Positions 1 to 64,000 of a stretch of DNA of 64,000 bases are shown piece after piece. The notes beneath the pieces were generated by a model. The model saw only the letters and a program-made list of their open reading frames with translations, made no database searches and had not been told where the DNA came from. Both the position numbers and the translations under genes were made by a program. The stretch's first letter is position 1, and the number at the start of each line of letters is the position of its first letter. The stretch is from assembly GCA_963696945.1 (NCBI GenBank), contig CAVOME010000008.1, positions 69,767 through 133,766 of the forward strand, in the 5' to 3' direction. The DNA comes from an uncultured bacterium. Its GTDB lineage: Bacteria; Actinomycetota; Thermoleophilia; Solirubrobacterales; 70-9.

Positions 1-3000
1 CTGCGTGTAGGCGGGCTCATCGGTCTCGTTGTGCCCGTAGCGGCGGTATCCGATCAGGTCGATGACGATGTCTCGCGCCCAGCGCTCGCGGTAGGCCATC
101 GCGAGCCTGATCGCCGCGATGCATCCCTCGACGTCGTCGGCGTTGACGTGGATGATCGGGACGTTGAATCCCTTCGCCATGTCGGACGCGTAGGGGGTCG
201 AGCGGGCCTCCTCGGGGTCGGTCGTGAAACCGACCTGGTTGTCGGTGATCAGGTGGACGGTGCCACCGGTCGAGTAGCCCTTCAGCGACTGCAGGTTGAG
301 CGTCTCGGCCACCACGCCCTGGCCCGGGAAGGCGGCGTCGCCGTGCAGGAGCAGCGGAACGGCGAGCTCGGGATTGTGCTCGAGGCTCGGCCCCGGCGAG
401 CGAGGTCTGCTCTGCGCGCGCGCCACCGGTGACCACCGGGTCCACGAACTCGAGGTGGCTCGGGTTCGGGTAGAGCCGGACCTCGATCTGGTCGCCGTCG
501 GGGGTCGTGAACATGCCCTCGGCGCCGAGGTGATACTTGACGTCTCCGGTCCCCCCGTGCGGGATCGCCGCCATCGCCTTGACCCGCTCGAGCGCCCGCG
601 CACCCTCGAACTCGGCCATGATCGACTCGACCGGGCGGCCGAGGTTGTGAGCCAGGACGGCGAGCCTCCCGCGGTGGGCCATCCCGAGGACCACCTCCTG
701 CGCGCCGCCCTTGCGGGCGAGGGCGAGCAGCTCGTCGATCATCGGGACGACGGCATCGAGGCCCTCGATCGAGAACATCTTCTGGCCCAGGTATGCGCGC
801 TGCAGGAAGCGCTCGAACCTGAAACACCTCGATCAGCCGCGAGAGCAGCGCCTTCTTCTCCTCGTCGGTGAGAGGGGTACGGTGGGCGCCCGTCTCGATC
901 ATCTCGCGCAGCCACATTCTCTGCTGGTGCGAGGAGAGATGCTCGATCTGGTAGGCGACCGTCTCGCAGTACGCCTCTCGCATCCTGGGAAGCGCCTCGA
1001 GCAGAGTCTCGCCCGCGACTCCGATTCGCAGGATCGACGCCGGAATCTGGGCCATCAGGTCCGGCGTCAGGTTGAGCGTCTTCGGATCGATCGCCGGGTC
1101 GCCCTTGGGCTCCTTGCCGAGCGGGTCGAGCCGAGCCGCCAGGTGACCGTGCGTGCGGTAGGCCTTGAGCAGTGACGTGGCCGCCTGGACGGCCTGGAGC
1201 AGCTCGGTGTCCGGGGGCGCCGCTTGCGTGTCGGAGAGCCCGCCGGAAGCGGGCGCCGACGCCGCCGCGGGGTACGCGTTGGCGACCACGCCCGCCGTCA
1301 GCTCGAGCGACTCCGCCAGACCCTCGTAGAAGGAGTCCTCGCCCTGAAGCAGCTGATCGATCCGTCGCAGGAACGATCCCGATTCTGCTCCCTGGATCAC
1401 CCGATGGTCGTAGGTCGACGTCATCGTCATCACCTTCGACACGCCGAGGGCCTTGAGCTTCTCGGCGGGGGCGTGGGCCCACTCGACCGGATATGCGATC
1501 GAGCCCGTGGCGACGATCGTTCCCTGGCCCGCCATCAGCCGGGGAACAGACGCCGACGTGCCGAGTCCGCCCGGATTGGTGAGGGTGATCGTCGTTCCCT
1601 GGAAGTCGTCGGCGCTGAGCCTGTTCGCGCGCGTCTTGTTGATCAGCTCCTCGTAGTAGGCGTGGAAGCCTGCGAAGTCGAGCTGGTCGGCGCCCTTGAT
1701 GCACGGAACCATCAGGCTCCGTGACCCGTCCTTTCGCTCCACGTCGACGGCGATCCCGAGATTGACCCCGCCCGGCTCGATCGCCTGGGACTTGCCGTCG
1801 CTCTCCGCGTAGGACCTGCCCATGACCCGCCACTCGATCGCCGCGATGACGATCGCCCAGGCGACGAGGTGGGTGAACGAAACCTTCATCGCGCGCTCCT
1901 TGAGCGCCCCGTTCAGCGCCCGGCGTTTCGCGTCGAGAACGTCGACGGCGAGGGTGCGGAACGAGGTGGCCGTTGGGACCGAGCGGCTCTCGTTCATCGC
2001 CTGGGCGAGCATCGCCGCGGGTCCCCGCAGGGGCACGACGGCGCCGCCGTCTGGCGCCGCCGGCCCAGCGGAGGCCAGCCCCTCGCCGTTCGCTGCCGCG
2101 AGCACGTCGGCCTTGGTCACCTTTCCGCCCGGCGCCGAGCCGCGGACCGCGCCCAGGTCGACCCCGCTCGCGGCGGCGACGCGGCGGGCGACCGGCGAGG
2201 CACGGGTGCCGTCGGTCGCGCCGGCGGCGGGGGCCGGCGCAGAAGAGGTGGGCTCGGCCGGCGGCGGCGCACCATCGGTCGGCGCGCCGGCGCCGGCGGT
2301 CAACTCCGCCAGCACCTGGCCGACCTGCACCGTCTCGTCTGGTTGGGCCAGGATCCTGGCGATCGTCCCACTGGCCGGGGCCGGCACCTCGGCGTCGACC
2401 TTGTCCGTCGAGACCTCGACCACCGTCTCGCCCTGCGAAACCGCATCGCCCTCCTGCTTGTGCCATTCGAGGACCGTGCCCTCGGTGACCGATTCGCCCA
2501 TCTCGGGCATCGAAATTTGAATAACTCTCCCGACATCCTCGGCTCCGCCTCCGGTGTCGGCGGGTTGCGACGCCGACCGACCGGCAGGGTCACTCACCTG
2601 CACCGCGACTTCGTCGCTAGTGCTGGCGGCGGTGGCTTCCCCGGGCTGCGGGGACTCGGACCCGGCCGACTCATCCCCGATGTCCTGATCGCCCTCGGCG
2701 ACCTCCTGATCGGACATGCCGGGCCCCGGTTCCTGCTGGGCGTCTCCGCCGTTGGCCGAGCCCCCGTCGCCCGACGGGGCGGCGCTCGGGTCGAGCTCGG
2801 CGAGGATGGCGCCGACCTCGATCGTCTCGTCGGGGGCCTTGAGGATCCGGGTGATCACGCCAGAGGCCGGGGCCGGGACCTCGGCGTCGATCTTGTCGGT
2901 CGAAACCTCGACCACCGTCTCGCCCTCGTTGACGAAATCGCCCTCCTGCTTGTGCCATTCGAGCACCGTGCCCTCAGTGACCGACTCGCCCATCTGGGGC

Positions 3001-3026
3001 ATCTGGATCTGGACCGTTCCAGGCAT
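1..3026 (-). pseudogene. odhA: OdhA/Kgd-like multifunctional 2-oxoglutarate dehydrogenase. It has two lipoyl domains, an E3-binding domain and an E2 succinyltransferase core fused to E1o. The C-terminus runs off the window start. Two apparent frameshifts lie near 400 and 825.
   Basis: ORF 282..3026 opens MPGTVQIQMPQMGESVTEGTVLEWHKQEGD (lipoyl 1) and repeats ISMPEMGESVTEGTVLEWHKQEGD (lipoyl 2). It then carries SPVARRVAAASGVDLGAVRGSAPGGKVTKADV (E3-binding), TSTYDHRVIQGAESG (E2 core) and the E1o N-terminus AYRTHGHLAARLDPLG. E1o continues in ORF 17..778 ([36 protein letters not shown]). A third frame carries it down to nt 1 ([36 protein letters not shown]). Confidence 0.85.
2519..2634 (+). repeat. 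R1 repeat, copy A' (about 116 nt). It lies inside the odhA ORF in the orientation opposite to copy A and is read through in frame as the inter-lipoyl linker.
   Basis: The plus strand reads TGAATAACTCTCCCGACATCC..CGGCAGGGTCACTCACCTGCACCGCGACTTCGTCGCTAGTG. The 41-nt core 2583..2623 differs at one position from the reverse complement of 3082..3122. Confidence 0.8.
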
Positions 3027-3073
3027 CTAGCTACCTAAGTTTGAGTCTATGCCCTCGACCGTGCCCAAAGTGG

Positions 3074-3186
3074 ACCGCCGACACTAGCGACGAAGTCGCG
3101 GTGCAGGCGAGTGACCCTGCCGCCACGCCGGAGCCCGAACCCGCCGGAAACGTAGCCCAAGGCGAAGCTTCCGGCGGAGTTATTCA
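3074..3186 (-). repeat. R1 repeat, copy A (about 113 nt). It lies between the stop codon of the 3184..3489 gene and the odhA start.
   Basis: The minus strand reads TGAATAACTCCGCCGGAAGC..TTCCGGCGGGTTCGGGC..GGCGGCAGGGTCACTCGCCTGCACCGCGACTTCGTCGCTAGTGTCGGCGGT. Its first three nt are the TGA stop of the upstream gene. It contains a 9-bp hairpin CCGCCGGAA/TTCCGGCGG. Confidence 0.8.
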
Positions 3187-3489
3187 GCTCACCCGGGCGA
3201 CGAGGTAGACCTCGTTCGCCAGTGTGTCGTAGACGTCCTCGAGCACGAACTCGCGGGCAGGGCCGGCGTGATCGCAGAACCCGCACCGCACCGTCTGTCC
3301 TGCCGGCATTCGACCATCGGCCCCGAGCGGCAGCGCGCATCTCGGGCAGACCAGCGCGCCGTGCGCCAGGACCTGGACCCCGTCGCGGACCAGGCGACGC
3401 TCCGCCCCCGCCTGTGAGCCGTCGACGCGGCCGAGCCGGGTGCTCGGCTGACCGGGGTCTCCCGGGTCGGCGGACAGATGAATACCCAC
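3184..3489 (-). CDS. Small zinc-ribbon protein (two CxxC pairs), function unknown.
   Basis: The tail of ORF 3184..4521 reads ..ALVCPRCALPLGADGRMPAGQTVRCGFCDHAGPAREFVLEDVYDTLANEVYLVARVS. Third-position GC is high and there is a GTG at 3489. The rest of the long ORF is antisense to the acyl-CoA reductase gene. The start is uncertain. Confidence 0.45.
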   Translation of the reverse strand: MGIHLSADPGDPGQPSTRLGRVDGSQAGAERRLVRDGVQVLAHGALVCPRCALPLGADGRMPAGQTVRCGFCDHAGPAREFVLEDVYDTLANEVYLVARVS

Positions 3490-3564
3490 CTCGCAGAGTG
3501 TAGGGTCAGGTCCGACGCGCAACCCGTCGAGGCCGCACAGAGCCTCCGACTCCAGGAGTGCAGA

Positions 3565-5686
3565 TTGAGCTACTTCGTCACCGGCGCCACAGGCTTCATC
3601 GGCCGCAATCTGGTTGAGCGGCTGCTCGAGCGCCCCGGGACCGTCTATGTGTTGGTTCGCGAGGGCTCGAAGGGCCGGCTGGCCGAGCTTCGGAGCCGCT
3701 GGGGGGTCGACGAGGATCGGGTCGTGGCCGTGGTCGGAGACCTTTCCCAGCCCGGCCTCGGTGTCTCGGACGAGGCGGTTGACAAGCTGCGCGGCAAGGT
3801 CGACCACCTGTTCCATCTCGCCGCGGTCTATGACATGACGGCCGACGCCGAGAGCCAGCGGCTCGCCAACGTCGAGGGAACACGGCACATGGTCGAGTTC
3901 GCCGAGGCCGTCGAGGCGGAGCGGGTCCACATGGTCAGCTCGATCGCCGCAGCCGGCCTCTACAAGGGGACCTGGCGGGAGGACATGTTCGACGAGGCCA
4001 CCAACCTCGACACGCACCCCTACTTCCGCACCAAGCACGACTCCGAGGCGATCGTGCGGACCGAGTGCACTCGCCCCTGGCGGGTCTACCGGCCGGGGAT
4101 CGTCGTGGGGCACTCCGAGACCGGCGAAATGGACAAGATCGACGGCCCCTACTACTTCTTCAAGCTGATCCGCCGGATTCGAAACGTCGTGCCGCAATGG
4201 GTCCCGATGCTCGGCGTCGAAGGCAGGGAGATCAACCTGGTCCCGGTCGACTTCGTGGCTGCGGCCATGGACCACATCGCCCACCAGGACGGACTCGACG
4301 GCCGTGCCTTCCACCTCACCGACCCGAAGCCCAAGAGCGCCGGCGAGGTGATCGACATCTTCGCGCGGGCCGCCCACGCGCCGCAGTCCTCGACGCGCGT
4401 TCCACCGGTCGCGGTGGAGACGCTGGCACCCCTGCTGAAGGCGCTGGTCGATGGTGCCGCCGGTGGGCCTGGCCGCGAACAGCGTCCTCGCCGACTTCGG
4501 GATTCCGCGCTCGGTCCTCACCTACATCAACTACCCGACCCGCTTCGACTCCAGGCAGGCCCAGGCGGCGCTCGAGGGCAGCGACATCAGGGTGCCGCCG
4601 CTGGAGGTCTACGCGGACAAGCTGTGGGACTACTGGGAGCGCCACCTTGATCCGGACCTGTTCCGCGACCGGACGCTGGTCGGCGCCGTGAGAGGGCGGG
4701 CCGGAGCCGTCGGTGGCGTCACCCAGATCATCGAGCAGCAGATCCCGGACGAGCTGCTGCGCGTCGGCCGCCGGTTCCTCGGCACGGTCTCGCTCGAGCA
4801 GGCGGTGCGCGGGCGGGTGGTGATGGTGACCGGAGCCTCGTCGGGGATCGGGCGCTCGGCGGCGCTGAAGATCGCCGATGCCGGCGGCATCGTCCTGCTC
4901 GTCGCCCGCACCGCCGAGAAGCTCGAGGAGATCCAGGCGCAGATCGCCGACGGCGGAGGGACCGCGTACGTCCATGCGTGCGACCTCTCCGACATGGACG
5001 ACATCGACCGGATGGCCGACGAGGTCCTCGCCCAGCATGGCCACGTGGACATCCTGATCAACAACGCCGGTCGCTCGATCCGGCGCTCGATCGCCCTCTC
5101 CTACGACCGTTTCCACGACTTCGAGCGGACCATGCAGCTCAACTACTTCGGGGCGGTGAAGCTGATCCTGAAGCTGCTGCCGGTGATGCGCGAGCGGCGC
5201 TCGGGCCAGATCGTGAACATCAGCTCGATCGGGGTGCAGACCAACACCCCGCGCTTCTCGGCCTACGTGGCCTCGAAGGCGGCGCTCGACGCGTTCTCGC
5301 GCTGTGTCGCCTCGGAGATCGTCGACGAGGGGGTGGCGATCACCACGATCCACATGCCGCTGGTGCGAACGCCGATGATCAAGCCGACCAAGATGTACGA
5401 CCGCTTCCCAACCATCACCCCCGAGGAGGCGGCCGACATGATCTGCGAGGCGATCATCTACCGGCCGAAGCGGATCGCCACCCCGCTCGGGACGCTCGGC
5501 CAGATCCTCTACGCGATCAACCCGAAGTCGATCGACTACATCCTGAACAGCGCCTACAAGCTGTTTCCCGACTCTCGTGCCGCTCGCGGCGAGAAGACGG
5601 AACCGGCCGGTACGCAGACGGCCAACGAGGAGGCGTCGCGCCAGCAGGTCGCCTTCGCCTATCTGATGAGGGGCGTTCACTGGTAG
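3565..5686 (+). pseudogene. Two-domain fatty acyl-CoA reductase (Acr1/FcrA-like: NAD-dependent reductase domain plus SDR domain). One frame switch lies near 4445.
   Basis: ORF 3478..4650 carries YFVTGATGFIGRNLVERLL..LFHLAAVYD..YFRTKHDSE. ORF 4451..5686 carries VMVTGASSGIGRSAALKIA..NNAG..YVASKAAL. An in-frame TTG at 3565 is preceded by AGGAG at 3554. Confidence 0.8.
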
Positions 5687-7390
5687 AGCGCTCCACCCGC
5701 CGGCGAAAGCACTGGGGCTGGGGGTTCGAGGACGAGGCCACGTCTCGCGGCCAGAGCTCGAGGCGGCCGCGCCCGGGATCCGCGATCGGCTGGGGTTCGG
5801 CGGCGAGGAGGTCGAGGAGCCCGTCCCGCTGGAGGCGATCGAGCTCAGGCGAGCCGAGGGTCGACTCGCCACCCTCGCTCGCCGCACAGCTTTCGCTCCG
5901 ATCGCCCACGAGCGGGTCTCCCACGCGCTCGGCAAGGCCTACCGCGACGTGGTCCGCGGCTTTCGCGGCCAGGTCGATGACCCGCCGGACCTGGTGGCGC
6001 ATCCGGGCGACGAGCACGAGCTCGAGCAGGTGCTGGACTGGTGCTCCGAGGAGGGGCTGGCGGCGATTCCGTATCGGCGGCGGGACGAGCGTGGTCGGGG
6101 GCGTCGAGCCCCGGGTCGGCGACGCCTATCGCGGCGTCCGTCACGATCGACCTGGCGCCGCCTCGACCGCGTGCGTGGAGGTCGATCCCGTCTCGGGCGC
6201 GGCGCGGATCCAGGCCGGCGCGCTCGGGCCGCACCTCGAGGATCAGCTCGCGCGAGCACGGGCTGACGCTTCGCCACTTCCCGCAGTCGTTCGAGTTCTC
6301 GACCCTGGGCGGCTGGATCGCGACCCGCGCCGGCGGACACTTCGCCACGCTGTACACGCACATCGACGATCTGGTCGAGTCGGTGCGCGCGCTCACGCCC
6401 GCGCGGCGCCTGGGAGAGCCGTCGGCTGCCGGGCTCCGGGGCGGGCCCCAGCCCGGACCGCCTGATGCTCGGCTCGGAGGGAATCCTCGGGGTGATCACC
6501 GAGGCCTGGGTCCGGGTCCGGGAGCGCCCCCGCTGGAAGCTCTCGGCCGGCGTCGCATTCGACTCCTTCGCCGCCGGCGCCGCGGCGGTCCGGGAGCTCG
6601 CTGCAGTCCGGGCTCAACCCGCCAACTGCCGGCTGCTCGACGAGGCGGAGTCGGCGCTCACCCACGCCGGGCCGCCGGGCAAGGCGCTCCTGGTCCTGGG
6701 CTTCGAGTCTGCGCACCACCCGTGGAGGGACCGATGGAGATCGCGCTCGAGGCGGCTCGCGGCGCACGGCGGCGAGCCCGGTGAGGTGACCGGCCGCTCC
6801 GCGCCCGAGCCAAGGCGGGGAGCGAACGCGGGAGAACCCGCCGGTCGAAGGCGGAAGCCGGGTCGGACCCGGTGGGCTCGTGGCGCCACGCCTTTCTCGC
6901 GGCGCCCTACCTGCGCGACACGTTGGTCGCGGTGGGCGTCCTCTCCGACACGTTCGAGACGGCGATCACGTGGGATCGGTTCGCCGACTTTCACACGCGC
7001 GGTCATGGAGGCCGCTCGCCGCGCGATCGCGCGAGGTCTGCGGACTCCCGCTCGACGGCGCCGGCTCGCCCCGCCTCTCGTGCCGCTTCACCCACGTCTA
7101 TCCGGATGGCCCCGCTCCCTACTACACGGTGCTCTGCCCGGCGAAGCGCGGCGGGGAGGTCGAGCAGTGGGACGAGATCAAGGCGGCGGTGTCGGAGACG
7201 GTGATCGAGGCGGCGGGACGATCACCCACCACCACGCCGTCGGCCGCGACCATCGCCCCTGGTACGACCGCCAGCGCCCCGATCCGTTCGCCGAGGCGCT
7301 TCGCAGCGCCAAGCGGCCGCGACCCGTGGCGCTCGACCCGGGCGTCGTCGATCCTCAATCGCAGGCGGTCCCTGGTCGGATACGCCCTAA
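5683..7390 (+). pseudogene. FAD-linked oxidase of the alkyl-DHAP synthase (AgpS)-like VAO family. It is heavily frameshifted (at least 8 frame switches). No canonical start was found, and the end is approximate.
   Basis: The ordered pieces are RRKHWGWGFEDE; YRDVVRGFRGQVDDPPDLVAHPGDEHELEQVLDWCSEEGLAAIPY; GGGTSVVGGVEP; VEVDPVSGAARIQAGALGPHLEDQL; REHGLTLRHFPQSFEFSTLGGWIATRAGGHFATLYTHIDDLVESVRALTP; MLGSEGILGVITEAWVRVRERP; WRHAFLAAPYLRDTLVAVGVLSDTFETAITWDRF; FTHVYPDGPAPYYTV; TITHHHAVGRDHRPWY. They lie in ORFs 4978..6465, 5949..6266, 6041..6784, 6465..8483, 6872..7204 and 6880..7833. Confidence 0.7.
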
Positions 7391-7400
7391 CCTTTCCGGC

Positions 7401-8348
7401 ATGGAGACGCTCACCGAGGAGCGGCCCGCCGCTGCGGCCGGCCGAGCCGTCGGGTCTCCCCGGAGGTCGACTCCCGGTCGCGCTGCTCGTCGCGATGCGA
7501 CCGTCGGAGTGGATCAAGAACCTGCTCGTGTTCGCGGGCCTGCTGTTCTCGCAGAAGCTCAGGCAGGGCCCGCAGGTGGTCGACGCGATCGCTCACCTTC
7601 GCGCGCGTTCTGCGCGATCTCGAGCGCCGGCTACCTGTTCAACGACCTGCACGACGCTCCTCTCGACCGCCGCATCCCGAGAAGCGCCACCGTCCGATCG
7701 CCAGCGGCGAGCTGTCGACGCGGCTCGACCGCCGTCGTCGCCGCGATCGTCCTGGCGGCGCGTCGCGATCGGAGTCGCGGCGCTGCCGTCGTCGCGCCGG
7801 AGGTCGCCGGGCTGGTCGCGCGCTACGGCGTGATCACGTCGCCTACTCGCTCGATCGTCAAGCGGCTGGTGATCCTCGACGTGATGACGATCGCTTCGCT
7901 GTTCCTCCTCCGCGTGGTCGCGGGCGCGGTCGCCGTCGAGGCGCACGCCTCGGAGTGGCTGCTCCTGTGCACGGCGATGCTGGCGCTCTTCCTCGGCTTC
8001 ACCAAGCGTCGCCAGGAGGCGATGTCGCTGCCGCCGGAGGCGTCGCTTCCGCCAGCCCGAAGCCCGGCGAAATCGGACACCCGCCCGGTGCTCGAGCACT
8101 ACTCGCTGCCGTTCCTCGACCAGATGGTCGCGATGGTGACCGCTGCGGCGATCATCAGCTACGCGATCTACGCGGTCAACAGCCCGATCATCGGCACCAA
8201 GATGCTCGCCACCGCGCCCTCGGTCCTCTATGGGATCTTCCGCTACCTCTACCTGATCTACGACCGCAGAGGACACCCGCTCGACGGCGGCGATCCTGAC
8301 CGAGGACCCCGGCATGATCTTCGCGGCATACTGGGTGGCGCCGGCGCT
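7401..8348 (+). pseudogene. UbiA-family prenyltransferase, closest in motif pattern to decaprenyl-phosphate phosphoribosyltransferase. It is frameshifted several times and the 3' end is uncertain.
   Basis: ATG 7401 opens METLTEE. The following pieces are RPSEWIKNLLVFAGLLFS, YLFNDLHDAPLDR (NDxxDxxxD), LVILDVMTIASLFLLRVVAGAVAV..LFLGFTKRRQE and AIISYAIYAVNSPIIGTKMLATAPSVLYGIFRYLYLIYDRR. They lie in ORFs 6880..7833, 6465..8483 and 8314..8991. Confidence 0.7.
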
Positions 8349-8473
8349 GACCTGGGTTCGACAGGACGCGCGCCTCCTGATGCGTCGGGTCGACGCGTTC
8401 GGAGCAGTGCCGACCGCGACCCGAGCGCCGCCGTTCCCAGCCAGGCCGGCGCTGGCGATAGAGTCCGCGCCGC

Positions 8474-9613
8474 GTGGATCTGACGCTGACAACCGAGGAG
8501 CAGGAGTTCCGCGACGAGCTGCGCGCCTGGCTCGAGGAGAACCACCCCGGCCCGGCGCCCCAGGGCGGCGACCAGGTCCAGTACGAGTTCGAGCGCGAGT
8601 GGCAGCGCAAGCTGCACTCCGGCGGCTGGGCCGGCGTGTCGTGGCCCAAGGAGTACGGCGGCCGAGGGGCCACGCTCATCGAGCAGTCGATCTTCGGCGA
8701 GGAGCTCGCTCGAGCCAAGGCGCCGCGACCCGCCAACGTCCTCGGGCTCGTGATGGGCGGCCCGGTGGTCATCGCCCACGGCACGGAGGAGCAGAAGGAG
8801 CGCTATCTGGAGCCGATCCTCTCCGCGGAGGAGATCTGGTGCCAGGGATTCTCGGAGCCCGAGTCGGGCTCGGACCTCGCGTCGCTGAAGACCAAGGCCG
8901 TCAAGGAGAACGGCGGCTGGCGGATCACCGGCCAGAAGGTCTGGACGACGTTCGCCCACGAGGCGAAGTGGTGCATGCTCGTCGCCCGTAGCGATCCGGA
9001 CGCCCCCAAGCACAAGGGCCTCACCTACTTCCTGATGGACATGGAGCAGGACGAGGTGGACGTGCGGCCACTTCGTCAGATCACCGGCGAGGCCGAGTTC
9101 AACGAGCTGTTCATCGAGAACGCCTACGTCCCGGACGAAAACGTGGTCGGCGGCGAGGGCAACGGCTGGATGGTCGCGATCACGACGCTGATGAACGAGC
9201 GCGCGGGCCTCGGCGCATCCGCCGCGCTCGGCCTCGCCAACTCACTCGACGAGCTGATCGAGCTCGCCAAGGAGCGCGACCTCGCGGACGACCCGCTCGT
9301 TCGCGACAAGGTCGCCCGCCTGAAGATCGCGATCGAGGGGTTGCGGCTCGGCGCCATGCGCGCGCTGACGGCGACGATGAAGGTCGGGACCCCCGGACCG
9401 GAGGGCTCGATCGCCAAGCTCCAATGGTCCTCGACCAACCAGGCGCTGACCGAGCTCGCGCTGGCGGTCGGCGGCGTGGAGACGCTCAGCAAGGACAACC
9501 TCTGGGCCTACCGCTTCCTGCGCTCCCGGGCCAACTCGATCGAGGGCGGCACGAGCGACGTGCTCAAGAACATCGTCGCCGAGCGCGTTCTCGGCCTGCC
9601 CAAGCTCAGGTGA
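8474..9613 (+). CDS. Acyl-CoA dehydrogenase.
   Basis: A single 379-aa ORF reads MDLTLTTEEQEFRDELRAWLEE..GWAGVSWPKEYGGRG..IWCQGFSEPESGSDLASL..GGTSDVLKNIVAERVLGLP. Confidence 0.9.
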   Translation: MDLTLTTEEQEFRDELRAWLEENHPGPAPQGGDQVQYEFEREWQRKLHSGGWAGVSWPKEYGGRGATLIEQSIFGEELARAKAPRPANVLGLVMGGPVVIAHGTEEQKERYLEPILSAEEIWCQGFSEPESGSDLASLKTKAVKENGGWRITGQKVWTTFAHEAKWCMLVARSDPDAPKHKGLTYFLMDMEQDEVDVRPLRQITGEAEFNELFIENAYVPDENVVGGEGNGWMVAITTLMNERAGLGASAALGLANSLDELIELAKERDLADDPLVRDKVARLKIAIEGLRLGAMRALTATMKVGTPGPEGSIAKLQWSSTNQALTELALAVGGVETLSKDNLWAYRFLRSRANSIEGGTSDVLKNIVAERVLGLPKLR

Positions 9614-9674
9614 TGCGGGTGAGCGCCTTTAGGCGCGAAACGAGATTTGCCCCCCTGGCAAGGGAAGGTTTTTC

Positions 9675-10676
9675 ATGAACTTCGACTTCAACGACGAGCA
9701 GCGCGAGATCAAGTCGACCGCCCGCGAGTTTCTCGCCTCGCGTTTTGCGCCCGAGAAGGTCCGCGAGCTCGCCGAGTCCGACAGCCCCTACGACGACGGT
9801 CTGTGGGGCGAGATCTGCGAGCTCGGATGGGCCGGCATCGCGCTTTCCGAGGAGCACGGCGGCCAGGGCCTCGGCACGGTCGAGGCGGTGATCCTCGCCG
9901 AGGAGATGGGCTACGCGCTGGCGCCCTTCGCCCTGGATCTCGAACCTCTCGGCGGGCGTCTTCATCGAGCAGGCGGGCAGCGACGAGCAGCGCGCCAAGT
10001 GGCTCCCCGGGATCGCTTCAGGGGCCGAGCGCGCCGCCGCCGCCTTCACGCCCGACGACGAGCCGGTGGTCGGCGCCGCCGCCGGCGCGTCGGTCCTGGT
10101 CTTGAACGAAGGCGACGGAGCGAAGCTCGTCGAGCCCGATGACGCCGAGCTCGAGCGCCTCGACCTGATCGACACTACGCGCGCCTACTACCGCGCCAGC
10201 GCGTCCGGCGGCGATTCGCTCCCCGGGGACGTCGAGGAGGCCGTGGAGACGATCGGTGGTCGTCCTGGCCGCCGAGCTGGTCGGGGTGGCGGCGCGAGCC
10301 CTGGAGATGGCGGTCGCCTACGCAAAGGAGCGCGAGCAGTTCGATCGCCCGATCGGCGCCTACCAGGCCGTCTCGCACCGGCTCGCCGAGATGCTCTGGG
10401 ACGTCGAGGAGTCGCGCTCGCTCGCCTACTACGCCGGCTGGACCGCGGATGCGCAGCCGGAGTCGCTGCCCGCTGGCCGCCTCGATGGCGAAGGCTCGCG
10501 CCTCCGACGCGGCGACCTCGGTGACCCACAACGCGATCCAGACCTTCGGCGGCATCGGCTTCACCTGGGAGCACGACGTCCACTTCTTCCTGAAGCGCGC
10601 CCGGGTCAGCGCCCAGCTCCTCGGCACCCCGCGCCAGCATCGGGAGCGGGTCGCCGCGCTGGCGGGGCTGGGCTAG
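9675..10676 (+). pseudogene. Acyl-CoA dehydrogenase with about 3 frame switches (near 9935, 10255 and 10470).
   Basis: The ordered pieces are MNFDFNDEQREIKSTAREFLASRF..GWAGIALSEEHGGQGLG (ORF 9675..10142); VVLAAELVGVAARALEMAVAYAKEREQFDRPIGAYQAVSHRLAEM (ORF 10256..10750); and ATSVTHNAIQTFGGIGFTWEHDVHFFLKRARV (ORF 10449..10676). Confidence 0.8.
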
Positions 10677-10694
10677 CGGGCCTCCGCGTATCGA

Positions 10695-11915
10695 TCAGGG
10701 CTCGAATCTCGCCAGGTACGGATGCGCGGGCGAGGTCGCGAAGCCGGTGAAAGTGCCCCCTGCCCAAACCGATCCATCGGGTCCGTGTGCGAGAGCGGAC
10801 GGACCCTGGTCGGGTCCCGGGTCCCATCCATTCGCTGTGCCCGTGGCGCGATCCAACCCGGCGAGCCTGTTGCGCGGCTGTCCGCCGATCTGGTCGAAGA
10901 TGCCGCTTGCGTACACAGTTTGGCCGGACACCAGGAGCTCGTAGACCCTCGCCCCCACGTCCGCGTCCGGGAACTCCGGATGGGGATTCCAGCTCGTCGG
11001 TGCGCCCGTGGCCGAATCGACGGCGGCAATGCTGATGCGCGGGGCGCCTCCCATCCGGTTGAAGTATCCGCCTGCGTAGATAGTCGAGCCCGCGACCCGG
11101 ATGGAGGCGACGTAGGGCGGGTGGTGGATGTCGAAATACGGCGGATGCCCGGTGAACACGCCGTCCGGGTGGGGGTTCCAGGGGGTCGCGTCGCCTGTCG
11201 TCGCGTTCAGCGCGGCGATCAGGTGACGATTCTTCCCTCCGACGTGGTCGAAGTATCCGCCGACGTAGACCGTCGACCCCGACACGCGGAGGTCGAAGAT
11301 CTGCGGCGTGGGGAAGGCATCGGTCGAGTCGATCTTCGGATCCGGTTTCCATGCGGTCGCGGCCCCCGTGGATCGGCTCAGGGCAGCGAGATAGGGACGC
11401 GCCTTGCCGCCGATCGACGCGAACTGGCCCCCGACGTAGAGACGGGTCCCCGAAGCGGCGAGCGCGGAGATCCCGGGGAATCCATTCGGCCCTCTAGTCG
11501 GTTTCGGATTCCACGGGGTGGCGCCGCCGTCGCTGGGGCGGAGCGCCGCGAGGACCCTGCGGGATTTCCCGCCGATCGAGGTGAACAAGCCGCTCGCATA
11601 GATCGCCGACGGGGTCGGCGCGATGCGGTAGACGGGGCCGTTGGCTCCCGGGTTCCATCCCTTCAGGGCGCCGGTCTGTGGGTCCAGGGCGGCGATGTGC
11701 CTGCGGGTCTTGCCATCGATCTGCGTGAACCCTCCCCCGATGTAGATCGCGTGCGGTGTGGGGGCGATGGCCCAGACCGGCCCATTCGGCTCCACCCCCG
11801 TGGTCGGCGTCGAGTCGAGCGCCAGGGCCGGCGAGCTCAGCAGGGTGAAGAGCGCGAAGCCTACGGCGGGCGCAGCTGCCCGGGTGACTCGTCCGTCGAA
11901 ACCGACCCTCGCAAT
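10695..11915 (-). CDS. Secreted beta-propeller repeat protein built from repeats of about 50 aa. The start is unresolved.
   Basis: ORF 10695..11795 has at least 7 repeats of the form Y.GG.F..IGG..R..LAALD..TG....WNP. In-frame upstream sequence encodes a signal-peptide-like RVTRAAAPAVGFALFTLLSSPALALD, but no ATG, GTG or TTG precedes it. Confidence 0.6.
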   Translation of the reverse strand: MARVGFDGRVTRAAAPAVGFALFTLLSSPALALDSTPTTGVEPNGPVWAIAPTPHAIYIGGGFTQIDGKTRRHIAALDPQTGALKGWNPGANGPVYRIAPTPSAIYASGLFTSIGGKSRRVLAALRPSDGGATPWNPKPTRGPNGFPGISALAASGTRLYVGGQFASIGGKARPYLAALSRSTGAATAWKPDPKIDSTDAFPTPQIFDLRVSGSTVYVGGYFDHVGGKNRHLIAALNATTGDATPWNPHPDGVFTGHPPYFDIHHPPYVASIRVAGSTIYAGGYFNRMGGAPRISIAAVDSATGAPTSWNPHPEFPDADVGARVYELLVSGQTVYASGIFDQIGGQPRNRLAGLDRATGTANGWDPGPDQGPSALAHGPDGSVWAGGTFTGFATSPAHPYLARFEP

Positions 11916-12049
11916 CGACGCGGTCCCCGACGCCAGGCGATGAAGGAGGCTGGAGACGAAACGACCGAGGATCAGGCCAGGGTACCCGACTCGGATGCGT
12001 GCGGGTCAACCGTCGAGGACCCGTTCGTGCGGCCGTCAGGTCGCCGAGG

Positions 12050-12364
12050 TCAGTCGGGAAGGATCCGCACGTCCGAGGCGAGCTTGGTCTCGCCGCGAAG
12101 CTGGTACTCGACGTCGACCGTCTCGTGCTTTCGGTAGGTGCCGAACAGGCCGAGGAACATCGCCAGGTAGCGCGCCCGACCGACCTGCTCCTTGACGATC
12201 TGGCGATTGAAGACGATCTCGCCTCCCCGCAGCTCGTAGTCGGTGCCCTCGTGCTGGACGATCCCGTTCACGTAGACGACGATCGGCGGCTCGGCGCCGG
12301 ACGGCAGGCGAACGCGCCGCCCGGCGGCGATGCTGCCCTTCGGGATCTCGCCCTCGCCGCTCAT
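12050..12364 (-). CDS. Hypothetical small protein (104 aa).
   Basis: MSGEGEIPKGSIAAGRRVRLPSG..VVYVNGIVQHEGTDYELRGGEIVF..VDVEYQLRGE. Third-position GC is high. Its ATG overlaps the upstream stop (ATGA at 12361..12364). Confidence 0.5.
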   Translation of the reverse strand: MSGEGEIPKGSIAAGRRVRLPSGAEPPIVVYVNGIVQHEGTDYELRGGEIVFNRQIVKEQVGRARYLAMFLGLFGTYRKHETVDVEYQLRGETKLASDVRILPD

Positions 12365-12671
12365 CCGAGCGCCTCGCGAACCGCGTCGAAGGGGGTCTCG
12401 CCGTCGGGCTCGAGCCGTCGCTTTCGGACCACGCCCGCATAGGGCACCAGCGAACCGTCTCCCATCACGTCGATCCCCGCCTCGCGCCCGCGCAGGAGCC
12501 CACCGGTCGAGATCTCGATGCGCGCGTGGACCCGTTGGTCCGGCTCGTAGTCGCGCAGTGCGTTGATCCCGTCGAGCGGCCCCTCGGACCGAATCTCGCG
12601 AACCCGCCTCTCCATCGCGCCGATGGCCTCGTCGAGATCGTCGAAGCTCTCCTTGTCGACCGAGGCGCCAT
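12361..12671 (-). pseudogene. Hypothetical small protein. A likely frame switch lies just after the ATG at 12671.
   Basis: The clear coding frame reads VDKESFDDLDEAIGAMERRVREIRSEGPLDGINALRDYEPDQRVHARIEISTGG..ETPFDAVREALG (tail of ORF 12361..13929). The only nearby start (ATG 12671) is in another frame. Confidence 0.4.
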
Positions 12672-12709
12672 GCCGGACGGTGAGCGTGGTAGCTCGCCAC
12701 CCGGTGGAG

Positions 12710-12742
12710 TTACTCCGGCGCCGCGAGCAGCCGGCGGAGTAA
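12710..12742 (-). terminator. Hairpin immediately after the citrate synthase stop. It resembles the head of the R1 repeat.
   Basis: The minus strand reads TGAATTACTCCGCCGGCTGCTCGCGGCGCCGGAGTAA, with stem TTACTCCG(c)CG / CG(c)CGGAGTAA. There is no U-tract. Confidence 0.4.
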
Positions 12743-12743
12743 T

Positions 12744-14144
12744 TCAGGCGCCGCGGCGCTGGCGCTTCGGCCGGCGGGCCGGCGGGCCGGTGATCTTCTC
12801 CGGGCCCTCCCGATCGTCGATCTCGACGTAGTCGCGCTCGCGCTCGCCGACGTAGATCTGGCGGGGCCGGGCGATCTTCTGCTCGGAGTCGTCGTTCATC
12901 TCCATCCACTGCGAGATCCAGCCGGACGTTCGCGGGATCGCGAAGATCACCGTGAACATCTCGGTCGGGATCTGAAGCGCCTCGTAGATGATCCCCGAGT
13001 AGTAGTCGACGTTCGGGTAGAGCTTGCGCGAGGTGAAGTAGTCGTCGTCGAGCGCGCGCTTCTCGAGCTCGCGGGCGATCTCGACCAGCGGGTTGTACTC
13101 CGTGGCCTCGAACACCTCGTCCATGTGCTGCTCGATGATCCGCGCGCGCGGGTCGTAGTTCTTGTAGACCCGGTGGCCGAATCCCATCAGCCGCTCCTCG
13201 CGCTTCTTCACGCCCTCGAGGAAGTCCGGCACGTTCTCCACCGACTCGATCCGCCGCAGCATCCGCAGCACCGCCTCGTTGGCCCCGCCGTGAAGCGGCC
13301 CGTAGAGCGCTGCGACGCCGGCGGCGACCGCCGAATAGGGGTCCACCTGCGAGGAGCCGACCCCGCGCACGGCGTTGGTCGAGCAGTTCTGCTCGTGGTC
13401 GGCGTGGAGGATGAAGAGCACGTCGAGGGCTCGCTCGAGCCGCGGATCGGGCTCGTACTTCGCCTCGGTCTTCTTGAACATCATCGAGAGGAAGTTGCCG
13501 GCGTAGCTCAGGTCGTTGTCCGGGTAGACGTAGGGGAGTCCCATGTTGTGGCGGTAGGCGAAGGCGGCCAGGGTCGGCACCTTGGCGATCAGCCGGATCG
13601 CCGCCATGTAGCGCTCCTCGGGATCGTCGATGTGCTTGGCGTCCGGATAGAAGGTCGACAGCGCGCCGACCCCGGACAGCAGCATTCCCATCGGGTGGGC
13701 GTCGTAGCGGAATGTCTCGAACAGGTTCTTGATGTCCTCGTGGACGAAGGTGTGGTGGGTGACGTCGAACATCCAGCGCTCGAGCTGCGCCTCGGTCGGC
13801 AGCTCGCCGAACACGAGCAGGTAGGCGACCTCGAGATAGCTCGACTGCTCGCAGAGCTGCTCGATCGGGTAGCCGCGATGCTCGAGGACGCCGGCGTCGC
13901 CGTCGATGTAGGTGATCGCCGATCGGCACGACGCCGTGTTCGTGAATGCCGGGTCGTAGGACATCAGGCCGAAGTCGTCCTCGGAGACCTTGATCTGGCG
14001 CAGGTCCATCGCGCGGATCGTCCCGTCGGTCACCTCGAGGTCGTAGGTCTGGCCGGTCCGGTTGTCGGTGATCGTCAGCGTGTCCGTGCCGGCGGCGGCC
14101 ACGGCGCCGTCGCCCTCCTGCTTCGTCTGCTGGTCGGTCGCCAT
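12744..14144 (-). CDS. gltA: Citrate synthase (type II) with an unusual basic C-terminal tail.
   Basis: An intact 466-aa ORF reads ..GYPIEQLCEQSSYLEVAYLLVFGELP..LFILHADHEQNCSTNAVR..GPLHGGANEAV..GFGHRVYKNYDPRA. The tail reads REGPEKITGPPARRPKRQRRGA. Confidence 0.95.
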   Translation of the reverse strand: MATDQQTKQEGDGAVAAAGTDTLTITDNRTGQTYDLEVTDGTIRAMDLRQIKVSEDDFGLMSYDPAFTNTASCRSAITYIDGDAGVLEHRGYPIEQLCEQSSYLEVAYLLVFGELPTEAQLERWMFDVTHHTFVHEDIKNLFETFRYDAHPMGMLLSGVGALSTFYPDAKHIDDPEERYMAAIRLIAKVPTLAAFAYRHNMGLPYVYPDNDLSYAGNFLSMMFKKTEAKYEPDPRLERALDVLFILHADHEQNCSTNAVRGVGSSQVDPYSAVAAGVAALYGPLHGGANEAVLRMLRRIESVENVPDFLEGVKKREERLMGFGHRVYKNYDPRARIIEQHMDEVFEATEYNPLVEIARELEKRALDDDYFTSRKLYPNVDYYSGIIYEALQIPTEMFTVIFAIPRTSGWISQWMEMNDDSEQKIARPRQIYVGERERDYVEIDDREGPEKITGPPARRPKRQRRGA

Positions 14145-14164
14145 CGCCTCTCCTCTGGAGTTTC

Positions 14165-14967
14165 GTGAGTCAACTCAATTCTCGCACCGTCGGCCCGCGG
14201 GCGGTCGTTTCTGGGAGGGTTCGCGCACGAGCACCGTCGAGCGGGTCGGTTCGGAGCGAAAGCGCGGGGCGCTCGACGCTGTTCGACGGGCATCGGCCGA
14301 CGCTACGACCTCGTCGGCGCGCTGCTCAGCTTCGGGCAGGACCCGCGGTGGCGCCGGGCGATGGTCGAGGCCGTGGCGGCCGGCCCGGAGACCGGGTCCT
14401 CGACGTCGCGACCGGCACCGGCCTCGTCGCGCGCCGGCTGGTCTCGACGGTATGGGTGCTCGGTCGTCGGCGATCGACCAAAGCGCCGAGATGCTCGCCG
14501 GGGCGCGACGCGCCCTCGACCGCCGTCCCGAGCTCGCCGCCAGGATCGAGCTGCTCCAGGGAGAGGCCGAGCGGCTTCCGTTCGCCGACCGCGAGTTCGA
14601 CCACCTCACCTTCACCTACCTGCTGCGCTACGTCGACGACCCGGCCGCGACCCTCGCCGAGCTCGCCCGGGTGGTCAAGCCCGGGGGGCGCATCGCGTCG
14701 CTCGAGTTCGGGCTGCCCGATCCGCCGCTGTGGCGGCCGCTGTGGTGGCTCTACACCCGGGTCGGCCTGCCGGTGCTGGGTCGGCCGTTCGGCCGTGACT
14801 GGTACGAGGTCGGCCGCTTCCTCGGGCCGAGCATCGAGGCGCTCTATGAGCGCTGGCCATTGCCCAGCGCCAGGCCGAGCTGTGGGAGAGGGCGGGAATT
14901 TCGCTGATCGATCAGCGTCGCATGAGCCTCGGGGGCGGGGTCGTCATCCACGGTGTCCGCGATGGCT
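14165..14967 (+). pseudogene. Class I SAM-dependent methyltransferase (UbiE/MenG-like) with at least 3 frame switches. The start is uncertain.
   Basis: The pieces are FDGIGRRYDLVGALLSFGQDPRWRRAMVEAVAAGP; DRVLDVATGTGLVARRLV; and IDQSAEMLAGARRAL..LPFADREFDHLTFTYLLRYVDDPAATLAELARVVKPGGRIASLEF. They lie in ORFs 14361..14798, 14165..15064 and 14062..14907. Confidence 0.75.
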
Positions 14968-15712
14968 GACGTCGCGGACCGCCCGGCCTTCTACGCGCTT
15001 CGACCGGGAGGCTGGCGGGACCTGGTCACGATCCTCCACCCTCCGTACACGGCCTGGCATCTGAGCTACGTCGCGTTCGGCGCCGCGGCGGCGCCCGTGC
15101 TCCATGCCGCGCGACTGTGGGCGGCGCTGGGCGCCTTCTTCTTGGGCGTGGGCGTCGCCGCGCACGCGCTCGACGAGCTGCACGGGCATCCGCTTCGGAC
15201 CCGGCTGTCCGATCGGGCCCTCGCCGCCCTGGCCGCGATGGCGCTCGCCGGGGCCGTCGGGATCGGGGTCGCGGGCGTGTTCGTCGTCTCGGTGAGCCTC
15301 GTGCCTTTCGTGGTCGCCGGTGCATTCCTCGTCGTCGCCTACAACCTCGAGCTGTTCGGCGGCCGTTTCCACAGCGATCTTCTGGTTCGCAGCCGCCTGG
15401 GGAGCCTTTCCCGGCCCTGACCAGCTTCTGGGCGAACGCGCTCGGCATCGCACTCGCCCGGCGAGGCCGTGGCGGGCGTCGGAGTCACCTCGGCGTGCTT
15501 CGCGCTCAGCCTCGCGCAGCGCCGCCTGTCGACTCCGGTCCGCGAGCTTCGCCGCCGCGACAGCCTCGGTGAGCGGCGAGCAGCGCCTGGCGGACGGCAC
15601 CACTCGAGAGCTGACCGCGGCGAGGCTCGCCGCGCCGCTGGACGGCGCGCTGAGGGCGATCTCGGCATCGCTCGTCCTGCTCGCGGTCGCGCTGGTCGCG
15701 ATTCGCCTCTGA
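14953..15712 (+). pseudogene. Hypothetical polytopic membrane protein with at least 1-2 frame switches.
   Basis: ORF 14953..15420 reads ..LVTILHPPYTAWHLSYVAFGAAAAPVL..FFLGVGVAAHALDELHGHPL..VVSVSLVPFVVAGAFLVVAYNLELFGGRFHSD. It continues in ORF 15320..15712 (FWFAAAWGAFP..ISASLVLLAVALVAIRL). The start overlaps the methyltransferase stop. Confidence 0.4.
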
Positions 15713-15731
15713 CCCCGAGCCGCGCCCGGGA

Positions 15732-16651
<920 letters not shown>

Positions 16652-16791
16652 GGCCGTGCATCCTAAGAGCCCGAACGCCCTGACGCTCCTGAGCTCATGA
16701 ATATCTTGCGGGCGCCTTCGGCGCCCTGACACGCCTGTTTCGGAGCTAAAGCTCCTCATCTCATACCTCGGGCGATAGCGTTCGAGGCGAG

Positions 16792-18745
16792 ATGGCCGAG
16801 TCGGCGAAGGGGCATCGGGCCGGGGCGCGGGCCGCCGGCCCCGAGCTTTCACGCGATCGGCGACTACGGCTTCCTCTCCGACTGCCACACGGGGGCGCTT
16901 GTGGCCTCGGACGGGACGGTCGAGTGGCTGTGCCTGCCGCGGTTCGACTCGCCGAGCGTGTTCGCGGCTCTGCTCGACCGCGGCGCGGGCGCCTTCCGGC
17001 TCGGGCCGACCGACCTGCGGGCGCCGGTCGCGCGGCGCTACGTGCCGGGCTCGAACGTGCTCGAGACGAGCTGGATGACCAAGACCGGCTGGATGATCGT
17101 CCACGACGCCCTCGTACTGGCTGCCGCGGAGCGAGGAGGACGGCGAGAGCGTGCGCGCCCGCGAGCTGGGGCGCTCAGGACGCCGAGCACATGCTGATGC
17201 GCACGGTCGAGTGCGTCCACGGGAGCATCGAGGTCGAAGCCGATCTGCGAGCCCGCCTTCGACTACGCGACCGAGGAGGCGAGCTGGAAGCTCGTCGACA
17301 AGGAGGGGCTCGCCGCGGACGCCAGCGGCGGCGGGGAGACGCTGCGGCTGCTCGGCGACATCCCCCTCGAGATCGACGGCCCGGTCGCCCACGGGGTGAC
17401 GCACCCTCGAGACCGGCGAGCGCGCCTTCGTCGTGCCTGTCGTGGCGCGAGGAGCTGAGCGGGCCCGGTGACGCCGACGAGGCCGGGATTGCATCCAGGG
17501 AACGGTCAACCTGTGGCGCAGCGCTGGCTGGAGCGCGGCAACGTTCGCCGACCACCCGTGGCGCTGGACCCTTCAGCGGTCCGCGCTCGCGCTCAAGGGA
17601 TTGACCTACGAGCCGACCGGCGCGATGGTCGCCGCCCTGACCACCTCACTCCCGGAGACGCCGGGCGGGGAGCGGAACTGGGACTACCGCTACACCTGGA
17701 TCAGGGACGCGAGCTTCACGCTCTGGAGCCTGCACGTGATCGGCTTCGATCAGGAGGCGCGCGAGTTCATGGAGTTCGTCTCGCACCTCTGCCATGGGCG
17801 AGGGCCCCGAGACGCAGATCATGTTCGGGATCGGGGGCGAGACCGAGCTCACCGAGACGCACGCTCGATCACCTGGACGGCTACGTCTGCTCGAAGCCGG
17901 TCCGGGTCGGCAACGCCGCCTACAAGCAGCGCCAGAACGACGTCTACGGGGCCCTCCTCGACTCGATCTACATTCACTCCAAGACCCGGGAGGGGGTGCC
18001 CGAGGACGATGGCGCCGATCGTCCTCGAGCAGGCGGAGGCGGCCGCGGAGGCCTGGCGCCTGCCCGACCAGGGGATCTGGGAGGCTCGCGGCGAGCCGAA
18101 GCACTACGTGTCCTCGAAGCTGATGTGCTGGGTGGCGCTCGATCGCGCCGCCCGGCTGGCGCGCGATTATCAGCGAGGCGAGCTGGCCGACCGCTGGCGA
18201 GCCGGAGGCCAAGGCCGATCCGCGCCGACATCCTGGAGCACGGGGTCAGCGATCGGGGTGTGTTCCGCCAGCACTACGAGACCGACGCGCTCGACGCCTC
18301 GCTGCTCCTGATCCCGCTGGTCCGCTTCCTGCCCGCCGGCGACGAGCGGGTGCGCGCCACGGTGCTCGCGATCGCCGACGAGCTCACCGAGCACGGGCTG
18401 GTGCTCCGCTACCACGTCGACGAGACCGAGGACGGCCTCACCGGCAAGGAGGGGACGTTCACGATCTGCTCGTTCTGGCTGGTCTCGGCGCTGTCGGAGA
18501 TCGGCGAGCGAGAGCGGGCTCGAAAGCTCTGCGCGCGGGTGCTCACCCATGGGACGCCGCTCGGGCTCTTCGGCGAGGAGATCGAGGCGATGAGCGGAGC
18601 TCAGCTCGGCAACTTCCCGCAGGCCTTCACGCATCTGGCGCTGATCAACGCGGTCTCGCACGTGATCGCCGACGAGCAGCTCGGCGAGCGCGAGAAGCCG
18701 AGCGCCGTGTTCACCGAGATGCGCGCCGCGGGCGCAGCCGGGTAA
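16792..18745 (+). pseudogene. Glycoside hydrolase family 15 (glucoamylase/trehalase-like) with at least 8 frame switches.
   Basis: The pieces are ASDGTVEWLCLPRFDSPSVFAALLDRGAGAFRLGP..SNVLETSWMTKTGW; LTYEPTGAMVAALTTSLPETPGGERNWDYRYTWIRDASFTLWSL; VRVGNAAYKQRQNDVYGALLDSIY; and GIWEARGEPKHYVSSKLMCWVALDRA. The intact C-terminal third reads ..LVLRYHVDETEDGLTGKEGTFTICSFWLVSAL..GNFPQAFTHLALINA. They lie in ORFs 16901, 17601, 17468 and 17794. Confidence 0.8.
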
Positions 18746-18748
18746 CCG

Positions 18749-18773
18749 CCGAGCCGAGGCGCTCGCGGCTCGG
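18749..18773 (+). terminator. Hairpin downstream of the GH15 gene.
   Basis: CCGAGCCG-aggcgctcg-CGGCTCGG is followed by TT. This is an 8-bp perfect stem. Confidence 0.35.
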
Positions 18774-18829
18774 TTGGGGCCGCGTGGTCGGGGCCGGCCG
18801 CGCCCGGCCGGCCGTACACTGCGGCAGCC

Positions 18830-19791
18830 ATGCGTGCGATCCAGCTCGAGGAGTTCGGCGGCCCGACGCGATGCAGCTCGCCGAGCTGCCCGATCCCGGA
18901 GCCCGCCGAGGGGGAGGTCGTCGTTGACGTCTCCCGCGCCGGGATCAACTTCGCCGACACCCACGCGACGAGGAACGATTACCTGGCGGCAAGCAGGAGC
19001 TGCCGCTGATTCCCGGCGGCGAGGTGGCGGGCCGGACCCCCGACGGCCGTCGGGTCGCGGCGCTCGTGGCGAGCGGCGGCTACGCGGAGAAGGTCGCCGT
19101 GCCCGAGGCGGTTCTCGTCCCCGTGCCCGGACGAGGTCTCCGACGAGCAGGCGGCGGCGCTGCTTGCTGCAGGGCCTCACGGCACGCAGCCTGCTCCGCG
19201 ACTTCCGCCCGGCTCGAGCACGGCGAGTCGGTGGTCGTCCAGGCCGCGGCGGGGCGGCACCGGCTCACTGGCGGTGCAGCTCGCGAAGCGCATGGGCGCG
19301 GGCCGCGTGATCGCCCTCGCGTCGTCGGAGGACAAACGGGAGCTCGCGCTTCGCCTGGGCGCGGATGCCGCCGTCGACTCGCGCGCGGATGATCTCGAGG
19401 CGGCGATCCTCGAGGCCAACGCGGGGAGAGCCGGTGGACGTCGTGCTCGAGATGAGCGGGCGGCGAAGCGTTCGAGGCGTGCCTGGCGGCGCTGGCTCCG
19501 TTCGGTCGCCTGGTCACGTACGGACTCGCCTCGCGCGAGCCGGTGGAGATTCGAAACGTCGACCTGATGCGGACCAGCCGCGCAGTGGTCGGCTTCTGGC
19601 TCATGCACCTGTTCGGGCGCCCGCGAGGAGCTCCGCGCGGGGATCGCGGAGCTGCTCGGGGCGGTCGCCAAGCGGCGAGCTCGAGGTCGTGATCGGCGAG
19701 CACCTACCCGCTCTCGGAGGCACGCCGCGCGCACGAGGAGATCGCCGCGCGGACGACGCACGGCAAGCTGCTCCTGGACCCCACTCAGTGA
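18830..19791 (+). pseudogene. NADPH:quinone oxidoreductase / zinc-type alcohol dehydrogenase family, with many frame switches.
   Basis: The pieces are MRAIQLEEFGGP; GEVAGRTPDGRRVAALVASGGYAEKVAVPEAVLVPVP (ORF 19024..19392); and VQLAKRMGAGRVIALASSEDKRELALRLGADAAVDSRADDLEAAILEAN (ORF 19274..19567). The C-terminus reads [17 protein letters not shown] -10-like box lies 9 nt before the ATG. Confidence 0.7.
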
Positions 19792-21300
19792 CTCCGCTTC
19801 AGCGACCTCGGGCTGTCCGAGGAAATCCTGCGGGCCCTCGACGAGCTCGGGCTACTCCGACCCGACCGCGATCCAGGAGCAGGCGATCCCGGAGCTCCTC
19901 GCCGGCCACGACGTGATCGGCCAGGCGCAGACCGGAACCGGCAAGACGGCCGCCTTCGGGCTGCCGATGCTCCAGTACCTCGATCCGAGCTCCGGCGAGA
20001 CCCAGGCGCCTCGTCCTGACCCCGACCCGCGAGCTCTGCATCCAGGTCACCCAGGCCCTGCGCGCCTACGCCGAGCACCTCGCCGGTCGAGGTGATCGCG
20101 GTATTCGGCGGCCAGGCCGTAGCGACCCAGCAGTCGCGGCTGCGCGAGGCGGCCCACGTCGTCGTGGCCACGGTCGGGCGGACGCTCGACCTGATCTCGC
20201 GGGGATCGCTCGACCTGGCATCCGCCCGCTACGTGGTCCTCGACGAGGCCGACGAGATGCTCGATCTGGGCTTCATCGAGGACGTCGAGCGGATCCTCCG
20301 GATCTGCCCCGCGGGTCGCCAGACCTCGCTGTTCTCGGCCACGATCCCGCCCCCGATCGAGCGGCTCGCCGACCGCTACATGTACGACCCGGTCACGATC
20401 AGGGTGACGCCGAAGCAGCTCACGGTGGACGCGATCGAGCAGGCCTACGTCGAGGTGTCCCGCGCGCGGCAAGGTCGAGCGGCTGATCGAGGTCCTGCGC
20501 GCCGAGGAGCCCGAGCAGGCGATCATCTTCTGCCGCACCAAGATCGGCACCGCGCGGCTCGACGAGGCGCTGCGTGCCCGCGGCCTCCAGGTCAAGGCGC
20601 TGCACGGCGACCTGAGCCAGGGCGCAGCGCGACGGGGTGATGCTCGCCTTCAAGGACCACCGGCTGCGGCTGCTGGCGGCCACCGACGTCGCCGCCCGCG
20701 GCCTCGACATCGAGCACGTCACCCACGTGATCAACTACGACGTTCCCGACATGACCGAGTCGTACATCCATCGGATCGGGCGCACCGGACGGGTGGGGCG
20801 GACGGGCCGCGCGATCACCTTCGTGACCGAGAAGCAGCTGCCCGAGATCGGACGGATCGAGCGCGAGGCGAAGACGAGCATCGGGGAGTGGGAGCCGCCC
20901 GAGGAGCGCCTCGAGCACGCCCCGCGGCCGAGGCGCCGAAGGCACGAGGCGCCGCCTGCCGCGCCGGACCGGCGAGAGGAACCGGTCGGCGACGGGCTGG
21001 TGAAGCTGTTCGTCAACCGCGGGAGGCGCAGCGGGATCGACGACGAGGACGTCCGCTGGGCGCTCACCGAGGGCGCCGTGGTCCCGGACGACGCGATCGG
21101 CTCGATCCGGGTGCTCGACCGGTTCTCGTTCGTCGAGCTCGACGCCGGGCCACGCCGAGCAGGCGCTCGAGCGACTCGAGGGGACGAAGCTCAAGGGCAA
21201 GCAGATCCGCGTCGAGTACGGCCCGCGGCTAGGCCGGGGACGGGCACAGGCTCGCCCTCGGGATGGTCCCGGCAGCACTCCTCGCGCTCGCTCTACCTGA
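19788..21300 (+). pseudogene. DEAD-box ATP-dependent RNA helicase with a DbpA-type C-terminal RNA-binding domain and about 7 frame switches.
   Basis: The pieces are [18 protein letters not shown]; [33 protein letters not shown] (ORF 19913); VVLDEADEMLDLGFIEDVERIL..SLFSATIPP (ORF 20092..20640); and [45 protein letters not shown] (ORF 20637..21848). The C-terminus reads [16 protein letters not shown] 19788 overlaps the upstream stop. Confidence 0.9.
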
Positions 21301-22831
21301 TCTTCGAGCCGTCGAGCGCCGACCTCGCGGCCCAGACGTTTCGGTCGGACCTGTTCTCGGCGCACGGCTTCCTGATCTGGAACGACTACTGGTACGGCGG
21401 GCCACTACCTGCCCGGCTACAGCGTGCTCTTTCCGCCGCTCGGCGCCGCGTTCGGCCCGCGGGTGGTCGGCGCGCTGTCGGCGGTTGCGGCCGCCGCCCT
21501 GTTCGCCGCCCTCGCGCGACGTGCCTACGGGACTCGCGCCTCGCTGGCCATCCTGTGGTTCGGCGTCGGGAACGGCGACGATGCTGTTCACGGGACGCCT
21601 CACCTTCGCCCTGGGCGTCGCGGTGGGAGCGACCGCGCTCCTCGCCGTACAGCGGCGCCGCCTCGGGACGCGCGGCCGCGCTCGGCGCGCTGACCTCGTG
21701 CGCCAGCCCGGTCGCGGGCCTGTTCGTCGCGCTGGCCGGCGCCGCTTTGGCCCTCGCGGGGCGACCGTCGCGGCGGCGCCATGCTCGCCGCGGGAGCGAT
21801 CGCCGCGATCGCCGCGCTTTCGCTGGCGTTTCCGACCGGCGGCATTGAGCCATTCGTGTTCTCCGCCCTGCTTCCGGTGCCGTTACTCGCCGCCGCCGCG
21901 CTCATTCTCCTGCCCGCCGAGGAGGCGAACGATTCGCTGGGCGATCGCCGTCTACGCGCTGGCCTGCGTCGCGGCGTTCGCGATCCCGAATCCGGTCGGC
22001 GGCAACATGACTCGCCTCGGCGCCCTGGCGGCCGGTCCCGTCCTCGCCCTCGGGCTGATCGGTCGCCGGCCGGTGGCCCTGGCGCTCCTCGCCGTGCCGC
22101 TCCTTTATTGGCAATGGACCGCCCCCGTCCGCGACCTCTCGGCGGCGTCCGGGGACCCTTCCGTCAAGGAGTCCTACTACGCGCCCCTGCTCGCCGCAGC
22201 TTCGAGCGACGAGACCCATGGCGCTCCCGCTCGGATCGAGATCCCGCCGACCAGGAATCGCTGGGAGGTCGACCTACGTCGCGCCGCGCTTTTCGCTCGC
22301 CCGGGGTTGGCTTCGCCAGCTCGAGTCCGACGACTTCGACCTGTTCACGGACGGCCACCTGCACCCCGCGCACTACCGAAGCTGGCTCGTACGACCGCGG
22401 CGTCACCTACGTCGCCGTCTCCGATGCCGAGCCCGACTATCTGTGCCGAGGACGAGGAGGCCCTGATCGCGCGAGCGGCCTGCCATATCTGAGCCCCGCT
22501 GGTCGAACTCGCATTGGCATCTGTATCGCGGTGCGCGGAACGCCCGGCCTCGTCTCGACGCCTCGCGACCTGCTCGGCCCGTGGGGCATGGCACCGCGAC
22601 TGACCGAGCTTGGGCCCGCCGAGCTTCACGCTCTCGGCTCGAGGCCGGGGACGTCTCCTCGTCCGCCTCCACTACACGCCGTACTGGACCGTCACCTCGG
22701 GGAGCGCCTGCGTCGAGCGCGACGGCGACTGGACGCGGCGTCGAGGTGACGCGGGCCGGGTGCGGTCGCGAGTCACCGCCCGGTTCAGCTTCTCGGCGCT
22801 CTTCGGCCGGGATCGCGAGTGCTCGGGGTAG
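21263..22831 (+). pseudogene. Large polytopic membrane protein (possible GT-C-type glycosyltransferase) with many frame switches.
   Basis: The pieces are [29 protein letters not shown]; [29 protein letters not shown]; [40 protein letters not shown]; IRWAIAVYALACVAAFAIPNPVGGNMTRLGALAAGPVLALGLIGRRPVALALLAVPLLYWQW; and SLARGWLRQLESDDFDLFTDGHL. The family assignment is weak. Confidence 0.4.
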
Positions 22832-23666
22832 CGCTTGCCCTCGCGTCCAGCGTCGCCTGGGGCGTCTCGGACTTCCTCGGCGGGCTGCAGACCCGGCGCA
22901 TCTCGGCGCTGACGGTGCTCCTGGTCAGCCAGCCGGTCGGCCTCGTCCTCGCGCTCGCGTTCGCGCTCGCGTTCGGCGGCGATCCGCTCAGCACCCGCGA
23001 CGCCGCGATCGCGACCGCGGCCGGTGCGGTGGTCGGTGCTGCGCCCTGGCCGCCTTCTACCGGGCGATGGCCCTCGGCTCGGTGACGGTCGTCGCGACGA
23101 TCGGGGCGCTCGGCGTCCTCGGTGCCCGTGGTCGGCCGGGCGTGATCCAGGGCGACGGCCCGCCCCGATCCAGGGCGTCGGCGCGGCAGCCGGCATCGCT
23201 GGAGTGATCCTCGTCACCCGCGAGCCCGACCCCGAGTGGCGCTCGGCCGGCCGCGCGTCGGTCGGCCTCGCCGCGCTGGCCGCGCTCGGGTTCGGCGCCT
23301 TCTTCCTCGCACTCGACGTCGCCTCGGGCGCCCCAACCCGCGTGGACGATCGTGGCGGCACGGGTCGGCGGGGTCGCGATGCTCGCGGTCGCCGCGGCGG
23401 CTCGTCCGACCGTCGATGCGGATCGAGGCTTCGCTTCTGCCGGTCCTGCTGGCGATCGGCTTCTTCGACGTCCTCGCGAACTCGCTGTTCGCGCTCGCCA
23501 CCAATCACGGCCTGCTCTCGCTGGTTGGCGGTGGCCGGCTCGCTCTACTCGGCCGTCACCGTCCTTCTGGCCCGCTTCGTGCTCGGTGAGCGCCTCGCCC
23601 CCGCGCAGCGTCTGCGGCGTCGTGGCGGCGCTGATCGGTGTGGCGCTGATCGCCGCCGGCGCGTAG
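22819..23666 (+). pseudogene. EamA/DMT-family transporter with several frame switches.
   Basis: The pieces are MLGVALALASSVAWGVSDFLGGLQTRRISALTVLLVSQPVGLVLALAFALAF (ORF 22819); SLLPVLLAIGFFDVLANSLFALATNHGLLSLV (ORF 23236); and AGSLYSAVTVLLARFVLGERL (ORF 23024). The C-terminus reads GVVAALIGVALIAAGA. Confidence 0.7.
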
Positions 23667-23712
23667 ACGGCGTGCCGGATCGTCGACGGCGGGCGGGTCG
23701 GGTGCGCGGCGG

Positions 23713-24348
23713 CTAGGAGGGCGTGGGGATCGCGATCCCGAGCAGGTCCTCGAGTCGCGCGATCGTCTCGGCGGCGTCGCGATGGAGGATCGCCGTCATC
23801 CCCACCGCCTCGGCGCCGGCGCAGTTCTCGCGCAGGTCGTCGACGAACACGCACTCGCCGAGGCTCGGCGCCGAGGCGCTCGGCGGCGAGGCAGGTAGAT
23901 CTCGGGCTCGGGCTTGTGCAGGCCGACCTCCGCCGAGATCACGACGTCGTCGAACAGGTCGGTGAGCAGGTCGCGGTCGTAATGCGAGGTGCTCCACGAG
24001 TTGGAGACCAGCCCGGTACGGATGCCCGCAGCACGGGTCGCGGCGACCGCGGCGAGCATCGGCTCGTACGGGCTGCATGCCCTCGAACATGCTGTCGATC
24101 AGGTTCGAGGCCTCTCCGAGTCCGAGGCGTTCGGCGAACCGATGCTCGAACTCGTCCTCGGAGAGCTTTCCGGTCTCGAGGCCCCGCAGGTCGGCGAGTG
24201 CGGCGGGTCCTCCCGGAAGAGGCGCTTCACCGCGTCCTCCTCGAGTCCCTTCCCGCGGCAGAAGTCGGCGAAGCTGTCCCAGACCGAGGTGGTCAGCACG
24301 CCGCCGAAGTCGATCAGCAGGACGCTGTGCGTCAGCCCCCGCGGGCAT
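23713..24348 (-). pseudogene. HAD-superfamily hydrolase with about 3 frame switches.
   Basis: The pieces are VLLIDFGGVLTTSVWDSFADFCRGKGLEED (ORF 24099..24299); MLAAVAATRAAGIRTGLVSNSWS..DDVVISAEVGLHKPEPEIY (ORF 23796..24059); and ECVFVDDLRENCAGAEAVGMTAILH (ORF 23713..24495). Confidence 0.7.
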
Positions 24349-24361
24349 AGGATTGGCCGCC

Positions 24362-25411
24362 ATGGCCGACGAGGCTACCGACCGAGACGAGGGAATCGAC
24401 CGGCCGCGCATGGAGGCGTGGTTCGCGGACAACGTCCCCGGCGCCGAGCCTCCGCTCTCCTTCGAGCGCATCTCAGGCGGCCGCTCCAACCTCACCTACG
24501 CGGTCAGCGACAGCGCCGGCCGTCGCTGGGCACTGCGCCGGCCGCCGCTCGGAGAGCGCCTCGCCTCGGCACACGATATGACGCGCGAGCATCGCATCAT
24601 CTCGGCGCTCCAGGCGACCCCGGTCCCGGTGCCGCCGGCGGTCGGGCTCTGCGAGGACGACTCGGTGAACGGCGCCCCCTTCTACGTCATGGACTTCGTC
24701 GAGGGGCCGATCCTCCGCTCGCGCACGGAGGCCGAGGCCGAGTTCGGCGAGGCGCAGCGCAAAGCGATCGGCGAGCGGGTGGTCGACACGCTCGTCGCCA
24801 TCCACGCGGTCGACCCGGACGAGGCCGGGCTCGGCGCCCTGGGCAAGAAGGAGGACTACGTCGCCCGCCAGCTTCACCGCTGGCATGGGCAGTGGGAGAA
24901 GTCGAAGACGCGACGAGATTGCCGCTCGTCGACGACGTCCATCGGCGGCTCGTTGACGAGATCCCGGACCAGGGGCCGGCGACGATCGTCCACGGCGACT
25001 ACCGGCTCGACAACATGATCCTCTCGGACTCGGGCGAGGTGGCGGCGGTCGTCGACTGGGAGCTCTGCACGCTCGGCGACCCGCTGGCCGACGTCGGCAT
25101 GCTGCTCGTCTACTGGTCCGAGCCCGGCGACGAGCTGATGCCGCTGTTCGAGGCGCCGACGATCGCCGCCGGCTTCCCGCGGCGCGACGAGGTCCGCGAG
25201 CGCTACGCAGAGCGCGTCCGGCCGCGACCTCTCCGGGATCGACTTCTACGTCGCGCTTGCCTGGTGGAAGCTGGCGATCATCCTCCAGGGCGTCTACGCC
25301 CGCTACTCCGCGGGCCAGTACGGCGAGCCGGACGAGCGAATCGAGGAGTTCGCCAAGATCGTCGGGCGGCTCGTCGACGCCGCCGACGAGGCGGAGAAGC
25401 GGTTGGGCTGA
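24362..25411 (+). pseudogene. Phosphotransferase (aminoglycoside/choline kinase-like APH family, of the type often paired with acyl-CoA dehydrogenases), with about 2 frame switches.
   Basis: The pieces are MADEATDR..FERISGGRSNLTYAVSDSAGRRWALRRPPLG..APFYVMDFVEG (ORF 24077..25018) and IVHGDYRLDNMILSDSGEVAAVVDWELCTLGDPLADVG (ORF 23989..25662). The C-terminus reads YVALAWWKLAIILQGVYARY. Confidence 0.8.
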
Positions 25412-25486
25412 GCTCAGTCCTGGGCGGAGACACCTGCTTCAGGATCAGGTGGGGCCTGCCACCCATGTGGGGCCTAAACTGGCTCC

Positions 25487-26841
25487 ATGAAGCCGTTTCG
25501 GGGAGGGTTGGTCTCCGCGGTCGTGGCAGTGCTCGTAGTTGCTCCCGCCGCCGGCGCCGCCACCACAGCGACGCTGGTCAAGGACATCCATCCCGGCCGG
25601 GCCGGCTCCGAGATCTACTCGCCGGCCCACGTCGGGGACACGCTCTTCTTCAGCGCCGATGACGGCCCCCACGGCGCTGAGCTCTGGAGGTCGGACGGCA
25701 CTCAGCGGGGCACGAGGCTCGTCAAGGACATCAATCCCGGGAACGTGAACGCCGGACCCCTCCAAGCTGACCGCGTCCGACGGAACGCTGCTGTTCGCCG
25801 CTTACGACGATCGGCACGGCTCGGAGCTCTGGAGCTCTGACGGAACGGAGGCAGGTACGACGCTCGACCCGCGACATCGCCCCGGCAGGGAACCGGGCTG
25901 CTGTCGCGCGCTGACGGATGTCGCGGGCACCGCTTTCTTCGAGGGCGTCGACCCCGAGCACGGCACTGAGCTCTGGAGGTCCGACGGCACCACCGCGGGC
26001 ACGAAACTCGTCGAGGACATTTATTACGCGACCCCGTCGGTGGGCTCAAACCCCTTCCCCTGGTTGGCGTGGGTCGAACGCTCTTCTTCACGGCTGACGA
26101 CGGGCTCCACGGCGATGAGCTCTGGAGGTCGGATGGCACTGCCGCGGGAACGACGGCTGGTTAAGGACATCTGTCCCGGCGGGAGCACTACCCCGATCGG
26201 CTCGTAAACGTAGCGGGAACTCTGTTCTTCGTGGCGATCGACCCCACGTACGGCGCGACGCTCTGGAGGTCCGACGGAACGACGGCGGGGACGACTCGAG
26301 TCAGCGATGCATTCCACCCCATTCGGATCGTCGCAGAGCGCGGGGACAAGCTCTTCTTCCGGGAAGCGAGATGAGCCCACGGCACTGAGCTCTGGGTGTC
26401 GGACGGCAGTGAGGCAGGCACCCACCTCGTCAAGGACATCAATCCCGGAACCGGCGATTCGGCTCCCACCTATCCTGACGAACGTCGCCGGCACGCTCTA
26501 CTTCTCGGCCTATGACCCCACCCACGGCAGGGAGCTCTGGAAGTCCGATGGCACGACCGAGGGACGACCCTGGTGAAGGACATCAACCCGGGCCCGGCGT
26601 CGGGAGCTCCGCGCAAGCTCACCGACGTCGCCGGCCGGCTCTACTTCAGCGCCAGGTACCCCGGCCAGGGCCGAGAGCTATGGGCGTCGGACGGGACGAC
26701 TCGGGAACGAGCCTGGTCAAGGACATCGACCCAGGCCCCCGGGGCTCGGGGGCGAGCAGCCTGATCGATGTGGACGGCACGCTCTACTTCTCGGCGACCG
26801 ACCGCACGCACGGCCACGAGCTCTGGAAGGTCGTCCCCTAG
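25487..26841 (+). pseudogene. Secreted ELWxxDGT-repeat protein with many frame switches.
   Basis: A signal peptide MKPFRGGLVSAVVAVLVVAPAAGAA is followed by repeated units HGxELWRSDGTxxGTxLVKDINPGxxxSxP..L..V.GTLFF.A.D. These are scattered over ORFs 25487, 26307, 26512 and 26573 and over minus-strand antisense ORFs. Confidence 0.75.
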
Positions 26842-28111
26842 GCCTTCGCCGGCTCGGGCGGAGCGGCGGCGCGAGTCCCGTCCGATCCGTCGCTCCGCCC
26901 TCCGCCTCCTTCGCCCAGCGGTGGAGCTCGCGGCGGGCGATCACGACCTTGTGGACCTCGTCGGGGCCGTCGGCCACTCGCAGCATGCGTGAGAAGCGCC
27001 ACATCCAGGCGAGCGGGGTGTCGTCGGACATCCCGAGCGCCCCGTGGACCTGGATCGCGCGGTCGAGGACGTCCATGACGACGTTGGCGGCCACCACCTT
27101 GATCATCGAGATCTCCTGGCGGGCGGCGCGCTTGCCTGCCGTGTCCATCTTCCAGGCGGCGTAGAGGGTCAGCAGCCGGGCCTGGTCCACCTCCATCCGC
27201 GAACGGGCGACGAAGTCCTGGACGAACTGCTTGTCGGCCAGCTTGCCGCCGAAGGTCTCACGGTCGTTGGCGCGGCGGCTCATCAGCTCGATCGCCCGCT
27301 CGGCGGTACCGATCGCCCGCATGCAGTGATGGATCCGGCCGGGCCCGAGCCGATCCTGGGCGATCACGAAGCCGGCGCCCCGCTCGCCGAGCAGGTTCGC
27401 CGCCGGCACGCGACAGTCCTCGTAACGGATCTCGCAGTGGCCCGGCCCGCCCGCGTGGCCCATCACCGAGACCGGCCGGACGAGATCGAATCCCGGGTTG
27501 TCGGTGGGGACGAGGATCATGCTCGCCCGCGCGTACGGGTGAGCATCGGGCTCGGTCACGCACATCACGATCGCCAGCTCGGCGCCGACCGCGCCCGAGG
27601 TGAACCACTTGTGCCCGTTGATCACCCACTCGTCGCCGTCGAGCTCACCCCGGGTCCGGAGGGTCGTCGGATCCGAGCCGGAGACCTCGGGCTCGGTCAT
27701 CGAGAAGCAGCTCCGGATCTCGCCGTCCAGCATCGGCTGAAGCCACTCCTCGCGCTGCGCGTCGGTCCCGTGCTCGGCGACGATCTCCATGTTCCCGGTG
27801 TCTGGAGCGGAGCAGTTGAAGGCCATCGGCGCGATCGCGGGGCTTCGGCCCATCTCCTCGCAGAGCACGCCGTACTCCCAGTTCCCAAGCCCGGCGCCGT
27901 AGCGCTCATCGGGCATGAACAGGTTCCACAGGCCCTCCTCGCGGGCGCGGCTGCGGATCTCGACCAGGATCTCGGGATAGGGAGTGCCCGGGCCCACCTC
28001 CGCGTCCAGCGCTCTCATCGCCTCGACCTCGGCCGGGAAGACGTGTTCCTCCATGAAGGCCCGAATCCGGTCCCGCAGCTCCTCGACCCGGGGCGTGACG
28101 TCGAAGTCCAT
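26717..28111 (-). CDS. Acyl-CoA dehydrogenase. The C-terminal end is uncertain.
   Basis: MDFDVTPRVEELRDRIRAFMEEHV..CFSMTEPEVSGSDPT..GHCEIRYEDCRVP..RVADGPDEVHKVVIARREL. The ORF then runs 125 nt into the convergent ELW gene as an Arg/Pro-rich tail. A one-base frame change would end it at TAG 26838..26840 instead. Confidence 0.85.
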   Translation of the reverse strand: MDFDVTPRVEELRDRIRAFMEEHVFPAEVEAMRALDAEVGPGTPYPEILVEIRSRAREEGLWNLFMPDERYGAGLGNWEYGVLCEEMGRSPAIAPMAFNCSAPDTGNMEIVAEHGTDAQREEWLQPMLDGEIRSCFSMTEPEVSGSDPTTLRTRGELDGDEWVINGHKWFTSGAVGAELAIVMCVTEPDAHPYARASMILVPTDNPGFDLVRPVSVMGHAGGPGHCEIRYEDCRVPAANLLGERGAGFVIAQDRLGPGRIHHCMRAIGTAERAIELMSRRANDRETFGGKLADKQFVQDFVARSRMEVDQARLLTLYAAWKMDTAGKRAARQEISMIKVVAANVVMDVLDRAIQVHGALGMSDDTPLAWMWRFSRMLRVADGPDEVHKVVIARRELHRWAKEAEGGATDRTGLAPPLRPSRRRPRGRPSRARGRACGRSPRSRACRPHRSGCSPPSPGGLGRCP

Positions 28112-28180
28112 CAGGCGCAGCCTAATGCAGAAGGGCGGTCGGGCTGGGTGAGGGGATGTGACCGGCCGGCTTCGATTGCC

Positions 28181-28219
28181 GGGGCGGATTGACCACCCAT
28201 ACGGTTGCGAACTCGCCCC
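28181..28219. repeat. R2 hairpin repeat, copy 1, between the TauE stop and the acyl-CoA dehydrogenase start.
   Basis: GGGGCGGATTGAC-CACCCATACGGTT-GCGAACTCGCCCC. The arms are imperfectly complementary. It matches 49560..49598 when reverse-complemented, with an identical 14-nt AACCGTATGGGTGG. Confidence 0.6.
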
Positions 28220-28263
28220 GATGGGCGGATGGCGACGGCCCGCTCCAGCTCGCCGTTACTCGA

Positions 28264-29187
28264 TCAGGCGACGGCCGCGGGGGCCTGGGCCGCCCTCTTC
28301 AGCGCGCGCTGGCGCTGGCGGTGAAGGCCGATCTGGACGGCGAACAGGCCGGCGATCGTGATCGCGGCGACGGTGACCGACGGGATCAGCACCGCCTTCG
28401 GCACGTGCTCCTTGGTGATCAGGGCGATCGATGAGGCGATCAGAACGATCCCGAGCGCGTTTCGGAGGAGCCCGGTCGGGACCTTGACCGCGAGCTGGCT
28501 CCCGATCAGGACCCCGGGGATCGAGCCGACCAGGATGTTCGCGGCGAGGCCGAGGTCGACGTTGCCACCGACCCAGTGGGCCAGCCCGGCGGCCCACAGG
28601 AGGATGGCGGCGTGGAAGACGTCGGTGCCCACCACCCGCTGGGGCGTCAGGCGGTAACCGGCAATCAGGACCAGCGCGATCAATGTGCCGCTGCCAGCCG
28701 ACGTCAGGCCGATCACGAAACCGGTCATGGCGCCGGTCGCGATCGCGACAACGATGTGGCGCCGATACAAGTGCATCGCATAGCGCTCCGGGATCATGTC
28801 TCGCAGGAACAGGGCCCGGATCAGGGTCGCGACTCCGACCACCAGCAGAGCGGACGCGACCATTCCCAGCACCACCTTGTTGACCTCGTCCTCCCCGTAG
28901 CTGTGCTGCAGGATCTCGATCAGCCAAACCCCGGCGATCGCCATCGGGACGCTGCCGACCGCCAGCCACATGGCGATGCCCTTGTGAACCGTCCCGTGCT
29001 TGAGGTGGCGCCACGCTCCTGCCGTCTTGGTGACTGCGCCGTAGAAGATGTCGGTGCCGACCGCGGTGACGGGCTGGATCCCGAACGCGAGGATCAGCAG
29101 GGGGGTCATCAGTGATCCACCGCCCATCCCGGTCATGCCGATCAGGAGGCCGATGCCGAAGCCGAAAACGACGATGATCGGATCCAT
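28264..29187 (-). CDS. TauE/SafE-family sulfite/organosulfonate exporter-type membrane protein.
   Basis: An intact 307-aa ORF reads MDPIIVVFGFGIGLLIGMTGMGGGSLMTPLLILAFG..TGFVIGLTSAGSGTLIALVLI. It has multiple hydrophobic spans. Confidence 0.85.
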   Translation of the reverse strand: MDPIIVVFGFGIGLLIGMTGMGGGSLMTPLLILAFGIQPVTAVGTDIFYGAVTKTAGAWRHLKHGTVHKGIAMWLAVGSVPMAIAGVWLIEILQHSYGEDEVNKVVLGMVASALLVVGVATLIRALFLRDMIPERYAMHLYRRHIVVAIATGAMTGFVIGLTSAGSGTLIALVLIAGYRLTPQRVVGTDVFHAAILLWAAGLAHWVGGNVDLGLAANILVGSIPGVLIGSQLAVKVPTGLLRNALGIVLIASSIALITKEHVPKAVLIPSVTVAAITIAGLFAVQIGLHRQRQRALKRAAQAPAAVA

Positions 29188-29309
29188 AGCCTGGGGGTGG
29201 GAATGGGCGAGTTGCCCGGTGGCGACCCCTCCGACCTTTGTTGATCGGATTGGTACCTAACGCGCCGCCGATGGTAACGAAGTCGACCTCGGGCGAGAAA
29301 TCGACGCGG

Positions 29310-29768
29310 TCAGCGGACTTCCCAGGCGTCCTGATCGGCGATCAGGCGCTTCACCTCCCGAGGCAGCTTGCCCTCGGTGAGGTCGGCGAGGGTCACGCTC
29401 TCGAGTACGGCGCGCAGGTTCGCGCGCACCGCGACCCAGACGTCGCGCAGGTGCTCGGCCGGCCCCGGGTAGTGGGTCGCCTCGGGGGCCGCGTCCTGGA
29501 TGTTCGCCAGCGGTCCCTCGACCGCGCGGATCACGTCGGCCAGGGTGATCTCCTCGGCTGGTCTCGCGAGCCAGTAGCCGCCGCGTGCCCCCCGCTTGGC
29601 CCGCACCAGGCGGGCGTGCTTGAGCTCGAGCAGGATGTGCTCCAGGAACTGGAGCGGGATCTCCTGGGCTTCGGAGAGGTGCTCGCCCTTGACCGGCTTG
29701 CCGTCGGGCGACGCCGCGAGCTCGGCGGCGGCGCGGACTGCGTAGTCGGCTTTGGCGGTAATCCTCAT
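29310..29768 (-). CDS. Rrf2-family transcriptional regulator (CymR/IscR-like by context).
   Basis: MRITAKADYAVRAAAELAAS..EHLSEAQEIPLQFLEHILLELKHARLVRAKRGARGGYWLARPAEEITLADVIRAVEG. ATG 29768 is preferred over the TTG at 29801. Confidence 0.85.
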   Translation of the reverse strand: MRITAKADYAVRAAAELAASPDGKPVKGEHLSEAQEIPLQFLEHILLELKHARLVRAKRGARGGYWLARPAEEITLADVIRAVEGPLANIQDAAPEATHYPGPAEHLRDVWVAVRANLRAVLESVTLADLTEGKLPREVKRLIADQDAWEVR

Positions 29769-29783
29769 CTGGTCCTCTGCGGC

Positions 29784-29799
29784 GTCCCGTTTTCGGGAC
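29784..29799. promoter_or_regulatory. Perfect 6-4-6 palindrome in the 32-bp divergent spacer between the Rrf2 and PHP genes. It is a candidate operator.
   Basis: GTCCCG-TTTT-CGGGAC ends 1 nt before the PHP ATG (29801) and starts 16 nt beyond the Rrf2 ATG (29768). Confidence 0.3.
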
Positions 29800-29800
29800 A

Positions 29801-30631
29801 ATGGCGCGCTCGATGATCGATCTGCAGGCGCACTCGACCGTATCGGATGGGCAGCTGGAGCCGTCGCAGGTCGCCAGAGCGGCAGCCGAGGCGGGAGTCG
29901 GCGTGATGTCGCTGACCGACCACGACGCGGTCGCGGGCGTCGAAGCCGCGGTGGCTGAGGCGGCCGCGGCGGGGATCGAGTGCGTCCCCGCCGTCGAGAT
30001 GTCCTGCGTCCACGCCTACTCGGACGATCTCCACGTGCTCGGCTACTGGGTCGACCTTGACCGGATCGCTCCCGCCTGCGAGCGGGCCCAGGCCGAGCGA
30101 GTCAGCCGCGCCCGCCAGATCATCGAGCGGCTGAACGCGCTCGGCGTCGAGGTCACCTTCGAGGGGGCGCTCGCGGAGGCAGGCGCCGCGGACTCGATCG
30201 GCCGCCCGCACATCGCGCGCGCCGCGGGCGCGGGCCCCGATCTCGGTCCCTTCTTCGAGGAGTATCTGGTGCCCGGTGCGAAGGCGTTCATCGCGCGCGC
30301 CTGGCCGAGCGCCGAGGAGGCCGTCGACCTGATCCACGACGCGGGCGGGGCCGCCGTCGTCGCCCATCCATACTGGGACGTGTCCGAGCCGGAGCAGGTC
30401 CGCGACCTGGTCACGAGCCTGCGGCGCGATGCCGGCCTGGAGGGGATCGAGACCTTCTATCCCTCCCACACCCGAGAGCAGACTGCGCACTGCCTCGAGC
30501 TCTGCGACGAGCTCGACCTGGCTCCCACCGCGTCCTCGGACTTCCACGGGCCAACCCACAAGACGTTCGCCCGCTTCGGGGCCTACGACACCTACGGGCT
30601 CGGCGAGCCCCGGGTGCCGGCCAGGCCCTAG
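29801..30631 (+). CDS. PHP-domain metal-dependent phosphoesterase (TrpH/YciV-like; candidate 3',5'-bisphosphate nucleotidase).
   Basis: An intact 276-aa ORF reads MIDLQAHSTVSDGQL..MSLTDHDAVAG..VPAVEMSC..GGAAVVAHPYW..SSDFHGP. The first metal motif reads DLQAHS rather than the usual DLHxHS. Confidence 0.75.
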   Translation: MARSMIDLQAHSTVSDGQLEPSQVARAAAEAGVGVMSLTDHDAVAGVEAAVAEAAAAGIECVPAVEMSCVHAYSDDLHVLGYWVDLDRIAPACERAQAERVSRARQIIERLNALGVEVTFEGALAEAGAADSIGRPHIARAAGAGPDLGPFFEEYLVPGAKAFIARAWPSAEEAVDLIHDAGGAAVVAHPYWDVSEPEQVRDLVTSLRRDAGLEGIETFYPSHTREQTAHCLELCDELDLAPTASSDFHGPTHKTFARFGAYDTYGLGEPRVPARP

Positions 30632-30757
30632 TCGCCCGCCTCCGCCGCTCGGGCGTCGGTGGACCCGCCGGCAGCGGCCCCTTCGCCCGGGTTTCACGGC
30701 GCTTTCATCGCCCCTTCGTACGGTCGCCGAAATCGCCGACTCGAAGGAGAAACCGTC

Positions 30758-31540
30758 ATGAACGCAGACCGAAAGCCAATCCGGAGCAAGCGGACCCTGG
30801 CGCTCGCAGGGGCCACTCTCGCCTTCGCGACAGCGCTTGCGTGGGGCCCAACCGGCGCCGCCGCGGGCGTCCAGGCGCCGAAGCCGATCAAGTCGGGAGC
30901 GGGGCCCGGGTGGCCCGAGACCCTCCAGCCGAGCGACTTCGTCGCCCGCGTGGACAACCGATTCTTCCCGCTCGAGCCGGGCAGCAGGTATCGCTACCGC
31001 GGCGCCAAGGAGGGCAAGCAGATGATCGACAAGCTCCACGTGACCCACAGGACCAAGACGATCCTCGGCGTTCGGGCCACCGTCGTCCATGACGTGATCC
31101 TGATCCACGGTAAGCCGAGGGAGGTCACCGATGACTGGTACGCCCAGGATCGCGACGGCAACGTCTGGTACTTCGGCGAGCGAACGAAGGAGCTCGACCC
31201 GCACGGCAACGTGACCAGCCGAGAGGGCTCGTTCAAGGCTGGGGTGGACGGGGCGCGTGCCGGCCTCTTCTTCCCGGGGCACCCGCGCGTGGGGCAGTCC
31301 GGCAGACAGGAGTTCTATCGCGGCCACGCCGAGGACCATTTCAAGATCCTCGACCGCAACGCCCCCGTTTCCGTGCCGTACGTGTCGACGCGTCACGCGA
31401 TCCGAACCAAGGAATGGACGCCCCTCGAGCCCGGCGTCCTCGATAACAAGTACTACGTCGCGGGAGTGGGGACGGTCCGTGAGGCCGCCGTCAAGGGTCC
31501 GCAGGAGCGGCTGCGCCTGGTCTCCTTTCACCGCGGCTGA
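30758..31540 (+). CDS. Secreted hypothetical protein.
   Basis: An AAGGAG RBS lies 7 nt before ATG 30758. The signal peptide is MNADRKPIRSKRTLALAGATLAFATALAWG. The ORF is intact and has no motif I recognise (..DDWYAQDRDGNVWYFGE..). Confidence 0.55.
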   Translation: MNADRKPIRSKRTLALAGATLAFATALAWGPTGAAAGVQAPKPIKSGAGPGWPETLQPSDFVARVDNRFFPLEPGSRYRYRGAKEGKQMIDKLHVTHRTKTILGVRATVVHDVILIHGKPREVTDDWYAQDRDGNVWYFGERTKELDPHGNVTSREGSFKAGVDGARAGLFFPGHPRVGQSGRQEFYRGHAEDHFKILDRNAPVSVPYVSTRHAIRTKEWTPLEPGVLDNKYYVAGVGTVREAAVKGPQERLRLVSFHRG

Positions 31541-31590
31541 CGGCGCCCAAAGCGCCCGCGCCGCCTCGAGGGCGGTGCGGGCGTCGCCGC

Positions 31591-32136
31591 CTATGAGCCC
31601 GACGGGATCAGGCCCTCGCCCTCGAGGTAGGCGAGGATTTGCTTCGCTGACTCCTCGGGGCTCTGGGCCTCCGTATCGATAACCAGCTCGGCGTTCTCGG
31701 GGGGCTCGTAGGGGTCGGACACCCCCGTGAACTCCTTGATCTCGCCTGACCTCGCCTTCGCGTAGAGGCCCTTGACGTCACGTCGCTCGCACTCCTCGAC
31801 CGAGGCCTTCACGTAGGCCTCGATGAACCGGCCGTCCATCTTCACTCGCGCTTCGTCGCGCAGCTCGCGATAGGGAGAAATCGCAGCCGTGATCACCGGG
31901 ACGCCGTTTCGTGAAAGCAGGTCGGCGACGAATGCCACTCGGCGGATGTTGGTGTCGCGGTCCTCCTTGGAGAACCCGAGGCCCTTGGAGAGGTTCTGGC
32001 GAACGATGTCGCCGTCCAGAACCTCAAGCTTCGAATCGCGGGCGCGCAGCTCCTTGACCAGCACGTTGGTGATCGTCGTCTTGCCGGATCCGGAAAGTCC
32101 CGTGAACCAAAGACAGAAACCCTTCTCAGCTGCCAT
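31591..32136 (-). CDS. cysC: Adenylylsulfate (APS) kinase.
   Basis: GFCLWFTGLSGSGKTTITNVL..FSKEDRDTNIRRVAFVADLLSRNGVPVITAAISPYR. The gene overlaps the sat stop by 11 nt. Confidence 0.95.
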   Translation of the reverse strand: MAAEKGFCLWFTGLSGSGKTTITNVLVKELRARDSKLEVLDGDIVRQNLSKGLGFSKEDRDTNIRRVAFVADLLSRNGVPVITAAISPYRELRDEARVKMDGRFIEAYVKASVEECERRDVKGLYAKARSGEIKEFTGVSDPYEPPENAELVIDTEAQSPEESAKQILAYLEGEGLIPSGS

Positions 32137-33220
32137 CGGTTGCCGACTCCTTTCTGTATGCGTCGATCAGGATGTCCGCAACCTCTTCCCTCGTGAACTC
32201 GTGTGGCGGGGTCTCACCGCGGGCGAGCATCTCCCGCACCTTCGTCCCCGACAGGAACAGATGTGACTCGGCCGGATGGGGGCACGTCTTGTCGGACGCC
32301 ATGCCCTCGCATTCATTGCACCAGTAGGTGTGTTCGAAGAACAGCGGTTCGATCCCGAGCTCCTCGACGTCGATGTCGTCGAAGATCCGCTGCGCGTCGT
32401 AGGTCCCGTAGTAGTCGCCGACGCCGGCGTGGTCGCGGCCGACGATGAAGTGGGTGCAGCCGTAGTTTCGGCGGATGATCGCGTGGAGCACCGCTTCGCG
32501 CGGGCCCGCGTAGTGCATCTTTGCCGGGTTGACACCAAGGATCACGCGGTCGGGCGCGTAGTACTTCTCCATCAGCACCTCGTAGCAGCGCATCCGCACG
32601 TCGGCCGGGATGTCGCCCTCCTTGGTCTCGCCGACCAGGGGGTGCAGGAAGAGCCCGTCGGATACCTCGAGCGCCGCCTTGGTCAGGTACTCGTGGGCGC
32701 GGTGGATCGGGTTGCGGGTCTGGAAGGCGACGATCCGCTTCCAACCCCGATCGGCAAACGCCTTCCTCGACTCCTCCGGGCTCAGGTAGCGGTCGATGAA
32801 CGCCTCCTGATGGTCGGGCAGCGCGACGGATTCGATCGGACCGGCGATACATCGCGAGCCCTCGCGGCGGATCGCGGCGACCCCCGGATGCTCGTCGTCA
32901 GTGGTCCGGTAGACCTGCTCGGCCTCCGTGTCGAGGTCACGCTCGAAGACCTCGCTCACCTTGAGGCGCCCGAGGACCTTGCCGTTCGGCGCGCTCAGCT
33001 CCACGACGTCGCCCGCGGAGGCTTCGAGGTCTGTCGCGAGGGTGATCGGGATCGGCCAGATCTGGCCGTCCTCGAGCCTCATCCGCTCGCAGACAGAGCG
33101 CCAGTCGGCGGAGCCCATGAAACCGTCGAGCGGGGCGAAGCCACCGTTGGCGAGCAGCTCTACGTCCGAGGCCTGGCGCGCGGTGAGCGTCAGCGCCAGG
33201 GCCGTCTCGGAGCTACCCAT
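32126..33220 (-). CDS. sat: Sulfate adenylyltransferase (ATP sulfurylase, single-subunit Sat type).
   Basis: VAFQTRNPIHRAHEYLTKAAL and CTHFIVGRDHAGVGDYYG. The ORF is intact at 364 aa. Confidence 0.95.
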   Translation of the reverse strand: MGSSETALALTLTARQASDVELLANGGFAPLDGFMGSADWRSVCERMRLEDGQIWPIPITLATDLEASAGDVVELSAPNGKVLGRLKVSEVFERDLDTEAEQVYRTTDDEHPGVAAIRREGSRCIAGPIESVALPDHQEAFIDRYLSPEESRKAFADRGWKRIVAFQTRNPIHRAHEYLTKAALEVSDGLFLHPLVGETKEGDIPADVRMRCYEVLMEKYYAPDRVILGVNPAKMHYAGPREAVLHAIIRRNYGCTHFIVGRDHAGVGDYYGTYDAQRIFDDIDVEELGIEPLFFEHTYWCNECEGMASDKTCPHPAESHLFLSGTKVREMLARGETPPHEFTREEVADILIDAYRKESATDGS

Positions 33221-34034
33221 TTATTCCGCACTCGGATCGGTTGGTGCCGGCCCATCGGCCGGAGCGGGCGTCCTCGCCCTCGCCGGGCTTGGAGGTGCAG
33301 GGCATGCATCCGATCGACGGATAGCCCTGGTCATGAAGGGGGTTGTACGGCACGTGGTGCTCCTTGATGTGGTTCCACACTCGTTTGTCGTCCCAGTCGG
33401 CCAGCGGATTCAGCTTCCAGAGCCCGAACCGCTTGTCCCACCCGACCTTCGGTGCTTGCGCCCGTGTTTCAGAGTCGACCCTGCGGATTCCGGAGACCCA
33501 GCACTCGGCGCCGTCCAGTGCCTCGCGCATCGCCTCCACCTTGCGGATCCCGCAGCAGGCGTCCGGATCGCGGCGCCAGAGATTAGCGCCATGGCGCTCG
33601 GCCTGCTCGCCAAGCGAGATGCCGGCGTAGCGGTCGAACTCGATCCCGTAGTGACGCGCGAGCTCGTCGCGAGTCTCGTACGTCTCCGGGAACAGGAGCT
33701 CGGTGTCCAGGTAGAAGAAGCTCGCCGCCGGCTCGATCCGATGGGCGATGTCGAGCACAACCGAGCTCGTCTTCTGGAACGAGACGGCGAATCGAAGCTG
33801 GGGGTGGAAGGTCTCGATCGCCCAGCCGATCGCCTCGTCGGCGTCCATCGCCTCGACCTGGGCTGCGATCTCCGTTGGGTCCACCACCTGGCCGTTGATC
33901 GTAGGGAGCTTCTTCGGACGACCGTTCCCGTTTCCGTTGCCGTTCTGGGGCGGGTCGTCGCCCTCGTGAAGGGGCCGGGGACGCTCGATCGGAAGCTGTG
34001 TGATGGCGAGCTGGGAGTCCATCAGACGGCGCAC
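33213..34034 (-). CDS. cysH: Adenylylsulfate/phosphoadenylylsulfate reductase, iron-sulfur (APS reductase) type.
   Basis: The diagnostic motifs are DACCGIRKVEAM, SIGCMPCT and the C-terminal ECGING. An alternative start is ATG 34022, which overlaps the sir TGA. Confidence 0.9.
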   Translation of the reverse strand: MRRLMDSQLAITQLPIERPRPLHEGDDPPQNGNGNGNGRPKKLPTINGQVVDPTEIAAQVEAMDADEAIGWAIETFHPQLRFAVSFQKTSSVVLDIAHRIEPAASFFYLDTELLFPETYETRDELARHYGIEFDRYAGISLGEQAERHGANLWRRDPDACCGIRKVEAMREALDGAECWVSGIRRVDSETRAQAPKVGWDKRFGLWKLNPLADWDDKRVWNHIKEHHVPYNPLHDQGYPSIGCMPCTSKPGEGEDARSGRWAGTNRSECGING

Positions 34035-35905
34035 TCACCCTCGCCGCGCTCGACCTTGTAGGGGTCCGACCGGCTCCAGTCGATGAACTGGTTGAGGGTC
34101 TCGAGGCCGAACTCGACCGGCATCGCGAGATCCTTGACCTTCGCCTCGAACGGATCGGTGCCGACCCGCTCGACGAAGGCGTTGAACTCCTCGCCGTCTT
34201 CGCGGCCCTCCTCGTAGAAGCGGACCCAGCGCTCGACCGCGTCGGGAACCCGCTTGGCCGGGAGCCGCGCCTTCAGCCTGTGTCCATAGACGATCTCGCC
34301 GCTTTCGTAGTGGCCGCCAAGGTGGGCGATGTAGGCGGGGATCGCGCGGCCACCCACCTTGATCGAGGCGCCGTAGAAGCCGATGTTGGCGATGTGGTGC
34401 TGCGAGCACCCGTTCGGGCAGCCGCTCATCTTGATGTGGATCTTCCTGGTCAGGGGGTCGCTGATCCCCATCCCCTCGATGCGCTCCTGAACCGCCTTGT
34501 TGAGCCCCATCGAGCTGGTGATGCCGAGCTTGCAGCTGTCGGTGCCGGGGCAGCTCACCACGTCGGTGATCTCGCGGGGACCGGCGTCGCCGAGGCCCAG
34601 CTCGCGGAGTCGCTGCCACACGTCGTAGACGGACTCGTCGCGGACCCAGCGCAGAACGAAGTTCTGCTGCACCGAGGTTCGGGCATAGCCGCCTGTGTGC
34701 TCGCGCATGATCTGGGCGAGGCCGCGGAGCTGCTCGGGTGTCAGATCGCCACGGGTGACCTTGACCTCGACGGCGCTGAACCCCGGCTGGCGCTGGGCAC
34801 GCACGTTCGCCTGGCTGAATCGGTCGAACTCGGAGTGGTCGCCGTTCGGGCTGCCATGGGCGGGGGGCTGCGGCGGGGCCTGGGCCTCCTCGTCGTCGAT
34901 CAGCTTCAAGCGCTCGACGTCGAAGTCACGCTCGGCGACCCAGTCGCCCTGGAGCTCCTCATCGACCATCTCTCGGAAGGCGTCGATTCCGACCTTGTCG
35001 ACCAGCACCTTGATCCGGGCCCGGGCGCGGTTGACGCGCAGCCATTCCTGGCGGTCGAAGATGCGCCAGCAGGCCTCCGAGATCTTCAGGTAGTCGCCGT
35101 TGTCGAGCTCGGCGAACTCGTAGAGGGTGGGGGCGATCCTCGGCATGATCGAGGTGCCGCCGCCGACCCGGATCTCGACCCCGCGAACACCGTCGCGGAG
35201 CTTCGGGATGAAGCCGATGTCGTGAATGCCGGTCATCGCCACGTCCTCGTCGGTGGCCGTGAAGGCGGTCTTGACCTTTCGCGGCATCAGCTGGGTGGTC
35301 GGGTGGCGGACGAAGTAGCGCACGTAGGCCATTGCGTAGGGGGTGATGTCGAAGTGCTCGCCCTCGGTGATCCCGGCCCAGGGGTCGCCGGTCACGTTGC
35401 GGATCGTGTTTCCGCAGCCCTCACGCGATGAAAGCCCTGCGTCGCTGATCAGCCGGATGAACTTCGCGGCGTCTGGGAGCGGGATGTGATGGATCTGGAT
35501 GTTCTCGCGGGTCGTTATGTGGCCGCGGCGAAGGGGCGCCCAGCGCTCGATCGCCTCGGCGAAGGCGTCCATCTGCTCGGGGGTGACGCCGCCGAGTGGG
35601 AGCTTGACGCGGATCATCTGGACGTCCGGCTGGCGCTGTCCGTAGACGCCCTGCTTGAGCCGGAAGCCGATGAACTGGTCCTCGGCGGTCTCCCCGCGCA
35701 TGAACTTGCCCGCCTCGGTATCGAAATCATCGAACTCGCGCTCGAGGATCGGAATCACATGGCCGGGGACGTTCTCGTAGGACTCAGGGTTCTCGAGCGA
35801 GCCGACCTTGCCCTTTCCGGCCTGGTCCGTCTTGCTCACCTCGAGCTTGTGCTCCGCCGCGACCTTCGCCGCCGCGGAGCGGGAATCGACCGCCGTTGGC
35901 TCCAT
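34022..35905 (-). CDS. sir: Ferredoxin-dependent (NirA/SirA-type) sulfite reductase.
   Basis: MEPTAVDSRS..LSSREGCGNTIRNVTG..VVSCPGTDSCKLGITSS..KMSGCPNGCSQHHIANIGF. ATG 35905 is preferred; the ORF-track extension to 36190 covers noncoding repeat sequence. Confidence 0.9.
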   Translation of the reverse strand: MEPTAVDSRSAAAKVAAEHKLEVSKTDQAGKGKVGSLENPESYENVPGHVIPILEREFDDFDTEAGKFMRGETAEDQFIGFRLKQGVYGQRQPDVQMIRVKLPLGGVTPEQMDAFAEAIERWAPLRRGHITTRENIQIHHIPLPDAAKFIRLISDAGLSSREGCGNTIRNVTGDPWAGITEGEHFDITPYAMAYVRYFVRHPTTQLMPRKVKTAFTATDEDVAMTGIHDIGFIPKLRDGVRGVEIRVGGGTSIMPRIAPTLYEFAELDNGDYLKISEACWRIFDRQEWLRVNRARARIKVLVDKVGIDAFREMVDEELQGDWVAERDFDVERLKLIDDEEAQAPPQPPAHGSPNGDHSEFDRFSQANVRAQRQPGFSAVEVKVTRGDLTPEQLRGLAQIMREHTGGYARTSVQQNFVLRWVRDESVYDVWQRLRELGLGDAGPREITDVVSCPGTDSCKLGITSSMGLNKAVQERIEGMGISDPLTRKIHIKMSGCPNGCSQHHIANIGFYGASIKVGGRAIPAYIAHLGGHYESGEIVYGHRLKARLPAKRVPDAVERWVRFYEEGREDGEEFNAFVERVGTDPFEAKVKDLAMPVEFGLETLNQFIDWSRSDPYKVERGEGECAV

Positions 35906-35913
35906 GCGACGGG

Positions 35914-35919
35914 ATATTA
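35914..35919 (-). promoter_or_regulatory. -10-like TAATAT box 8 nt upstream of the sir ATG, suggesting a leaderless or near-leaderless transcript.
   Basis: The minus strand reads ..tttgtgTAATATcccgtcgcATGgag. No Shine-Dalgarno sequence lies between the box and the ATG. Confidence 0.3.
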
Positions 35920-36186
35920 CACAAATCCCGACCGGGTTTAGGGCATTTCCCCCGGCAAGGCCGCCCTCAGGGCTGATCCGGGAAGCTCGGGACCTATTTC
36001 GGGCGCCATCCCGAATCGCCGACATCCGAGCCCTTGTCGGTCGTTCGCGACGGTGGTGGTCGAGGGCCCGGTATGAGTGCCCGTTGGCCGGCGCCATCGG
36101 CCCGTCGGAGATAGCGACGTAGTCGCCGGGTCGGGCGCGGGCCGTCACGGGCAGGGCTGGGTAGGGGAGCCCATTGGCCCGCGAAA

Positions 36187-36305
36187 CCACCCGTCGGAGC
36201 CAGCGACGAAGTCGCGGTCATGGCGCCTACGTCCTGCCGCCCCGTAACGCGCCCGAGCCCGACGACACCGGAGCCGGAGGCGAGGATGTCGTCGGAGTTA
36301 TCTCA
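36187..36305 (-). repeat. R1 repeat, copy B, starting at the dodecin stop codon.
   Basis: The minus strand reads TGAGATAACTCCGACGACATCC..TGTCGTCGGGCTCGGGC..GGCGGCAGG..ACCGCGACTTCGTCGCTGGCTCCGACGGGTGG. It has the same block order as copies A and A'. Confidence 0.75.
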
Positions 36306-36512
36306 GTCGATCTCGGTGCCCTCGATCAGGAACGCGACCCGGACGTGGGCGCGGTACTCGTCGAGGTTCTCGCCGCGGATCCCGGTGCTGACGATGTCCA
36401 CGGCGCGGATGTTCCGAAGCGAGCTCTGGGCGTGCTTCAGCGCCTGCATCGCCGCGTCGTCGCTGGACGTCTTCGAGCTTCCGACGAGCTCGATGATCTT
36501 CACTACGGCCAC
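36303..36512 (-). CDS. Dodecin-family flavin-binding protein.
   Basis: VAVVKIIELVGSSKTSSDDAAMQALKHAQSSLRNIRAVDIVSTGIRGENLDEYRAHVRVAFLIEGTEID. A GAGGAGGAG RBS precedes GTG 36512. Confidence 0.8.
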   Translation of the reverse strand: MAVVKIIELVGSSKTSSDDAAMQALKHAQSSLRNIRAVDIVSTGIRGENLDEYRAHVRVAFLIEGTEID

Positions 36513-36556
36513 TGTCTCCTCCTCTTGCTCTGTTGAACGAGTACGTCGTGGATGTT

Positions 36557-36787
36557 CTACTCCGAATGCGCTGACGGGGCGAGGCCCTCCGAGCGGGACA
36601 CCCCCTCCCGAAGCGCGGCACGCTGCCACGGGCTCTGCTCGGGGCCACGCCGCGGGGCCGCGGGGGCCGTATCGGCGAAGAACCGCTCGAGCGCCGCGAC
36701 GATTGCGGCGGCCTCGGTCTCGGACGCGGGCTTGGTGAGCAGCTCTATCCGCGACGTGGGCGGTCGGCGCTCGCCGTTGCGTGCCAT
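36557..36787 (-). CDS. Small hypothetical protein, possibly acyl-CoA carboxylase epsilon-subunit-like.
   Basis: MARNGERRPPTSRIELLTKPASETEAAAIVAALERFFADTAPAAPRRGPEQSPWQRAALREG. Third-position GC is high. The resemblance to AccE/PccE is by pattern only (E-rich, AAIVAAL, then a Pro/Arg tail with W). Confidence 0.35.
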   Translation of the reverse strand: MARNGERRPPTSRIELLTKPASETEAAAIVAALERFFADTAPAAPRRGPEQSPWQRAALREGVSRSEGLAPSAHSE

Positions 36788-36839
36788 GCGGCCACTCTAT
36801 CCCGCTCATCGGGGCCGGCGACGACTAATCTCGCTCGCC

Positions 36840-37787
36840 GTGGCGACGATCCCCGTCCTCGATGCGGATGCGGTGCTGGAGTCGGTCGGCGCCGCGGAGG
36901 CGATCGATCTCACCCAGCTGGCCTTCGAGCGCCACGCCGAGGGCGAGTGGGAGATGCCGGCCAAGGTCTACCTCGACTCGCCTCCGAACGGCGATTTCCG
37001 CGCGATGCCCGCGCGGGGCGAGGGCTTCGCACTACTCAAGTGGGTCACCTCGTTCCCGCGAAACGCCGAGCGCGGTCTGCCCGCGGTCACCGGGGCGCTG
37101 CTCCTTTCGAGCGCCGAGACCGGTCAGATGCTCGCCATCATGGATTGCGCGTCGGTGACTTCGCTGCGCACCGGCGCGGCGGCCGCCCTCTCGGCCCGGG
37201 TCCTCGCGCGCCAGGACGCGGCGTCGGTAGGAGTGATCGGCTGCGGTGTGAACGGCGCATGGGCCGCGCGCTGCATGGCCGCGGCCGGTTATGGCGCCGG
37301 GGTTTGCGCGGACCCGCGGGCCAAGATCGCCGCTGAACTGGCGGCCGAGCTCGGCTGGACCGTCGGCCCGCGTTCCGAGGCGGCCCGTCAGGACGTCGTC
37401 GTGACCGTCACGCCTGGAGCCGAGCCGGTGATCCTCGCCTCCGACCTGCGGCCCGGACAGCATCTCGCCCTGATCGGCGCCGACGGAGCGGGCAAGGCCG
37501 AGGTCGAGTCCGCCGTGCTGGAACGCTGCCGCCTCTTCTGTGACGAGTGGGCCCAGGCATCGACGGGAGGCGAGCTCTCCGCCGGCGTCGAGGCGGGCAC
37601 GGTGACCCGCGATCACGTGACCCAGCTCGGCGATGTCCTCTCCCGCCGCGCAGCCGGCCGCCGCACCGATCGCGACATCACCCTCTTCGACTCGACCGGT
37701 CTCGCGATCCAGGACCTCGCGATCGCGATCGCCGTCTACGACGCTTGGCGTGAGGGAGCTGTCGAGGCCACCACGGTGGAGCTGTAG
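36840..37787 (+). CDS. Ornithine cyclodeaminase / mu-crystallin family protein.
   Basis: VATIPVLDADAV..GDFRAMPARGEGFALLKWVTSFPRN..VGVIGCGVNGAWAARCM..ALIGADGAGKAE..TLFDSTGLAIQDLA. The ORF is intact. Confidence 0.85.
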   Translation: MATIPVLDADAVLESVGAAEAIDLTQLAFERHAEGEWEMPAKVYLDSPPNGDFRAMPARGEGFALLKWVTSFPRNAERGLPAVTGALLLSSAETGQMLAIMDCASVTSLRTGAAAALSARVLARQDAASVGVIGCGVNGAWAARCMAAAGYGAGVCADPRAKIAAELAAELGWTVGPRSEAARQDVVVTVTPGAEPVILASDLRPGQHLALIGADGAGKAEVESAVLERCRLFCDEWAQASTGGELSAGVEAGTVTRDHVTQLGDVLSRRAAGRRTDRDITLFDSTGLAIQDLAIAIAVYDAWREGAVEATTVEL

Positions 37788-37805
37788 CTGAAGCGAGAGC
37801 GGGCC

Positions 37806-39374
37806 CTACAGCGGAATGTTGCCGTGCTTTCGCTTCGGCTGGTCGACCCGCTTGGTCTGAAGGGTGCGCAGCGCGCGGATCAGCTTCGGGCGGGTCTCGT
37901 GGGGGACGATCACGTCGTCGATGTACCCGCGCTCGGCGGCCGAGTAGGGGTTCGCGAACTGCGCCTTGTAGTCGTCGATCAGCTTCTCCCGTCGCTCATC
38001 CGGGGTCGGCGACTGCTGGATGTCGCGCCGGAAGATGATGTTGACCGCCCCCTCCGGTCCCATCACGGCGATCTCCGCGGTCGGCCAGGCGAAGTTGAAG
38101 TCGGCGAGCATGTGCTTGGAGGCCATGACGTCGTAGGCGCCGCCGTAGGCCTTCCTGGTCACCACGGTGAGCTTCGGCACCGTCGCCTCGGTGAACGCGT
38201 AGAGCAGCTTGGCTCCGTGGCGGATGATCCCGCCCCATTCCTGCGAGGTGCCGGGGAGGAATCCGGGCACGTCGGTGAAGGTGATCAGCGGGATGTTGAA
38301 GGCGTCGCAGAAGCGCACGAACCGGGCGCCCTTGACCGAGGAGTCGATGTCGAGGACGCCGGCCAGGTGGCGCGGCTGGTTGCCGACGATCCCCACCGGG
38401 TAGCCGTCGAGGCGCGCCAACCCGACCACGATGTTCGGAGCGAAGTGCTCGTGGACCTCGAGGAAGTCGCCGTCATCCACGATCAGCGAGATCACCTCCC
38501 GCATGTCGTACGGCTTCGAGGGATCGTCGGGAACGATCGAGTCGAGCGCCTCGTCGGACCGGTCCGGGTCGTCGTAGGGCTCGGTTCGCGGCGGCATCTC
38601 GAGGTTGTTGAGCGGCAGGAAGGACATCAGGTAGCGGACGTCCTTGAGGCACTGCTCCTCGTCGTCGGCGGCGAACTGGGCGACCCCCGACTTCGTGTTG
38701 TGGGTCATCGCCCCGCCGAGATCCTCGAAGGTCGACTCCTCGCCGGTCACCGTCCTGATCACGTCGGGGCCGGTTATGAACATGTGCGAGGTCTCCTTGA
38801 CCATGAAGATGAAGTCCGTCATCGCGGGCGAGTAGACGGCCCCGCCGGCGCACGGCCCCATGATCAGGCTGATCTGCGGGATCACGCCCGAGCATTGGAC
38901 GTTTCGCACGAACACGTCGCCATAGGCGCCGAGCGAGACGACCCCCTCCTGGATCCTCGCACCGCCCGAGTCGTTGATCCCGATCACGGGCGCGCCGATC
39001 TTCGCGGCGAGGTCCATGACCTTGCACATCTTCTCCGCCATCACTTCGCCCAGCGAGCCCCCAAAAACCGTGAAGTCCTGCGAGAACACTGCGACTGGCC
39101 GACCGTCGATCGTCCCCCAGCCGGTCACCACCGCATCGCCCCAGGGGCGGCGCTTCTGCATCTCGAACTCGTAGGTCCGGTGGCGAACGAACGTGTCGAG
39201 CTCCTCGAACGAACCGGGGTCGAGCAGCTTGTCGATCCGCTCGCGGGCCGTCAGCTTGCCCTTCTCGTGCTGCTTGTCGACCGCCTCCTCGGAGGCCGAG
39301 TGGATCGCCTGGTCCCGAAGCTCCCTCAGCTGGGCGAGCTTGTCCTCGTGGGTCTCGGGGAACTTCTGGCGCAC
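37806..39374 (-). CDS. Propionyl-/acyl-CoA carboxylase carboxyltransferase (beta) subunit.
   Basis: ..[78 protein letters not shown] 39374 is preferred over the 39506 extension. Confidence 0.95.
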
Positions 39375-39387
39375 CGCGCGAACGATT

Positions 39388-39969
39388 CTATGCGGCGTGT
39401 TCGAGGATCTCCGCGAGGCTCTCGACCACCGCCGGATCGAGCCTCGTCCCCGCCCCGGAGCGCAGCCCCGCGATCGCCGCCAGATGCGCCGGTTGCCCGG
39501 GGGCACGCGAGGCCATCAGCCCGTCGCACTCGCACGCCACCTGCACCACCCGCGCCTCGAGCGGGAGGTCCCCGGCCAAGCCGCCAGTCTCGCCGCCATC
39601 GAACGGCCGGCCGCACGCTCCAATCCACTCGCACGCCGCATCCGGCACGCCGGCTCCACGCGCCAACGCGGCTCCGTAGGCCCAGTGCGAGTCGACCAGC
39701 GCCGCCTCCTGGGCCGTCAACTCGGCCCGCGGCTTTTCGAGCAGCGCCTGAGGCAGATAGACCTTCCCGACCTCGTGCAGCCGCGCCGTCGCCCTGACCG
39801 CCTCGGCGCGGTCGCGGCCGATCCCGAGCCCGGCGGCGGCGGCGAAGGCATAGGACGCGGTGCCCGCGGCATGGTCGCGAGAGCCGGGCAGGTGGCGCTC
39901 GAGGGCGTCGAGGAGGGTCGTGCCGCGTGCTTCGACTTGCGTCGCCAGGCTCAGCTCGGTCACGACCAC
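39388..39969 (-). CDS. HD-domain protein (degenerate HD-GYP-like).
   Basis: ..[51 protein letters not shown]. The canonical HD dipeptide reads HE. Confidence 0.55.
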
Positions 39970-40033
39970 GCGGGGACGATTGCAGATGGTCGAAATCCCG
40001 GGTCCGCCACACGGGATACTGCGTGGCTCGCAA

Positions 40034-41563
40034 ATGGCGACTCCGCAACAACGGCTGTCCGGAAATCAAGTGCGCGCTGCCCCGCGACCGGCGGTGATCA
40101 GGTTCGCCTCCGACCATGCCCTCGCGCTGATCGTCGCGCTCGCGGCGGTGCTTCGGTTCGCAACCCTGGGCGTGCCCTCCTACTGGCTCGACGAGTTCAC
40201 TTCGCTCAACGAGACCCAGGGCAGCCTCAGCACGGTGCTCGACTCGGTCAAGCACGCCGAGGGCGGGCCGCCGCTCTACCTGGTCCTGCTCTGGGGATGG
40301 CGAAAGGTCTTCGGTGACGGGGAGATCGCGATCCGCTCGATGTCCGCCCTGCTGGGCACGGCGACCGTCCCGGTCGCCTTCGCGGCGGGCCGTGAGCTCG
40401 CCTCGCGGCGCGCGGGGTTGTTCGCGGCCGCCTTGACCGCCACCAGCCCGCTGCTGATCTGGTACTCGCAGGACGTTCGCACTTACGCGCTGCTCGTCTT
40501 CCTCGCAGCGCTCTCGTTCATGTTCTTCGCCTACGCGCTCGAGCGCGAGGAGCCCGGATGGCTCTGGGGGTGGGCGATTTTCTCGCTCCTCGCGTTCACG
40601 ACCCATTACTTCGCCGTAGTCCTGATCGTTCCCGAGGCGGCGTGGCTGTTGCTCCGCGGTCCTCGGGCCAGGACGCTGATCGCCTCCGCGGCGATGGGAG
40701 CGGTCGGGCTCGCGGTGCTCGTGCTCGCCGGGGTCAACCAGCAGCAGGACAAGGTCGCCAACGTGATCCGCCAGCTCGACCGCGTCGACCGCGTCGTGTC
40801 GATCCCTCAGCACTTCGTGGTCGGCCTCAGTGTGCCGTGGCGGATCCTCCCGATCCTGGTCGGCGTCCTGCTCGCCGCAGCGGTCGTCTACGCGCTTCGC
40901 CGCGCTGATCTTCTGACCCGCGACTCCTTCGCAATCGCTGGCGGCGTTGCGCTCGCCGGCTTCCTGCTCGCAGTCGTCCCGGCGTTCCTCGGTCCGGACT
41001 ACGTGATCACGCGTTACGTGCTCGAACTCTGGCTTCCGTTCGCGGTCGCGGTCGCGCTCGCGCTCGCCGTGCCGACGATCGGCCGCGTCGGCGTTACGGC
41101 CGTCGTCGCCCTGGCCGCGACAGGCATCGCGCTCAGCACCTGGAACGCGGCGACCCCGGCCGCGCGACGGGTCAACTGGGACACCGTGGCGGCGGCCCTC
41201 GGCCCGACGTCGGCGAAGCGGGTCGTGGTCGGGCCCGGCTATTTGGTCAGTGTCGGCCTGTCGCTCTACTTACCGGACGCCCACCTGGCGAGCTCGGATG
41301 AGCGGATCGTGACCCGGAACCTGGTCCTGATCTCGCTGCGGCCGGTCCCCGATTACGCGATCGGGCCGTGCTTTTGGGGCGCGGACTGCGGGGGAAAGGG
41401 AATCGGGGGCTCCCAGGCCCCGATCAAGGCCCCGGGCCCGTTCCGGTTGGTCGGCTCGGGCTCGACTCCCCGAGTCAACTACAACGTCTTTCGATCGAAG
41501 CGCCCGGCCCGGGTGCCCTCGCCCACCACCGGGCAGGTCGTGATCGTGCAGGAGCCTGGCTAG
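40034..41563 (+). CDS. GT-C-fold membrane glycosyltransferase (family 39 / ArnT-PMT-like).
   Basis: An intact 509-aa ORF has at least 10 hydrophobic spans, a first-loop SYWLDEFTS (DE motif), and a soluble C-terminal domain. Confidence 0.65.
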   Translation: MATPQQRLSGNQVRAAPRPAVIRFASDHALALIVALAAVLRFATLGVPSYWLDEFTSLNETQGSLSTVLDSVKHAEGGPPLYLVLLWGWRKVFGDGEIAIRSMSALLGTATVPVAFAAGRELASRRAGLFAAALTATSPLLIWYSQDVRTYALLVFLAALSFMFFAYALEREEPGWLWGWAIFSLLAFTTHYFAVVLIVPEAAWLLLRGPRARTLIASAAMGAVGLAVLVLAGVNQQQDKVANVIRQLDRVDRVVSIPQHFVVGLSVPWRILPILVGVLLAAAVVYALRRADLLTRDSFAIAGGVALAGFLLAVVPAFLGPDYVITRYVLELWLPFAVAVALALAVPTIGRVGVTAVVALAATGIALSTWNAATPAARRVNWDTVAAALGPTSAKRVVVGPGYLVSVGLSLYLPDAHLASSDERIVTRNLVLISLRPVPDYAIGPCFWGADCGGKGIGGSQAPIKAPGPFRLVGSGSTPRVNYNVFRSKRPARVPSPTTGQVVIVQEPG

Positions 41564-41602
41564 CGCTCCAGGGCCGGTCGCAGCCGTGCGCCGCGTCCGC
41601 CT

Positions 41603-43306
41603 CTAGAAGAACGCCCCGCCCCGGTACTCGCCGAACACCTCGCGCATCGCGCCGCACACCTCGCCGATCGAGGCTCCCACTCGAAGCGCCTCTCTGATCG
41701 GGTGCAGCATGTTGCCCTCGCCGGAGGCGACCTCGTGGACCTCCTTCAGCCCACGGGCCAGCGCCTCCTGATCACGGGAGGCCTTGAAAGCGGTGAGCCG
41801 GTCGACCTGGCGGCGCTCGGTCTCCGGGTCGATCTTCAGGATCTCGACCTCGTCGACCTCCTCGGTCACGTACTTGTTGACGCCCACGATGATGTCCTGG
41901 CCGGTTCGGTACCGCTCGTGGTAGGAGGCCGCCGACTCCTCGATCTCGCGCTGGATGAACTCGAGCGCCTCGACCGACCCGCCCAGCTCGGAGACCTTGT
42001 CGATCAGCTCCCAGGATCTTTCCTCGATCTCGTCGGTAAGCGACTCGATGAAGTAGGAGCCCGCGAACGGATCGGCGGTGTCGGCCGCCCCCGACTCGTG
42101 AGCCAGCACCTGCTGGGTTCTCAGTGCGATCCGCGCCGAGCGCTCGGTCGGCAATGCGAGCGCCTCGTCGAAGCCGTTCGTGTGGAGCGACTGAGTGCCG
42201 CCGGTGACCGCGGCGAAGCCCTGAAGCGCGACCCGGATGATGTTCACCTCGGGCTGCTGGGCCTGGAGGGTCACCCCGCCGGTCTGGGTGTGGAAGCGGA
42301 TCGTCTGCGAGCGCTCGCTCTTGGCGCCGAAGCGCTCGCGCATGATCCGAGCCCACATCCGGCGCACCGCGCGGAACTTGGCGATCTCCTGGAAGACGTT
42401 GTTGTGGCAGTTGAAGAAGAAGGCGACCCGCGGAGCGAACTCGTCCACCTCCAGCCCGCGGTCGAGAGCTGCCTCGACATAGGCGATCGCGTTGGAGAGC
42501 GTGAATGCGACCTCCTGAACGGCCGAGCAGCCCTTCTCGCGGATGTGGTACCCGGAGATCGAGATCGTGTTCCACCTCGGGACCCGGGCGCGGCAGTACT
42601 CGAAGATGTCGGTGGTGAGGCGCATGGTCGCCTCGGGCGGATAGATGTAATTGCCCCGGGCCACGTACTCCTTCAGCACGTCGTTTTGGACCGTCCCGCG
42701 AAGCTCTTGCGCGGGCACCCCCTGCTCCTCGCCGACCAGCTCGTAGAGCAACAGGAGGATCGCGGCCGGGGCGTTGATCGTCATCGAGGTCGACACCTGG
42801 TCGAGTGGGATCTGGTCGAAGCAGATCCGCATGTCCTCGATCGTGTCGATCGCGACCCCGGTTCGGCCCACCTCGCCGGCGCAAAGGGGCTCGTCGGAGT
42901 CGCGCCCAAGCTGGGTCGGGAGGTCGAAGGCCATCGAGAGCCCAGTCGAGCCGTGCTCGATCAGGTAGCGATAGCGGCGGTTCGTCTCCTCGGCGCTCGC
43001 GTAGCCCGCGTACTGGCGCATGGTCCAGAGCCGATCCCGGTACATCCCCTCATGGATTCCCCGCGTGAAGGGGTACTCGCCCGGGACACCGAGCCGCTCT
43101 TGGAGTCCGGGGCCGACGTCGGCCTCGCCATAGAGGGGGTCGATCTCGATCCCCGAGTCCGTGAAGCGGCGCTCGTCGTCTGGGCCGACCAATGGGGCGA
43201 TGTTTCGGTGCAGGTCGTCGTCGAGCGTCTCGCCCGTCCCGTCCGCCGGGGCGGGCGGGCCGTCTGGGTCGCGGTCGACGGGCTTGTCCGTCGGGCGGGT
43301 CGCCAC
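41603..43306 (-). CDS. Methylmalonyl-CoA mutase family, large substrate-binding subunit. This ORF has no B12-binding domain.
   Basis: ..[91 protein letters not shown]. Confidence 0.95.
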
Positions 43307-43333
43307 GCCCCAAGCATAGGTGGCCGCCGGGCC

Positions 43334-44593
43334 TCAGGCGGGATGCCGGGCGCGCGCCGCCACCATTGCCCGCTCGGCCGCCTCGGCCAGCCGCTCGGCG
43401 GTCGCCGGGTAGGAGTAGGCCTCGACGGCGCTGGGATCCGGGGGGCGCAGATCGCCGCCTGCCAGGCGCCGCAGGGCCCCGACGATCGCCGGTACGTCGT
43501 CCGCGCCCACCACCTCGCCGCCCGCCTCGGCGACCACCCGGCCCGCCTCGGTCCCCGCCGCAAGCGCGAGGATCGGCGGCCCCGCGGCGAGGTACTCGAA
43601 GAGCTTGAAGTTGAGGAGCTGAGTCCGCTTCGGCGAGGCCACCAGCAGTAGCGCATCGGCCGAGCGCTGAAGGGCGAGCGCCAGCTTGCGGGGCAGGCTG
43701 CCGGCGAGCACGATACGCGCCGGCGACACGTCGGTGGCCATCAGCTCGGCCTCCGCCTCGGTTAGTGGCCCGGCTATCACCAGGTCGAGTCGCGAGGCGG
43801 CCTCGCGGTCCTCGGCGGCCAGTCGCGCCAGGGCTCGAATCAGCGGTCGTGGGTCGCGCCCGTAGCTGCCGAAGCGACCGGTGTAGACGATCGAGATGCG
43901 CTCCGGGTCGAGGATCGGCGCCGCTTCGGGGGCGCCGCCGGGCTCGTCGAGGTCGGGGTCCCAGCCGTTCGGGACCAGGTGCGCATCGATCCCCAGCCTG
44001 GCGCGAAGGTCCTCGGCGGCGGGCAGGCTGACACACACGACTTCGTCGGCGACGCCGAGCCATCGGCGCTCCAGCCGCCGGTCGAGGTTGCGCTGCGCCG
44101 CGGTGGGGAAGCGGGGCCGGATCGGCTCGAACGTCCAGGCGTCACGAAGCTCGGCGACCCAGGCGACCCCGCGCCGCGACAGCGCCCGGCCCACCGCGTG
44201 CACCGACTCGGGAGGGGAGCTCGTGATCACACAGTCGAAAGCCTCGCGGCGGTTCAGCCGCAGCGCCTCGCGACGCGCGAAGGGCGCCCAGGCCGCGGCC
44301 AGCGGCTCGGGGACGATCACCCGGCTCAGCGGGTGGGGCCGGCCGGAGTAGGTGTCGGAGTCGAACAGCGCGTCGACTCGATCGTGTCCATGTGCGCGTG
44401 CCCGCAGGCGCTGGAGGTCGGCCGTGCGGACGACGCCGGCCTCCTCGGGATCCTCGCCCCGGCCATAGGCCGAGGTGGTCAGGACAGTCACCCGATGACC
44501 GAGGCGGCGTAGCCACTTCGCCATCGCCGCGGGCCGGTGTGCGCCGGTGTCGCGGCAGGGCGGATAGAAGTAGGCGACCAGCAGAAGGTTCAT
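43334..44593 (-). CDS. Glycosyltransferase family 4 (GT-B).
   Basis: MNLLLVAYFYPPCRDTGAHRPAAMAKWLRRLGHRVTVLT..NFKLFEYLAAGPPILA. Its ATG overlaps the upstream stop (ATGA). Confidence 0.8.
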   Translation of the reverse strand: MNLLLVAYFYPPCRDTGAHRPAAMAKWLRRLGHRVTVLTTSAYGRGEDPEEAGVVRTADLQRLRARAHGHDRVDALFDSDTYSGRPHPLSRVIVPEPLAAAWAPFARREALRLNRREAFDCVITSSPPESVHAVGRALSRRGVAWVAELRDAWTFEPIRPRFPTAAQRNLDRRLERRWLGVADEVVCVSLPAAEDLRARLGIDAHLVPNGWDPDLDEPGGAPEAAPILDPERISIVYTGRFGSYGRDPRPLIRALARLAAEDREAASRLDLVIAGPLTEAEAELMATDVSPARIVLAGSLPRKLALALQRSADALLLVASPKRTQLLNFKLFEYLAAGPPILALAAGTEAGRVVAEAGGEVVGADDVPAIVGALRRLAGGDLRPPDPSAVEAYSYPATAERLAEAAERAMVAARARHPA

Positions 44594-45774
44594 GGCGTTC
44601 GCGTTCGACGGGTCGCGATCGCCTCCGCGTAGGCCTCGTCCATGCGGTCGATCAAACCCGGCCAGCCCCACCTCTTGACAGCCTTGTCGCGACCCGCGGT
44701 TCCCATCGCGTCGCGTGCTGCGGACCCTGCCTCGATCAGGCGGCGGATCGCGTCCGCGACCCGCTCCGGGCGGCCGGGCTCCACCACCAGCCCGGTTCGG
44801 CCATCGTCCACCACGGCGCGCACGCCCGGGTACTCGGTTGCGATTGTCGCCAGCCCGCACGCCATCGCCTCGATCAAGACGATCCCGAACGACTCCGGCG
44901 GCTCGGTCGTGAGCAGGAAGAGATCGGCCGATCGCAGCACGTCAGCGAGCTCGGCGTGGGCGACGCGTCCGAGGAGATGAACCCTCTCGCCGACTCCGGC
45001 GGCGAGCGCCTGTGCGCGGAAGTCGTCGAGCAGCTCGCCGCCTCCCGCGACCACGAGGTGGACCCGAGGATCGCCGAGGCTCGCGATCGCCGCGATCGCC
45101 AGGTCGAGCCGCTTGAAGTGGTGGGCGCGATCGAGGGTCGCGACGAAGGCGATCGCGATGTCGCTCGCGCCGATCCCCAGCGCGTCCCGCCGGCCGGTCC
45201 GGTCCGGCCCCGGCGAGAACTGCTCGGTGTCGACCCCGTTCGGTATCTCGATCAGCTTGGCCGGATCGCTCTCGCCGATCCGCCGCAGATACGGGACCGA
45301 GCGAGCGTGGTCCTCCGAGAGCACGGAGATCCGGTCGGCAGCGCCGACCAGAAACGGCGCGATCGTTCGCTCATAGGCCGCGAAGGCGACTCCCCGCGCG
45401 CCCTTTCCGACCAGCCGGTTCTTGTAGTGGACGAGCAGGGCCTGGCGCCGCCTCGGTCGGCTGATCCTGCCGAGCAGCGTCAACTCGGATCCGAAGATGA
45501 ACGGATAGTGGAGGTGGACGACATCGAAGCCTGCGACCCGGGCGAGGCTCGGGATCAGCGGTGCGTTCCCGATCTCCGCCACCGGCTCGATCCTGTGGAC
45601 GACGGCCTCGCCGGGGTCCGGCAACGGGCCGTCGGCGGGAGCGGTGAACACCTCGACGTGGTGGCCGCGCTCGGCTTGGCCCTTCGCGAACCGGTAGCAG
45701 GTGTTTCCGGCGCCTCCCGGGTAGGGAGGGAAGGTGGCCGTCAGGTGGGCGATGCGCAGGTTCGCGCGCGACAC
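44590..45774 (-). CDS. Glycosyltransferase family 4 (GT-B).
   Basis: LRIAHLTATFPPYPGGAGNTCYRFAKGQAERGHHVEVFT..ESFGIVLIEAMACGLATIATEYPGVRAVVDDGRTGLVV. Confidence 0.85.
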   Translation of the reverse strand: MSRANLRIAHLTATFPPYPGGAGNTCYRFAKGQAERGHHVEVFTAPADGPLPDPGEAVVHRIEPVAEIGNAPLIPSLARVAGFDVVHLHYPFIFGSELTLLGRISRPRRRQALLVHYKNRLVGKGARGVAFAAYERTIAPFLVGAADRISVLSEDHARSVPYLRRIGESDPAKLIEIPNGVDTEQFSPGPDRTGRRDALGIGASDIAIAFVATLDRAHHFKRLDLAIAAIASLGDPRVHLVVAGGGELLDDFRAQALAAGVGERVHLLGRVAHAELADVLRSADLFLLTTEPPESFGIVLIEAMACGLATIATEYPGVRAVVDDGRTGLVVEPGRPERVADAIRRLIEAGSAARDAMGTAGRDKAVKRWGWPGLIDRMDEAYAEAIATRRTRTP

Positions 45775-45808
45775 CGCAGCACCGTATCCGCCGATCGGGC
45801 GGCGCCGA

Positions 45809-46756
45809 TCAGTCCGAGGCGCCTGCGAGGCGCTCGACGCCCGCCTGCTCGATCGTGCGGCGCAATCCCTCTGCCAGCTCGACCTGCGGCTCCCAGTTGA
45901 GGAGCTGCTTCGCTCGGGTGATGTCGGGCTGGCGCACCTGGGGATCATCCACCGGCAGCGCCTCGAAGACGATCTCCGACCGCGAGTCGGTCGCCGCGAT
46001 CACGCCCTCGGCGAGCTCCAGGAGCGTCATCTCCTTGGGATTGCCGACGTTGACCGGCAGGTGCACGTCTGACTCGGCGAGCAGCTTCAGTCCGCGGATC
46101 AGGTCGTCGACGTAGCAGAAGCTCCGCGTCTGGCTGCCGTCGCCGAACACCGTCACCGGCTTGTCCTGTAGCGCCTGACGGAGGAAGGTCGGGATCGCCC
46201 TGCCGTCGTGCGGACGCATCCTGGCCCCGAAGGTGTTGAAGATCCTCGCGATGCAGGTGTTGACGCCCTGCTGGCGGTGATAGGCCATGGTCAGCGCCTC
46301 GGCGTAGCGCTTCGCCTCGTCGTAGACGCCGCGGGGGCCGATCGGGTTGACGTGGCCCCAGTAGTCCTCCGGCTGGGGGTGGACCTGCGGGTCGCCGTAA
46401 ACCTCCGAGGTCGACGCGATCAGGAATCGGGCCCGCTTCTCCTTCGCCAGCCCGAGCATGTGGTGGGTCCCATAGGACCCGACCTTGAGGGTGTGGAGCG
46501 GCAGCCGCGCGTAGTCGATCGGGCTCGCCGGCGAGGCGAGGTGGTAGACGTAGTCGACCTCTCCATCCAGGAACAGCGGCTCGGTCAGGTCCTTGTTCAG
46601 GAACCGGAACTCCGAGTCGCGGATGTGCTCGATGTTCTGGAGGGAGCCGGTGTCCAGGTTGTCGATGCAGATCACCCGGTGACCCTCGGCGAGCAGCTGC
46701 TCGCAGAGGTGTGATCCGAGAAACCCTGCTCCTCCGGTGACTACGCAAGTGCTCAT
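45809..46756 (-). CDS. uxs: UDP-glucuronate decarboxylase (UDP-xylose synthase).
   Basis: [60 protein letters not shown]. Confidence 0.9.
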
Positions 46757-46887
46757 CGGACCGGGGAGAATAGCGCCGCATCGCCTTGCCGCGGCCATCC
46801 GGGTCAACGCCTGCAGCGTGGCTGGCGCGGAGCTCTTCCGGCCTGAGCCATGATGACTCGGCCGGGCTAGCGCCGCGAGCCCGACCT

Positions 46888-47315
46888 TCAGGCAGAGGAG
46901 CGTGCGCGAGACTCCGACAGCTTGATGTAGTTGCCCGAGGGATCGCGAAGCCCCGAATCGACGCCGTAGGGGCGCTCCTCGGGTGGCTGTACGAACTCGA
47001 CCCCGCGGGCGGTCAGCTCCTCATAGGTCGCCTGGCAATCGTCAGTCTCGAGATACAGAGCCCCGGTCGCCCCCTTTGCCATCAGGGCTTGAAGCTGCCC
47101 CGCTGACTCCTCATCGAGCACCGGCGGCCCGGGGATCGCCATCAGCACGATCTGGATCTCGGGTTGTCCCACCGGGCCGACCGTGAGCCAGCGGAAGTTG
47201 CCCATGTCGGGCCTCGTCGCGTCGACTCGGAGCTCCATGCCGAGCTTCTCGGTGTAAAAGGCGAGCGCCTCGTCTTGGTCATGAACGAGAAGCTGGGCGG
47301 CGGCGACCTTGATCA
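46888..47315 (-). CDS. VOC/glyoxalase-family protein.
   Basis: [60 protein letters not shown] lies 6 nt before ATG 47315. Confidence 0.8.
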
Positions 47316-47353
47316 TTTTGCACTCCTCACTGGGGGGCAAGTGGCGAGCCAGG

Positions 47354-47817
47354 CTATCCGCGCCGGATGTCCCTGTCTTCTCGAAACGTGCTGTGTTGGG
47401 GGCGCCCGTAGGCGAGCACCACGCAGACCGGAATCCCCGCCGCCTCGACGGCGGGCGGATGCGTGGCGCGGTAAACGGTCGGCGAGGCGCCGAACATCCG
47501 CTTGAAGCTCGTCGTGAACGAGCCGACGCTGCGAAGCCCCACCGACAGGCAGATGTCGGCGACCGAGCGGTCGGTGTTGCGCAGCAGCGCGGAGGCGCGC
47601 TCCAGGCGGCGAGTCAGCAGGTATGCGTGCGGCGACTCGCCGAAGGTGCGGCGAAACTCGCGGCTGAAGTGCGCCCGCGAGAGGCCCGCCGCGTGCGCCA
47701 TTTCCTCGACTCCGAGCGGCTCGAAGTATCGGACGTCGACCAGATCCCTGGCGCGGACCAGGTGGCGAGCGGCCGGCGCCGTCGAGATCGGGCTCCGCGC
47801 CGGCGGACGTGCGTCAC
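47354..47817 (-). pseudogene. AraC-family (HTH_18) transcriptional regulator. A probable frame switch lies near the N-terminus.
   Basis: ORF 47354..47701 reads MAHAAGLSRAHFSREFRRTFGESPHAYLLTRRLERASALLRNTDRSVADICLSVGLRSVGSFTTSFKRMFG. In-frame upstream sequence VRARDLVDVRYFEPLGVEE has no start codon. GTG 47817 is in another frame. Confidence 0.65.
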
Positions 47818-48964
47818 CCGCGCTGCGAATGGCGGTGCGAGTGGTGACGGTGGCGATGCGGGTGATGATGACGACCGCGGTGGCGAACGTGCGGCGCGTA
47901 GGCGGCGAAGCGGTGCTTGTTCGAGCTGGTGGCGGATCACCCTGCGGGCCTTCGGCCAGTGGTTGACGTCATAGAGCGTGCCCGGGGTGACGGTTCGGTA
48001 GTAGATCAGCATCCTGACCCGGTGATGCTTCTTGGCCCAGCGGAACAGCTTGTGGGTGAAGCGGCCTCGGTAGTCGTTGTCCCAGGGTGAGTACTCGCCG
48101 ACCACGAACGGCCGATGGCTCCAGCGGTGGTAGAAGTGCTTGAAGGCCGCCCAGATTCCAGGGGTGGCGAACTTGGAGTAGATGTCGGCGCCCACCCAGT
48201 CGACGTACTTCTTGCCGGGCCAGTACGCGCCCGGCCGGTTGCCCTTCACCGCGGGTGAGCCGAGCGTCTGAGGCGACCACATGAACGCGACCCTGGCGTG
48301 CTCGAGCCGGTGGTGGATGTTGTGGCGTCCATAGACGCGAGAGTGGTTGGAGTGAGCCCGGTAGATGCGCGGCATGTGGCGCTTTCGGAGCTTGTGGTTG
48401 ATCTTCTTGACCTTCCCACCACGGACGATGAGCGCCATCCTCCGCCACGCCCGCCGGAAGTTGCGGGTCGAGTGGCTCTTGCCCTTCCTGGTCCCGTCGG
48501 AGTTGTAGGCGCAGTAGGGGTTCCAGGAGCCGTTCATCTCGGCGAACGGGCGGATGTAGACGACCTGGTGCGACTTGACGATCGACTGGTTCAGCCGGAC
48601 CAGGTAGTGATCGTCCCTTGCCCTTCGCGATCTGGCGAGAGTTGATCCGCTCCGGCCCGACACCGGGCGCCGTCGACAGGCTGAGCACCCCGCGGGTCCG
48701 GGTCTTGTGCCAGCGCTTCAGAGCGCCGGTCGTGAGCGGCGTGTCCCAGTGGTAGAAGTCCTCCAGCACCGCCGGATGGGCGCCAACCCGCTTCGCGAAC
48801 CGGTGGAAGTCGCGGTTGTTCGACGTGTCGCTGACGCCGTGGAAGATCTTGTGGTGGGGCGGGGCAAACGTCTTCGCCGCCGCCGATCCGGCGGTCGCCA
48901 GGAGGAGTGCGGCGACGATCGCGCCGCCCAATGCAAGGCGTGTCGAGCTGACGGGGGGAATCAC
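47814..48964 (-). pseudogene. Secreted GH26-like glycoside hydrolase with a very basic insert and about 2 frame switches.
   Basis: ORF 47969..49117 carries ..LALGGAIVAALLLATAGSAAAKTF..FHGVSDTSNNRDFHRFAKRVGAHPAVLEDFYHWD. ORF 47614..48663 carries YLVRLNQSIVKSHQVVYIRPFAEMNGSWNPY..YVDWVGADIYS..RPFVVGEYSPW. The family call rests on the EMNG.W and GEY motifs only. Confidence 0.5.
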
Positions 48965-49079
48965 CTGGGGGTCCCGATACCTCAGCAGACCTGCGGCCAA
49001 AGCGTCGGACCGGGGCGGTGAAGCCAGGCGCGCACAGCCCACACTGCCCTCGGACCCGATCTCGTTGCATACTCCCCGT

Positions 49080-49529
49080 GTGGAGATCGACTCCGCCGTC
49101 GAGGCCGACCTGGGCACCCTGCTCCCGATGATGCGGGCCTATTGCGACTTCTACGAGGTCGCTCCCACCGAGGAGGGACTTGAGGCGATGGCGAGGGCGC
49201 TGATCGCCGCCGAGGACCCAGACGGCATGCTCCTCGTGGCCCGGGACACGAACGGCGCGCCGATCGGGTTCGCCACCGTGGGATGGAAATGGGCGAGCAC
49301 CAGGGGGGCGCGCATCGCGGTGATGGAGGACCTGTTCGTCGCCCCCGAGGCCCGCGGAGAGGGCGCCGCCGACGCGCTGATCAAGGCCTGCGCCGACCGG
49401 GCTCGCGTTCACGGCGCCCCCGTTCTCACCTGGGTGACCGCTCCCGACAACCGCCGCGCCCAGGCGGTCTATAACCGCGTCGGCGCCATTCCCGGGACCT
49501 GGCTGGAATACGAGCTCGAGCTCGACTAG
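49080..49529 (+). CDS. GNAT-family N-acetyltransferase.
   Basis: ..LLVARDTNGAPIGFATVGWKW..IAVMEDLFVAPEARGEGAADALIKACADRA. The ORF is intact. Confidence 0.8.
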   Translation: MEIDSAVEADLGTLLPMMRAYCDFYEVAPTEEGLEAMARALIAAEDPDGMLLVARDTNGAPIGFATVGWKWASTRGARIAVMEDLFVAPEARGEGAADALIKACADRARVHGAPVLTWVTAPDNRRAQAVYNRVGAIPGTWLEYELELD

Positions 49530-49541
49530 GGCGCCCGCACG

Positions 49542-49559
49542 GGCGCCCCGCGGGGCGCC
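49542..49559. terminator. GC-rich perfect palindrome between the convergent GNAT and tRNA-Ser genes. It is a candidate bidirectional terminator.
   Basis: GGCGCCCCGCGGGGCGCC. There are no flanking U-tracts. Confidence 0.3.
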
Positions 49560-49598
49560 GGGACGAGTTGACAACCGTATGGGTGGCGAACTCGCCCC
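49560..49598. repeat. R2 hairpin repeat, copy 2, 7 nt beyond the 3' end of tRNA-Ser(UGA).
   Basis: GGGACGAGTTGAC-AACCGTATGGGTG-GCGAACTCGCCCC. See copy 1 at 28181..28219. Confidence 0.6.
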
Positions 49599-49605
49599 GG
49601 TGAAG

Positions 49606-49692
49606 CGGAGCGGGAGGGATTCGAACCCCCGGGCCCTTGCGGGCCGGCTGCTTTCAAGGCAGCTGCAATCGACCTGACTCTGCCACCGCTCC
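49606..49692 (-). tRNA. tRNA-Ser (anticodon UGA).
   Basis: The minus strand reads GGAGCGG-TG-GCA..TGC-A-GCTGC-CTTGAAA-GCAGC, then a long variable arm CGGCCCGCAAGGGCCCG, then GGGGG-TTCGAAT-CCCTC-CCGCTCC-G. CCA is not encoded. Confidence 0.9.
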
Positions 49693-49747
49693 ACCGGCGA
49701 TCGTAGCCAGCGGACGGCACTTCGGTGGCCGAAATAGGCTTGGCGCG

Positions 49748-51055
49748 ATGACGCACGAGTGGCGGAACTGGACCGGCGACCAGGCTTGCGCGCCGGCGGC
49801 GATCCAACACCCCAGGACACTCGACGGCCTGATCTACTCGGTCAGGAGCGCGGCGGAGCGCGGGCTGGCGATCCACGCCGCCGGCTCGGGACACTCGTTC
49901 ACCGACGCGGCGCTGACGGATGGGGTGATGATCCGGATCGAGGCGCTCAACCGGATCCTCGACCTCGACCGCGAGTCCGGCCTGATCAAGGTCGAGGCGG
50001 GGATCACGCTCGCCGAACTCGGCCGGGCGCTGTGGGAGCACGGCCTGGCGATGGAGAACCTCGGCGACATCGACAAGCAGACGCTGGCCGGGGCGATCTC
50101 GACAGCGACGCACGGAACCGGGGCCGGCATTCCGAAACCTCTCGGCGCAGGTCGAGGCGCTCGAGTTGGTGCTGGCCGACGGAAGCGTGCTCGAGGTCTC
50201 CGAGCGATCCGACCGGACCGCGTTTCGGGCCGCGCGGGTGGGCGTCGGGGCGCTCGGGGTCATCTACTCGGTCACCCTCCGCGCCGTCCCGGCGTTCGCG
50301 ATGGAAGGATCGACTCGCCGAAGCCGCTCGAGTGGACCCTCTCGAGCATCGACGAGCTCGCCGCGCGCAACGAGCACTTCGAGTTCTACGTCTTCCCGCA
50401 CACCGATACCGCGCTGGTCATCGAGCGAAATCGGACCGAGGGCCCGCCCAGGCCGCGGAGCCGGGCTCGAGCCTTCCTCAACGAGATCCTGATCGAGAAC
50501 TACGGGATGGACCTGCTGTCGCGCGTCGGCCGTAGCTTCCCGTCCTCGATCCCGCGCCTCGTCGGGTTCGCTGCCGACCAGTTCTCGCGCACTCGCCGCA
50601 CCGACCGCAGCTACCGGATCTTCGCCTCCGATCGACGGGTCCGGTTCACCGAGATGGAGTACGCGTCCCGCGCCACCACGGGGCCGATGCCGTGCGGAAG
50701 GTGCTCGCCCTGCTTCGAGAGCGGGAGGTTCCCGGTCGGATTTCCGATCGAGTTCCGCCTGGTCGCCCCCGACGACGCCTTCCTCAGCACGGCCCACGAG
50801 CGCGAGACCGCCTACGTCGCGGTCCACCAATACAGGGGTGCGCCATGGGAGCCCTACTTCCGCGCGGTCGAGGAGATCATGGACTCCTACGAAGGCCGCC
50901 CCCACTGGGGAAAGCGCCACTTCCAGACCGCCGAGACGCTTGCCCCGCGCTACCCGCGCTGGCGCGACTTCCAGAAGGTGCGCAAGCGGCTCGACCCCGA
51001 CGGCCGCTTCTCGAACTCCTACACCGACCGCGTCCTGGGGCCGGTGGGCACCTAG
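49748..51055 (+). pseudogene. FAD-dependent L-gulono-/D-arabinono-1,4-lactone oxidase/dehydrogenase with 4 frame switches (near 50135, 50310, 50670 and 50725).
   Basis: The pieces are MTHEWRNWTGDQ..IHAAGSGHSFTD..AGAISTATHGTG (ORF 49637..51055); VLADGSVLEVSERSDRTAFRAARVGVGALGVIYSVTLRAVPAF (ORF 50166..50492); then a return to the first frame ..FEFYVFPHTDTALV..FPIEFRLV..YEGRPHWGKRHF. Confidence 0.8.
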
Positions 51056-52302
51056 GCTGGAAGATCAGGCGACGCGGAGGCTGGCCGAAGGAGGCCCTCG
51101 ACCCCGTCGGCGGCGGCCGGCGCTCCGCCTGCGGCCTCGAACGCGGCGGCGATCACGCCGGCCTCTCGTGTGCGCGCCATAGCCTCCAGCACCTTGCGCC
51201 GCAGCCGCTCCGGGTTCAGTCGCGAAACCGGAAGGCGGCTGCCGGCCCCGCAGACCTCGACGCGACGAGCGACCTCGAGCTGGTCGCGCCCGAACGGCAC
51301 CGCGCAGACGGGCACCCCCGCCGCGAGCGCCTTCTGCGTCACTCCCATTCCGCCGTGAGTGACCGCACATGCCGATCGCTTCAGCAAGGGCCCATGCGGG
51401 ATGAAGCGCTCCACCCGGGCGTTGGCCGGGACCCGCCCCCGCGGACCATCCGCCGAGGGCAAGGTTGCCACCACCGTCACGTCCTCCTCGGCAAGTGCCT
51501 CCAGCGCCACCTCCACCAGGCGGCCATCGTCCTGAAACTCCGATGAGGTGCTGACGAGCACGATCGGGCCGTGGAGCTCAGCCAGCCAGTCAGGTTCCTC
51601 GGCCGGCGGATCCCAGGTCATCGGTCCGACCATTCGAACATTCGCCGGCCAGTCCGAGCGCGGATACTCGAAGGGCTCGGCCGTGAGATACAGGAGCAGC
51701 GGTGGGGCAGCGAACATCCCGGCGGCGCCATCGATCCGCGGCAGGCCCAGGCGTTCCCGAAGCGGATCGAGCGACTTCCTCACCACGCGCTCGGCCGACC
51801 CCATGAAGATCCGGCCCAATGCGGCATCGCGCCACCGGCCCAATGGTCCGCGCGCGGGTCGCAGGCCCGGTCCAAACGGAGGCACGTCGCGAGAGGGGAT
51901 CGGAAGGGGGTAGGGGCACCACATCGCCCAGGGGAGGCCGCTCGATTCCGCGACGGCGGCGGCGCCCCAGCTCTGCACGTCGATCAGCAGTAACTTCGGT
52001 TGCGTCGCCTCGATCGCGCCTTCGAGATCCGGAACCTCGTGCTCCGCCCGGGCTCCGAAGATCGCGACGCCTCGCTTGAAGGCCCCCTGGGCGGTGCGGG
52101 CCTTCCAGTCATCGTGGTGGATCGCCTCGATCTCGGGCGAGATCGGATCGGCCTCGAACCCTCGCTCGCGAAGCAGGCCCACCTGTGATGGGAGCGTCCT
52201 CACCGAAATGCGATGGCCGCGCTGACCGAGCTCATCGAGGAGCGGAACCAGGGGAAACAGATGGCCGCGGGCCGGCGAGGTGTAGGCGAGCACGGAGCTC
52301 AT
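51052..52302 (-). CDS. GT1-family UDP-glycosyltransferase (MGT-like).
   Basis: MSSVLAYTSPARGHLFPLVPLLDELGQRGH.. with the C-terminal donor motif AVTHGGMGVTQKALAAGVPVCAVPFGRDQ. ATG 52302 is preferred over the 52467 extension. Confidence 0.8.
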   Translation of the reverse strand: MSSVLAYTSPARGHLFPLVPLLDELGQRGHRISVRTLPSQVGLLRERGFEADPISPEIEAIHHDDWKARTAQGAFKRGVAIFGARAEHEVPDLEGAIEATQPKLLLIDVQSWGAAAVAESSGLPWAMWCPYPLPIPSRDVPPFGPGLRPARGPLGRWRDAALGRIFMGSAERVVRKSLDPLRERLGLPRIDGAAGMFAAPPLLLYLTAEPFEYPRSDWPANVRMVGPMTWDPPAEEPDWLAELHGPIVLVSTSSEFQDDGRLVEVALEALAEEDVTVVATLPSADGPRGRVPANARVERFIPHGPLLKRSACAVTHGGMGVTQKALAAGVPVCAVPFGRDQLEVARRVEVCGAGSRLPVSRLNPERLRRKVLEAMARTREAGVIAAAFEAAGGAPAAADGVEGLLRPASASPDLPA

Positions 52303-52306
52303 GGGC

Positions 52307-53557
52307 TCAGAGGAACGCCTGGCCCTCGCCCCGGTAGGTCGGGACCTGGTCGGCGATCCGATCACCCTCGACCAGGTAGAGCGAGCCGAACCGCTCGCAC
52401 AGCTCGCCCGCCTTGGCGTGGCGAAGGTAGACGCGATCGCCGACCCGAAGCCGCCGCGCGCCGACACCCCCGAGCGGCGTCTGGACCTCTCCCGCTCCCT
52501 CCTGTCGATCGAGGTGGAGTCCCTCCGGCAGGTAGGGCCTCGGGAGCCTGTCTGCTCCAGCTGCGCCCGAGGCGGGGTAGCCGCCGCCGAGCGCCGTTAC
52601 GAACGTGGGGCTTGGCCGGCGCACCACCGGTAGCACGAAGAAGGCCGCCGGCCTCAGGTCCAGGGAGCGGTAGTCGTCGAAGAGCGCCGGCGCGTAGAAG
52701 CCCGATCCGGCGGTCACCTCGGTCACCGCGCCGGCGGCCGCGGTTCGCGCCACGCTCCCGGTTCCCCCGCCGTTCACGAACTCGAGATCGGCGAGCTCGC
52801 TGACCGCGGCGATCAGGCGGGGGAGGCGTCGCCGGATCTCTCGCTCCGATGCGGCCTGCATCCAGCGGATCGCGGCGCTCCTGAGCGGCCTCCCCGGGAC
52901 GCGGTCGCCGACCCCCGCGATCTGGGCGTCGTAGGCCATCACGCCCGCCAGCCTGGTGCCCGGCCTCTCGGAGATCTCGGCCGCCATCTGCCGGGCATGG
53001 GCAGGCGTCCGGACCGGCGAGCGCTTCGGGCCGATCCGCGCCAGCCTCCCCTTCGCCGGCCACCAACCGACATCGAGGTCGAGGCAGACTCGCAGTCCTC
53101 CCGCGCCGCCGTGTATCGCCGACTCGATCAGGTCGAGATGGGGAGGCGAGTCGACCATCGGGACCGGCGCGCGCCCGGGATCCCGAGCGGCCAGCTCGAC
53201 CAGCTCCGCGAGCGCCGTGCGATCTGCGGTGGGGTAGGCGACCACGATGTCCTCGAACCCCTGGGCGGCGAGCCACAGCGCCTCGGGAAGCGTGAAGGCG
53301 AGGATTCCCTGAAAGCCCGGATCGAGCTCGCCGATCAGCCGAAGGAGAGCGGTCGATCGAACTGACTTCGAGGCGACGCGAATCGGCGTTCCCGTCGCCT
53401 GGGCGAGCATGAACCGTGCGTTGGAGCGCAGGGCGTCGAGGTCGACGAACGCGAAGGGCGGCTCGACCGACTCGAAGATCCCCTCGTATCGGGCAAGGAG
53501 TGCTCCCCGGTCTACCCTGGTGGGGGCTTGGGGGACGCTGGCCTGGGTTGCACTCAC
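52307..53557 (-). CDS. Fold-type III PLP enzyme with an alanine-racemase N-terminal domain (D-serine dehydratase / D-threonine aldolase-like).
   Basis: ..PPFAFVDLDALRSNARFML..IRVASKSVR..GVMAYDAQIAG..FVNGGGTGS. The ORF is intact at 416 aa. Confidence 0.7.
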   Translation of the reverse strand: MSATQASVPQAPTRVDRGALLARYEGIFESVEPPFAFVDLDALRSNARFMLAQATGTPIRVASKSVRSTALLRLIGELDPGFQGILAFTLPEALWLAAQGFEDIVVAYPTADRTALAELVELAARDPGRAPVPMVDSPPHLDLIESAIHGGAGGLRVCLDLDVGWWPAKGRLARIGPKRSPVRTPAHARQMAAEISERPGTRLAGVMAYDAQIAGVGDRVPGRPLRSAAIRWMQAASEREIRRRLPRLIAAVSELADLEFVNGGGTGSVARTAAAGAVTEVTAGSGFYAPALFDDYRSLDLRPAAFFVLPVVRRPSPTFVTALGGGYPASGAAGADRLPRPYLPEGLHLDRQEGAGEVQTPLGGVGARRLRVGDRVYLRHAKAGELCERFGSLYLVEGDRIADQVPTYRGEGQAFL

Positions 53558-53621
53558 CGCGGCGCGAGCGTATCGGCTGGCCGCGGGCCCGGCGAGTATC
53601 GCGGCGCCCGCGACTACTTCC

Positions 53622-53627
53622 TAGAAT
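53622..53627 (+). promoter_or_regulatory. -10-like TAGAAT box 14 nt upstream of tRNA-Ser(GCU).
   Basis: ..cttccTAGAATcgtgggccacgccc-GGAGAGG. Confidence 0.3.
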
Positions 53628-53641
53628 CGTGGGCCACGCCC

Positions 53642-53730
53642 GGAGAGGTGGCCGAGTGGCTGAAGGCACTCGCCTGCTAAGCGAGTAGGGGGCGAAAGCT
53701 CTCTCGAGGGTTCGAATCCCTCCCTCTCCG
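53642..53730 (+). tRNA. tRNA-Ser (anticodon GCU).
   Basis: GGAGAGG-TG-GCC-GAGTGGCTGAA-GGC-A-CTCGC-CTGCTAA-GCGAG, then a long variable arm, then GAGGG-TTCGAAT-CCCTC-CCTCTCC-G. Confidence 0.92.
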
Positions 53731-53792
53731 CTCGAGCGGGCGGTCGATCGAGGATCGCGCCACTCCAAGCGGGTCGACGGACCATCCTCACG

Positions 53793-54752
53793 ATGGCCCG
53801 CCCGGCGGGTGAGACAGAAGGAACGGATGACGTGAAGCGCTATCGCTGGATGCTCGGGGCCGCCGCCCTGGCCGCGCTCGCCTGCGTTGCCGGCGGCTGG
53901 GTGCTGCTCGCGGATCGGGACTCCGCCGCCCGCAGTGACGCCCTGCCGAGGGTGATCGCCTCGCCCCGGCTCGACCGATCGTCGAGGCAGGTGGAGGCCT
54001 CACCCTCCGGGGCTCTTCCCGGCTCATCTGGGAACCCTCGCCGCCCCGCCCCGCGAGCCACGAAGCCCGCTCCATCGGATGCGCCCGCCGCTGGACCATC
54101 GAATGGATCGTCTCCTCGGGGGTCTGCGTCTGCGCGTGGTTACAGGCTCGCGCGCCGCGGCCAGCCGCTCGTCTCGGTTCGCCGCGGCGCCCGGATTGCA
54201 CTGCGGACTAAGCCGCGGGGAAAGGTCGTCAAGACGCTCGCCTGGCGGACCCGGTTCGGCTCTCGCACGGTGCTCGCGGTCTTCGCGCGGCGCGGCGCCT
54301 GGGCCGGGGTGCCCACTCCCCTGCTGCCGCACGGCAGGCTCGGCTGGGTCAAGCTCGATCCCGCCCGGCTGCGATCGGGCTGGACCCGGTACTCGATCGA
54401 TGTCGACCTCTCCTCGAAGGCAGCCCGGCTTCGGATCTCTGGCCGGACGCTCCGCTCGTTCAGCGTCACCGTCGGCGCCGCGGCCTCGCCCACCCCGATC
54501 GGGCGGTTTGCGATCACCGACACGTTCCGGGGCAACCTGAACCCCGCCTACGGGTGCTGCGCGCTGGCGACCAGCGCCACCCAGTCCGATCTGCCGTCCG
54601 GCTGGCTCGGCGGCGACCGGATCGCGATCCACGGCACCACGGGCCCGCTCGGGGCGGCGCTCTCCCACGGCTGCATCAGGGCGTCGAACGCGGCCGTCAG
54701 CGCCTTGGTTCGCCGGGTCGGGCTCGGAACGCCGGTCGTGATCCACCGGTAG
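53793..54752 (+). CDS. L,D-transpeptidase (YkuD domain).
   Basis: The C-terminal catalytic motif is DRIAIHGTTGPLGAALSHGCIRASN. The N-terminal anchor is KRYRWMLGAAALAALACVAGGWVLL. An alternative start is GTG 53832. Confidence 0.85.
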   Translation: MARPAGETEGTDDVKRYRWMLGAAALAALACVAGGWVLLADRDSAARSDALPRVIASPRLDRSSRQVEASPSGALPGSSGNPRRPAPRATKPAPSDAPAAGPSNGSSPRGSASARGYRLARRGQPLVSVRRGARIALRTKPRGKVVKTLAWRTRFGSRTVLAVFARRGAWAGVPTPLLPHGRLGWVKLDPARLRSGWTRYSIDVDLSSKAARLRISGRTLRSFSVTVGAAASPTPIGRFAITDTFRGNLNPAYGCCALATSATQSDLPSGWLGGDRIAIHGTTGPLGAALSHGCIRASNAAVSALVRRVGLGTPVVIHR

Positions 54753-54778
54753 CGCGGGCGAGCCGCCCGGCGTCCGGC

Positions 54779-55570
54779 TCAGCCGCGCGCCGTCTGCGGC
54801 TCCCACTTGAAGGAGCGCGCCGCCACGATCGCGCTGCCCACCGCCCACAGGGTGAGCACGGCGACGTTGTTGGCCGTCAGCCCCGTTCCCGAGGAGACCC
54901 CGAAGCTGATCTGAAGCCCCTCGGCAAGGTGAAAGAGCGGAAACACGCGGCCCACGTCCTGGAGCCAGGTCGGCAGGGTGTCGATCGGGATGAAGACACT
55001 CGAGATGAAGGAGAGGATCACGGCGGGGAAGGGCCCGATTGCCGCCGCCGCGTCGGCGTTCGGGGCGAAGGTGCTGACCGCGATCCCGAGCGCACAAAGG
55101 GTGGCGCTGCCGAGCGCCGCGTAGACCACCACGCCGATGATCGCCGTGCCGTGGATGTGCACCCCATAGAGGATCGCCCCGAGCGCGAGCAGGACGGCGA
55201 CCATCACCGCAACCAACACCATCGAGCGCAGGACGAGGGACGCGATGAAGGTCCACGACGGAACCGGGGTACCGCGGTAACGCTTCAGCTGGCCGCTCTC
55301 GCGTTGCGCCGTCAGCGAGATGACCAGGGTGCTGAAGCAGTTCAGCATGATCGCGTAGGCCATCAGGCCGGCGGTGAAGTAGGCGTGGAGATCGAGCGTG
55401 ATCCCGCCTACGTCGACCGGCTTGTTGTTGTCTCCCGATGCGAAGATCGAGTTGAAGAGCAGCAGGAAGACGATCGGGAAGAGGATCGAGAAGACGAGCG
55501 CGCGCGGGTTGCGCCTCGTCGTCTTCAGCCCATAGAAGGTCTGGCGGGCGACCAGGGCCAGGTCGCCCAT
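54779..55570 (-). CDS. ABC-2-type exporter permease.
   Basis: MGDLALVARQTFYGLKTTRRNPRALVFSILFPIVFLLLF.. It has 6 hydrophobic spans. Its ATG overlaps the ATPase stop. Confidence 0.8.
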   Translation of the reverse strand: MGDLALVARQTFYGLKTTRRNPRALVFSILFPIVFLLLFNSIFASGDNNKPVDVGGITLDLHAYFTAGLMAYAIMLNCFSTLVISLTAQRESGQLKRYRGTPVPSWTFIASLVLRSMVLVAVMVAVLLALGAILYGVHIHGTAIIGVVVYAALGSATLCALGIAVSTFAPNADAAAAIGPFPAVILSFISSVFIPIDTLPTWLQDVGRVFPLFHLAEGLQISFGVSSGTGLTANNVAVLTLWAVGSAIVAARSFKWEPQTARG

Positions 55571-56511
55571 CAGGTACTCCCCTCGTCCGGCGGGTTCTCG
55601 GCGGACGTCAGCTCGAGGAAGATGTCCTCGAGGCTGGGATGGACCGCCTCCAATCCGTCGAGCGCGATCCCCCGCTCCTCGGCCCACCCCGTGAGCTTGT
55701 AGAGGGGCCGCTGCGGGCTGTCGACCTTCAGCGCCGCGACCCCGCCGACCAGCTCGACCGGGGCGTCCACGATCGAGCGAATGTCATCGATGGACACCCC
55801 ATCGGGAAGGCGGAACCGGATCATCGTCTGCGCGCCTGTCCCGGCGCCGATCTCCTCCAGGTCGCCGACCGCGGCCAGCTCGCCGCGGCGCAGGATCGCC
55901 ACCCGGTCGGCCAGGTGCTGGGCCTCGTCCATGTAGTGGGTGGTCAGGAAGATCGTCTTGCCGAGCTCCTTCAGCCCCTCGATCATGTTCCACGCGTCGC
56001 GCCTGGCCGTCGGATCGAAGCCCGTGGTCGGCTCGTCGAGGAAGAGGAGCTCCGGGTCGCCGATGATTCCCACCGCCACATCTACCCGCCGTCGCTGACC
56101 TCCTGACAGCGTCCCGACTCGCGCGTCGCGCCGATCGGACAGGCCGACGAGGTCGATCGTCTCCTCGACCGGTCGCGGCGACGGATAGAAGCCGGAGAAC
56201 AGGGTGACCAGCTCGCGGACGGTGAGCGCCGGGTCGAGCTCGCATTCCTGGAGCACCAGGCCGATCCGCTCGCGCCAGGGTCGGGTCGGCTCTCCCGGGT
56301 CGACGCCCAGCACGGATGCCTCACCTCCGGTGCGCGTGCGGTAGCCCTCCAGGATCTCGATCGTGGTCGTCTTGCCCGCGCCGTTAGGGCCCAGGAAACC
56401 GAACACCTCGCCGGTGGCCACCTCGAAGCTGATCCCCCGCACCGCCTCGTACTGGCCGTAGCGCATCCGCAGATCGCTGACCGAGATAGCTGTTCCGTTG
56501 CCGTCGGCCAT
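55570..56511 (-). CDS. ABC transporter ATP-binding protein (DrrA-like).
   Basis: GFLGPNGAGKTTTI (Walker A), LSGGQRRRV (signature) and LLFLDEPTTGFD (Walker B). Confidence 0.95.
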   Translation of the reverse strand: MADGNGTAISVSDLRMRYGQYEAVRGISFEVATGEVFGFLGPNGAGKTTTIEILEGYRTRTGGEASVLGVDPGEPTRPWRERIGLVLQECELDPALTVRELVTLFSGFYPSPRPVEETIDLVGLSDRRDARVGTLSGGQRRRVDVAVGIIGDPELLFLDEPTTGFDPTARRDAWNMIEGLKELGKTIFLTTHYMDEAQHLADRVAILRRGELAAVGDLEEIGAGTGAQTMIRFRLPDGVSIDDIRSIVDAPVELVGGVAALKVDSPQRPLYKLTGWAEERGIALDGLEAVHPSLEDIFLELTSAENPPDEGST

Positions 56512-56562
56512 CCGCTCGCCGCGCAAGCTAGCGCAGGCCCGGGGCGCTGGTCGAAGCTGCGT

Positions 56563-57501
56563 CTAAATCGTCAGCACGACCTTGCCCGTGGCGCGGCGCT
56601 CGTCGAGCTCCCTGAGAGCATCGGCCGCGTTCTCGAGCGAGTGAACAGACCCGACCACGGGCCGCACCATTCCCGTTCGGACGAGGTCGCCAAGCCGCTC
56701 GATGGCGTCGGGGACGCCCGTCGGTTCCGAGGCCAGGGCCCCGAACGAGCAGCCGCGGACGTCGACGTTTCGGAGCAGGAGGCGGTTGACCCTGATCTCG
56801 GGGATCTCTCCTGACGTGAAGCCCACCACCACGATGCGCCCCTCGGGAGCGAGCGAGCGCAGGCTCTCCTTGAATCGCTCCGTGCCGCCCACCGGGTCGA
56901 CGATCAGATCGATCGGCTCGGCCAGCTGCGAGCGGAAGTCCTCGCCGATCGCGATCGAGTCGGCCCCCGCTGTCCGTGCGATCACGGCCTTCTCCTCGCT
57001 CGAGACCGCACCGACTACCTGCGCGCCGAGCGCCTTCGCGACTTGGACCGTGGCGGTGCCGACCCCGCCCGCCGCGCCGTGCACCAGCACGCTCTCGCCT
57101 GCCTCGAGTCCGCCCCGGCGGTCGAGCGCCGCCAGTGCCGTGAGGTAGTTCAGAGGCAGGGCCGCGCCCTCCGCGTAGCCGAGCTCGTCGGGAAGGTGGA
57201 AGGTCGCCTCGGGGAGCGCCGCGACCTGCTCGGCGTGCGCGCCGAGGCTGAGCGTCATGACGCGATTCCCGACTGCGATCGGGCTGTCCGAGGGGGCACG
57301 AATCACGTCCCCGGCCGCCTCCCAGCCCAGCGTGAACGGAAGCTCTTGCCGCACCTGGTACTCCCCGCGTGTCATCAGCAGGTCGGGAAACGACACTCCC
57401 GCGGCGCGCACGGCGATCACGAGTTCGGCGTCCGGCTCAGGGAGATCGACCACCGAAACGGCGTCCGGCCCATCCTCCGTGGTCACCTGGAGAGCGCGCA
57501 T
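56563..57501 (-). CDS. NADPH:quinone reductase / MDR-family oxidoreductase.
   Basis: MRALQVTTEDGPDAV..VLVHGAAGGVGTATVQVAKALGAQVVG..ATGKVVLTI. ATG 57501 is preferred over the 57852 extension. Confidence 0.85.
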   Translation of the reverse strand: MRALQVTTEDGPDAVSVVDLPEPDAELVIAVRAAGVSFPDLLMTRGEYQVRQELPFTLGWEAAGDVIRAPSDSPIAVGNRVMTLSLGAHAEQVAALPEATFHLPDELGYAEGAALPLNYLTALAALDRRGGLEAGESVLVHGAAGGVGTATVQVAKALGAQVVGAVSSEEKAVIARTAGADSIAIGEDFRSQLAEPIDLIVDPVGGTERFKESLRSLAPEGRIVVVGFTSGEIPEIRVNRLLLRNVDVRGCSFGALASEPTGVPDAIERLGDLVRTGMVRPVVGSVHSLENAADALRELDERRATGKVVLTI

Positions 57502-57559
57502 CGAGCTTCGCCGCCCTCGGCAGTGTACGTGTCGATCGGCGCCGCGTAGCATCCGCTTG

Positions 57560-58557
57560 GTGGCTGAGCGTTCGACCGAGCCCAGGACTCCCAAGCGGGT
57601 CTTCGTCACCGGCGCGCTGGGCCTGATCGGGCGGCGGGTGGCGAGCCGCTTTCGCGAGGCCGGGTCCGAGGTGACGGGGGTCGACGTTCGCGCCGAGCCG
57701 GAGTTGGGCGTCGTCGCGGGCGATCTGACCGTTCCCGGCTCGTGGGCCGAGGCGGCGGCGGGCGCCGAGCTCGTGATCCACACCGCGGCCCGGCTCGGGA
57801 TGGACAGCGACGCGGACGGTTTTTGGCGGGTCAACGTCGTCGGGACCCGCAACGCGCTGGATGTCGCGGTGACGGCAGGGGCGCGGCGGTTCGTCCAGCT
57901 CTCATCGATCGTGGCCTTCGGATTCGACGTACCGAGGGACGTCGACGAGCGTCATCCGGTGCGGCCCAACGGCGTCCCCTACGTGGACACCAAGGTCGCG
58001 AGCGAGCAGGTCGTCCTCCAGGCGCACGGGGCGGGCGAGGTTGGGTGCACGATCATTCGGCCGGGCGACGTCTATGGCCCGGGATCGCACTTCTGGACCC
58101 TGACGCCCGTGCGAGAGATGGCGATGGGCCGCCTGATCCTGCCGGCCAGGGGGCACGGAACGATGAGCCCCGTCTACGTCGACGACCTGGTTGAGGGCAT
58201 CGTCTTGGCGGCGGCCGACGACGGGCGGTGGGGGAGGTCTTCACGCTGAGCGGCGGCCACGATGTCGAGGCGCGGGAGTTCTTCGGCCACTACGCGCGCA
58301 TGCTCGGCAAGGAACGGGTGCCGACCGCCCCGACCGCGGTGGTCGCCGCTCTCGCCGCGGCGATCGGCCATGTGCGCCGCCTGCGGGGCGCCGCTCCCGA
58401 GATCACCCCGGCCGCGGTGCGCTACCTGTCGCGCGCCGGCACCTACTCGATCGAGAAGGCGCGCCGAACGCTTGGCTACGACCCTTTGGTGGGCCTCGAG
58501 GAGGGGATGGCGCGCTGCGAGGAGTGGCTTCGCGCCGAAGGGGTGATCCCGCGATGA
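57560..58557 (+). pseudogene. NAD-dependent epimerase/dehydratase (3-beta-HSD-like) with one frame switch near 58225.
   Basis: ORF 57257..58249 carries KRVFVTGALGLIGRRVASRF..VIHTAA..YVDTKVASE. ORF 58228..58557 continues GEVFTLSGGHDV..TYSIEKARRTLGYDP. A TAGCAT box lies about 8 nt before the GTG. Confidence 0.8.
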
Positions 58558-59126
58558 GGGAGGCCTTCGGCCCGCCGCTGAAGGCGGCCGCGCTGAGCGC
58601 GTTCATCGCGGGCGTCGTTCTGCTGCTGGTAAACCCCCCGTCGCTCTCCGGCCTGTGGGGCATGGTCGCGCTCGTGGTCGGCGCGATCGCGATCATTTTG
58701 CTGACCGCGTGGGCGACCGTGGCGCTGATCGGTGGCGAGATGCCGGAACCCGAGTTTCGGCGGTTGGTCGATCGAAGCGAGGCACTCGCGCAAATGCCGC
58801 CCCCCGACCGCCCGCCGAGCGAGTTCGACGAGCTCGTGATGCGGGCACTCGACGACCTTCCCGATGAGTTTCGCGAGATCCTTCAGACGACGCCGGTGGT
58901 CGTCTCGAGCCGGGGGCACGAGCACCGCGCCTACGGCCTCTACATGGGCGGCACGGTGGCGCGCAACAGCTATCCGGACAGGATCGTCATCTACCAGGAC
59001 ACCCTGGAGCGCGACTTCGGCCACGACCCTGACCTGCTTCGCGCCCAGGTCGAGCGGACGGTGCGCCACGAGGTCGCCCATCACCTGGGCTGGGACGAGC
59101 GTGGCGTGCGGAATCTCGGTCTGTGA
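58554..59126 (+). CDS. Membrane-anchored metallopeptidase-family (DUF1025-like) protein.
   Basis: There are two N-terminal hydrophobic spans, followed by ..DELVMRALDDLPDEFREIL..VRHEVAHHLGWDE. Its ATG overlaps the upstream TGA. Confidence 0.6.
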   Translation: MREAFGPPLKAAALSAFIAGVVLLLVNPPSLSGLWGMVALVVGAIAIILLTAWATVALIGGEMPEPEFRRLVDRSEALAQMPPPDRPPSEFDELVMRALDDLPDEFREILQTTPVVVSSRGHEHRAYGLYMGGTVARNSYPDRIVIYQDTLERDFGHDPDLLRAQVERTVRHEVAHHLGWDERGVRNLGL

Positions 59127-59205
59127 GGACCTGGAGAGGGGCGTGAGCGGGGGCAGCCCGGCGGCCGTCAGCTCGCCGTGACCCCCGCCGACGGGGCCAG
59201 GCGCC

Positions 59206-60009
59206 TCAGAGCCCGTGGTGCGGCCACTCGGGCGCGTTGCCCTCCTTGAAGGCCCGGGCGCCAATCGCGTGCGAGTCGCGCCGCATGAACATCGACAGGC
59301 ACATCTCCGCCTCGGTCCGGAGCTGCTCCTCGTAGGGCCGCCCGACGTTGCGAACCATCGTCTCCTTGTCGGAGCGGATCGCTCCCTGGGGGAGCTCGGC
59401 GATCTCGCGAGCGACCTCCAGCGCACGCTCGAGGGCGCCGCCGGCCGGCACGACCTCGTTTGCGAGGCCGATCCGGAGCGCCTCCTTCGCGTCGACGGGA
59501 CGACCGGTGATGATCATCTCCATCGCCTTCGCGTAGCCCACCACGAGCGGTAGCCGAACGGTCATCCCGTCCCCGGCGACGATGTTCCAGCGGCGTTCCA
59601 GGGCGCCGAAGACGGCGTTCTCGGCGACGATCCGGATGTCGCCCAGGAGCGCGTTCTCGAGCCCCGCGGCGACGGCCCAGCCGTTAACCGCGGCGATCAC
59701 GGGCTTGAACACGTCGAGCCGACGCGTGTATCCGCAATCCCCGGGCGAGTTGTGGAGGTGGGTGCGGAACTCGTCCCAATCCTCCACCTTCGTCTCGGCC
59801 GCGTCCGCGAGATCCCAGCCGGCGCAGAACGCTTCGCCCGCACCCGTGATCACGAGCACGAAGGCCTCCTCGTCGTCGCGAAACCGCCGCCAGGCGTCGT
59901 GAAGCTCGTCGTTCATGCGGCGGCTGACGGCGTTTCGCTGCTCGGGGCGGTCGTAGGTGAGAACGGCGACGTGGCCGTCCCGCTCATAGCGGATCGTCTC
60001 GTAGCTCAT
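59206..60009 (-). CDS. Enoyl-CoA hydratase/isomerase (crotonase family).
   Basis: MSYETIRYERDGHVAVLTYDRPEQRNA..VLVITGAGEAFCAGWDL..AAVNGWAVAAGLE. An AGGAGG RBS precedes ATG 60009. Confidence 0.9.
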   Translation of the reverse strand: MSYETIRYERDGHVAVLTYDRPEQRNAVSRRMNDELHDAWRRFRDDEEAFVLVITGAGEAFCAGWDLADAAETKVEDWDEFRTHLHNSPGDCGYTRRLDVFKPVIAAVNGWAVAAGLENALLGDIRIVAENAVFGALERRWNIVAGDGMTVRLPLVVGYAKAMEMIITGRPVDAKEALRIGLANEVVPAGGALERALEVAREIAELPQGAIRSDKETMVRNVGRPYEEQLRTEAEMCLSMFMRRDSHAIGARAFKEGNAPEWPHHGL

Positions 60010-60215
60010 CGGTCCTCCTGGGCTCGCGTGTGGCAGGAGCCGCCAGCTTCTCATCACCGCGGAGGGTGGCAAGCTTCTCAAGCTCATCTGGACCCCCTTC
60101 CGACCTCCAATCAAGGACCCCAAAGGTCAACTTGTCGGACGAGGGGACGCGGGGGGCGCCGGTGACGGGCCGGGGCGCGCGCGCACCGGCCGGTCTCCCT
60201 GCCGGCGCCCGAGGC

Positions 60216-60417
60216 TCAGTCCTTCCTCTCGAGGTCCGCGACTTCGCGGGCCTTCTCCGCCAGGGTCTCCTTGGCGTCCTCCAGCTTGTCCTTGGCCTCG
60301 GCCCGCTTCTCGTCCCTGGCGCCTTCCCGGCGAAGCGAGGAATTGCCGGCCAGGTCGCCGGCGGCCTTCTTGGCTCTTCCGACCGCCTTCTCGATGGAGC
60401 TCTCCACTTTCGTCACC
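60216..60417 (-). CDS. CsbD-family stress-response protein.
   Basis: VESSIEKAVGRAKKAAGDLAGNSSLRREGARDEKRAEAKDKLEDAKETLAEKAREV. An AAGGAGG RBS lies 8 nt before GTG 60417. Confidence 0.7.
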
Positions 60418-60463
60418 TCCTTTCCGCGGGTCCCGCTACCCGCCTCGGGCTCGGGCAAACCGG

Positions 60464-61861
60464 TCAGGCGGCGGTGCGCTCGGGCTCGCCGGTGCGGGCG
60501 CGGGGCAGGCCCCCGATTTCTCGCGCGAGGTCGTTGGCGCTTCGTCTCGGCACCACCAGCGCGAAGCCGAGCGCACCCGCAAGGGCGATCAGGCACATCA
60601 GGAACGAGAGGGTGAACCCGGAGGACGTCGGGATGCCGGACCCGTCGAGGTTGCTGGCCAGAAGCGTCGCGGCGAGCTGGCCGCCGAATGCGCCCCCGAG
60701 GGTGCGGGTCACCGCGTTCATGCCGGTCGCCACGCCCGTCTGTTCCTGGCGCACGTTCTGGACGATCAGGTTGGCCATCGCCGAGAACGAGAGGCCGATG
60801 CCGATGCCGAGCAGGCCCGCGGCAACGTAGATCTCCCACTCCTGGCTTCGGCCGGTCACCAGCAGGACATAGCAGGCGAGAGCGAATGCAGCGCCCCCGA
60901 TCAGCGACCCGCGCGAGCCGATCCGGCGCTCCAGCACTCCCGCCATCTGCCCGATCACCACGATCGCGATCGTCGTCGGGAGGAGGAATAGCCCGGCCGT
61001 CGTCACCGAGGCACCGAATCCATAGCCGGTGCTCGTCGGCTCTTGGACAAGCTCGGGCAGGAGCACGAACGACGAGTACATCCCGACCCCGATCAAGAAC
61101 GCGACCGTGTTTGTGGTCCAGACGCCGCGGATCGCCATCATGCGCATGTCCACGAGCGGCTCGCGGGATCGGAGCTCCTCGCGCACCCAGGCGGCTATGA
61201 CCGCGGTCCCGAGAGCGAGCAGGCCGAGCGTCTTCGCCGAGGTCCAACCCCAGGTGCTGGTCTCGGTGATCGCCAGCAGGACGCCCGAAATGCCGAGCGT
61301 CATCAGCGCCGCGGCGCGGTAGTTGATCTCGGCCGGGGTCTTGACCGGCGACTCGGGGATATAGCGCCGGGTCAGGAAGGCGGTCAGGACGATGATCGCG
61401 AGCGGGCACCAGAAGAGCCAGTGGTAGGAGAGGTTCTGCGTGACGACGCCGGCGAGAACCACACCCGCGCCGCCGCCGATTCCGAGCAGGGAGGAGACCA
61501 GGCCGATTGCACCAGGGACCCGCTCGTTGGGGAACTCGTCGCGGATGATCGAGAAGGCGAGCGGAAAGATGCCTCCGCCGGCCCCCTGGATGACCCGGCC
61601 GAGGATCATCAGCCACAGGGAAGAGGCGATCGCGGAGATCAGCGTCCCGAACGCGAGCGCCAGGAGCACCATCATCAGCAGGCGCTCCTTGCCGTACATG
61701 TCGCCGAGCCGGCCGATTATCGGCGTCGCCACCGAGGCGCTCAGCAGGTAGGCGGTCAACACCCACCCGACGGCGCTCTCGGACGTGTGGAGGGAGCTCT
61801 GGATCTGCGGCAGCGCAGGGACCACGAGCGACTGCAGGAGCGCATAGGAGATCCCGCCCAT
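60464..61861 (-). CDS. MFS transporter (DHA2/EmrB-like). The N-terminus is probably disrupted.
   Basis: An intact 465-aa ORF reads ..TAYLLSASVATPIIGRLGDMYGKERLL... In-frame upstream sequence encodes PRIILAVLS (a TM1-like start) with no start codon, while GTG 61946 is in another frame. This suggests a frame switch near the CCCC run at about 61885. Confidence 0.8.
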   Translation of the reverse strand: MGGISYALLQSLVVPALPQIQSSLHTSESAVGWVLTAYLLSASVATPIIGRLGDMYGKERLLMMVLLALAFGTLISAIASSLWLMILGRVIQGAGGGIFPLAFSIIRDEFPNERVPGAIGLVSSLLGIGGGAGVVLAGVVTQNLSYHWLFWCPLAIIVLTAFLTRRYIPESPVKTPAEINYRAAALMTLGISGVLLAITETSTWGWTSAKTLGLLALGTAVIAAWVREELRSREPLVDMRMMAIRGVWTTNTVAFLIGVGMYSSFVLLPELVQEPTSTGYGFGASVTTAGLFLLPTTIAIVVIGQMAGVLERRIGSRGSLIGGAAFALACYVLLVTGRSQEWEIYVAAGLLGIGIGLSFSAMANLIVQNVRQEQTGVATGMNAVTRTLGGAFGGQLAATLLASNLDGSGIPTSSGFTLSFLMCLIALAGALGFALVVPRRSANDLAREIGGLPRARTGEPERTAA

Positions 61862-61976
61862 CGACAGGACGGCCAGGATGATCCGGGGACTCGGGCTGGA
61901 GGCTCGCTGGAAGATCGAATGACCTTAGCAGATCATTTGCAGTCACCGAGCATTGTTACGTGATAACTTTCTGTGA

Positions 61977-62480
61977 ATGGCAAGGGCATTGAAAGACGGT
62001 GCGCCTCCCGGTATCGCAAGGCAATGGCCGACTCTGCTGCTGATCAAGCTGGGCCGGATCACGATGCACCGATTCAGCGAGGCTCTCGAGCCTTTCGGCA
62101 TCCGCCCTCGCCACGTGGCGGCTCTGATCGAGCTCCGCGACCACGGTCAGCTCACGCAGCAGTCGTTGTGCGGCCAGCTCCACCTCGACCCGACCAACCT
62201 CGTCGCGATCCTCAACGAGCTCGAGGACAGGGGCTATGCGACCAGGCGCCGCGATCCCGAGGATCGGCGCCGTCACCTGGTCGAGGTATCGAGCCAGGGG
62301 GTCGCCGTGATCGAGAAGGTCTCGGCGGTCATGGATGCGGTCGAGGAGGACCTCCTCGAGGGATTCGATCCCGGCGAACGCGAGCAGCTCGAGGGCCTAC
62401 TGACCTCGATCTGGGAGCGAAGCGGCGGCTATGACGCCTACTCCCAGGCCGAAGCCGAGGCGGACGGCCCACCCGCCTAG
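61977..62480 (+). CDS. MarR-family transcriptional regulator, divergent from the MFS gene.
   Basis: ..RPRHVAALIELRDHGQLTQQSLCGQLHLDPTNLVAILNELEDRGYATRRRDPEDRRRHLVEVS. Confidence 0.9.
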   Translation: MARALKDGAPPGIARQWPTLLLIKLGRITMHRFSEALEPFGIRPRHVAALIELRDHGQLTQQSLCGQLHLDPTNLVAILNELEDRGYATRRRDPEDRRRHLVEVSSQGVAVIEKVSAVMDAVEEDLLEGFDPGEREQLEGLLTSIWERSGGYDAYSQAEAEADGPPA

Positions 62481-62493
62481 CGACGTCTGGCGG

Positions 62494-62865
62494 TCAGCCG
62501 GTCCGCAGGGCAATGCGAAACACGGGGTGGTCGGGGGCGATCCTTCGAAGCTCGGATTCCGGGGAATCGCCCGCGACGCCGTCGAAGAAGACGCCGACCT
62601 CCCACTTCCAGCGCTTCAGGTAGGCGCGAAGGATCGGGACCTTTTCGTCATCGGCGACCTCGGCCGCGGTGAAGCTCTCGGAGCGCCTGCCGACCAGCAG
62701 GTGCCCCTCGTTTCGGGCGCGCAGGTTGCGTACCCACTGGGTGTGCCCGCGCGGGGCGACGAGGTAGCGAGCGTCGTCGATGACCAGAAGGTTGACGGGC
62801 GTTCGGCGGGGCTCTCCGGTCTTGCGGCCACGGACCTCCAGGATCCGGGAGCCCGCGACGCTCAA
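62494..62865 (-). CDS. Deazaflavin (F420H2)-dependent nitroreductase/quinone reductase (DDN) family. The N-terminus is unresolved.
   Basis: ..ILEVRGRKTGEPRRTPVNLLVIDDARYLVAPRGHTQWVRNLRA... In-frame upstream sequence YQRPGWLQRHVFDPAIAALTRAG also looks coding but has no canonical start back to the stop at about 62985. Confidence 0.7.
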   Translation of the reverse strand: MSVAGSRILEVRGRKTGEPRRTPVNLLVIDDARYLVAPRGHTQWVRNLRARNEGHLLVGRRSESFTAAEVADDEKVPILRAYLKRWKWEVGVFFDGVAGDSPESELRRIAPDHPVFRIALRTG

Positions 62866-62955
62866 GCCCGCTCGGGTCAGTGCCGCGATGGCTGGATCGA
62901 AGACGTGTCTCTGGAGCCAGCCGGGTCGTTGATAGCGATCGGCGATGCCTCGATT

Positions 62956-62979
62956 CTGACAGCGCCGCGACGCTGTCAG
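62956..62979 (-). terminator. Perfect 9-bp hairpin between the porC-like gene and the DDN gene.
   Basis: CTGACAGCG-ccgcga-CGCTGTCAG. There is no U-tract. Confidence 0.35.
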
Positions 62980-63013
62980 CCGCCCGGTTCAGGCTATGTT
63001 CAGTCGCTTCTCC

Positions 63014-63660
63014 TTAGGCAGCCCCCCGCATCCCGTGCACCCGTCCAAGGACGGCCGGGCGCTCGTCGTGCTCGCTGCGGGCGATCTCGCGCACCTCTGC
63101 CTCGACATAGCGGAACCCCGCCTCGGCCGCGGCGACGTCCCCGTCGCCGGTCTGTCCCGGGAAGCGCTCCCGGATCGAGCTCACGACTGACATCCAGCGA
63201 CACGCACCCGCTGAGCGCGGCGAACCCGCCCACCAGAGCGGCGTCCGGCATCGGGAGGCCGATGTGCTCGCGTGCGATCTCGCTCGCCGGAATGCTGAGC
63301 CGCCGGTCGGGTCGCAGCGTGGCGACGAATTCGCCCAGCCCCAGTTCCTCGATGCTGCTCGTCGAGTTGACGAGCAGATAGCCCGTCGGCTCCAGCCCCC
63401 GAACGGTCGCTCGAGTGGGGGGGTCCGGATCCTGGACGATCAGACCGTCCGGGTGGCCGATCGACTCGCGCGGCCCGGAGCGGGCGTCCGCCGATCCGGC
63501 AGAACGCCACGACGCGGGGACCCACGGGCCCGCGAGCGAAGGCTCGGGAACGCGAGCGCGTCGCGGCCTTCGACCAGCGCCGCGACCGAGAGGAGCTCGG
63601 CGGCGGTCATCATGGTCTGCCCGTCACGGCCGTGGAACCGAACCTGGAACGACGGCTCGG
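63014..63660 (-). pseudogene. 2-oxoacid:ferredoxin oxidoreductase gamma subunit (PorC-like) with at least 3 frame switches. The start is unresolved.
   Basis: The pieces are VRFHGRDGQTMMTAAELLSVAALVEGRDALAFPS (ORF 63440..63769); PRVVAFCRIGGRPLRAARVDRP (ORF 63181..63525); SIPASEIAREHIGLPMPDAALVGGFAALSGCVSLD (ORF 63000..63251 and neighbours); and the C-terminus ..AAAEAGFRYVEAEV. Confidence 0.65.
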
Positions 63661-63989
63661 CCGGCTCTCCAGGGGTCGGCCGCTTGCCGGTGCGCCGCGC
63701 CGCGCGAGCACGATGGCGAGGGCACCGCCGAACAGCAGCGCGACTCCGACGACCAAGACCACAAACCAAGCGGGAAGCCCGGATCCGGGCGATCTCGATT
63801 CGTCGTCGGAGCCGCCTTTTGCTGGGCGCCGGATCCGCCGTGGTCGCCCGGCGTCGGAGGCGCTTCGGCGCTCGGCTGGGGCGTCACGGCCGGCGTCTCC
63901 GACGGCTGCGCGTGAGCTTGCGGCCGCTGGTGCGAAACGGTCGCGAATCGCGCCAGCTTTCGGGTCGTGGCGTCGCCCGACGATTCCAT
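63610..63989 (-). pseudogene. Hypothetical Pro-rich, membrane-anchored protein. It is frameshifted and very tentative.
   Basis: ORF 63624..63989 carries MESSGDATTRKLARFATVSHQRPQ..PSAEAPPTPGD and has high third-position GC. A TM-like AWFVVLVVGVALLFGGALAIVLARR lies in a neighbouring frame. Confidence 0.2.
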
Positions 63990-64000
63990 CGACGGCCAGG

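Follow-up and report, generated by a model that had tools for sequence, protein, structure and literature searches.

At one end of a 64,000-nt stretch of Solirubrobacterales DNA (the window), the start of an odhA-type gene lies between two inverted copies of one repeat, which raises the question of whether the pair is a genetic switch, an RNA structure, a local duplication, or the chance meeting of two separate insertions. The gene runs from 3026 to 1 on the minus strand and is cut by the window start. Its ORF start agrees with the ATG placed at 3026 by the first-pass annotation, and the label odhA given there holds as to type, but the gene is not a plain odhA. Two lipoyl domains (about 2787-3020 and 2292-2531) joined by a linker (about 2532-2786) are followed by a PSBD (about 2091-2204), an E2 catalytic domain, and E1, all in one fusion on the minus strand. 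A repeat search of the window found inverted arms of 112 nt at 2518-2629 (plus) and 3075-3186 (minus) that are 77% complementary and have a 445-nt spacer, and blastn of one arm against the whole window gave an E value of 8e-20. The first-pass annotation had described one element in opposite orientations, in gap-free register at about 78% identity over 103 nt with roughly 440 bp between the copies, and these measurements agree with it. Pairwise alignment has no gaps across the arms, both copies open with TGAATAACTC as had been claimed, and the single difference noted within a 41-nt core (2583-2623 versus 3082-3122) is an A versus a G. The copy upstream of odhA (copy A, 3075..3187, minus) and the copy within it (copy A', 2517..2630, plus) very probably belong to a dispersed family of hairpin repeats in Solirubrobacterales (Thermoleophilia, Actinomycetota), about 110 nt long and strand asymmetric, and were acquired separately.

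Scanning species-representative genomes for an exact pattern gave at least 113 matching stretches. About 95 of the matches listed were true elements, all in Solirubrobacterales/Actinomycetota MAGs from long-read as well as short-read assemblies, and because the collecting pattern fixed both element tips, tip conservation is overstated and divergent subfamilies were missed. An nhmmer profile found 143 matches, at least 119 of them full length, in about 23 Solirubrobacterales/Actinomycetota MAGs. With a profile built solely from copies of other genomes, copy A was recovered at an E value of 5e-26 and copy A' at 3e-25, and a covariance model scored copy A at 117 bits. Searches of Rfam at the gathering threshold and at E values up to 10 gave nothing relevant, the peptide encoded by the element had no match in Pfam or NCBIfam at E values up to 10, and a literature search found no prior description of the repeat. 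This hairpin repeat is a previously uncatalogued family scattered through soil Solirubrobacterales genomes.

The element opens with (T)GAATAACTCC, a 5' tip in which TGA and TAA occur, continues through a long hairpin supported by covariation and a middle part that is variable, and reaches a conserved hairpin at the 3' end, GCGAC-TTC-GTCGC, with CTAG after it. Across 97 copies, 96.9% of the cells in hairpin 1 were paired, versus 84% in shuffles, and 232 cells were altered on both sides, a count that none of 500 shuffles equaled. The 3' hairpin (helix 3) was 100% paired, with C-G replaced by G-C in 9 copies, its conservation being partly imposed by the pattern used for gathering copies. G-U pairs outnumbered A-C pairs 178 to 12, and therefore the folding strand is the element's sense strand. 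Covariation thus supports a secondary structure on one strand, a result also compatible with a single-stranded DNA intermediate. The 5' and 3' modules have also been duplicated separately, giving the family a modular build.

Within this family, A and A' are each closer to copies from other genomes than to one another. Their 5' halves are 67% identical, which ranks 76 of 96, while A shares 94% identity over its 5' half with a copy from another MAG. The shared core (2583..2623, plus) is the 3' module, comprising GGCAGG, a subtype-specific stretch, and the 3' hairpin; 25 of its 41 nt are near-invariant family-wide, and the rest belongs to a subtype present as well in L103, L092, L087, L113, and L016. 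A third full-length copy (copy C, 36191..36305, minus) lies 33 kb from the pair, between a dodecin gene and a sulfite/nitrite reductase gene (Pfam Dodecin and NIR_SIR), and was detected by both blastn (E value of 3e-12) and nhmmer (E value of 4e-24). The first-pass annotation kept a local inverted duplication as its fallback if, among other conditions, no further copies existed; the linker segment would have been copied to the intergenic region upstream, or the other way around, without any broader significance. Proximity and the 40 of 41 core positions in common would suit such an event, but copy C, the more than 100 copies in other genomes, and the identities of the 5' halves refute it, leaving it practically no chance of being correct.

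Copy A is an intact family member between odhA and a small zinc-ribbon ORF (3184..3486, minus; …CPRC…CGFC…LVARVS*), the gene for which is syntenically conserved at 101 to 102 aa. The ORF, queried from an approximate start at 3486, matched no Pfam family. Hairpin 1 of copy A (3140..3178, minus) has a 12-bp lower stem, an internal loop, and a 3-bp apical stem, with arms placed by the repeat search at 3141-3157 and 3161-3177, and the 3' hairpin (3087..3099, minus) has the GCGAC-TTC-GTCGC sequence followed by CTAG. The copy folds canonically (z of -3.0). The TGA that opens the copy (3184-3186) serves as stop codon for the zinc-ribbon ORF, the protein of which ends R-V-S-stop in the window instead of R-V-stop because the stop is now supplied by the element tip. 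At all four orthologous loci (L096, L013, L114, and L115) copy A is missing, and the interval between the zinc-ribbon stop and the odhA ATG is only about 30 nt in L096 and L013. Copy A is, as judged from these sequence comparisons, a lineage-specific insertion, and it would represent a recent arrival of the gene 3'-end type between the zinc-ribbon gene and odhA.

Copy A' has a different history. It lies antisense to odhA at the end of the linker between lipoyl domains 1 and 2, and, as the first-pass annotation stated, the odhA frame passes through it with no stop codon and the copy ends 9 nt ahead of ATGCCCGAGATGGGC. In that frame it encodes AASTSDEVAVQVSDPAGRSASQPADTGGGAEDVGRVIQ (aa 133-170), which is probably translated as part of OdhA. 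Structure prediction gave aa 116-163 a pLDDT below 50 and a coil conformation between two confident lipoyl domains, so the linker segment is predicted to be disordered, and A' would lengthen the disordered inter-lipoyl linker. Of the orthologous odhA genes, that of L115 has no linker copies, and in L096 and L013 the same site is occupied in the same orientation. A' would be older than the split from at least two related species. A second linker of the gene has been filled as well, with a further copy between lipoyl domain 2 and the PSBD in L096 and P0008, and a partial copy there in L114. The 5' hairpin subtype of A' differs from those of its positional orthologues in L096 and L013, which points to replacement of the module or to more than one hit at the site. 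Hairpin 1 of A' is degraded (CTCTCCCG) and the canonical hairpin did not form on folding, as might be expected of a copy in the course of losing its hairpin.

In-frame copies are not restricted to odhA. Antisense copies inside ORFs made up 15 of 106 (about 14%), and all 12 examined in detail, as well as A', use the D-E-V frame. At least seven unrelated housekeeping proteins are hosts, namely, OdhA, Der/EngA, HisF, FbiC, Lhr, ribosomal protein L10, and a molybdopterin oxidoreductase, each carrying the peptide …ASDEVAVQASEPAAP…GEASGGVIQ. The strand opposite the hairpin has one open frame, encoding an Ala/Pro/Glu/Gly-rich peptide of about 37 aa, and antisense in-frame copies falling in linkers or loops would be tolerated and persist as coding sequence. 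Domain boundaries suggest that the insert positions in the hosts other than OdhA are structurally tolerant, and the linker peptide is probably harmless or useful. The dispersed family, the absence of A from four orthologous loci, and the range of host proteins all bear out the first-pass reading of a palindromic element inserted in frame into a permissive linker, in the manner of the Rickettsia palindromic elements (RPEs). Since the peptide recurs in several proteins, it could instead be read as a conserved protein motif or domain (…SDEVAV…GGVIQ) with no DNA element behind it. This is highly improbable: the copies are mostly intergenic, in the orientation that does not encode the peptide, compensatory changes in the hairpin alter the peptide, neither Pfam nor NCBIfam contains it, and the region is predicted to be disordered. 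A HMMER search of 1.84 billion representative proteins found only 39 proteins, mostly short spurious ORFs, and a word-indexed protein search with a peptide profile found only 17 short ORFs, although neither search can gauge the number of hosts because cluster representatives are usually without the insert.

The arrangement at the odhA start could also be taken for an intragenic inverton, as the first-pass annotation proposed, in which recombination flips 2630-3074, containing the odhA start and lipoyl domain 1, and so switches between a two-lipoyl form and a form starting at the Met before lipoyl domain 2. An in-frame ATG does lie ahead of lipoyl domain 2, single-lipoyl homologues exist (77% query coverage), and the 112-nt inverted arms include the near-identical 41-nt core. 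Invertons resemble this locus in having a gene-start segment flanked by inverted repeats, but their arms are short and conserved, they are served by a dedicated recombinase, and reads show both orientations, whereas the arms at odhA are two independent members of a dispersed repeat, merely 77% alike outside the core. Because copy A is lineage specific, and is missing in L096, L013, L114, and L115, the inverted pair is not conserved. Of the syntenic loci, the three that can be aligned over this region (L096, L013, and L114) are collinear with the window, odhA in L115 has the same orientation relative to the small ORF as in the window, and no inverted state was found in these relatives. An informal reading of the six-frame translation of 3001-12900 noticed no recombinase. 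These findings make a switch very unlikely; the inverted layout is a coincidence of two separate events.

A coincidental pair could still have acquired a role in RNA, and the first-pass annotation had proposed that a read-through transcript would form a long duplex. Copy A, in the sense orientation, would pair with the A' complement that forms part of the odhA coding sequence. The odhA start and lipoyl domain 1 would be enclosed by the resulting imperfect duplex, about 110 bp long with a near-perfect 41-bp core, which could be a substrate for RNase III or hinder translation. The thermodynamic part of this proposal held up, with the full A:A' duplex present in both the MFE and centroid folds of a 701-nt read-through RNA (-394.8 kcal/mol, z of -12.4), although global folding of this kind ignores cotranscriptional folding and ribosomes. 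The zinc-ribbon ORF and odhA point the same way with 157 nt between them, and the sole core mismatch is, as had been predicted, a G-U pair on the odhA sense strand. However, the duplex is not conserved, because copy A is absent from all four orthologous loci, and it is a by-product of two insertions. In addition, a conserved TAGACT (3044..3049, minus) lies between copy A and the odhA ATG, adjoining the insertion just downstream of it. This candidate -10 box of the TANNNT type precedes the ATG by 17 nt in the window and by about 10 to 17 nt in each of the five orthologous loci; were it to act as the odhA promoter, the gene's own mRNA would not include copy A. Scans of 2400-3600 found no match to a sigma-70 consensus, TAGACT included, and no intrinsic-terminator consensus. 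RNA-level regulation by the pair is, on balance, very unlikely.

Many other copies share the position of A at a stop codon. A co-oriented high-GC3 ORF ended at the 5' tip in 49 of 109 copies, versus 2.9% at random positions, as judged by GC3 and stop-to-stop ORF calls, which are noisy in 70% G+C DNA; the tip of copy C, for example, is the TGA stop of the dodecin gene. Orientation classes for flanking genes based on GC3 ORFs were too noisy because antisense frames share GC3, and the stop-at-tip statistic with its random control was relied on instead. Most copies appear to lie just 3' of genes in the same direction, many providing the gene's stop codon, and such intergenic copies may act as 3'-untranslated region (3'-UTR) structure.

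The consensus tips are not complementary, and the inverted repeats of the element are internal, forming hairpin 1. No target-site duplication was visible at copy A relative to L096 and L013, or at a second polymorphic site that is filled in L005 and empty in L050, in comparisons where the genomes are 5 to 20% diverged and the junctions imprecise. A long autonomous version, with a 5' module, a gene, and a distant 3' module, was absent from 113 loci. Because no terminal inverted repeats, target-site duplication, transposase, or autonomous version was seen, it is the distribution of the copies that points to a mobile element. An IS200/IS605-type reading was set aside, bases 5' of the tip being unconserved beyond one G, as was an integron attC reading, since copies are scattered among housekeeping genes and the tip is unlike RYYYAAC. 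It is possible, though less likely than not, that the family is more than junk DNA, with strand-specific hairpin-guided homing to gene 3' ends, a 3'-UTR RNA structure, a role as a source of linkers, and an undescribed route of movement. Each end of the element carries a stop codon: the 5' end has TGA/TAA, and the GCTAGC of the 3' end reads TAG on either strand. Intergenic copies could serve as terminators or stabilizers, and in-frame copies could recurrently supply new disordered linkers to essential enzymes across an abundant order of soil Actinomycetota. Recombining modules, together with the missing hallmarks of transposition, could fit movement by such a route.

Among known systems, the closest parallel in behavior is with RPE-1 to RPE-10 (Ogata et al. 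2000), as summarized in a review (PMC10969869). According to that summary, RPEs are likewise dispersed multicopy repeats of about 100 to 150 nt with hairpin potential and no known transposase, a sizeable fraction of which lie in frame in unrelated housekeeping genes, use a single reading frame, and place their peptide at tolerant surface or linker positions. The Solirubrobacterales family has all three features of an RPE-like functional class, namely, multiple copies, insertion in the same frame, and a tolerant position, but it has no sequence relationship with the Rickettsia families, and NCBIfam curated models, Pfam (E values up to 10), and Rfam gave no match. The hosts differ as well, a free-living order of soil actinomycetes with about 70% G+C versus a reduced intracellular alphaproteobacterium. 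The Solirubrobacterales peptide is of low complexity (Ala/Pro/Glu/Gly), with disorder predicted, the majority of the copies are found at the 3' ends of genes, to which they donate stop codons, and the repeat is modular. Strict MITEs (Correia/NEMIS, ERIC, and RUP) are also small, nonautonomous, and multicopy, can form in-frame gene fusions, and can be cotranscribed, with Correia elements being RNase III substrates (PMC10969869). The Solirubrobacterales element differs from them in that its tips, GAATAACTCCGCC… and …GCTAGCCCGGGCGG, are not mutual inverted repeats, neither of the two empty/filled comparisons, with their imprecise junctions, revealed a target-site duplication, and no parent insertion sequence is known.

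The REP/BIME sequences of proteobacteria, which are associated with RAYT transposases, share more of the architecture: they are hairpin repeats outside genes, frequently placed right after a gene and included in transcripts, that form mosaic arrays of modules, lack terminal inverted repeats and target duplications, and have strand-specific structure. The REP unit is 20 to 40 nt with a conserved GTAG-type head, whereas the Solirubrobacterales element is about 110 nt and has three parts, and REPs are extragenic by definition, whereas about 14% of Solirubrobacterales copies are in frame inside genes, which places the family outside REP/BIME. Mycobacterial interspersed repetitive units (MIRUs) are actinobacterial, intergenic, and co-oriented with flanking genes, and their ends overlap the upstream stop codon, all as in many Solirubrobacterales copies. 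MIRUs are, however, tandem direct repeats of 46 to 101 bp that lack a covarying hairpin and have no sequence similarity to this element, and they are not known to occur as in-frame inserts in enzymes.

The in-frame spread of a small repeat through housekeeping genes has been seen as peculiar to Rickettsia (PMC10969869). Finding it in a free-living, high-G+C, widespread soil lineage indicates that it is not tied to reductive intracellular genomes, and provides a second, independent system in which both the movement of such elements and the tolerance of one frame can be studied. The OdhA linkers, the Der interdomain linker, the HisF loop, and the FbiC linker are natural insertion experiments in well-studied enzymes. 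The family also changes gene 3' ends and stop codons, yields spurious small "hypothetical proteins" in public databases, and is a likely cause of assembly and annotation trouble in Solirubrobacterales MAGs.

Two remnants bring the window total to three full copies and two remnants in 64 kb. A partial extra 3' module (GGCGACTACGTCGCT; 36102..36181, minus) is in tandem after copy C and is a weak match (E values of 0.07 with nhmmer and 0.05 with the covariance model). The second remnant (12638..12747, minus; covariance model E value of 0.007) retains only 5' tip units, TGAATTACTCCGCCGGCTGCTCGC…GGAGTAACTCC, while the orthologous sites in L015 and L050 have a full element plus extra 3' modules. In the odhA-type fusion itself, the E1 part contains two apparent 1-nt frameshifts, near 396 and 819, which look like homopolymer errors.

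The odhA gene (1 to 3026, minus strand; window G+C content, 69.7%) encodes a fusion protein carrying two lipoyl domains, a PSBD, an E2 catalytic core, and E1 on a single polypeptide. Pfam placed the E3-binding domain at amino acids (aa) 275 to 309 and the acyltransferase catalytic domain at aa 330 to 561, and the 2-oxoglutarate dehydrogenase E1 part, C-terminal in the fusion, is cut by the window start. The two lipoyl domains distinguish this protein from OdhA/Kgd of Corynebacterium and Mycobacterium, which are lipoyl-less. Its nearest public-collection proteins come from Solirubrobacterales and Thermoleophilaceae MAGs, and lipoyl domain number among homologues is one or two (77% versus 100% query coverage). 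A small zinc-ribbon ORF precedes odhA on the same strand and is itself preceded by a fatty-acyl-reductase/SDR gene of divergent orientation.

The first-pass annotation had reported an inverted repeat pair around the odhA start, and an inverted-repeat search recovered both arms, A' at 2518 to 2629 and A at 3075 to 3186 (112 nt, 77% complementary, 445 nt apart). With one arm as a blastn query against the 64-kb window, the other was found at an E value of 8e-20. The alignment is gap free, both arms begin with TGAATAACTC, and the 41-nt block common to both (2583 to 2623 and 3082 to 3122) contains a single A/G difference. The assigned odhA start (ATG at 3026, minus strand) and in-frame reading of A' also held; A' contains no stop, reads as AASTSDEVAVQVSDPAGRSASQPADTGGGAEDVGRVIQ (aa 133 to 170), and is followed 9 nt past its end by the start of ATGCCCGAGATGGGC. 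AlphaFold models aa 116 to 163 as coil with pLDDT below 50, flanked by two confident lipoyl domains.

These arms belong to a dispersed repeat family, as shown by searches for further copies. Querying the window with one arm revealed a third copy, C (36202 to 36301; E value, 3e-12), which begins with the TGA that closes an upstream dodecin gene and has a sulfite/nitrite reductase gene (Pfam) downstream. Scanning one genome per bacterial species for the pattern GCGACGWAGTCGC-N62-92-GAGTTAT returned at least 113 stretches; among the matches listed, about 95 were clearly related to the window copies, and all of these lay in Solirubrobacterales/Actinomycetota MAGs, from nanopore and short-read assemblies alike. 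With window sequences left out, 94 of these copies were made into an nhmmer profile, which detected A, A', and C at E values of 5e-26, 3e-25, and 4e-24, and gave 143 matches, 119 of them full length, in the retrieved loci. With filters off, a covariance model search of the window found exactly A, A', and C as full copies, plus weak remnants at 36102 to 36181 and 12638 to 12747. A local duplication, the alternative origin for A and A' allowed by the first-pass annotation, is contradicted by the third window copy and the many copies in other genomes. The 41-nt core is the 3' module of the family, nearly invariant across it at 25 of 41 positions, and the remaining positions define a subtype also found in several other genomes. 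The 5' halves of A and A' are not mutual nearest relatives (67% identity, rank 76 of 96); that of A matches a copy from another MAG (locus L069) at 94% identity, and A' is 88% identical to copies in loci L030, L016, and L072. The best account of the inverted arrangement of A and A' around the odhA start is that two insertions coincided there.

The family consensus is (T)GAATAACTCCGCCGG…CCGGCGGG-variable-GGCAGG-variable-ACCGCGACTTCGTCGCTAGC, with conservation at the tips overstated because the collecting pattern fixed them. Hairpin 1 has a 12-bp stem and a 3-bp apical stem, and the 3' hairpin has 5 bp. Across 97 distinct copies, 96.9% of these positions were paired versus 84% after shuffling, and 232 cells had changed on both sides, a count reached in 0 of 500 shuffles. 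Pairing fell to 33 to 55% when partners were shifted by one to three columns, and several pairs showed clean switches of type (e.g., G-C 47, A-U 39, and C-G 8, or G-C 49 and C-G 47). Across repeat copies, wobble pairs outnumbered A-C by 178 to 12, which implies that the structure is read on the element sense strand, as RNA or single-stranded DNA. Comparison of the 5' and 3' tips revealed no inverted-repeat relation. The 5' tip (about 24 nt) is frequently duplicated in tandem and the 3' module is sometimes repeated, with 240 and 130 motif counts, respectively, in the loci. Copy A keeps the canonical fold (z score, −3.0); in A', hairpin 1 is broken and the fold is lost, which fits a sequence now evolving as linker.

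Copies are concentrated at gene ends. In 49 of 109 copies, the 5' tip coincided with the end of a co-oriented high-GC3 ORF (80 codons or longer), versus 2.9% at random positions in the same loci; the ORF was usually closed by the element's own TAA or TGA. For example, copy A opens with the TGA (3184 to 3186) that serves as the zinc-ribbon stop. A convergent ORF ended in the 3' tip of a further 14 copies, 10 of them closed by the TAG of GCTAGC. Of 106 copies, 15 lay antisense inside long ORFs, and the 12 examined in detail, together with A', used one constant frame, …ASDEVAVQASEPAAP…PAGN.AEGEASGGVI(Q/P). Hosts assigned by Pfam were OdhA (linkers), Der/EngA (between the two GTPase domains), HisF (a loop within the barrel), FbiC (between the two radical-SAM halves), an Lhr-type helicase (two to three copies), ribosomal protein L10 (C-terminal tail), and a molybdopterin oxidoreductase. 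In loci L096, L013, L113, L031, and L023, tandem 24-nt tip duplications are translated as EASGGV(I/V) or EDVGGVIP octapeptide repeats, so a change in tip repeat number alters protein linker length. Many 40- to 80-aa "hypothetical proteins" from gene callers (public-collection entries P0121 to P0137) are the open antisense frame of intergenic copies.

Four orthologous odhA loci were compared with the window: L096 and L013, which are syntenic at 80 to 85% DNA identity, L114 (encoding P0004), and L115 (encoding P0007). Copy A was absent from all four. In L096 and L013, about 30 nt separate the zinc-ribbon stop from the odhA ATG, where the window carries about 130 nt of cleanly delimited extra sequence, and the ORF ends R-V-stop versus R-V-S-stop in the window; A is thus a recent, lineage-specific gain. 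A' is older. L096 and L013 carry an identically oriented copy at its site that includes additional 24-nt tip units, translated as EASGGVV repeats. Another copy occupies the linker between lipoyl domain 2 and the PSBD in L096 and P0008, a partial one is there in L114, whose first linker may hold a relic (GEGSGRVIEV), and neither L115 nor the nearest protein homologues (P0002, P0003, P0005, and P0006) have any linker copy. The 5' hairpin of window A' is of a different compensated subtype from that in L096 and L013, suggesting that the module was replaced or that the site was hit again. A further L013 copy (5508 to 5622) is antisense to odhA and adjoins its 3' end, the 1,472-codon ORF stopping at a TAG about 9 nt past the element's 3' (CTAG) end; that odhA locus therefore has family members inside and at both ends.

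An inverton flipping the segment between A and A' found no support, since one arm is lineage specific, none of the three loci that align over the segment departs from collinearity with the window, and the arms are ordinary family members. Pairing of A with A' on read-through RNA is physically plausible, the duplex being predicted in both the minimum-free-energy and centroid folds of a 701-nt transcript (z score, −12.4), but its conservation is impossible. In addition, a conserved TAGACT (3044 to 3049, minus strand; 17 nt upstream of the window ATG) sits downstream of A, and the insertion point of A is just upstream of it. In each of the five orthologous loci the motif precedes the ATG by about 10 to 17 nt (as TACACT in L115), and it is a candidate −10 box that would give a transcript with a short leader; if it is the odhA promoter, odhA's own transcripts would lack A.

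The dispersed family, covarying hairpin, in-frame copies, and insertion history at odhA support the first-pass proposal of an in-frame palindromic element like those of Rickettsia. A 2024 review (PMC10969869) still singles out Rickettsia palindromic elements (RPE) as the foremost example of frequent insertion in frame. The Solirubrobacterales repeat behaves alike without any sequence relationship to them. Rfam, Pfam, and NCBIfam gave zero matches to the family, and no description was found in the searchable literature. The element differs from a strict MITE in lacking terminal inverted repeats, and neither a target duplication, at the two empty and filled sites compared, nor a parent element, among 113 loci, was seen. 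It is also too long and too frequently intragenic for a REP. We file it as a modular hairpin repeat of Solirubrobacterales, RPE-like and REP/BIME-like, in which both tips bear stop codons and one antisense frame is open.

Apparent 1-nt frameshifts occur at about 396 and 819 in the minus-strand E1 part of odhA, where orthologues are one G shorter in a GG run and a GGGG run, and the SDR/fatty-acyl reductase, a 709-aa single gene in L114, occupies two overlapping frames in the window (4451 to 4650, plus strand). These are probably long-read homopolymer errors rather than pseudogenes.

Intergenic copies also vary between loci. The window remnant at 12638 to 12747 consists of 5' tip units only, in inverted arrangement; at this site a full element with two additional 3' modules behind it is present in L015 and L050, and something else in L005, making it a spot of fast turnover. 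A second intergenic site exists in three states: empty in L050 (about 7157 to 7188), filled in L005 by a full element directly after a stop TAG (3597 to 3707), and occupied in the window by about 104 nt of unrelated or degraded sequence (8350 to 8453).

Follow-up and report, generated by a model that had tools for sequence, protein, structure and literature searches.

REP, BIME and REPIN sequences of Enterobacteria and Pseudomonas, which go with RAYT transposases, are single palindromes of 20–40 nt with GTAG at the foot of the hairpin. The gene for RAYT, a Y1 HUH enzyme, is usually flanked by its own REP repeats. Rickettsia palindromic elements (RPE) are hairpin repeats of about 100–150 nt that are found also in frame within protein genes. 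Mycobacterial interspersed repetitive units (MIRU) are intergenic in operons, with ends that overlap the flanking stop and start codons; they occur as VNTR arrays of complete units and follow the direction of transcription. The pneumococcal BOX element has a modular build, A-B(n)-C, with a variable number of sub-modules. Integron attC sites have complementary RYYYAAC and GTTRRRY core sites at the hairpin ends and form cassette arrays beside intI. In Mycobacterium, the Tuberculosis Rho-independent terminator motif (TRIT) is dispersed in about 150 copies per genome; it has a narrow distribution of positions around stop codons, lies partly inside coding sequence and is present in either orientation (Gardner et al. 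2011, PMC3152330).

R1 is a non-coding, structured repeat family of about 102 nt that is dispersed in soil Solirubrobacterales, and is a newly recognised repeat of the REP/TRIT/RPE-like kind. No description of such a repeat in Solirubrobacterales or Actinobacteria was found in the literature. One member, copy B, is situated between a dodecin gene and the sulfate-assimilation operon sir-cysH-sat-cysC in the window, i.e., the whole stretch of 64,000 nt that was analysed. The reading preferred here, at a probability of roughly 0.8, is that copy B is an R1 repeat present as a lineage-specific insertion, that its spread is REP/TRIT-like and that it is not a regulator of sir.

TRIT is like R1 in being actinobacterial, dispersed, conserved in both sequence and structure and tightly placed at gene termini. 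TRIT consists of one palindromic hairpin and is confined to Mycobacterium; the R1 unit is asymmetric, measures about 102 nt and combines two unlike hairpins with a conserved unpaired block. Modular partial copies, in-frame copies in genes and the Solirubrobacterales host also set R1 apart from TRIT, and a terminator role of R1 is only putative. R1 resembles REP and BIME as a high-copy extragenic hairpin sequence at gene 3' ends and within operons, with imperfect complementary stems, clusters of whole and partial units, and positions that are conserved while the units vary. Unlike REP, it is a compound unit of 102 nt in a fixed 5'-to-3' order, of which the 3' module alone, 16 nt with hairpin and TAG, has the size of a REP, and it is found over stop codons and ORF ends much more frequently than REP. 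Beside the hairpin stands GTAG in REP and CTAG in R1. In-frame placement as in RPE is seen in copy A', which lies in the OdhA linker, and in its orthologues in three genomes (L058, L067 and L088). Most R1 copies, copy B included, differ from RPE in being intergenic at stop codons, in having stops at both ends and in their unrelated host. The modular build of BOX has a likeness in R1, where 5' and 3' modules are reiterated, but there is no sequence relation to BOX or MIRU and, unlike MIRU, no orientation bias.

R1 was also compared with two other classes. It does not have the terminal inverted repeats of a MITE, as its 5' end GAATAACTCCGCC is unlike the reverse complement of its 3' end (CTAGCGACGAAGTCG). 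As an integron attC site it fits only in part: GAATAAC and GTT(A/C/T)GGG are incomplete matches to the R'' and R' cores, and the copies are scattered singly, e.g., in ribosomal-protein operons, and not in cassette arrays.

Copy B and the structure of the R1 family

The minus strand at positions 36305..36187 reads TGAGATAACTCCGACGACATCCTCGCCTCCGGCTCCGGTGTCGTCGGGCTCGGGCGCGTTACGGGGCGGCAGGACGTAGGCGCCATGACCGCGACTTCGTCGCTGGCTCCGACGGG. The sequence-only reading had described this stretch as a third R1 copy starting exactly at the dodecin stop codon. Copy B is indeed a true third member: all of its blocks are common to copies A and A' with their order kept, and the dodecin TGA overlaps the first R1 column (Table 1). 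The family HMM finds three full copies (A, A' and B) and one partial copy in the window, and no more. The 17-mer ACCGCGACTTCGTCGCT is exact at 2602..2618 (plus), 3086..3102 (minus) and 36202..36218 (minus), and has three mismatches at 36113..36129 (minus); none of 100 dinucleotide-preserving shuffles of the sequence reached five matches to it. Pairs of repeat arms are present at 2518-2629 and 3075-3186 (112 nt, 77% complementary) and at 2521-2573 and 36249-36301 (53 nt, 81%).

Table 1. Positions of R1 copies, their parts and neighbouring features in the window
Feature	Positions	Strand	Description
Dodecin ORF	36512..36303	minus	69 aa; Pfam Dodecin called on the identical protein in L120-L123
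Dodecin stop TGA	36305..36303	minus	Followed by GATAACTCCGACGACA; last base of TGA is the first aligned column of R1 copy B
R1 copy B, core	36303..36200	minus	(A)GATAACT ... GTCGCTGG; nhmmer E = 2.5e-27 and family alignment
Copy B hairpin P1	36295..36259	minus	Arms CCGACGACATC (36295..36285) and GGTGTCGTCGG (36269..36259); RNAalifold and pair counts
Copy B apical mini-hairpin	36281..36273	minus	GCC-TCC-GGC, enclosed by P1
Copy B GGCAGG block	36238..36233	minus	Invariant in collected copies, partly because required by the search pattern
Copy B hairpin P4	36215..36203	minus	GCGAC-TTC-GTCGC; most conserved part of the R1 family
Copy B 3' extension	36199..36187	minus	CTCCGACGGGTGG; semi-conserved in R1 (consensus CCCGGGCGG)
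Imperfect tandem duplication	36215..36153 and 36126..36063	minus	76.6% over 64 nt, period 89 nt
Partial second R1 3' module	36129..36098	minus	GCGAC-TAC-GTCGC, then TATCTCCGACGGG; HMM match 36126..36098, E = 0.006
Tail module	36110..35991	minus	Second, rarer repeat; includes hairpin CGACCGACA..TGTCGGCG
Conserved sir block	35948..35906	minus	AAATGCCCTAAACCCGGTCGGGATTTGTGTAATATCCCGTCGC, 43 nt; outside R1, at the edge of the inserted DNA
-10-like TAATAT	35919..35914	minus	8 nt before the sir ATG (35905..35903)
R1 copy A	3186..3075	minus	Between a small zinc-ribbon-like ORF and odhA; ORF stop is the TGA of TGAATAACT
R1 copy A'	2518..2629	plus	Read antisense and in frame, as linker joining two OdhA lipoyl domains

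The family was collected by scanning a species-representative genome collection with GGCAGG-N10-18-CGCGACTTCGTCGC, which gave at least 119 loci, and by running nhmmer profiles built from the window copies on these loci. Among the matches listed there are at least 104 R1 copies in at least 60 sources, and the carriers include at least 24 species-representative assemblies (one species each) besides the window. The true R1 matches listed are all from Solirubrobacterales, 'uncultured Actinomycetes' or Actinomycetota soil MAGs; proteobacterial and other loci from the scan are bare pattern matches and were rejected as R1. Many loci hold extra copies outside the pattern selection, tandem and partial ones included. 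A search of a plasmid collection found no R1, and viral contigs gave one chance match and no R1. Rfam returned only two tRNAs for the whole window at the gathering threshold, no match for 35900-36560 at E <= 10, and chance-level matches for 2450-3250, all with E >= 0.3. The earlier statement that the element matches no known riboswitch or sRNA class thus agrees with the Rfam 15 scan, in which no relevant family appears.

Aligning 55 full copies gave the anatomy of R1. At its 5' end stands (G)GAATAACT. In P1, 11 base pairs enclose a 3-bp mini-hairpin of the form NNN-TNC-NNN, and the letters of P1 vary while its pairing is kept. Variation in the middle of the element distinguishes three subfamilies, which coexist within genomes and are common to several genomes. 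The 3' part has, in order, GGCAGG, P4, TAG and the semi-conserved extension, and CTAG directly follows P4 in nearly all copies of a sample that the pattern biases to intact P4. The invariance of GGCAGG and P4 is likewise inflated by the search pattern, and P4 is intact also in two independently found metagenome loci, L122 and L128; the L122 allele has GGCAAG in place of GGCAGG. RNAalifold on the 55 copies recovers P1 and P4. A consensus fold between P1 and P4 was rejected: no middle pairing is common to all three subfamilies, and the middle was therefore left unpaired. An extension of P1 by AAC/GTT, as in attC-like R boxes, was also rejected, with the A-T pairs formed in only 27–29 of the 55 copies and the C-G pair in 49.

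Pairing in the two hairpins is under constraint. In the 19-pair structure 94.4% of 1022 cells pair, compared with 81.9% after shuffling, and double changes are seen in 116 cells vs 45.7 expected from the shuffles; neither value was reached by any of 500 shuffles, a control that ignores relatedness among copies. When the 3' partner columns are slid by 1–3 positions, pairing falls to 31–52%. The 55 copies have 37 distinct P1 stem haplotypes, and three aligned copies have a compensatory variant of P4, GGGAC/GTCCC. The sequence-only reading had pointed to compensatory changes between the hairpins of copy A (CCGCCGGAA/TTCCGGCGG) and copy B (CCGACGACA/TGTCGTCGG), and had proposed looking for more of them in further copies. 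Both sides have in fact changed at three pairs (C-G to A-T, G-C to A-T and A-T to C-G), and the double-change cells extend this to the family. Its argument for a folding constraint stands in that pairing is kept family-wide beyond all shuffles. The compensatory differences that separate copies come mostly from old subfamilies and from copy replacement, and not from step-wise evolution at the locus.

Copy B itself forms all 11 pairs of P1. Its 5' end is about 5–6 nt shorter than that of the L122 allele, its usual terminal CTAG is replaced by CTGG, and its 3' extension CTCCGACGGGTGG repeats CTCCGACG of its own 5' end. The recurrence of the 3' core 89 nt nearer to sir, which had also been noticed, is part of a longer imperfect direct repeat that spans the P4 module plus 45 adjoining nt. 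The L122 allele retains a perfect GCGAC-TTC-GTCGC as its second hairpin. Reiterated 3' modules are present also in L073 and L060, and reiterated 5' modules in L034, L083 and L104. Since repeated 3' and 5' modules recur across R1 loci, the second core represents behaviour of the family and not a device specific to this locus. The only other homologues of the tail module adjoin R1 copies in L060 (1186-1298, 1325-1433 and 7932-7980).

The dodecin-sir spacer and the exchange of copies

Dodecin and sir are separated by 397 nt, counted from stop codon to ATG, as claimed earlier. In the nearest relatives this spacer is 55–130 nt. A Sir protein search of metagenome contigs gave 80 loci with 72–90% identity, and in 37 loci outside the window species dodecin is directly upstream of sir. 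R1 is missing from 36 of these 37 spacers; the sole exception, L128, carries an R1-like variant with a different first hairpin. The 55-nt spacer of L124 is approximately the block TAAATGCCCTAAAGCCGGTCGGGATTTGTGTAATAT plus about 8 nt and the ATG, and there is no hairpin after the dodecin stop. Other, unrelated hairpins follow the dodecin stop in L126, L129/L130 and L125/L128. The sir block is common also to the closest clade. Soil metagenome contigs of relatives join position 35948 directly to 36302/36303, skipping 353–354 nt, and in RNA contigs of relatives similarity is lost exactly at the dodecin stop. Variant R1 letters in metagenome runs were rejected as alleles of copy B; the contigs match the repeat only and probably represent other R1 copies.

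Because 36 of the 37 spacers are without R1 and that of L124 holds only the sir block, copy B is a lineage-specific insertion, and the spacers of relatives together with the contig joints show that all DNA from copy B to 35949 is inserted. The sir block, about 250 nt downstream of copy B, would represent a promoter or operator with a very short or absent leader. As the inserted DNA is all upstream of this conserved promoter/operator, it is not a sir leader, riboswitch or sRNA. Copy B evidently entered directly after the dodecin stop in the recent ancestry of the window species. The partial duplication of the 3' module and the tail module evidently came with or after copy B and lengthened the spacer.

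Contigs that encode an identical dodecin protein include L122, from a related strain, and L121, whose identity to the window is 99.6% with R1 included. A comparison of the window with L122, i.e., with one metagenome contig of 1.25 kb, shows 210 of 210 identical nt in dodecin, 95% identity in the rest of the spacer and 96% in sir, but only 80% in R1, where there are 18 mismatches and 7 gap columns in 120 nt. The stem CCGACGACA/TGTCGTCGG of the window is replaced by CCGCCGGC/GCCGGCGG in L122, whose 5' junction reads TGAGGAGGAATAACT. The likeliest source of this local excess of differences, about four-fold and structure-preserving throughout, is another R1 member, by replacement or gene conversion. 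Copy B is no nearer to its L122 ortholog than to its paralogs A and A'. Copy A' is a mosaic, with a 5' half nearest to B (84%) and a 3' half nearest to A (82%).

Six further orthologous sites carry different subfamilies, including short vs long variants, and at each of the six the identity of R1 is lower than that of the flanks. R1 identity is 75.6% within a genome vs 69.5% between genomes. At orthologous sites R1 copies with intact hairpins persist over a flank divergence of 15–30%. Copies are thus exchanged between subfamilies while the sites persist. Selfish spread explains this persistence at fixed sites with intact hairpins no better than a host function does.

Gene ends and transcription

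Genes in the flanks were called by a crude GC3-based method, from which only the stricter counts are used here; stop positions were checked by hand at L111 and on the 5' side of L027. In 22 of the co-oriented upstream genes of the listed copies (n = 28), the first base of the stop codon falls at -6..+4 relative to the R1 5' end. These 22 genes have either their own stop 0–3 nt before R1 or a TGA or TAA formed by (T)GAATAA. In 4 more of the 28 a 5' partial R1 copy intervenes. On the 3' side there are 27 genes on the opposite strand, of which 8 stop in the terminal CTAG, 8 stop at 12–46 nt, and 11 read into or through R1. The terminal CTAG reads TAG on both strands, and stop codons are present at both ends of R1. 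For example, in L111 a membrane-protein gene ends with a TAG that immediately precedes R1, and the CTAG holds the stop of a convergent gene for a DEAD-box helicase. The positional pattern described for TRIT is thus found in R1, both in the 22 of 28 upstream stops and in the 8 of 27 opposite-strand stops.

Where both flanks could be classified (n = 32), 21 copies are between co-directional, 9 between convergent and 2 between divergent genes. R1 is found in either orientation relative to neighbouring genes, with no preference. Sites include ribosomal-protein operons, a position upstream of secA and the in-frame OdhA lipoyl linker. Copy A' is open in the OdhA frame, and gene-spanning copies are present also at L067:1517, L058:5856 and in L056; three of the four gene-spanning copies are at the odhA-linker site, whereas copy B follows a stop codon.

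A metatranscriptome contig, X26 (235 nt, about 96% identical), extends from 36336 through copy B to 36104. It agrees with co-transcription of copy B with dodecin, although it is a single low-depth assembled contig and could be DNA carry-over. A simple intrinsic-terminator scan of the spacer gave no match, and no U-tract follows P1 or P4. A promoter consensus scan of the spacer gave no match either.

Origin and possible roles of R1

In the preferred reading, R1 would behave like a REP/BIME- or TRIT-type repeat, with spread and homogenisation at the DNA level by an enzyme together with gene conversion; this part of the mechanism is proposed tentatively, at somewhat less than even odds. The module of P4 and CTAG would be the likeliest protein recognition site. 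Copy B may form a 3' tail on the dodecin mRNA, and its hairpins might act at most as a 3'-end stabiliser or as a factor-assisted terminator before the sir promoter. Neither a transposase nor a target-site duplication or terminal inverted repeats were found for R1, so its mobility is judged from distribution and presence/absence only. The empty-site comparison of copy B for a target-site duplication is blurred by the extra inserted DNA. CTAG is present on both flanks in L027, L111, L116 and L112, and the 3' CTAG is found in nearly all copies whatever the flank. Inspection of the ORF tails of 11 multi-copy loci revealed only housekeeping-looking genes (ribosomal proteins, SecY and SecA) and no transposase.

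A reading that turns this emphasis around is that R1 is mainly a host-selected module of gene ends, a TRIT-like, factor-assisted bidirectional terminator or 3'-end protector, and that dispersal is secondary. Copy B would then end dodecin transcripts before the sir promoter. The fixed positions and the placement at stop codons favour a function, and TRIT has a like distribution around stop codons along with conserved sequence and structure (PMC3152330). The enrichment between convergent genes and scarcity between divergent ones point the same way, as do the unrelated hairpins that relatives have at the same place after dodecin and the hairpins that stay intact at orthologous sites despite turnover. 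Termination would be harmful, on the other hand, at many of the 21 co-directional sites, which include ribosomal-protein operons and the in-frame odhA copy. Copies in operons and within genes, the missing U-tract and terminator-scan match, and the L124 spacer without any hairpin after the dodecin stop all argue against an obligatory terminator role, and this account is considered rather unlikely.

Doubtful also, and a little more so, is a strict REP- or PATE-type mobilisation, in which R1 moves as ssDNA by an HUH/Y1 enzyme (RAYT- or IS200/IS605-like) that reads subterminal hairpins, especially CTAG and GCGAC-TTC-GTCGC. R1 has a hairpin near each end and no terminal inverted repeats, and its opposite strand reads 5'-CTAG followed by the hairpin, as in GTAG-tagged REPs. 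P1 has a persistent G.T wobble (54 G.T vs 6 A.C cells in the stems) and is slightly more stable on the sense strand (-23.0 vs -21.8 kcal/mol, p = 0.0007). Such evidence for which strand folds is suggestive only: a single pair accounts for 41 of the 54 G.T cells, and the whole element folds equally well on either strand. R1 orientation has no link to local GC skew, used as a proxy for the replication strand (41 vs 46). No gene for such an enzyme was seen in the inspected loci.

The sequence-only reading had implied a link of copy B to the sir-cysH-sat-cysC operon, and a cis-regulatory RNA of this operon (riboswitch, leader or sRNA) would fit a structured, covarying element within the 397-nt spacer upstream of sir. 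This link fails: R1 is missing from nearly all orthologous spacers, is upstream of the sir block with its TAATAT, follows many unrelated genes in both orientations and has no Rfam match, and such a role is highly improbable. Recent local segmental duplication with chance complementarity, which the sequence-only reading had allowed for and which the inverted pair A and A' (445 nt apart, 3' halves 82% identical) might suggest, can be dismissed in view of the copies in at least 24 other species, the covariation beyond every shuffle and a copy B that is no nearer to A or A' than it is to copies in other genomes.

The preferred reading of copy B as an inserted repeat removes a false lead, since an inserted repeat accounts for the structured element ahead of the sulfate-assimilation operon, and the control region of sir would be the conserved 43-nt block at the ATG. 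R1 adds a well-defined case to the few bacterial repeats on stop codons (TRIT, REP and MIRU), in a host lineage that is uncultured and widespread in soil. Its sequence signatures are clear, with an invariant module of hairpin and CTAG, a main hairpin that covaries and stops at either end. They could serve for repeat masking when MAGs are assembled and annotated, for correcting genes whose called ends extend into R1, and for finding a protein that binds the 3' module. How such repeats are homogenised could be studied in the swap of a hairpin between strains with identical flanking genes. As a speculation that is more probably wrong than right by a wide measure, R1 might be more than selfish DNA, namely a mobile 'stop-and-end' cassette, i.e., a portable gene-end module with its own stops (TGA/TAA at the 5' end and CTAG at the 3' end) and a protein-recognised hairpin, GCGAC-TTC-GTCGC-TAG, that is kept for long at fixed gene ends and refreshed by subfamily exchange. 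If true, the invariant 3' module would need a reader of its own, which could be an HUH-type enzyme or else a protein that binds RNA or acts in termination.

R1 copies within genes and operons

R1, the dispersed hairpin repeat of about 102 nt found in Solirubrobacterales, is present in frame in the linker between lipoyl domains of OdhA (positions 2518–2629 of the window), and the orthologous position is also occupied in the genomes of three other species. The R1 sequences of these orthologues are 61–73% identical, compared with 70–85% for the flanking regions. Their stems differ, but pairing is retained. R1 copies are also harboured by the ribosomal-protein (spc-type) operon, where they are antisense to the genes and occupy orthologous places in two species. 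Further copies lie immediately upstream of secA.

Locations of repeat copies and of the conserved block upstream of sir
Feature	Location	Strand	Sequence
Tail module	window 35991–36110	minus	motifs CCCCTACCCAGCCC and GTCGCGAACGACCGAC..ATGTCGGCGATTCG
Tail-module homologues	L060 1186–1298, 1325–1433, 7932–7980		
R1 orthologues, OdhA linker	L058:5856, L067:1517, L088:7483		
R1 copies, ribosomal-protein operon or upstream of secA	L011 700–910, 5222–5325; L070 582–835, 5127–5241; L034 5788–5935		
Conserved block immediately preceding the sir ATG	window 35906–35948	minus	AAATGCCCTAAA(G/C)CCGGTC(G/A)GGATTTGTGTAATAT

Hairpin modules downstream of dodecin

The spacer between dodecin and sir has a second repeat, the tail module, which is rarer than R1 and was found only adjoining R1 copies within the DNA searched. 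A single soil metatranscriptome contig of 235 nt (run X26; 6 mismatches and 4 gaps relative to positions 36104–36336) spans the 3' end of dodecin, the R1 copy that abuts its stop codon and the second, partial 3' core of R1, and it terminates shortly beyond the second small hairpin. One metagenome locus, L120 (ENA contig_51579), displays an inverted duplication at about 2573–3615, in which dodecin and R1 face a second dodecin and R1. The symmetry centre is within the tail-module hairpin, and the duplication is probably a fold-back artefact of assembly or of a read at this hairpin.

In two relatives (L125 and L128) the spacer 3' of the dodecin stop codon has a non-R1 hairpin with stems CCGGCGGCTCC/GGAGCCGCCGG and a loop of 29 nt. 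The loop of one is in the reverse-complement orientation relative to the other, and in L128 the hairpin is joined to an R1-type 3' half. Because of this loop inversion and fusion, the hairpin modules appear to be separable and to insert in either orientation. A rhodanese-like ORF of approximately 140 aa fills the dodecin–sir spacer at L153, L164 and comparable loci, which belong to a more distant clade.

Conserved block upstream of sir

The conserved block that precedes sir contains a -10-like TAATAT, 8 nt ahead of the ATG, and an inverted repeat, AAATSCC..GGGATTT. Forty sequences upstream of sir were compared, and an 11-mer within the block, TTTGTGTAATA, occurs without mismatch in 15 of them, a count that includes the window and two contigs of the same species; near-variants are present in additional close relatives. 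The block likely represents a leaderless promoter and operator of the sulfate-assimilation operon.
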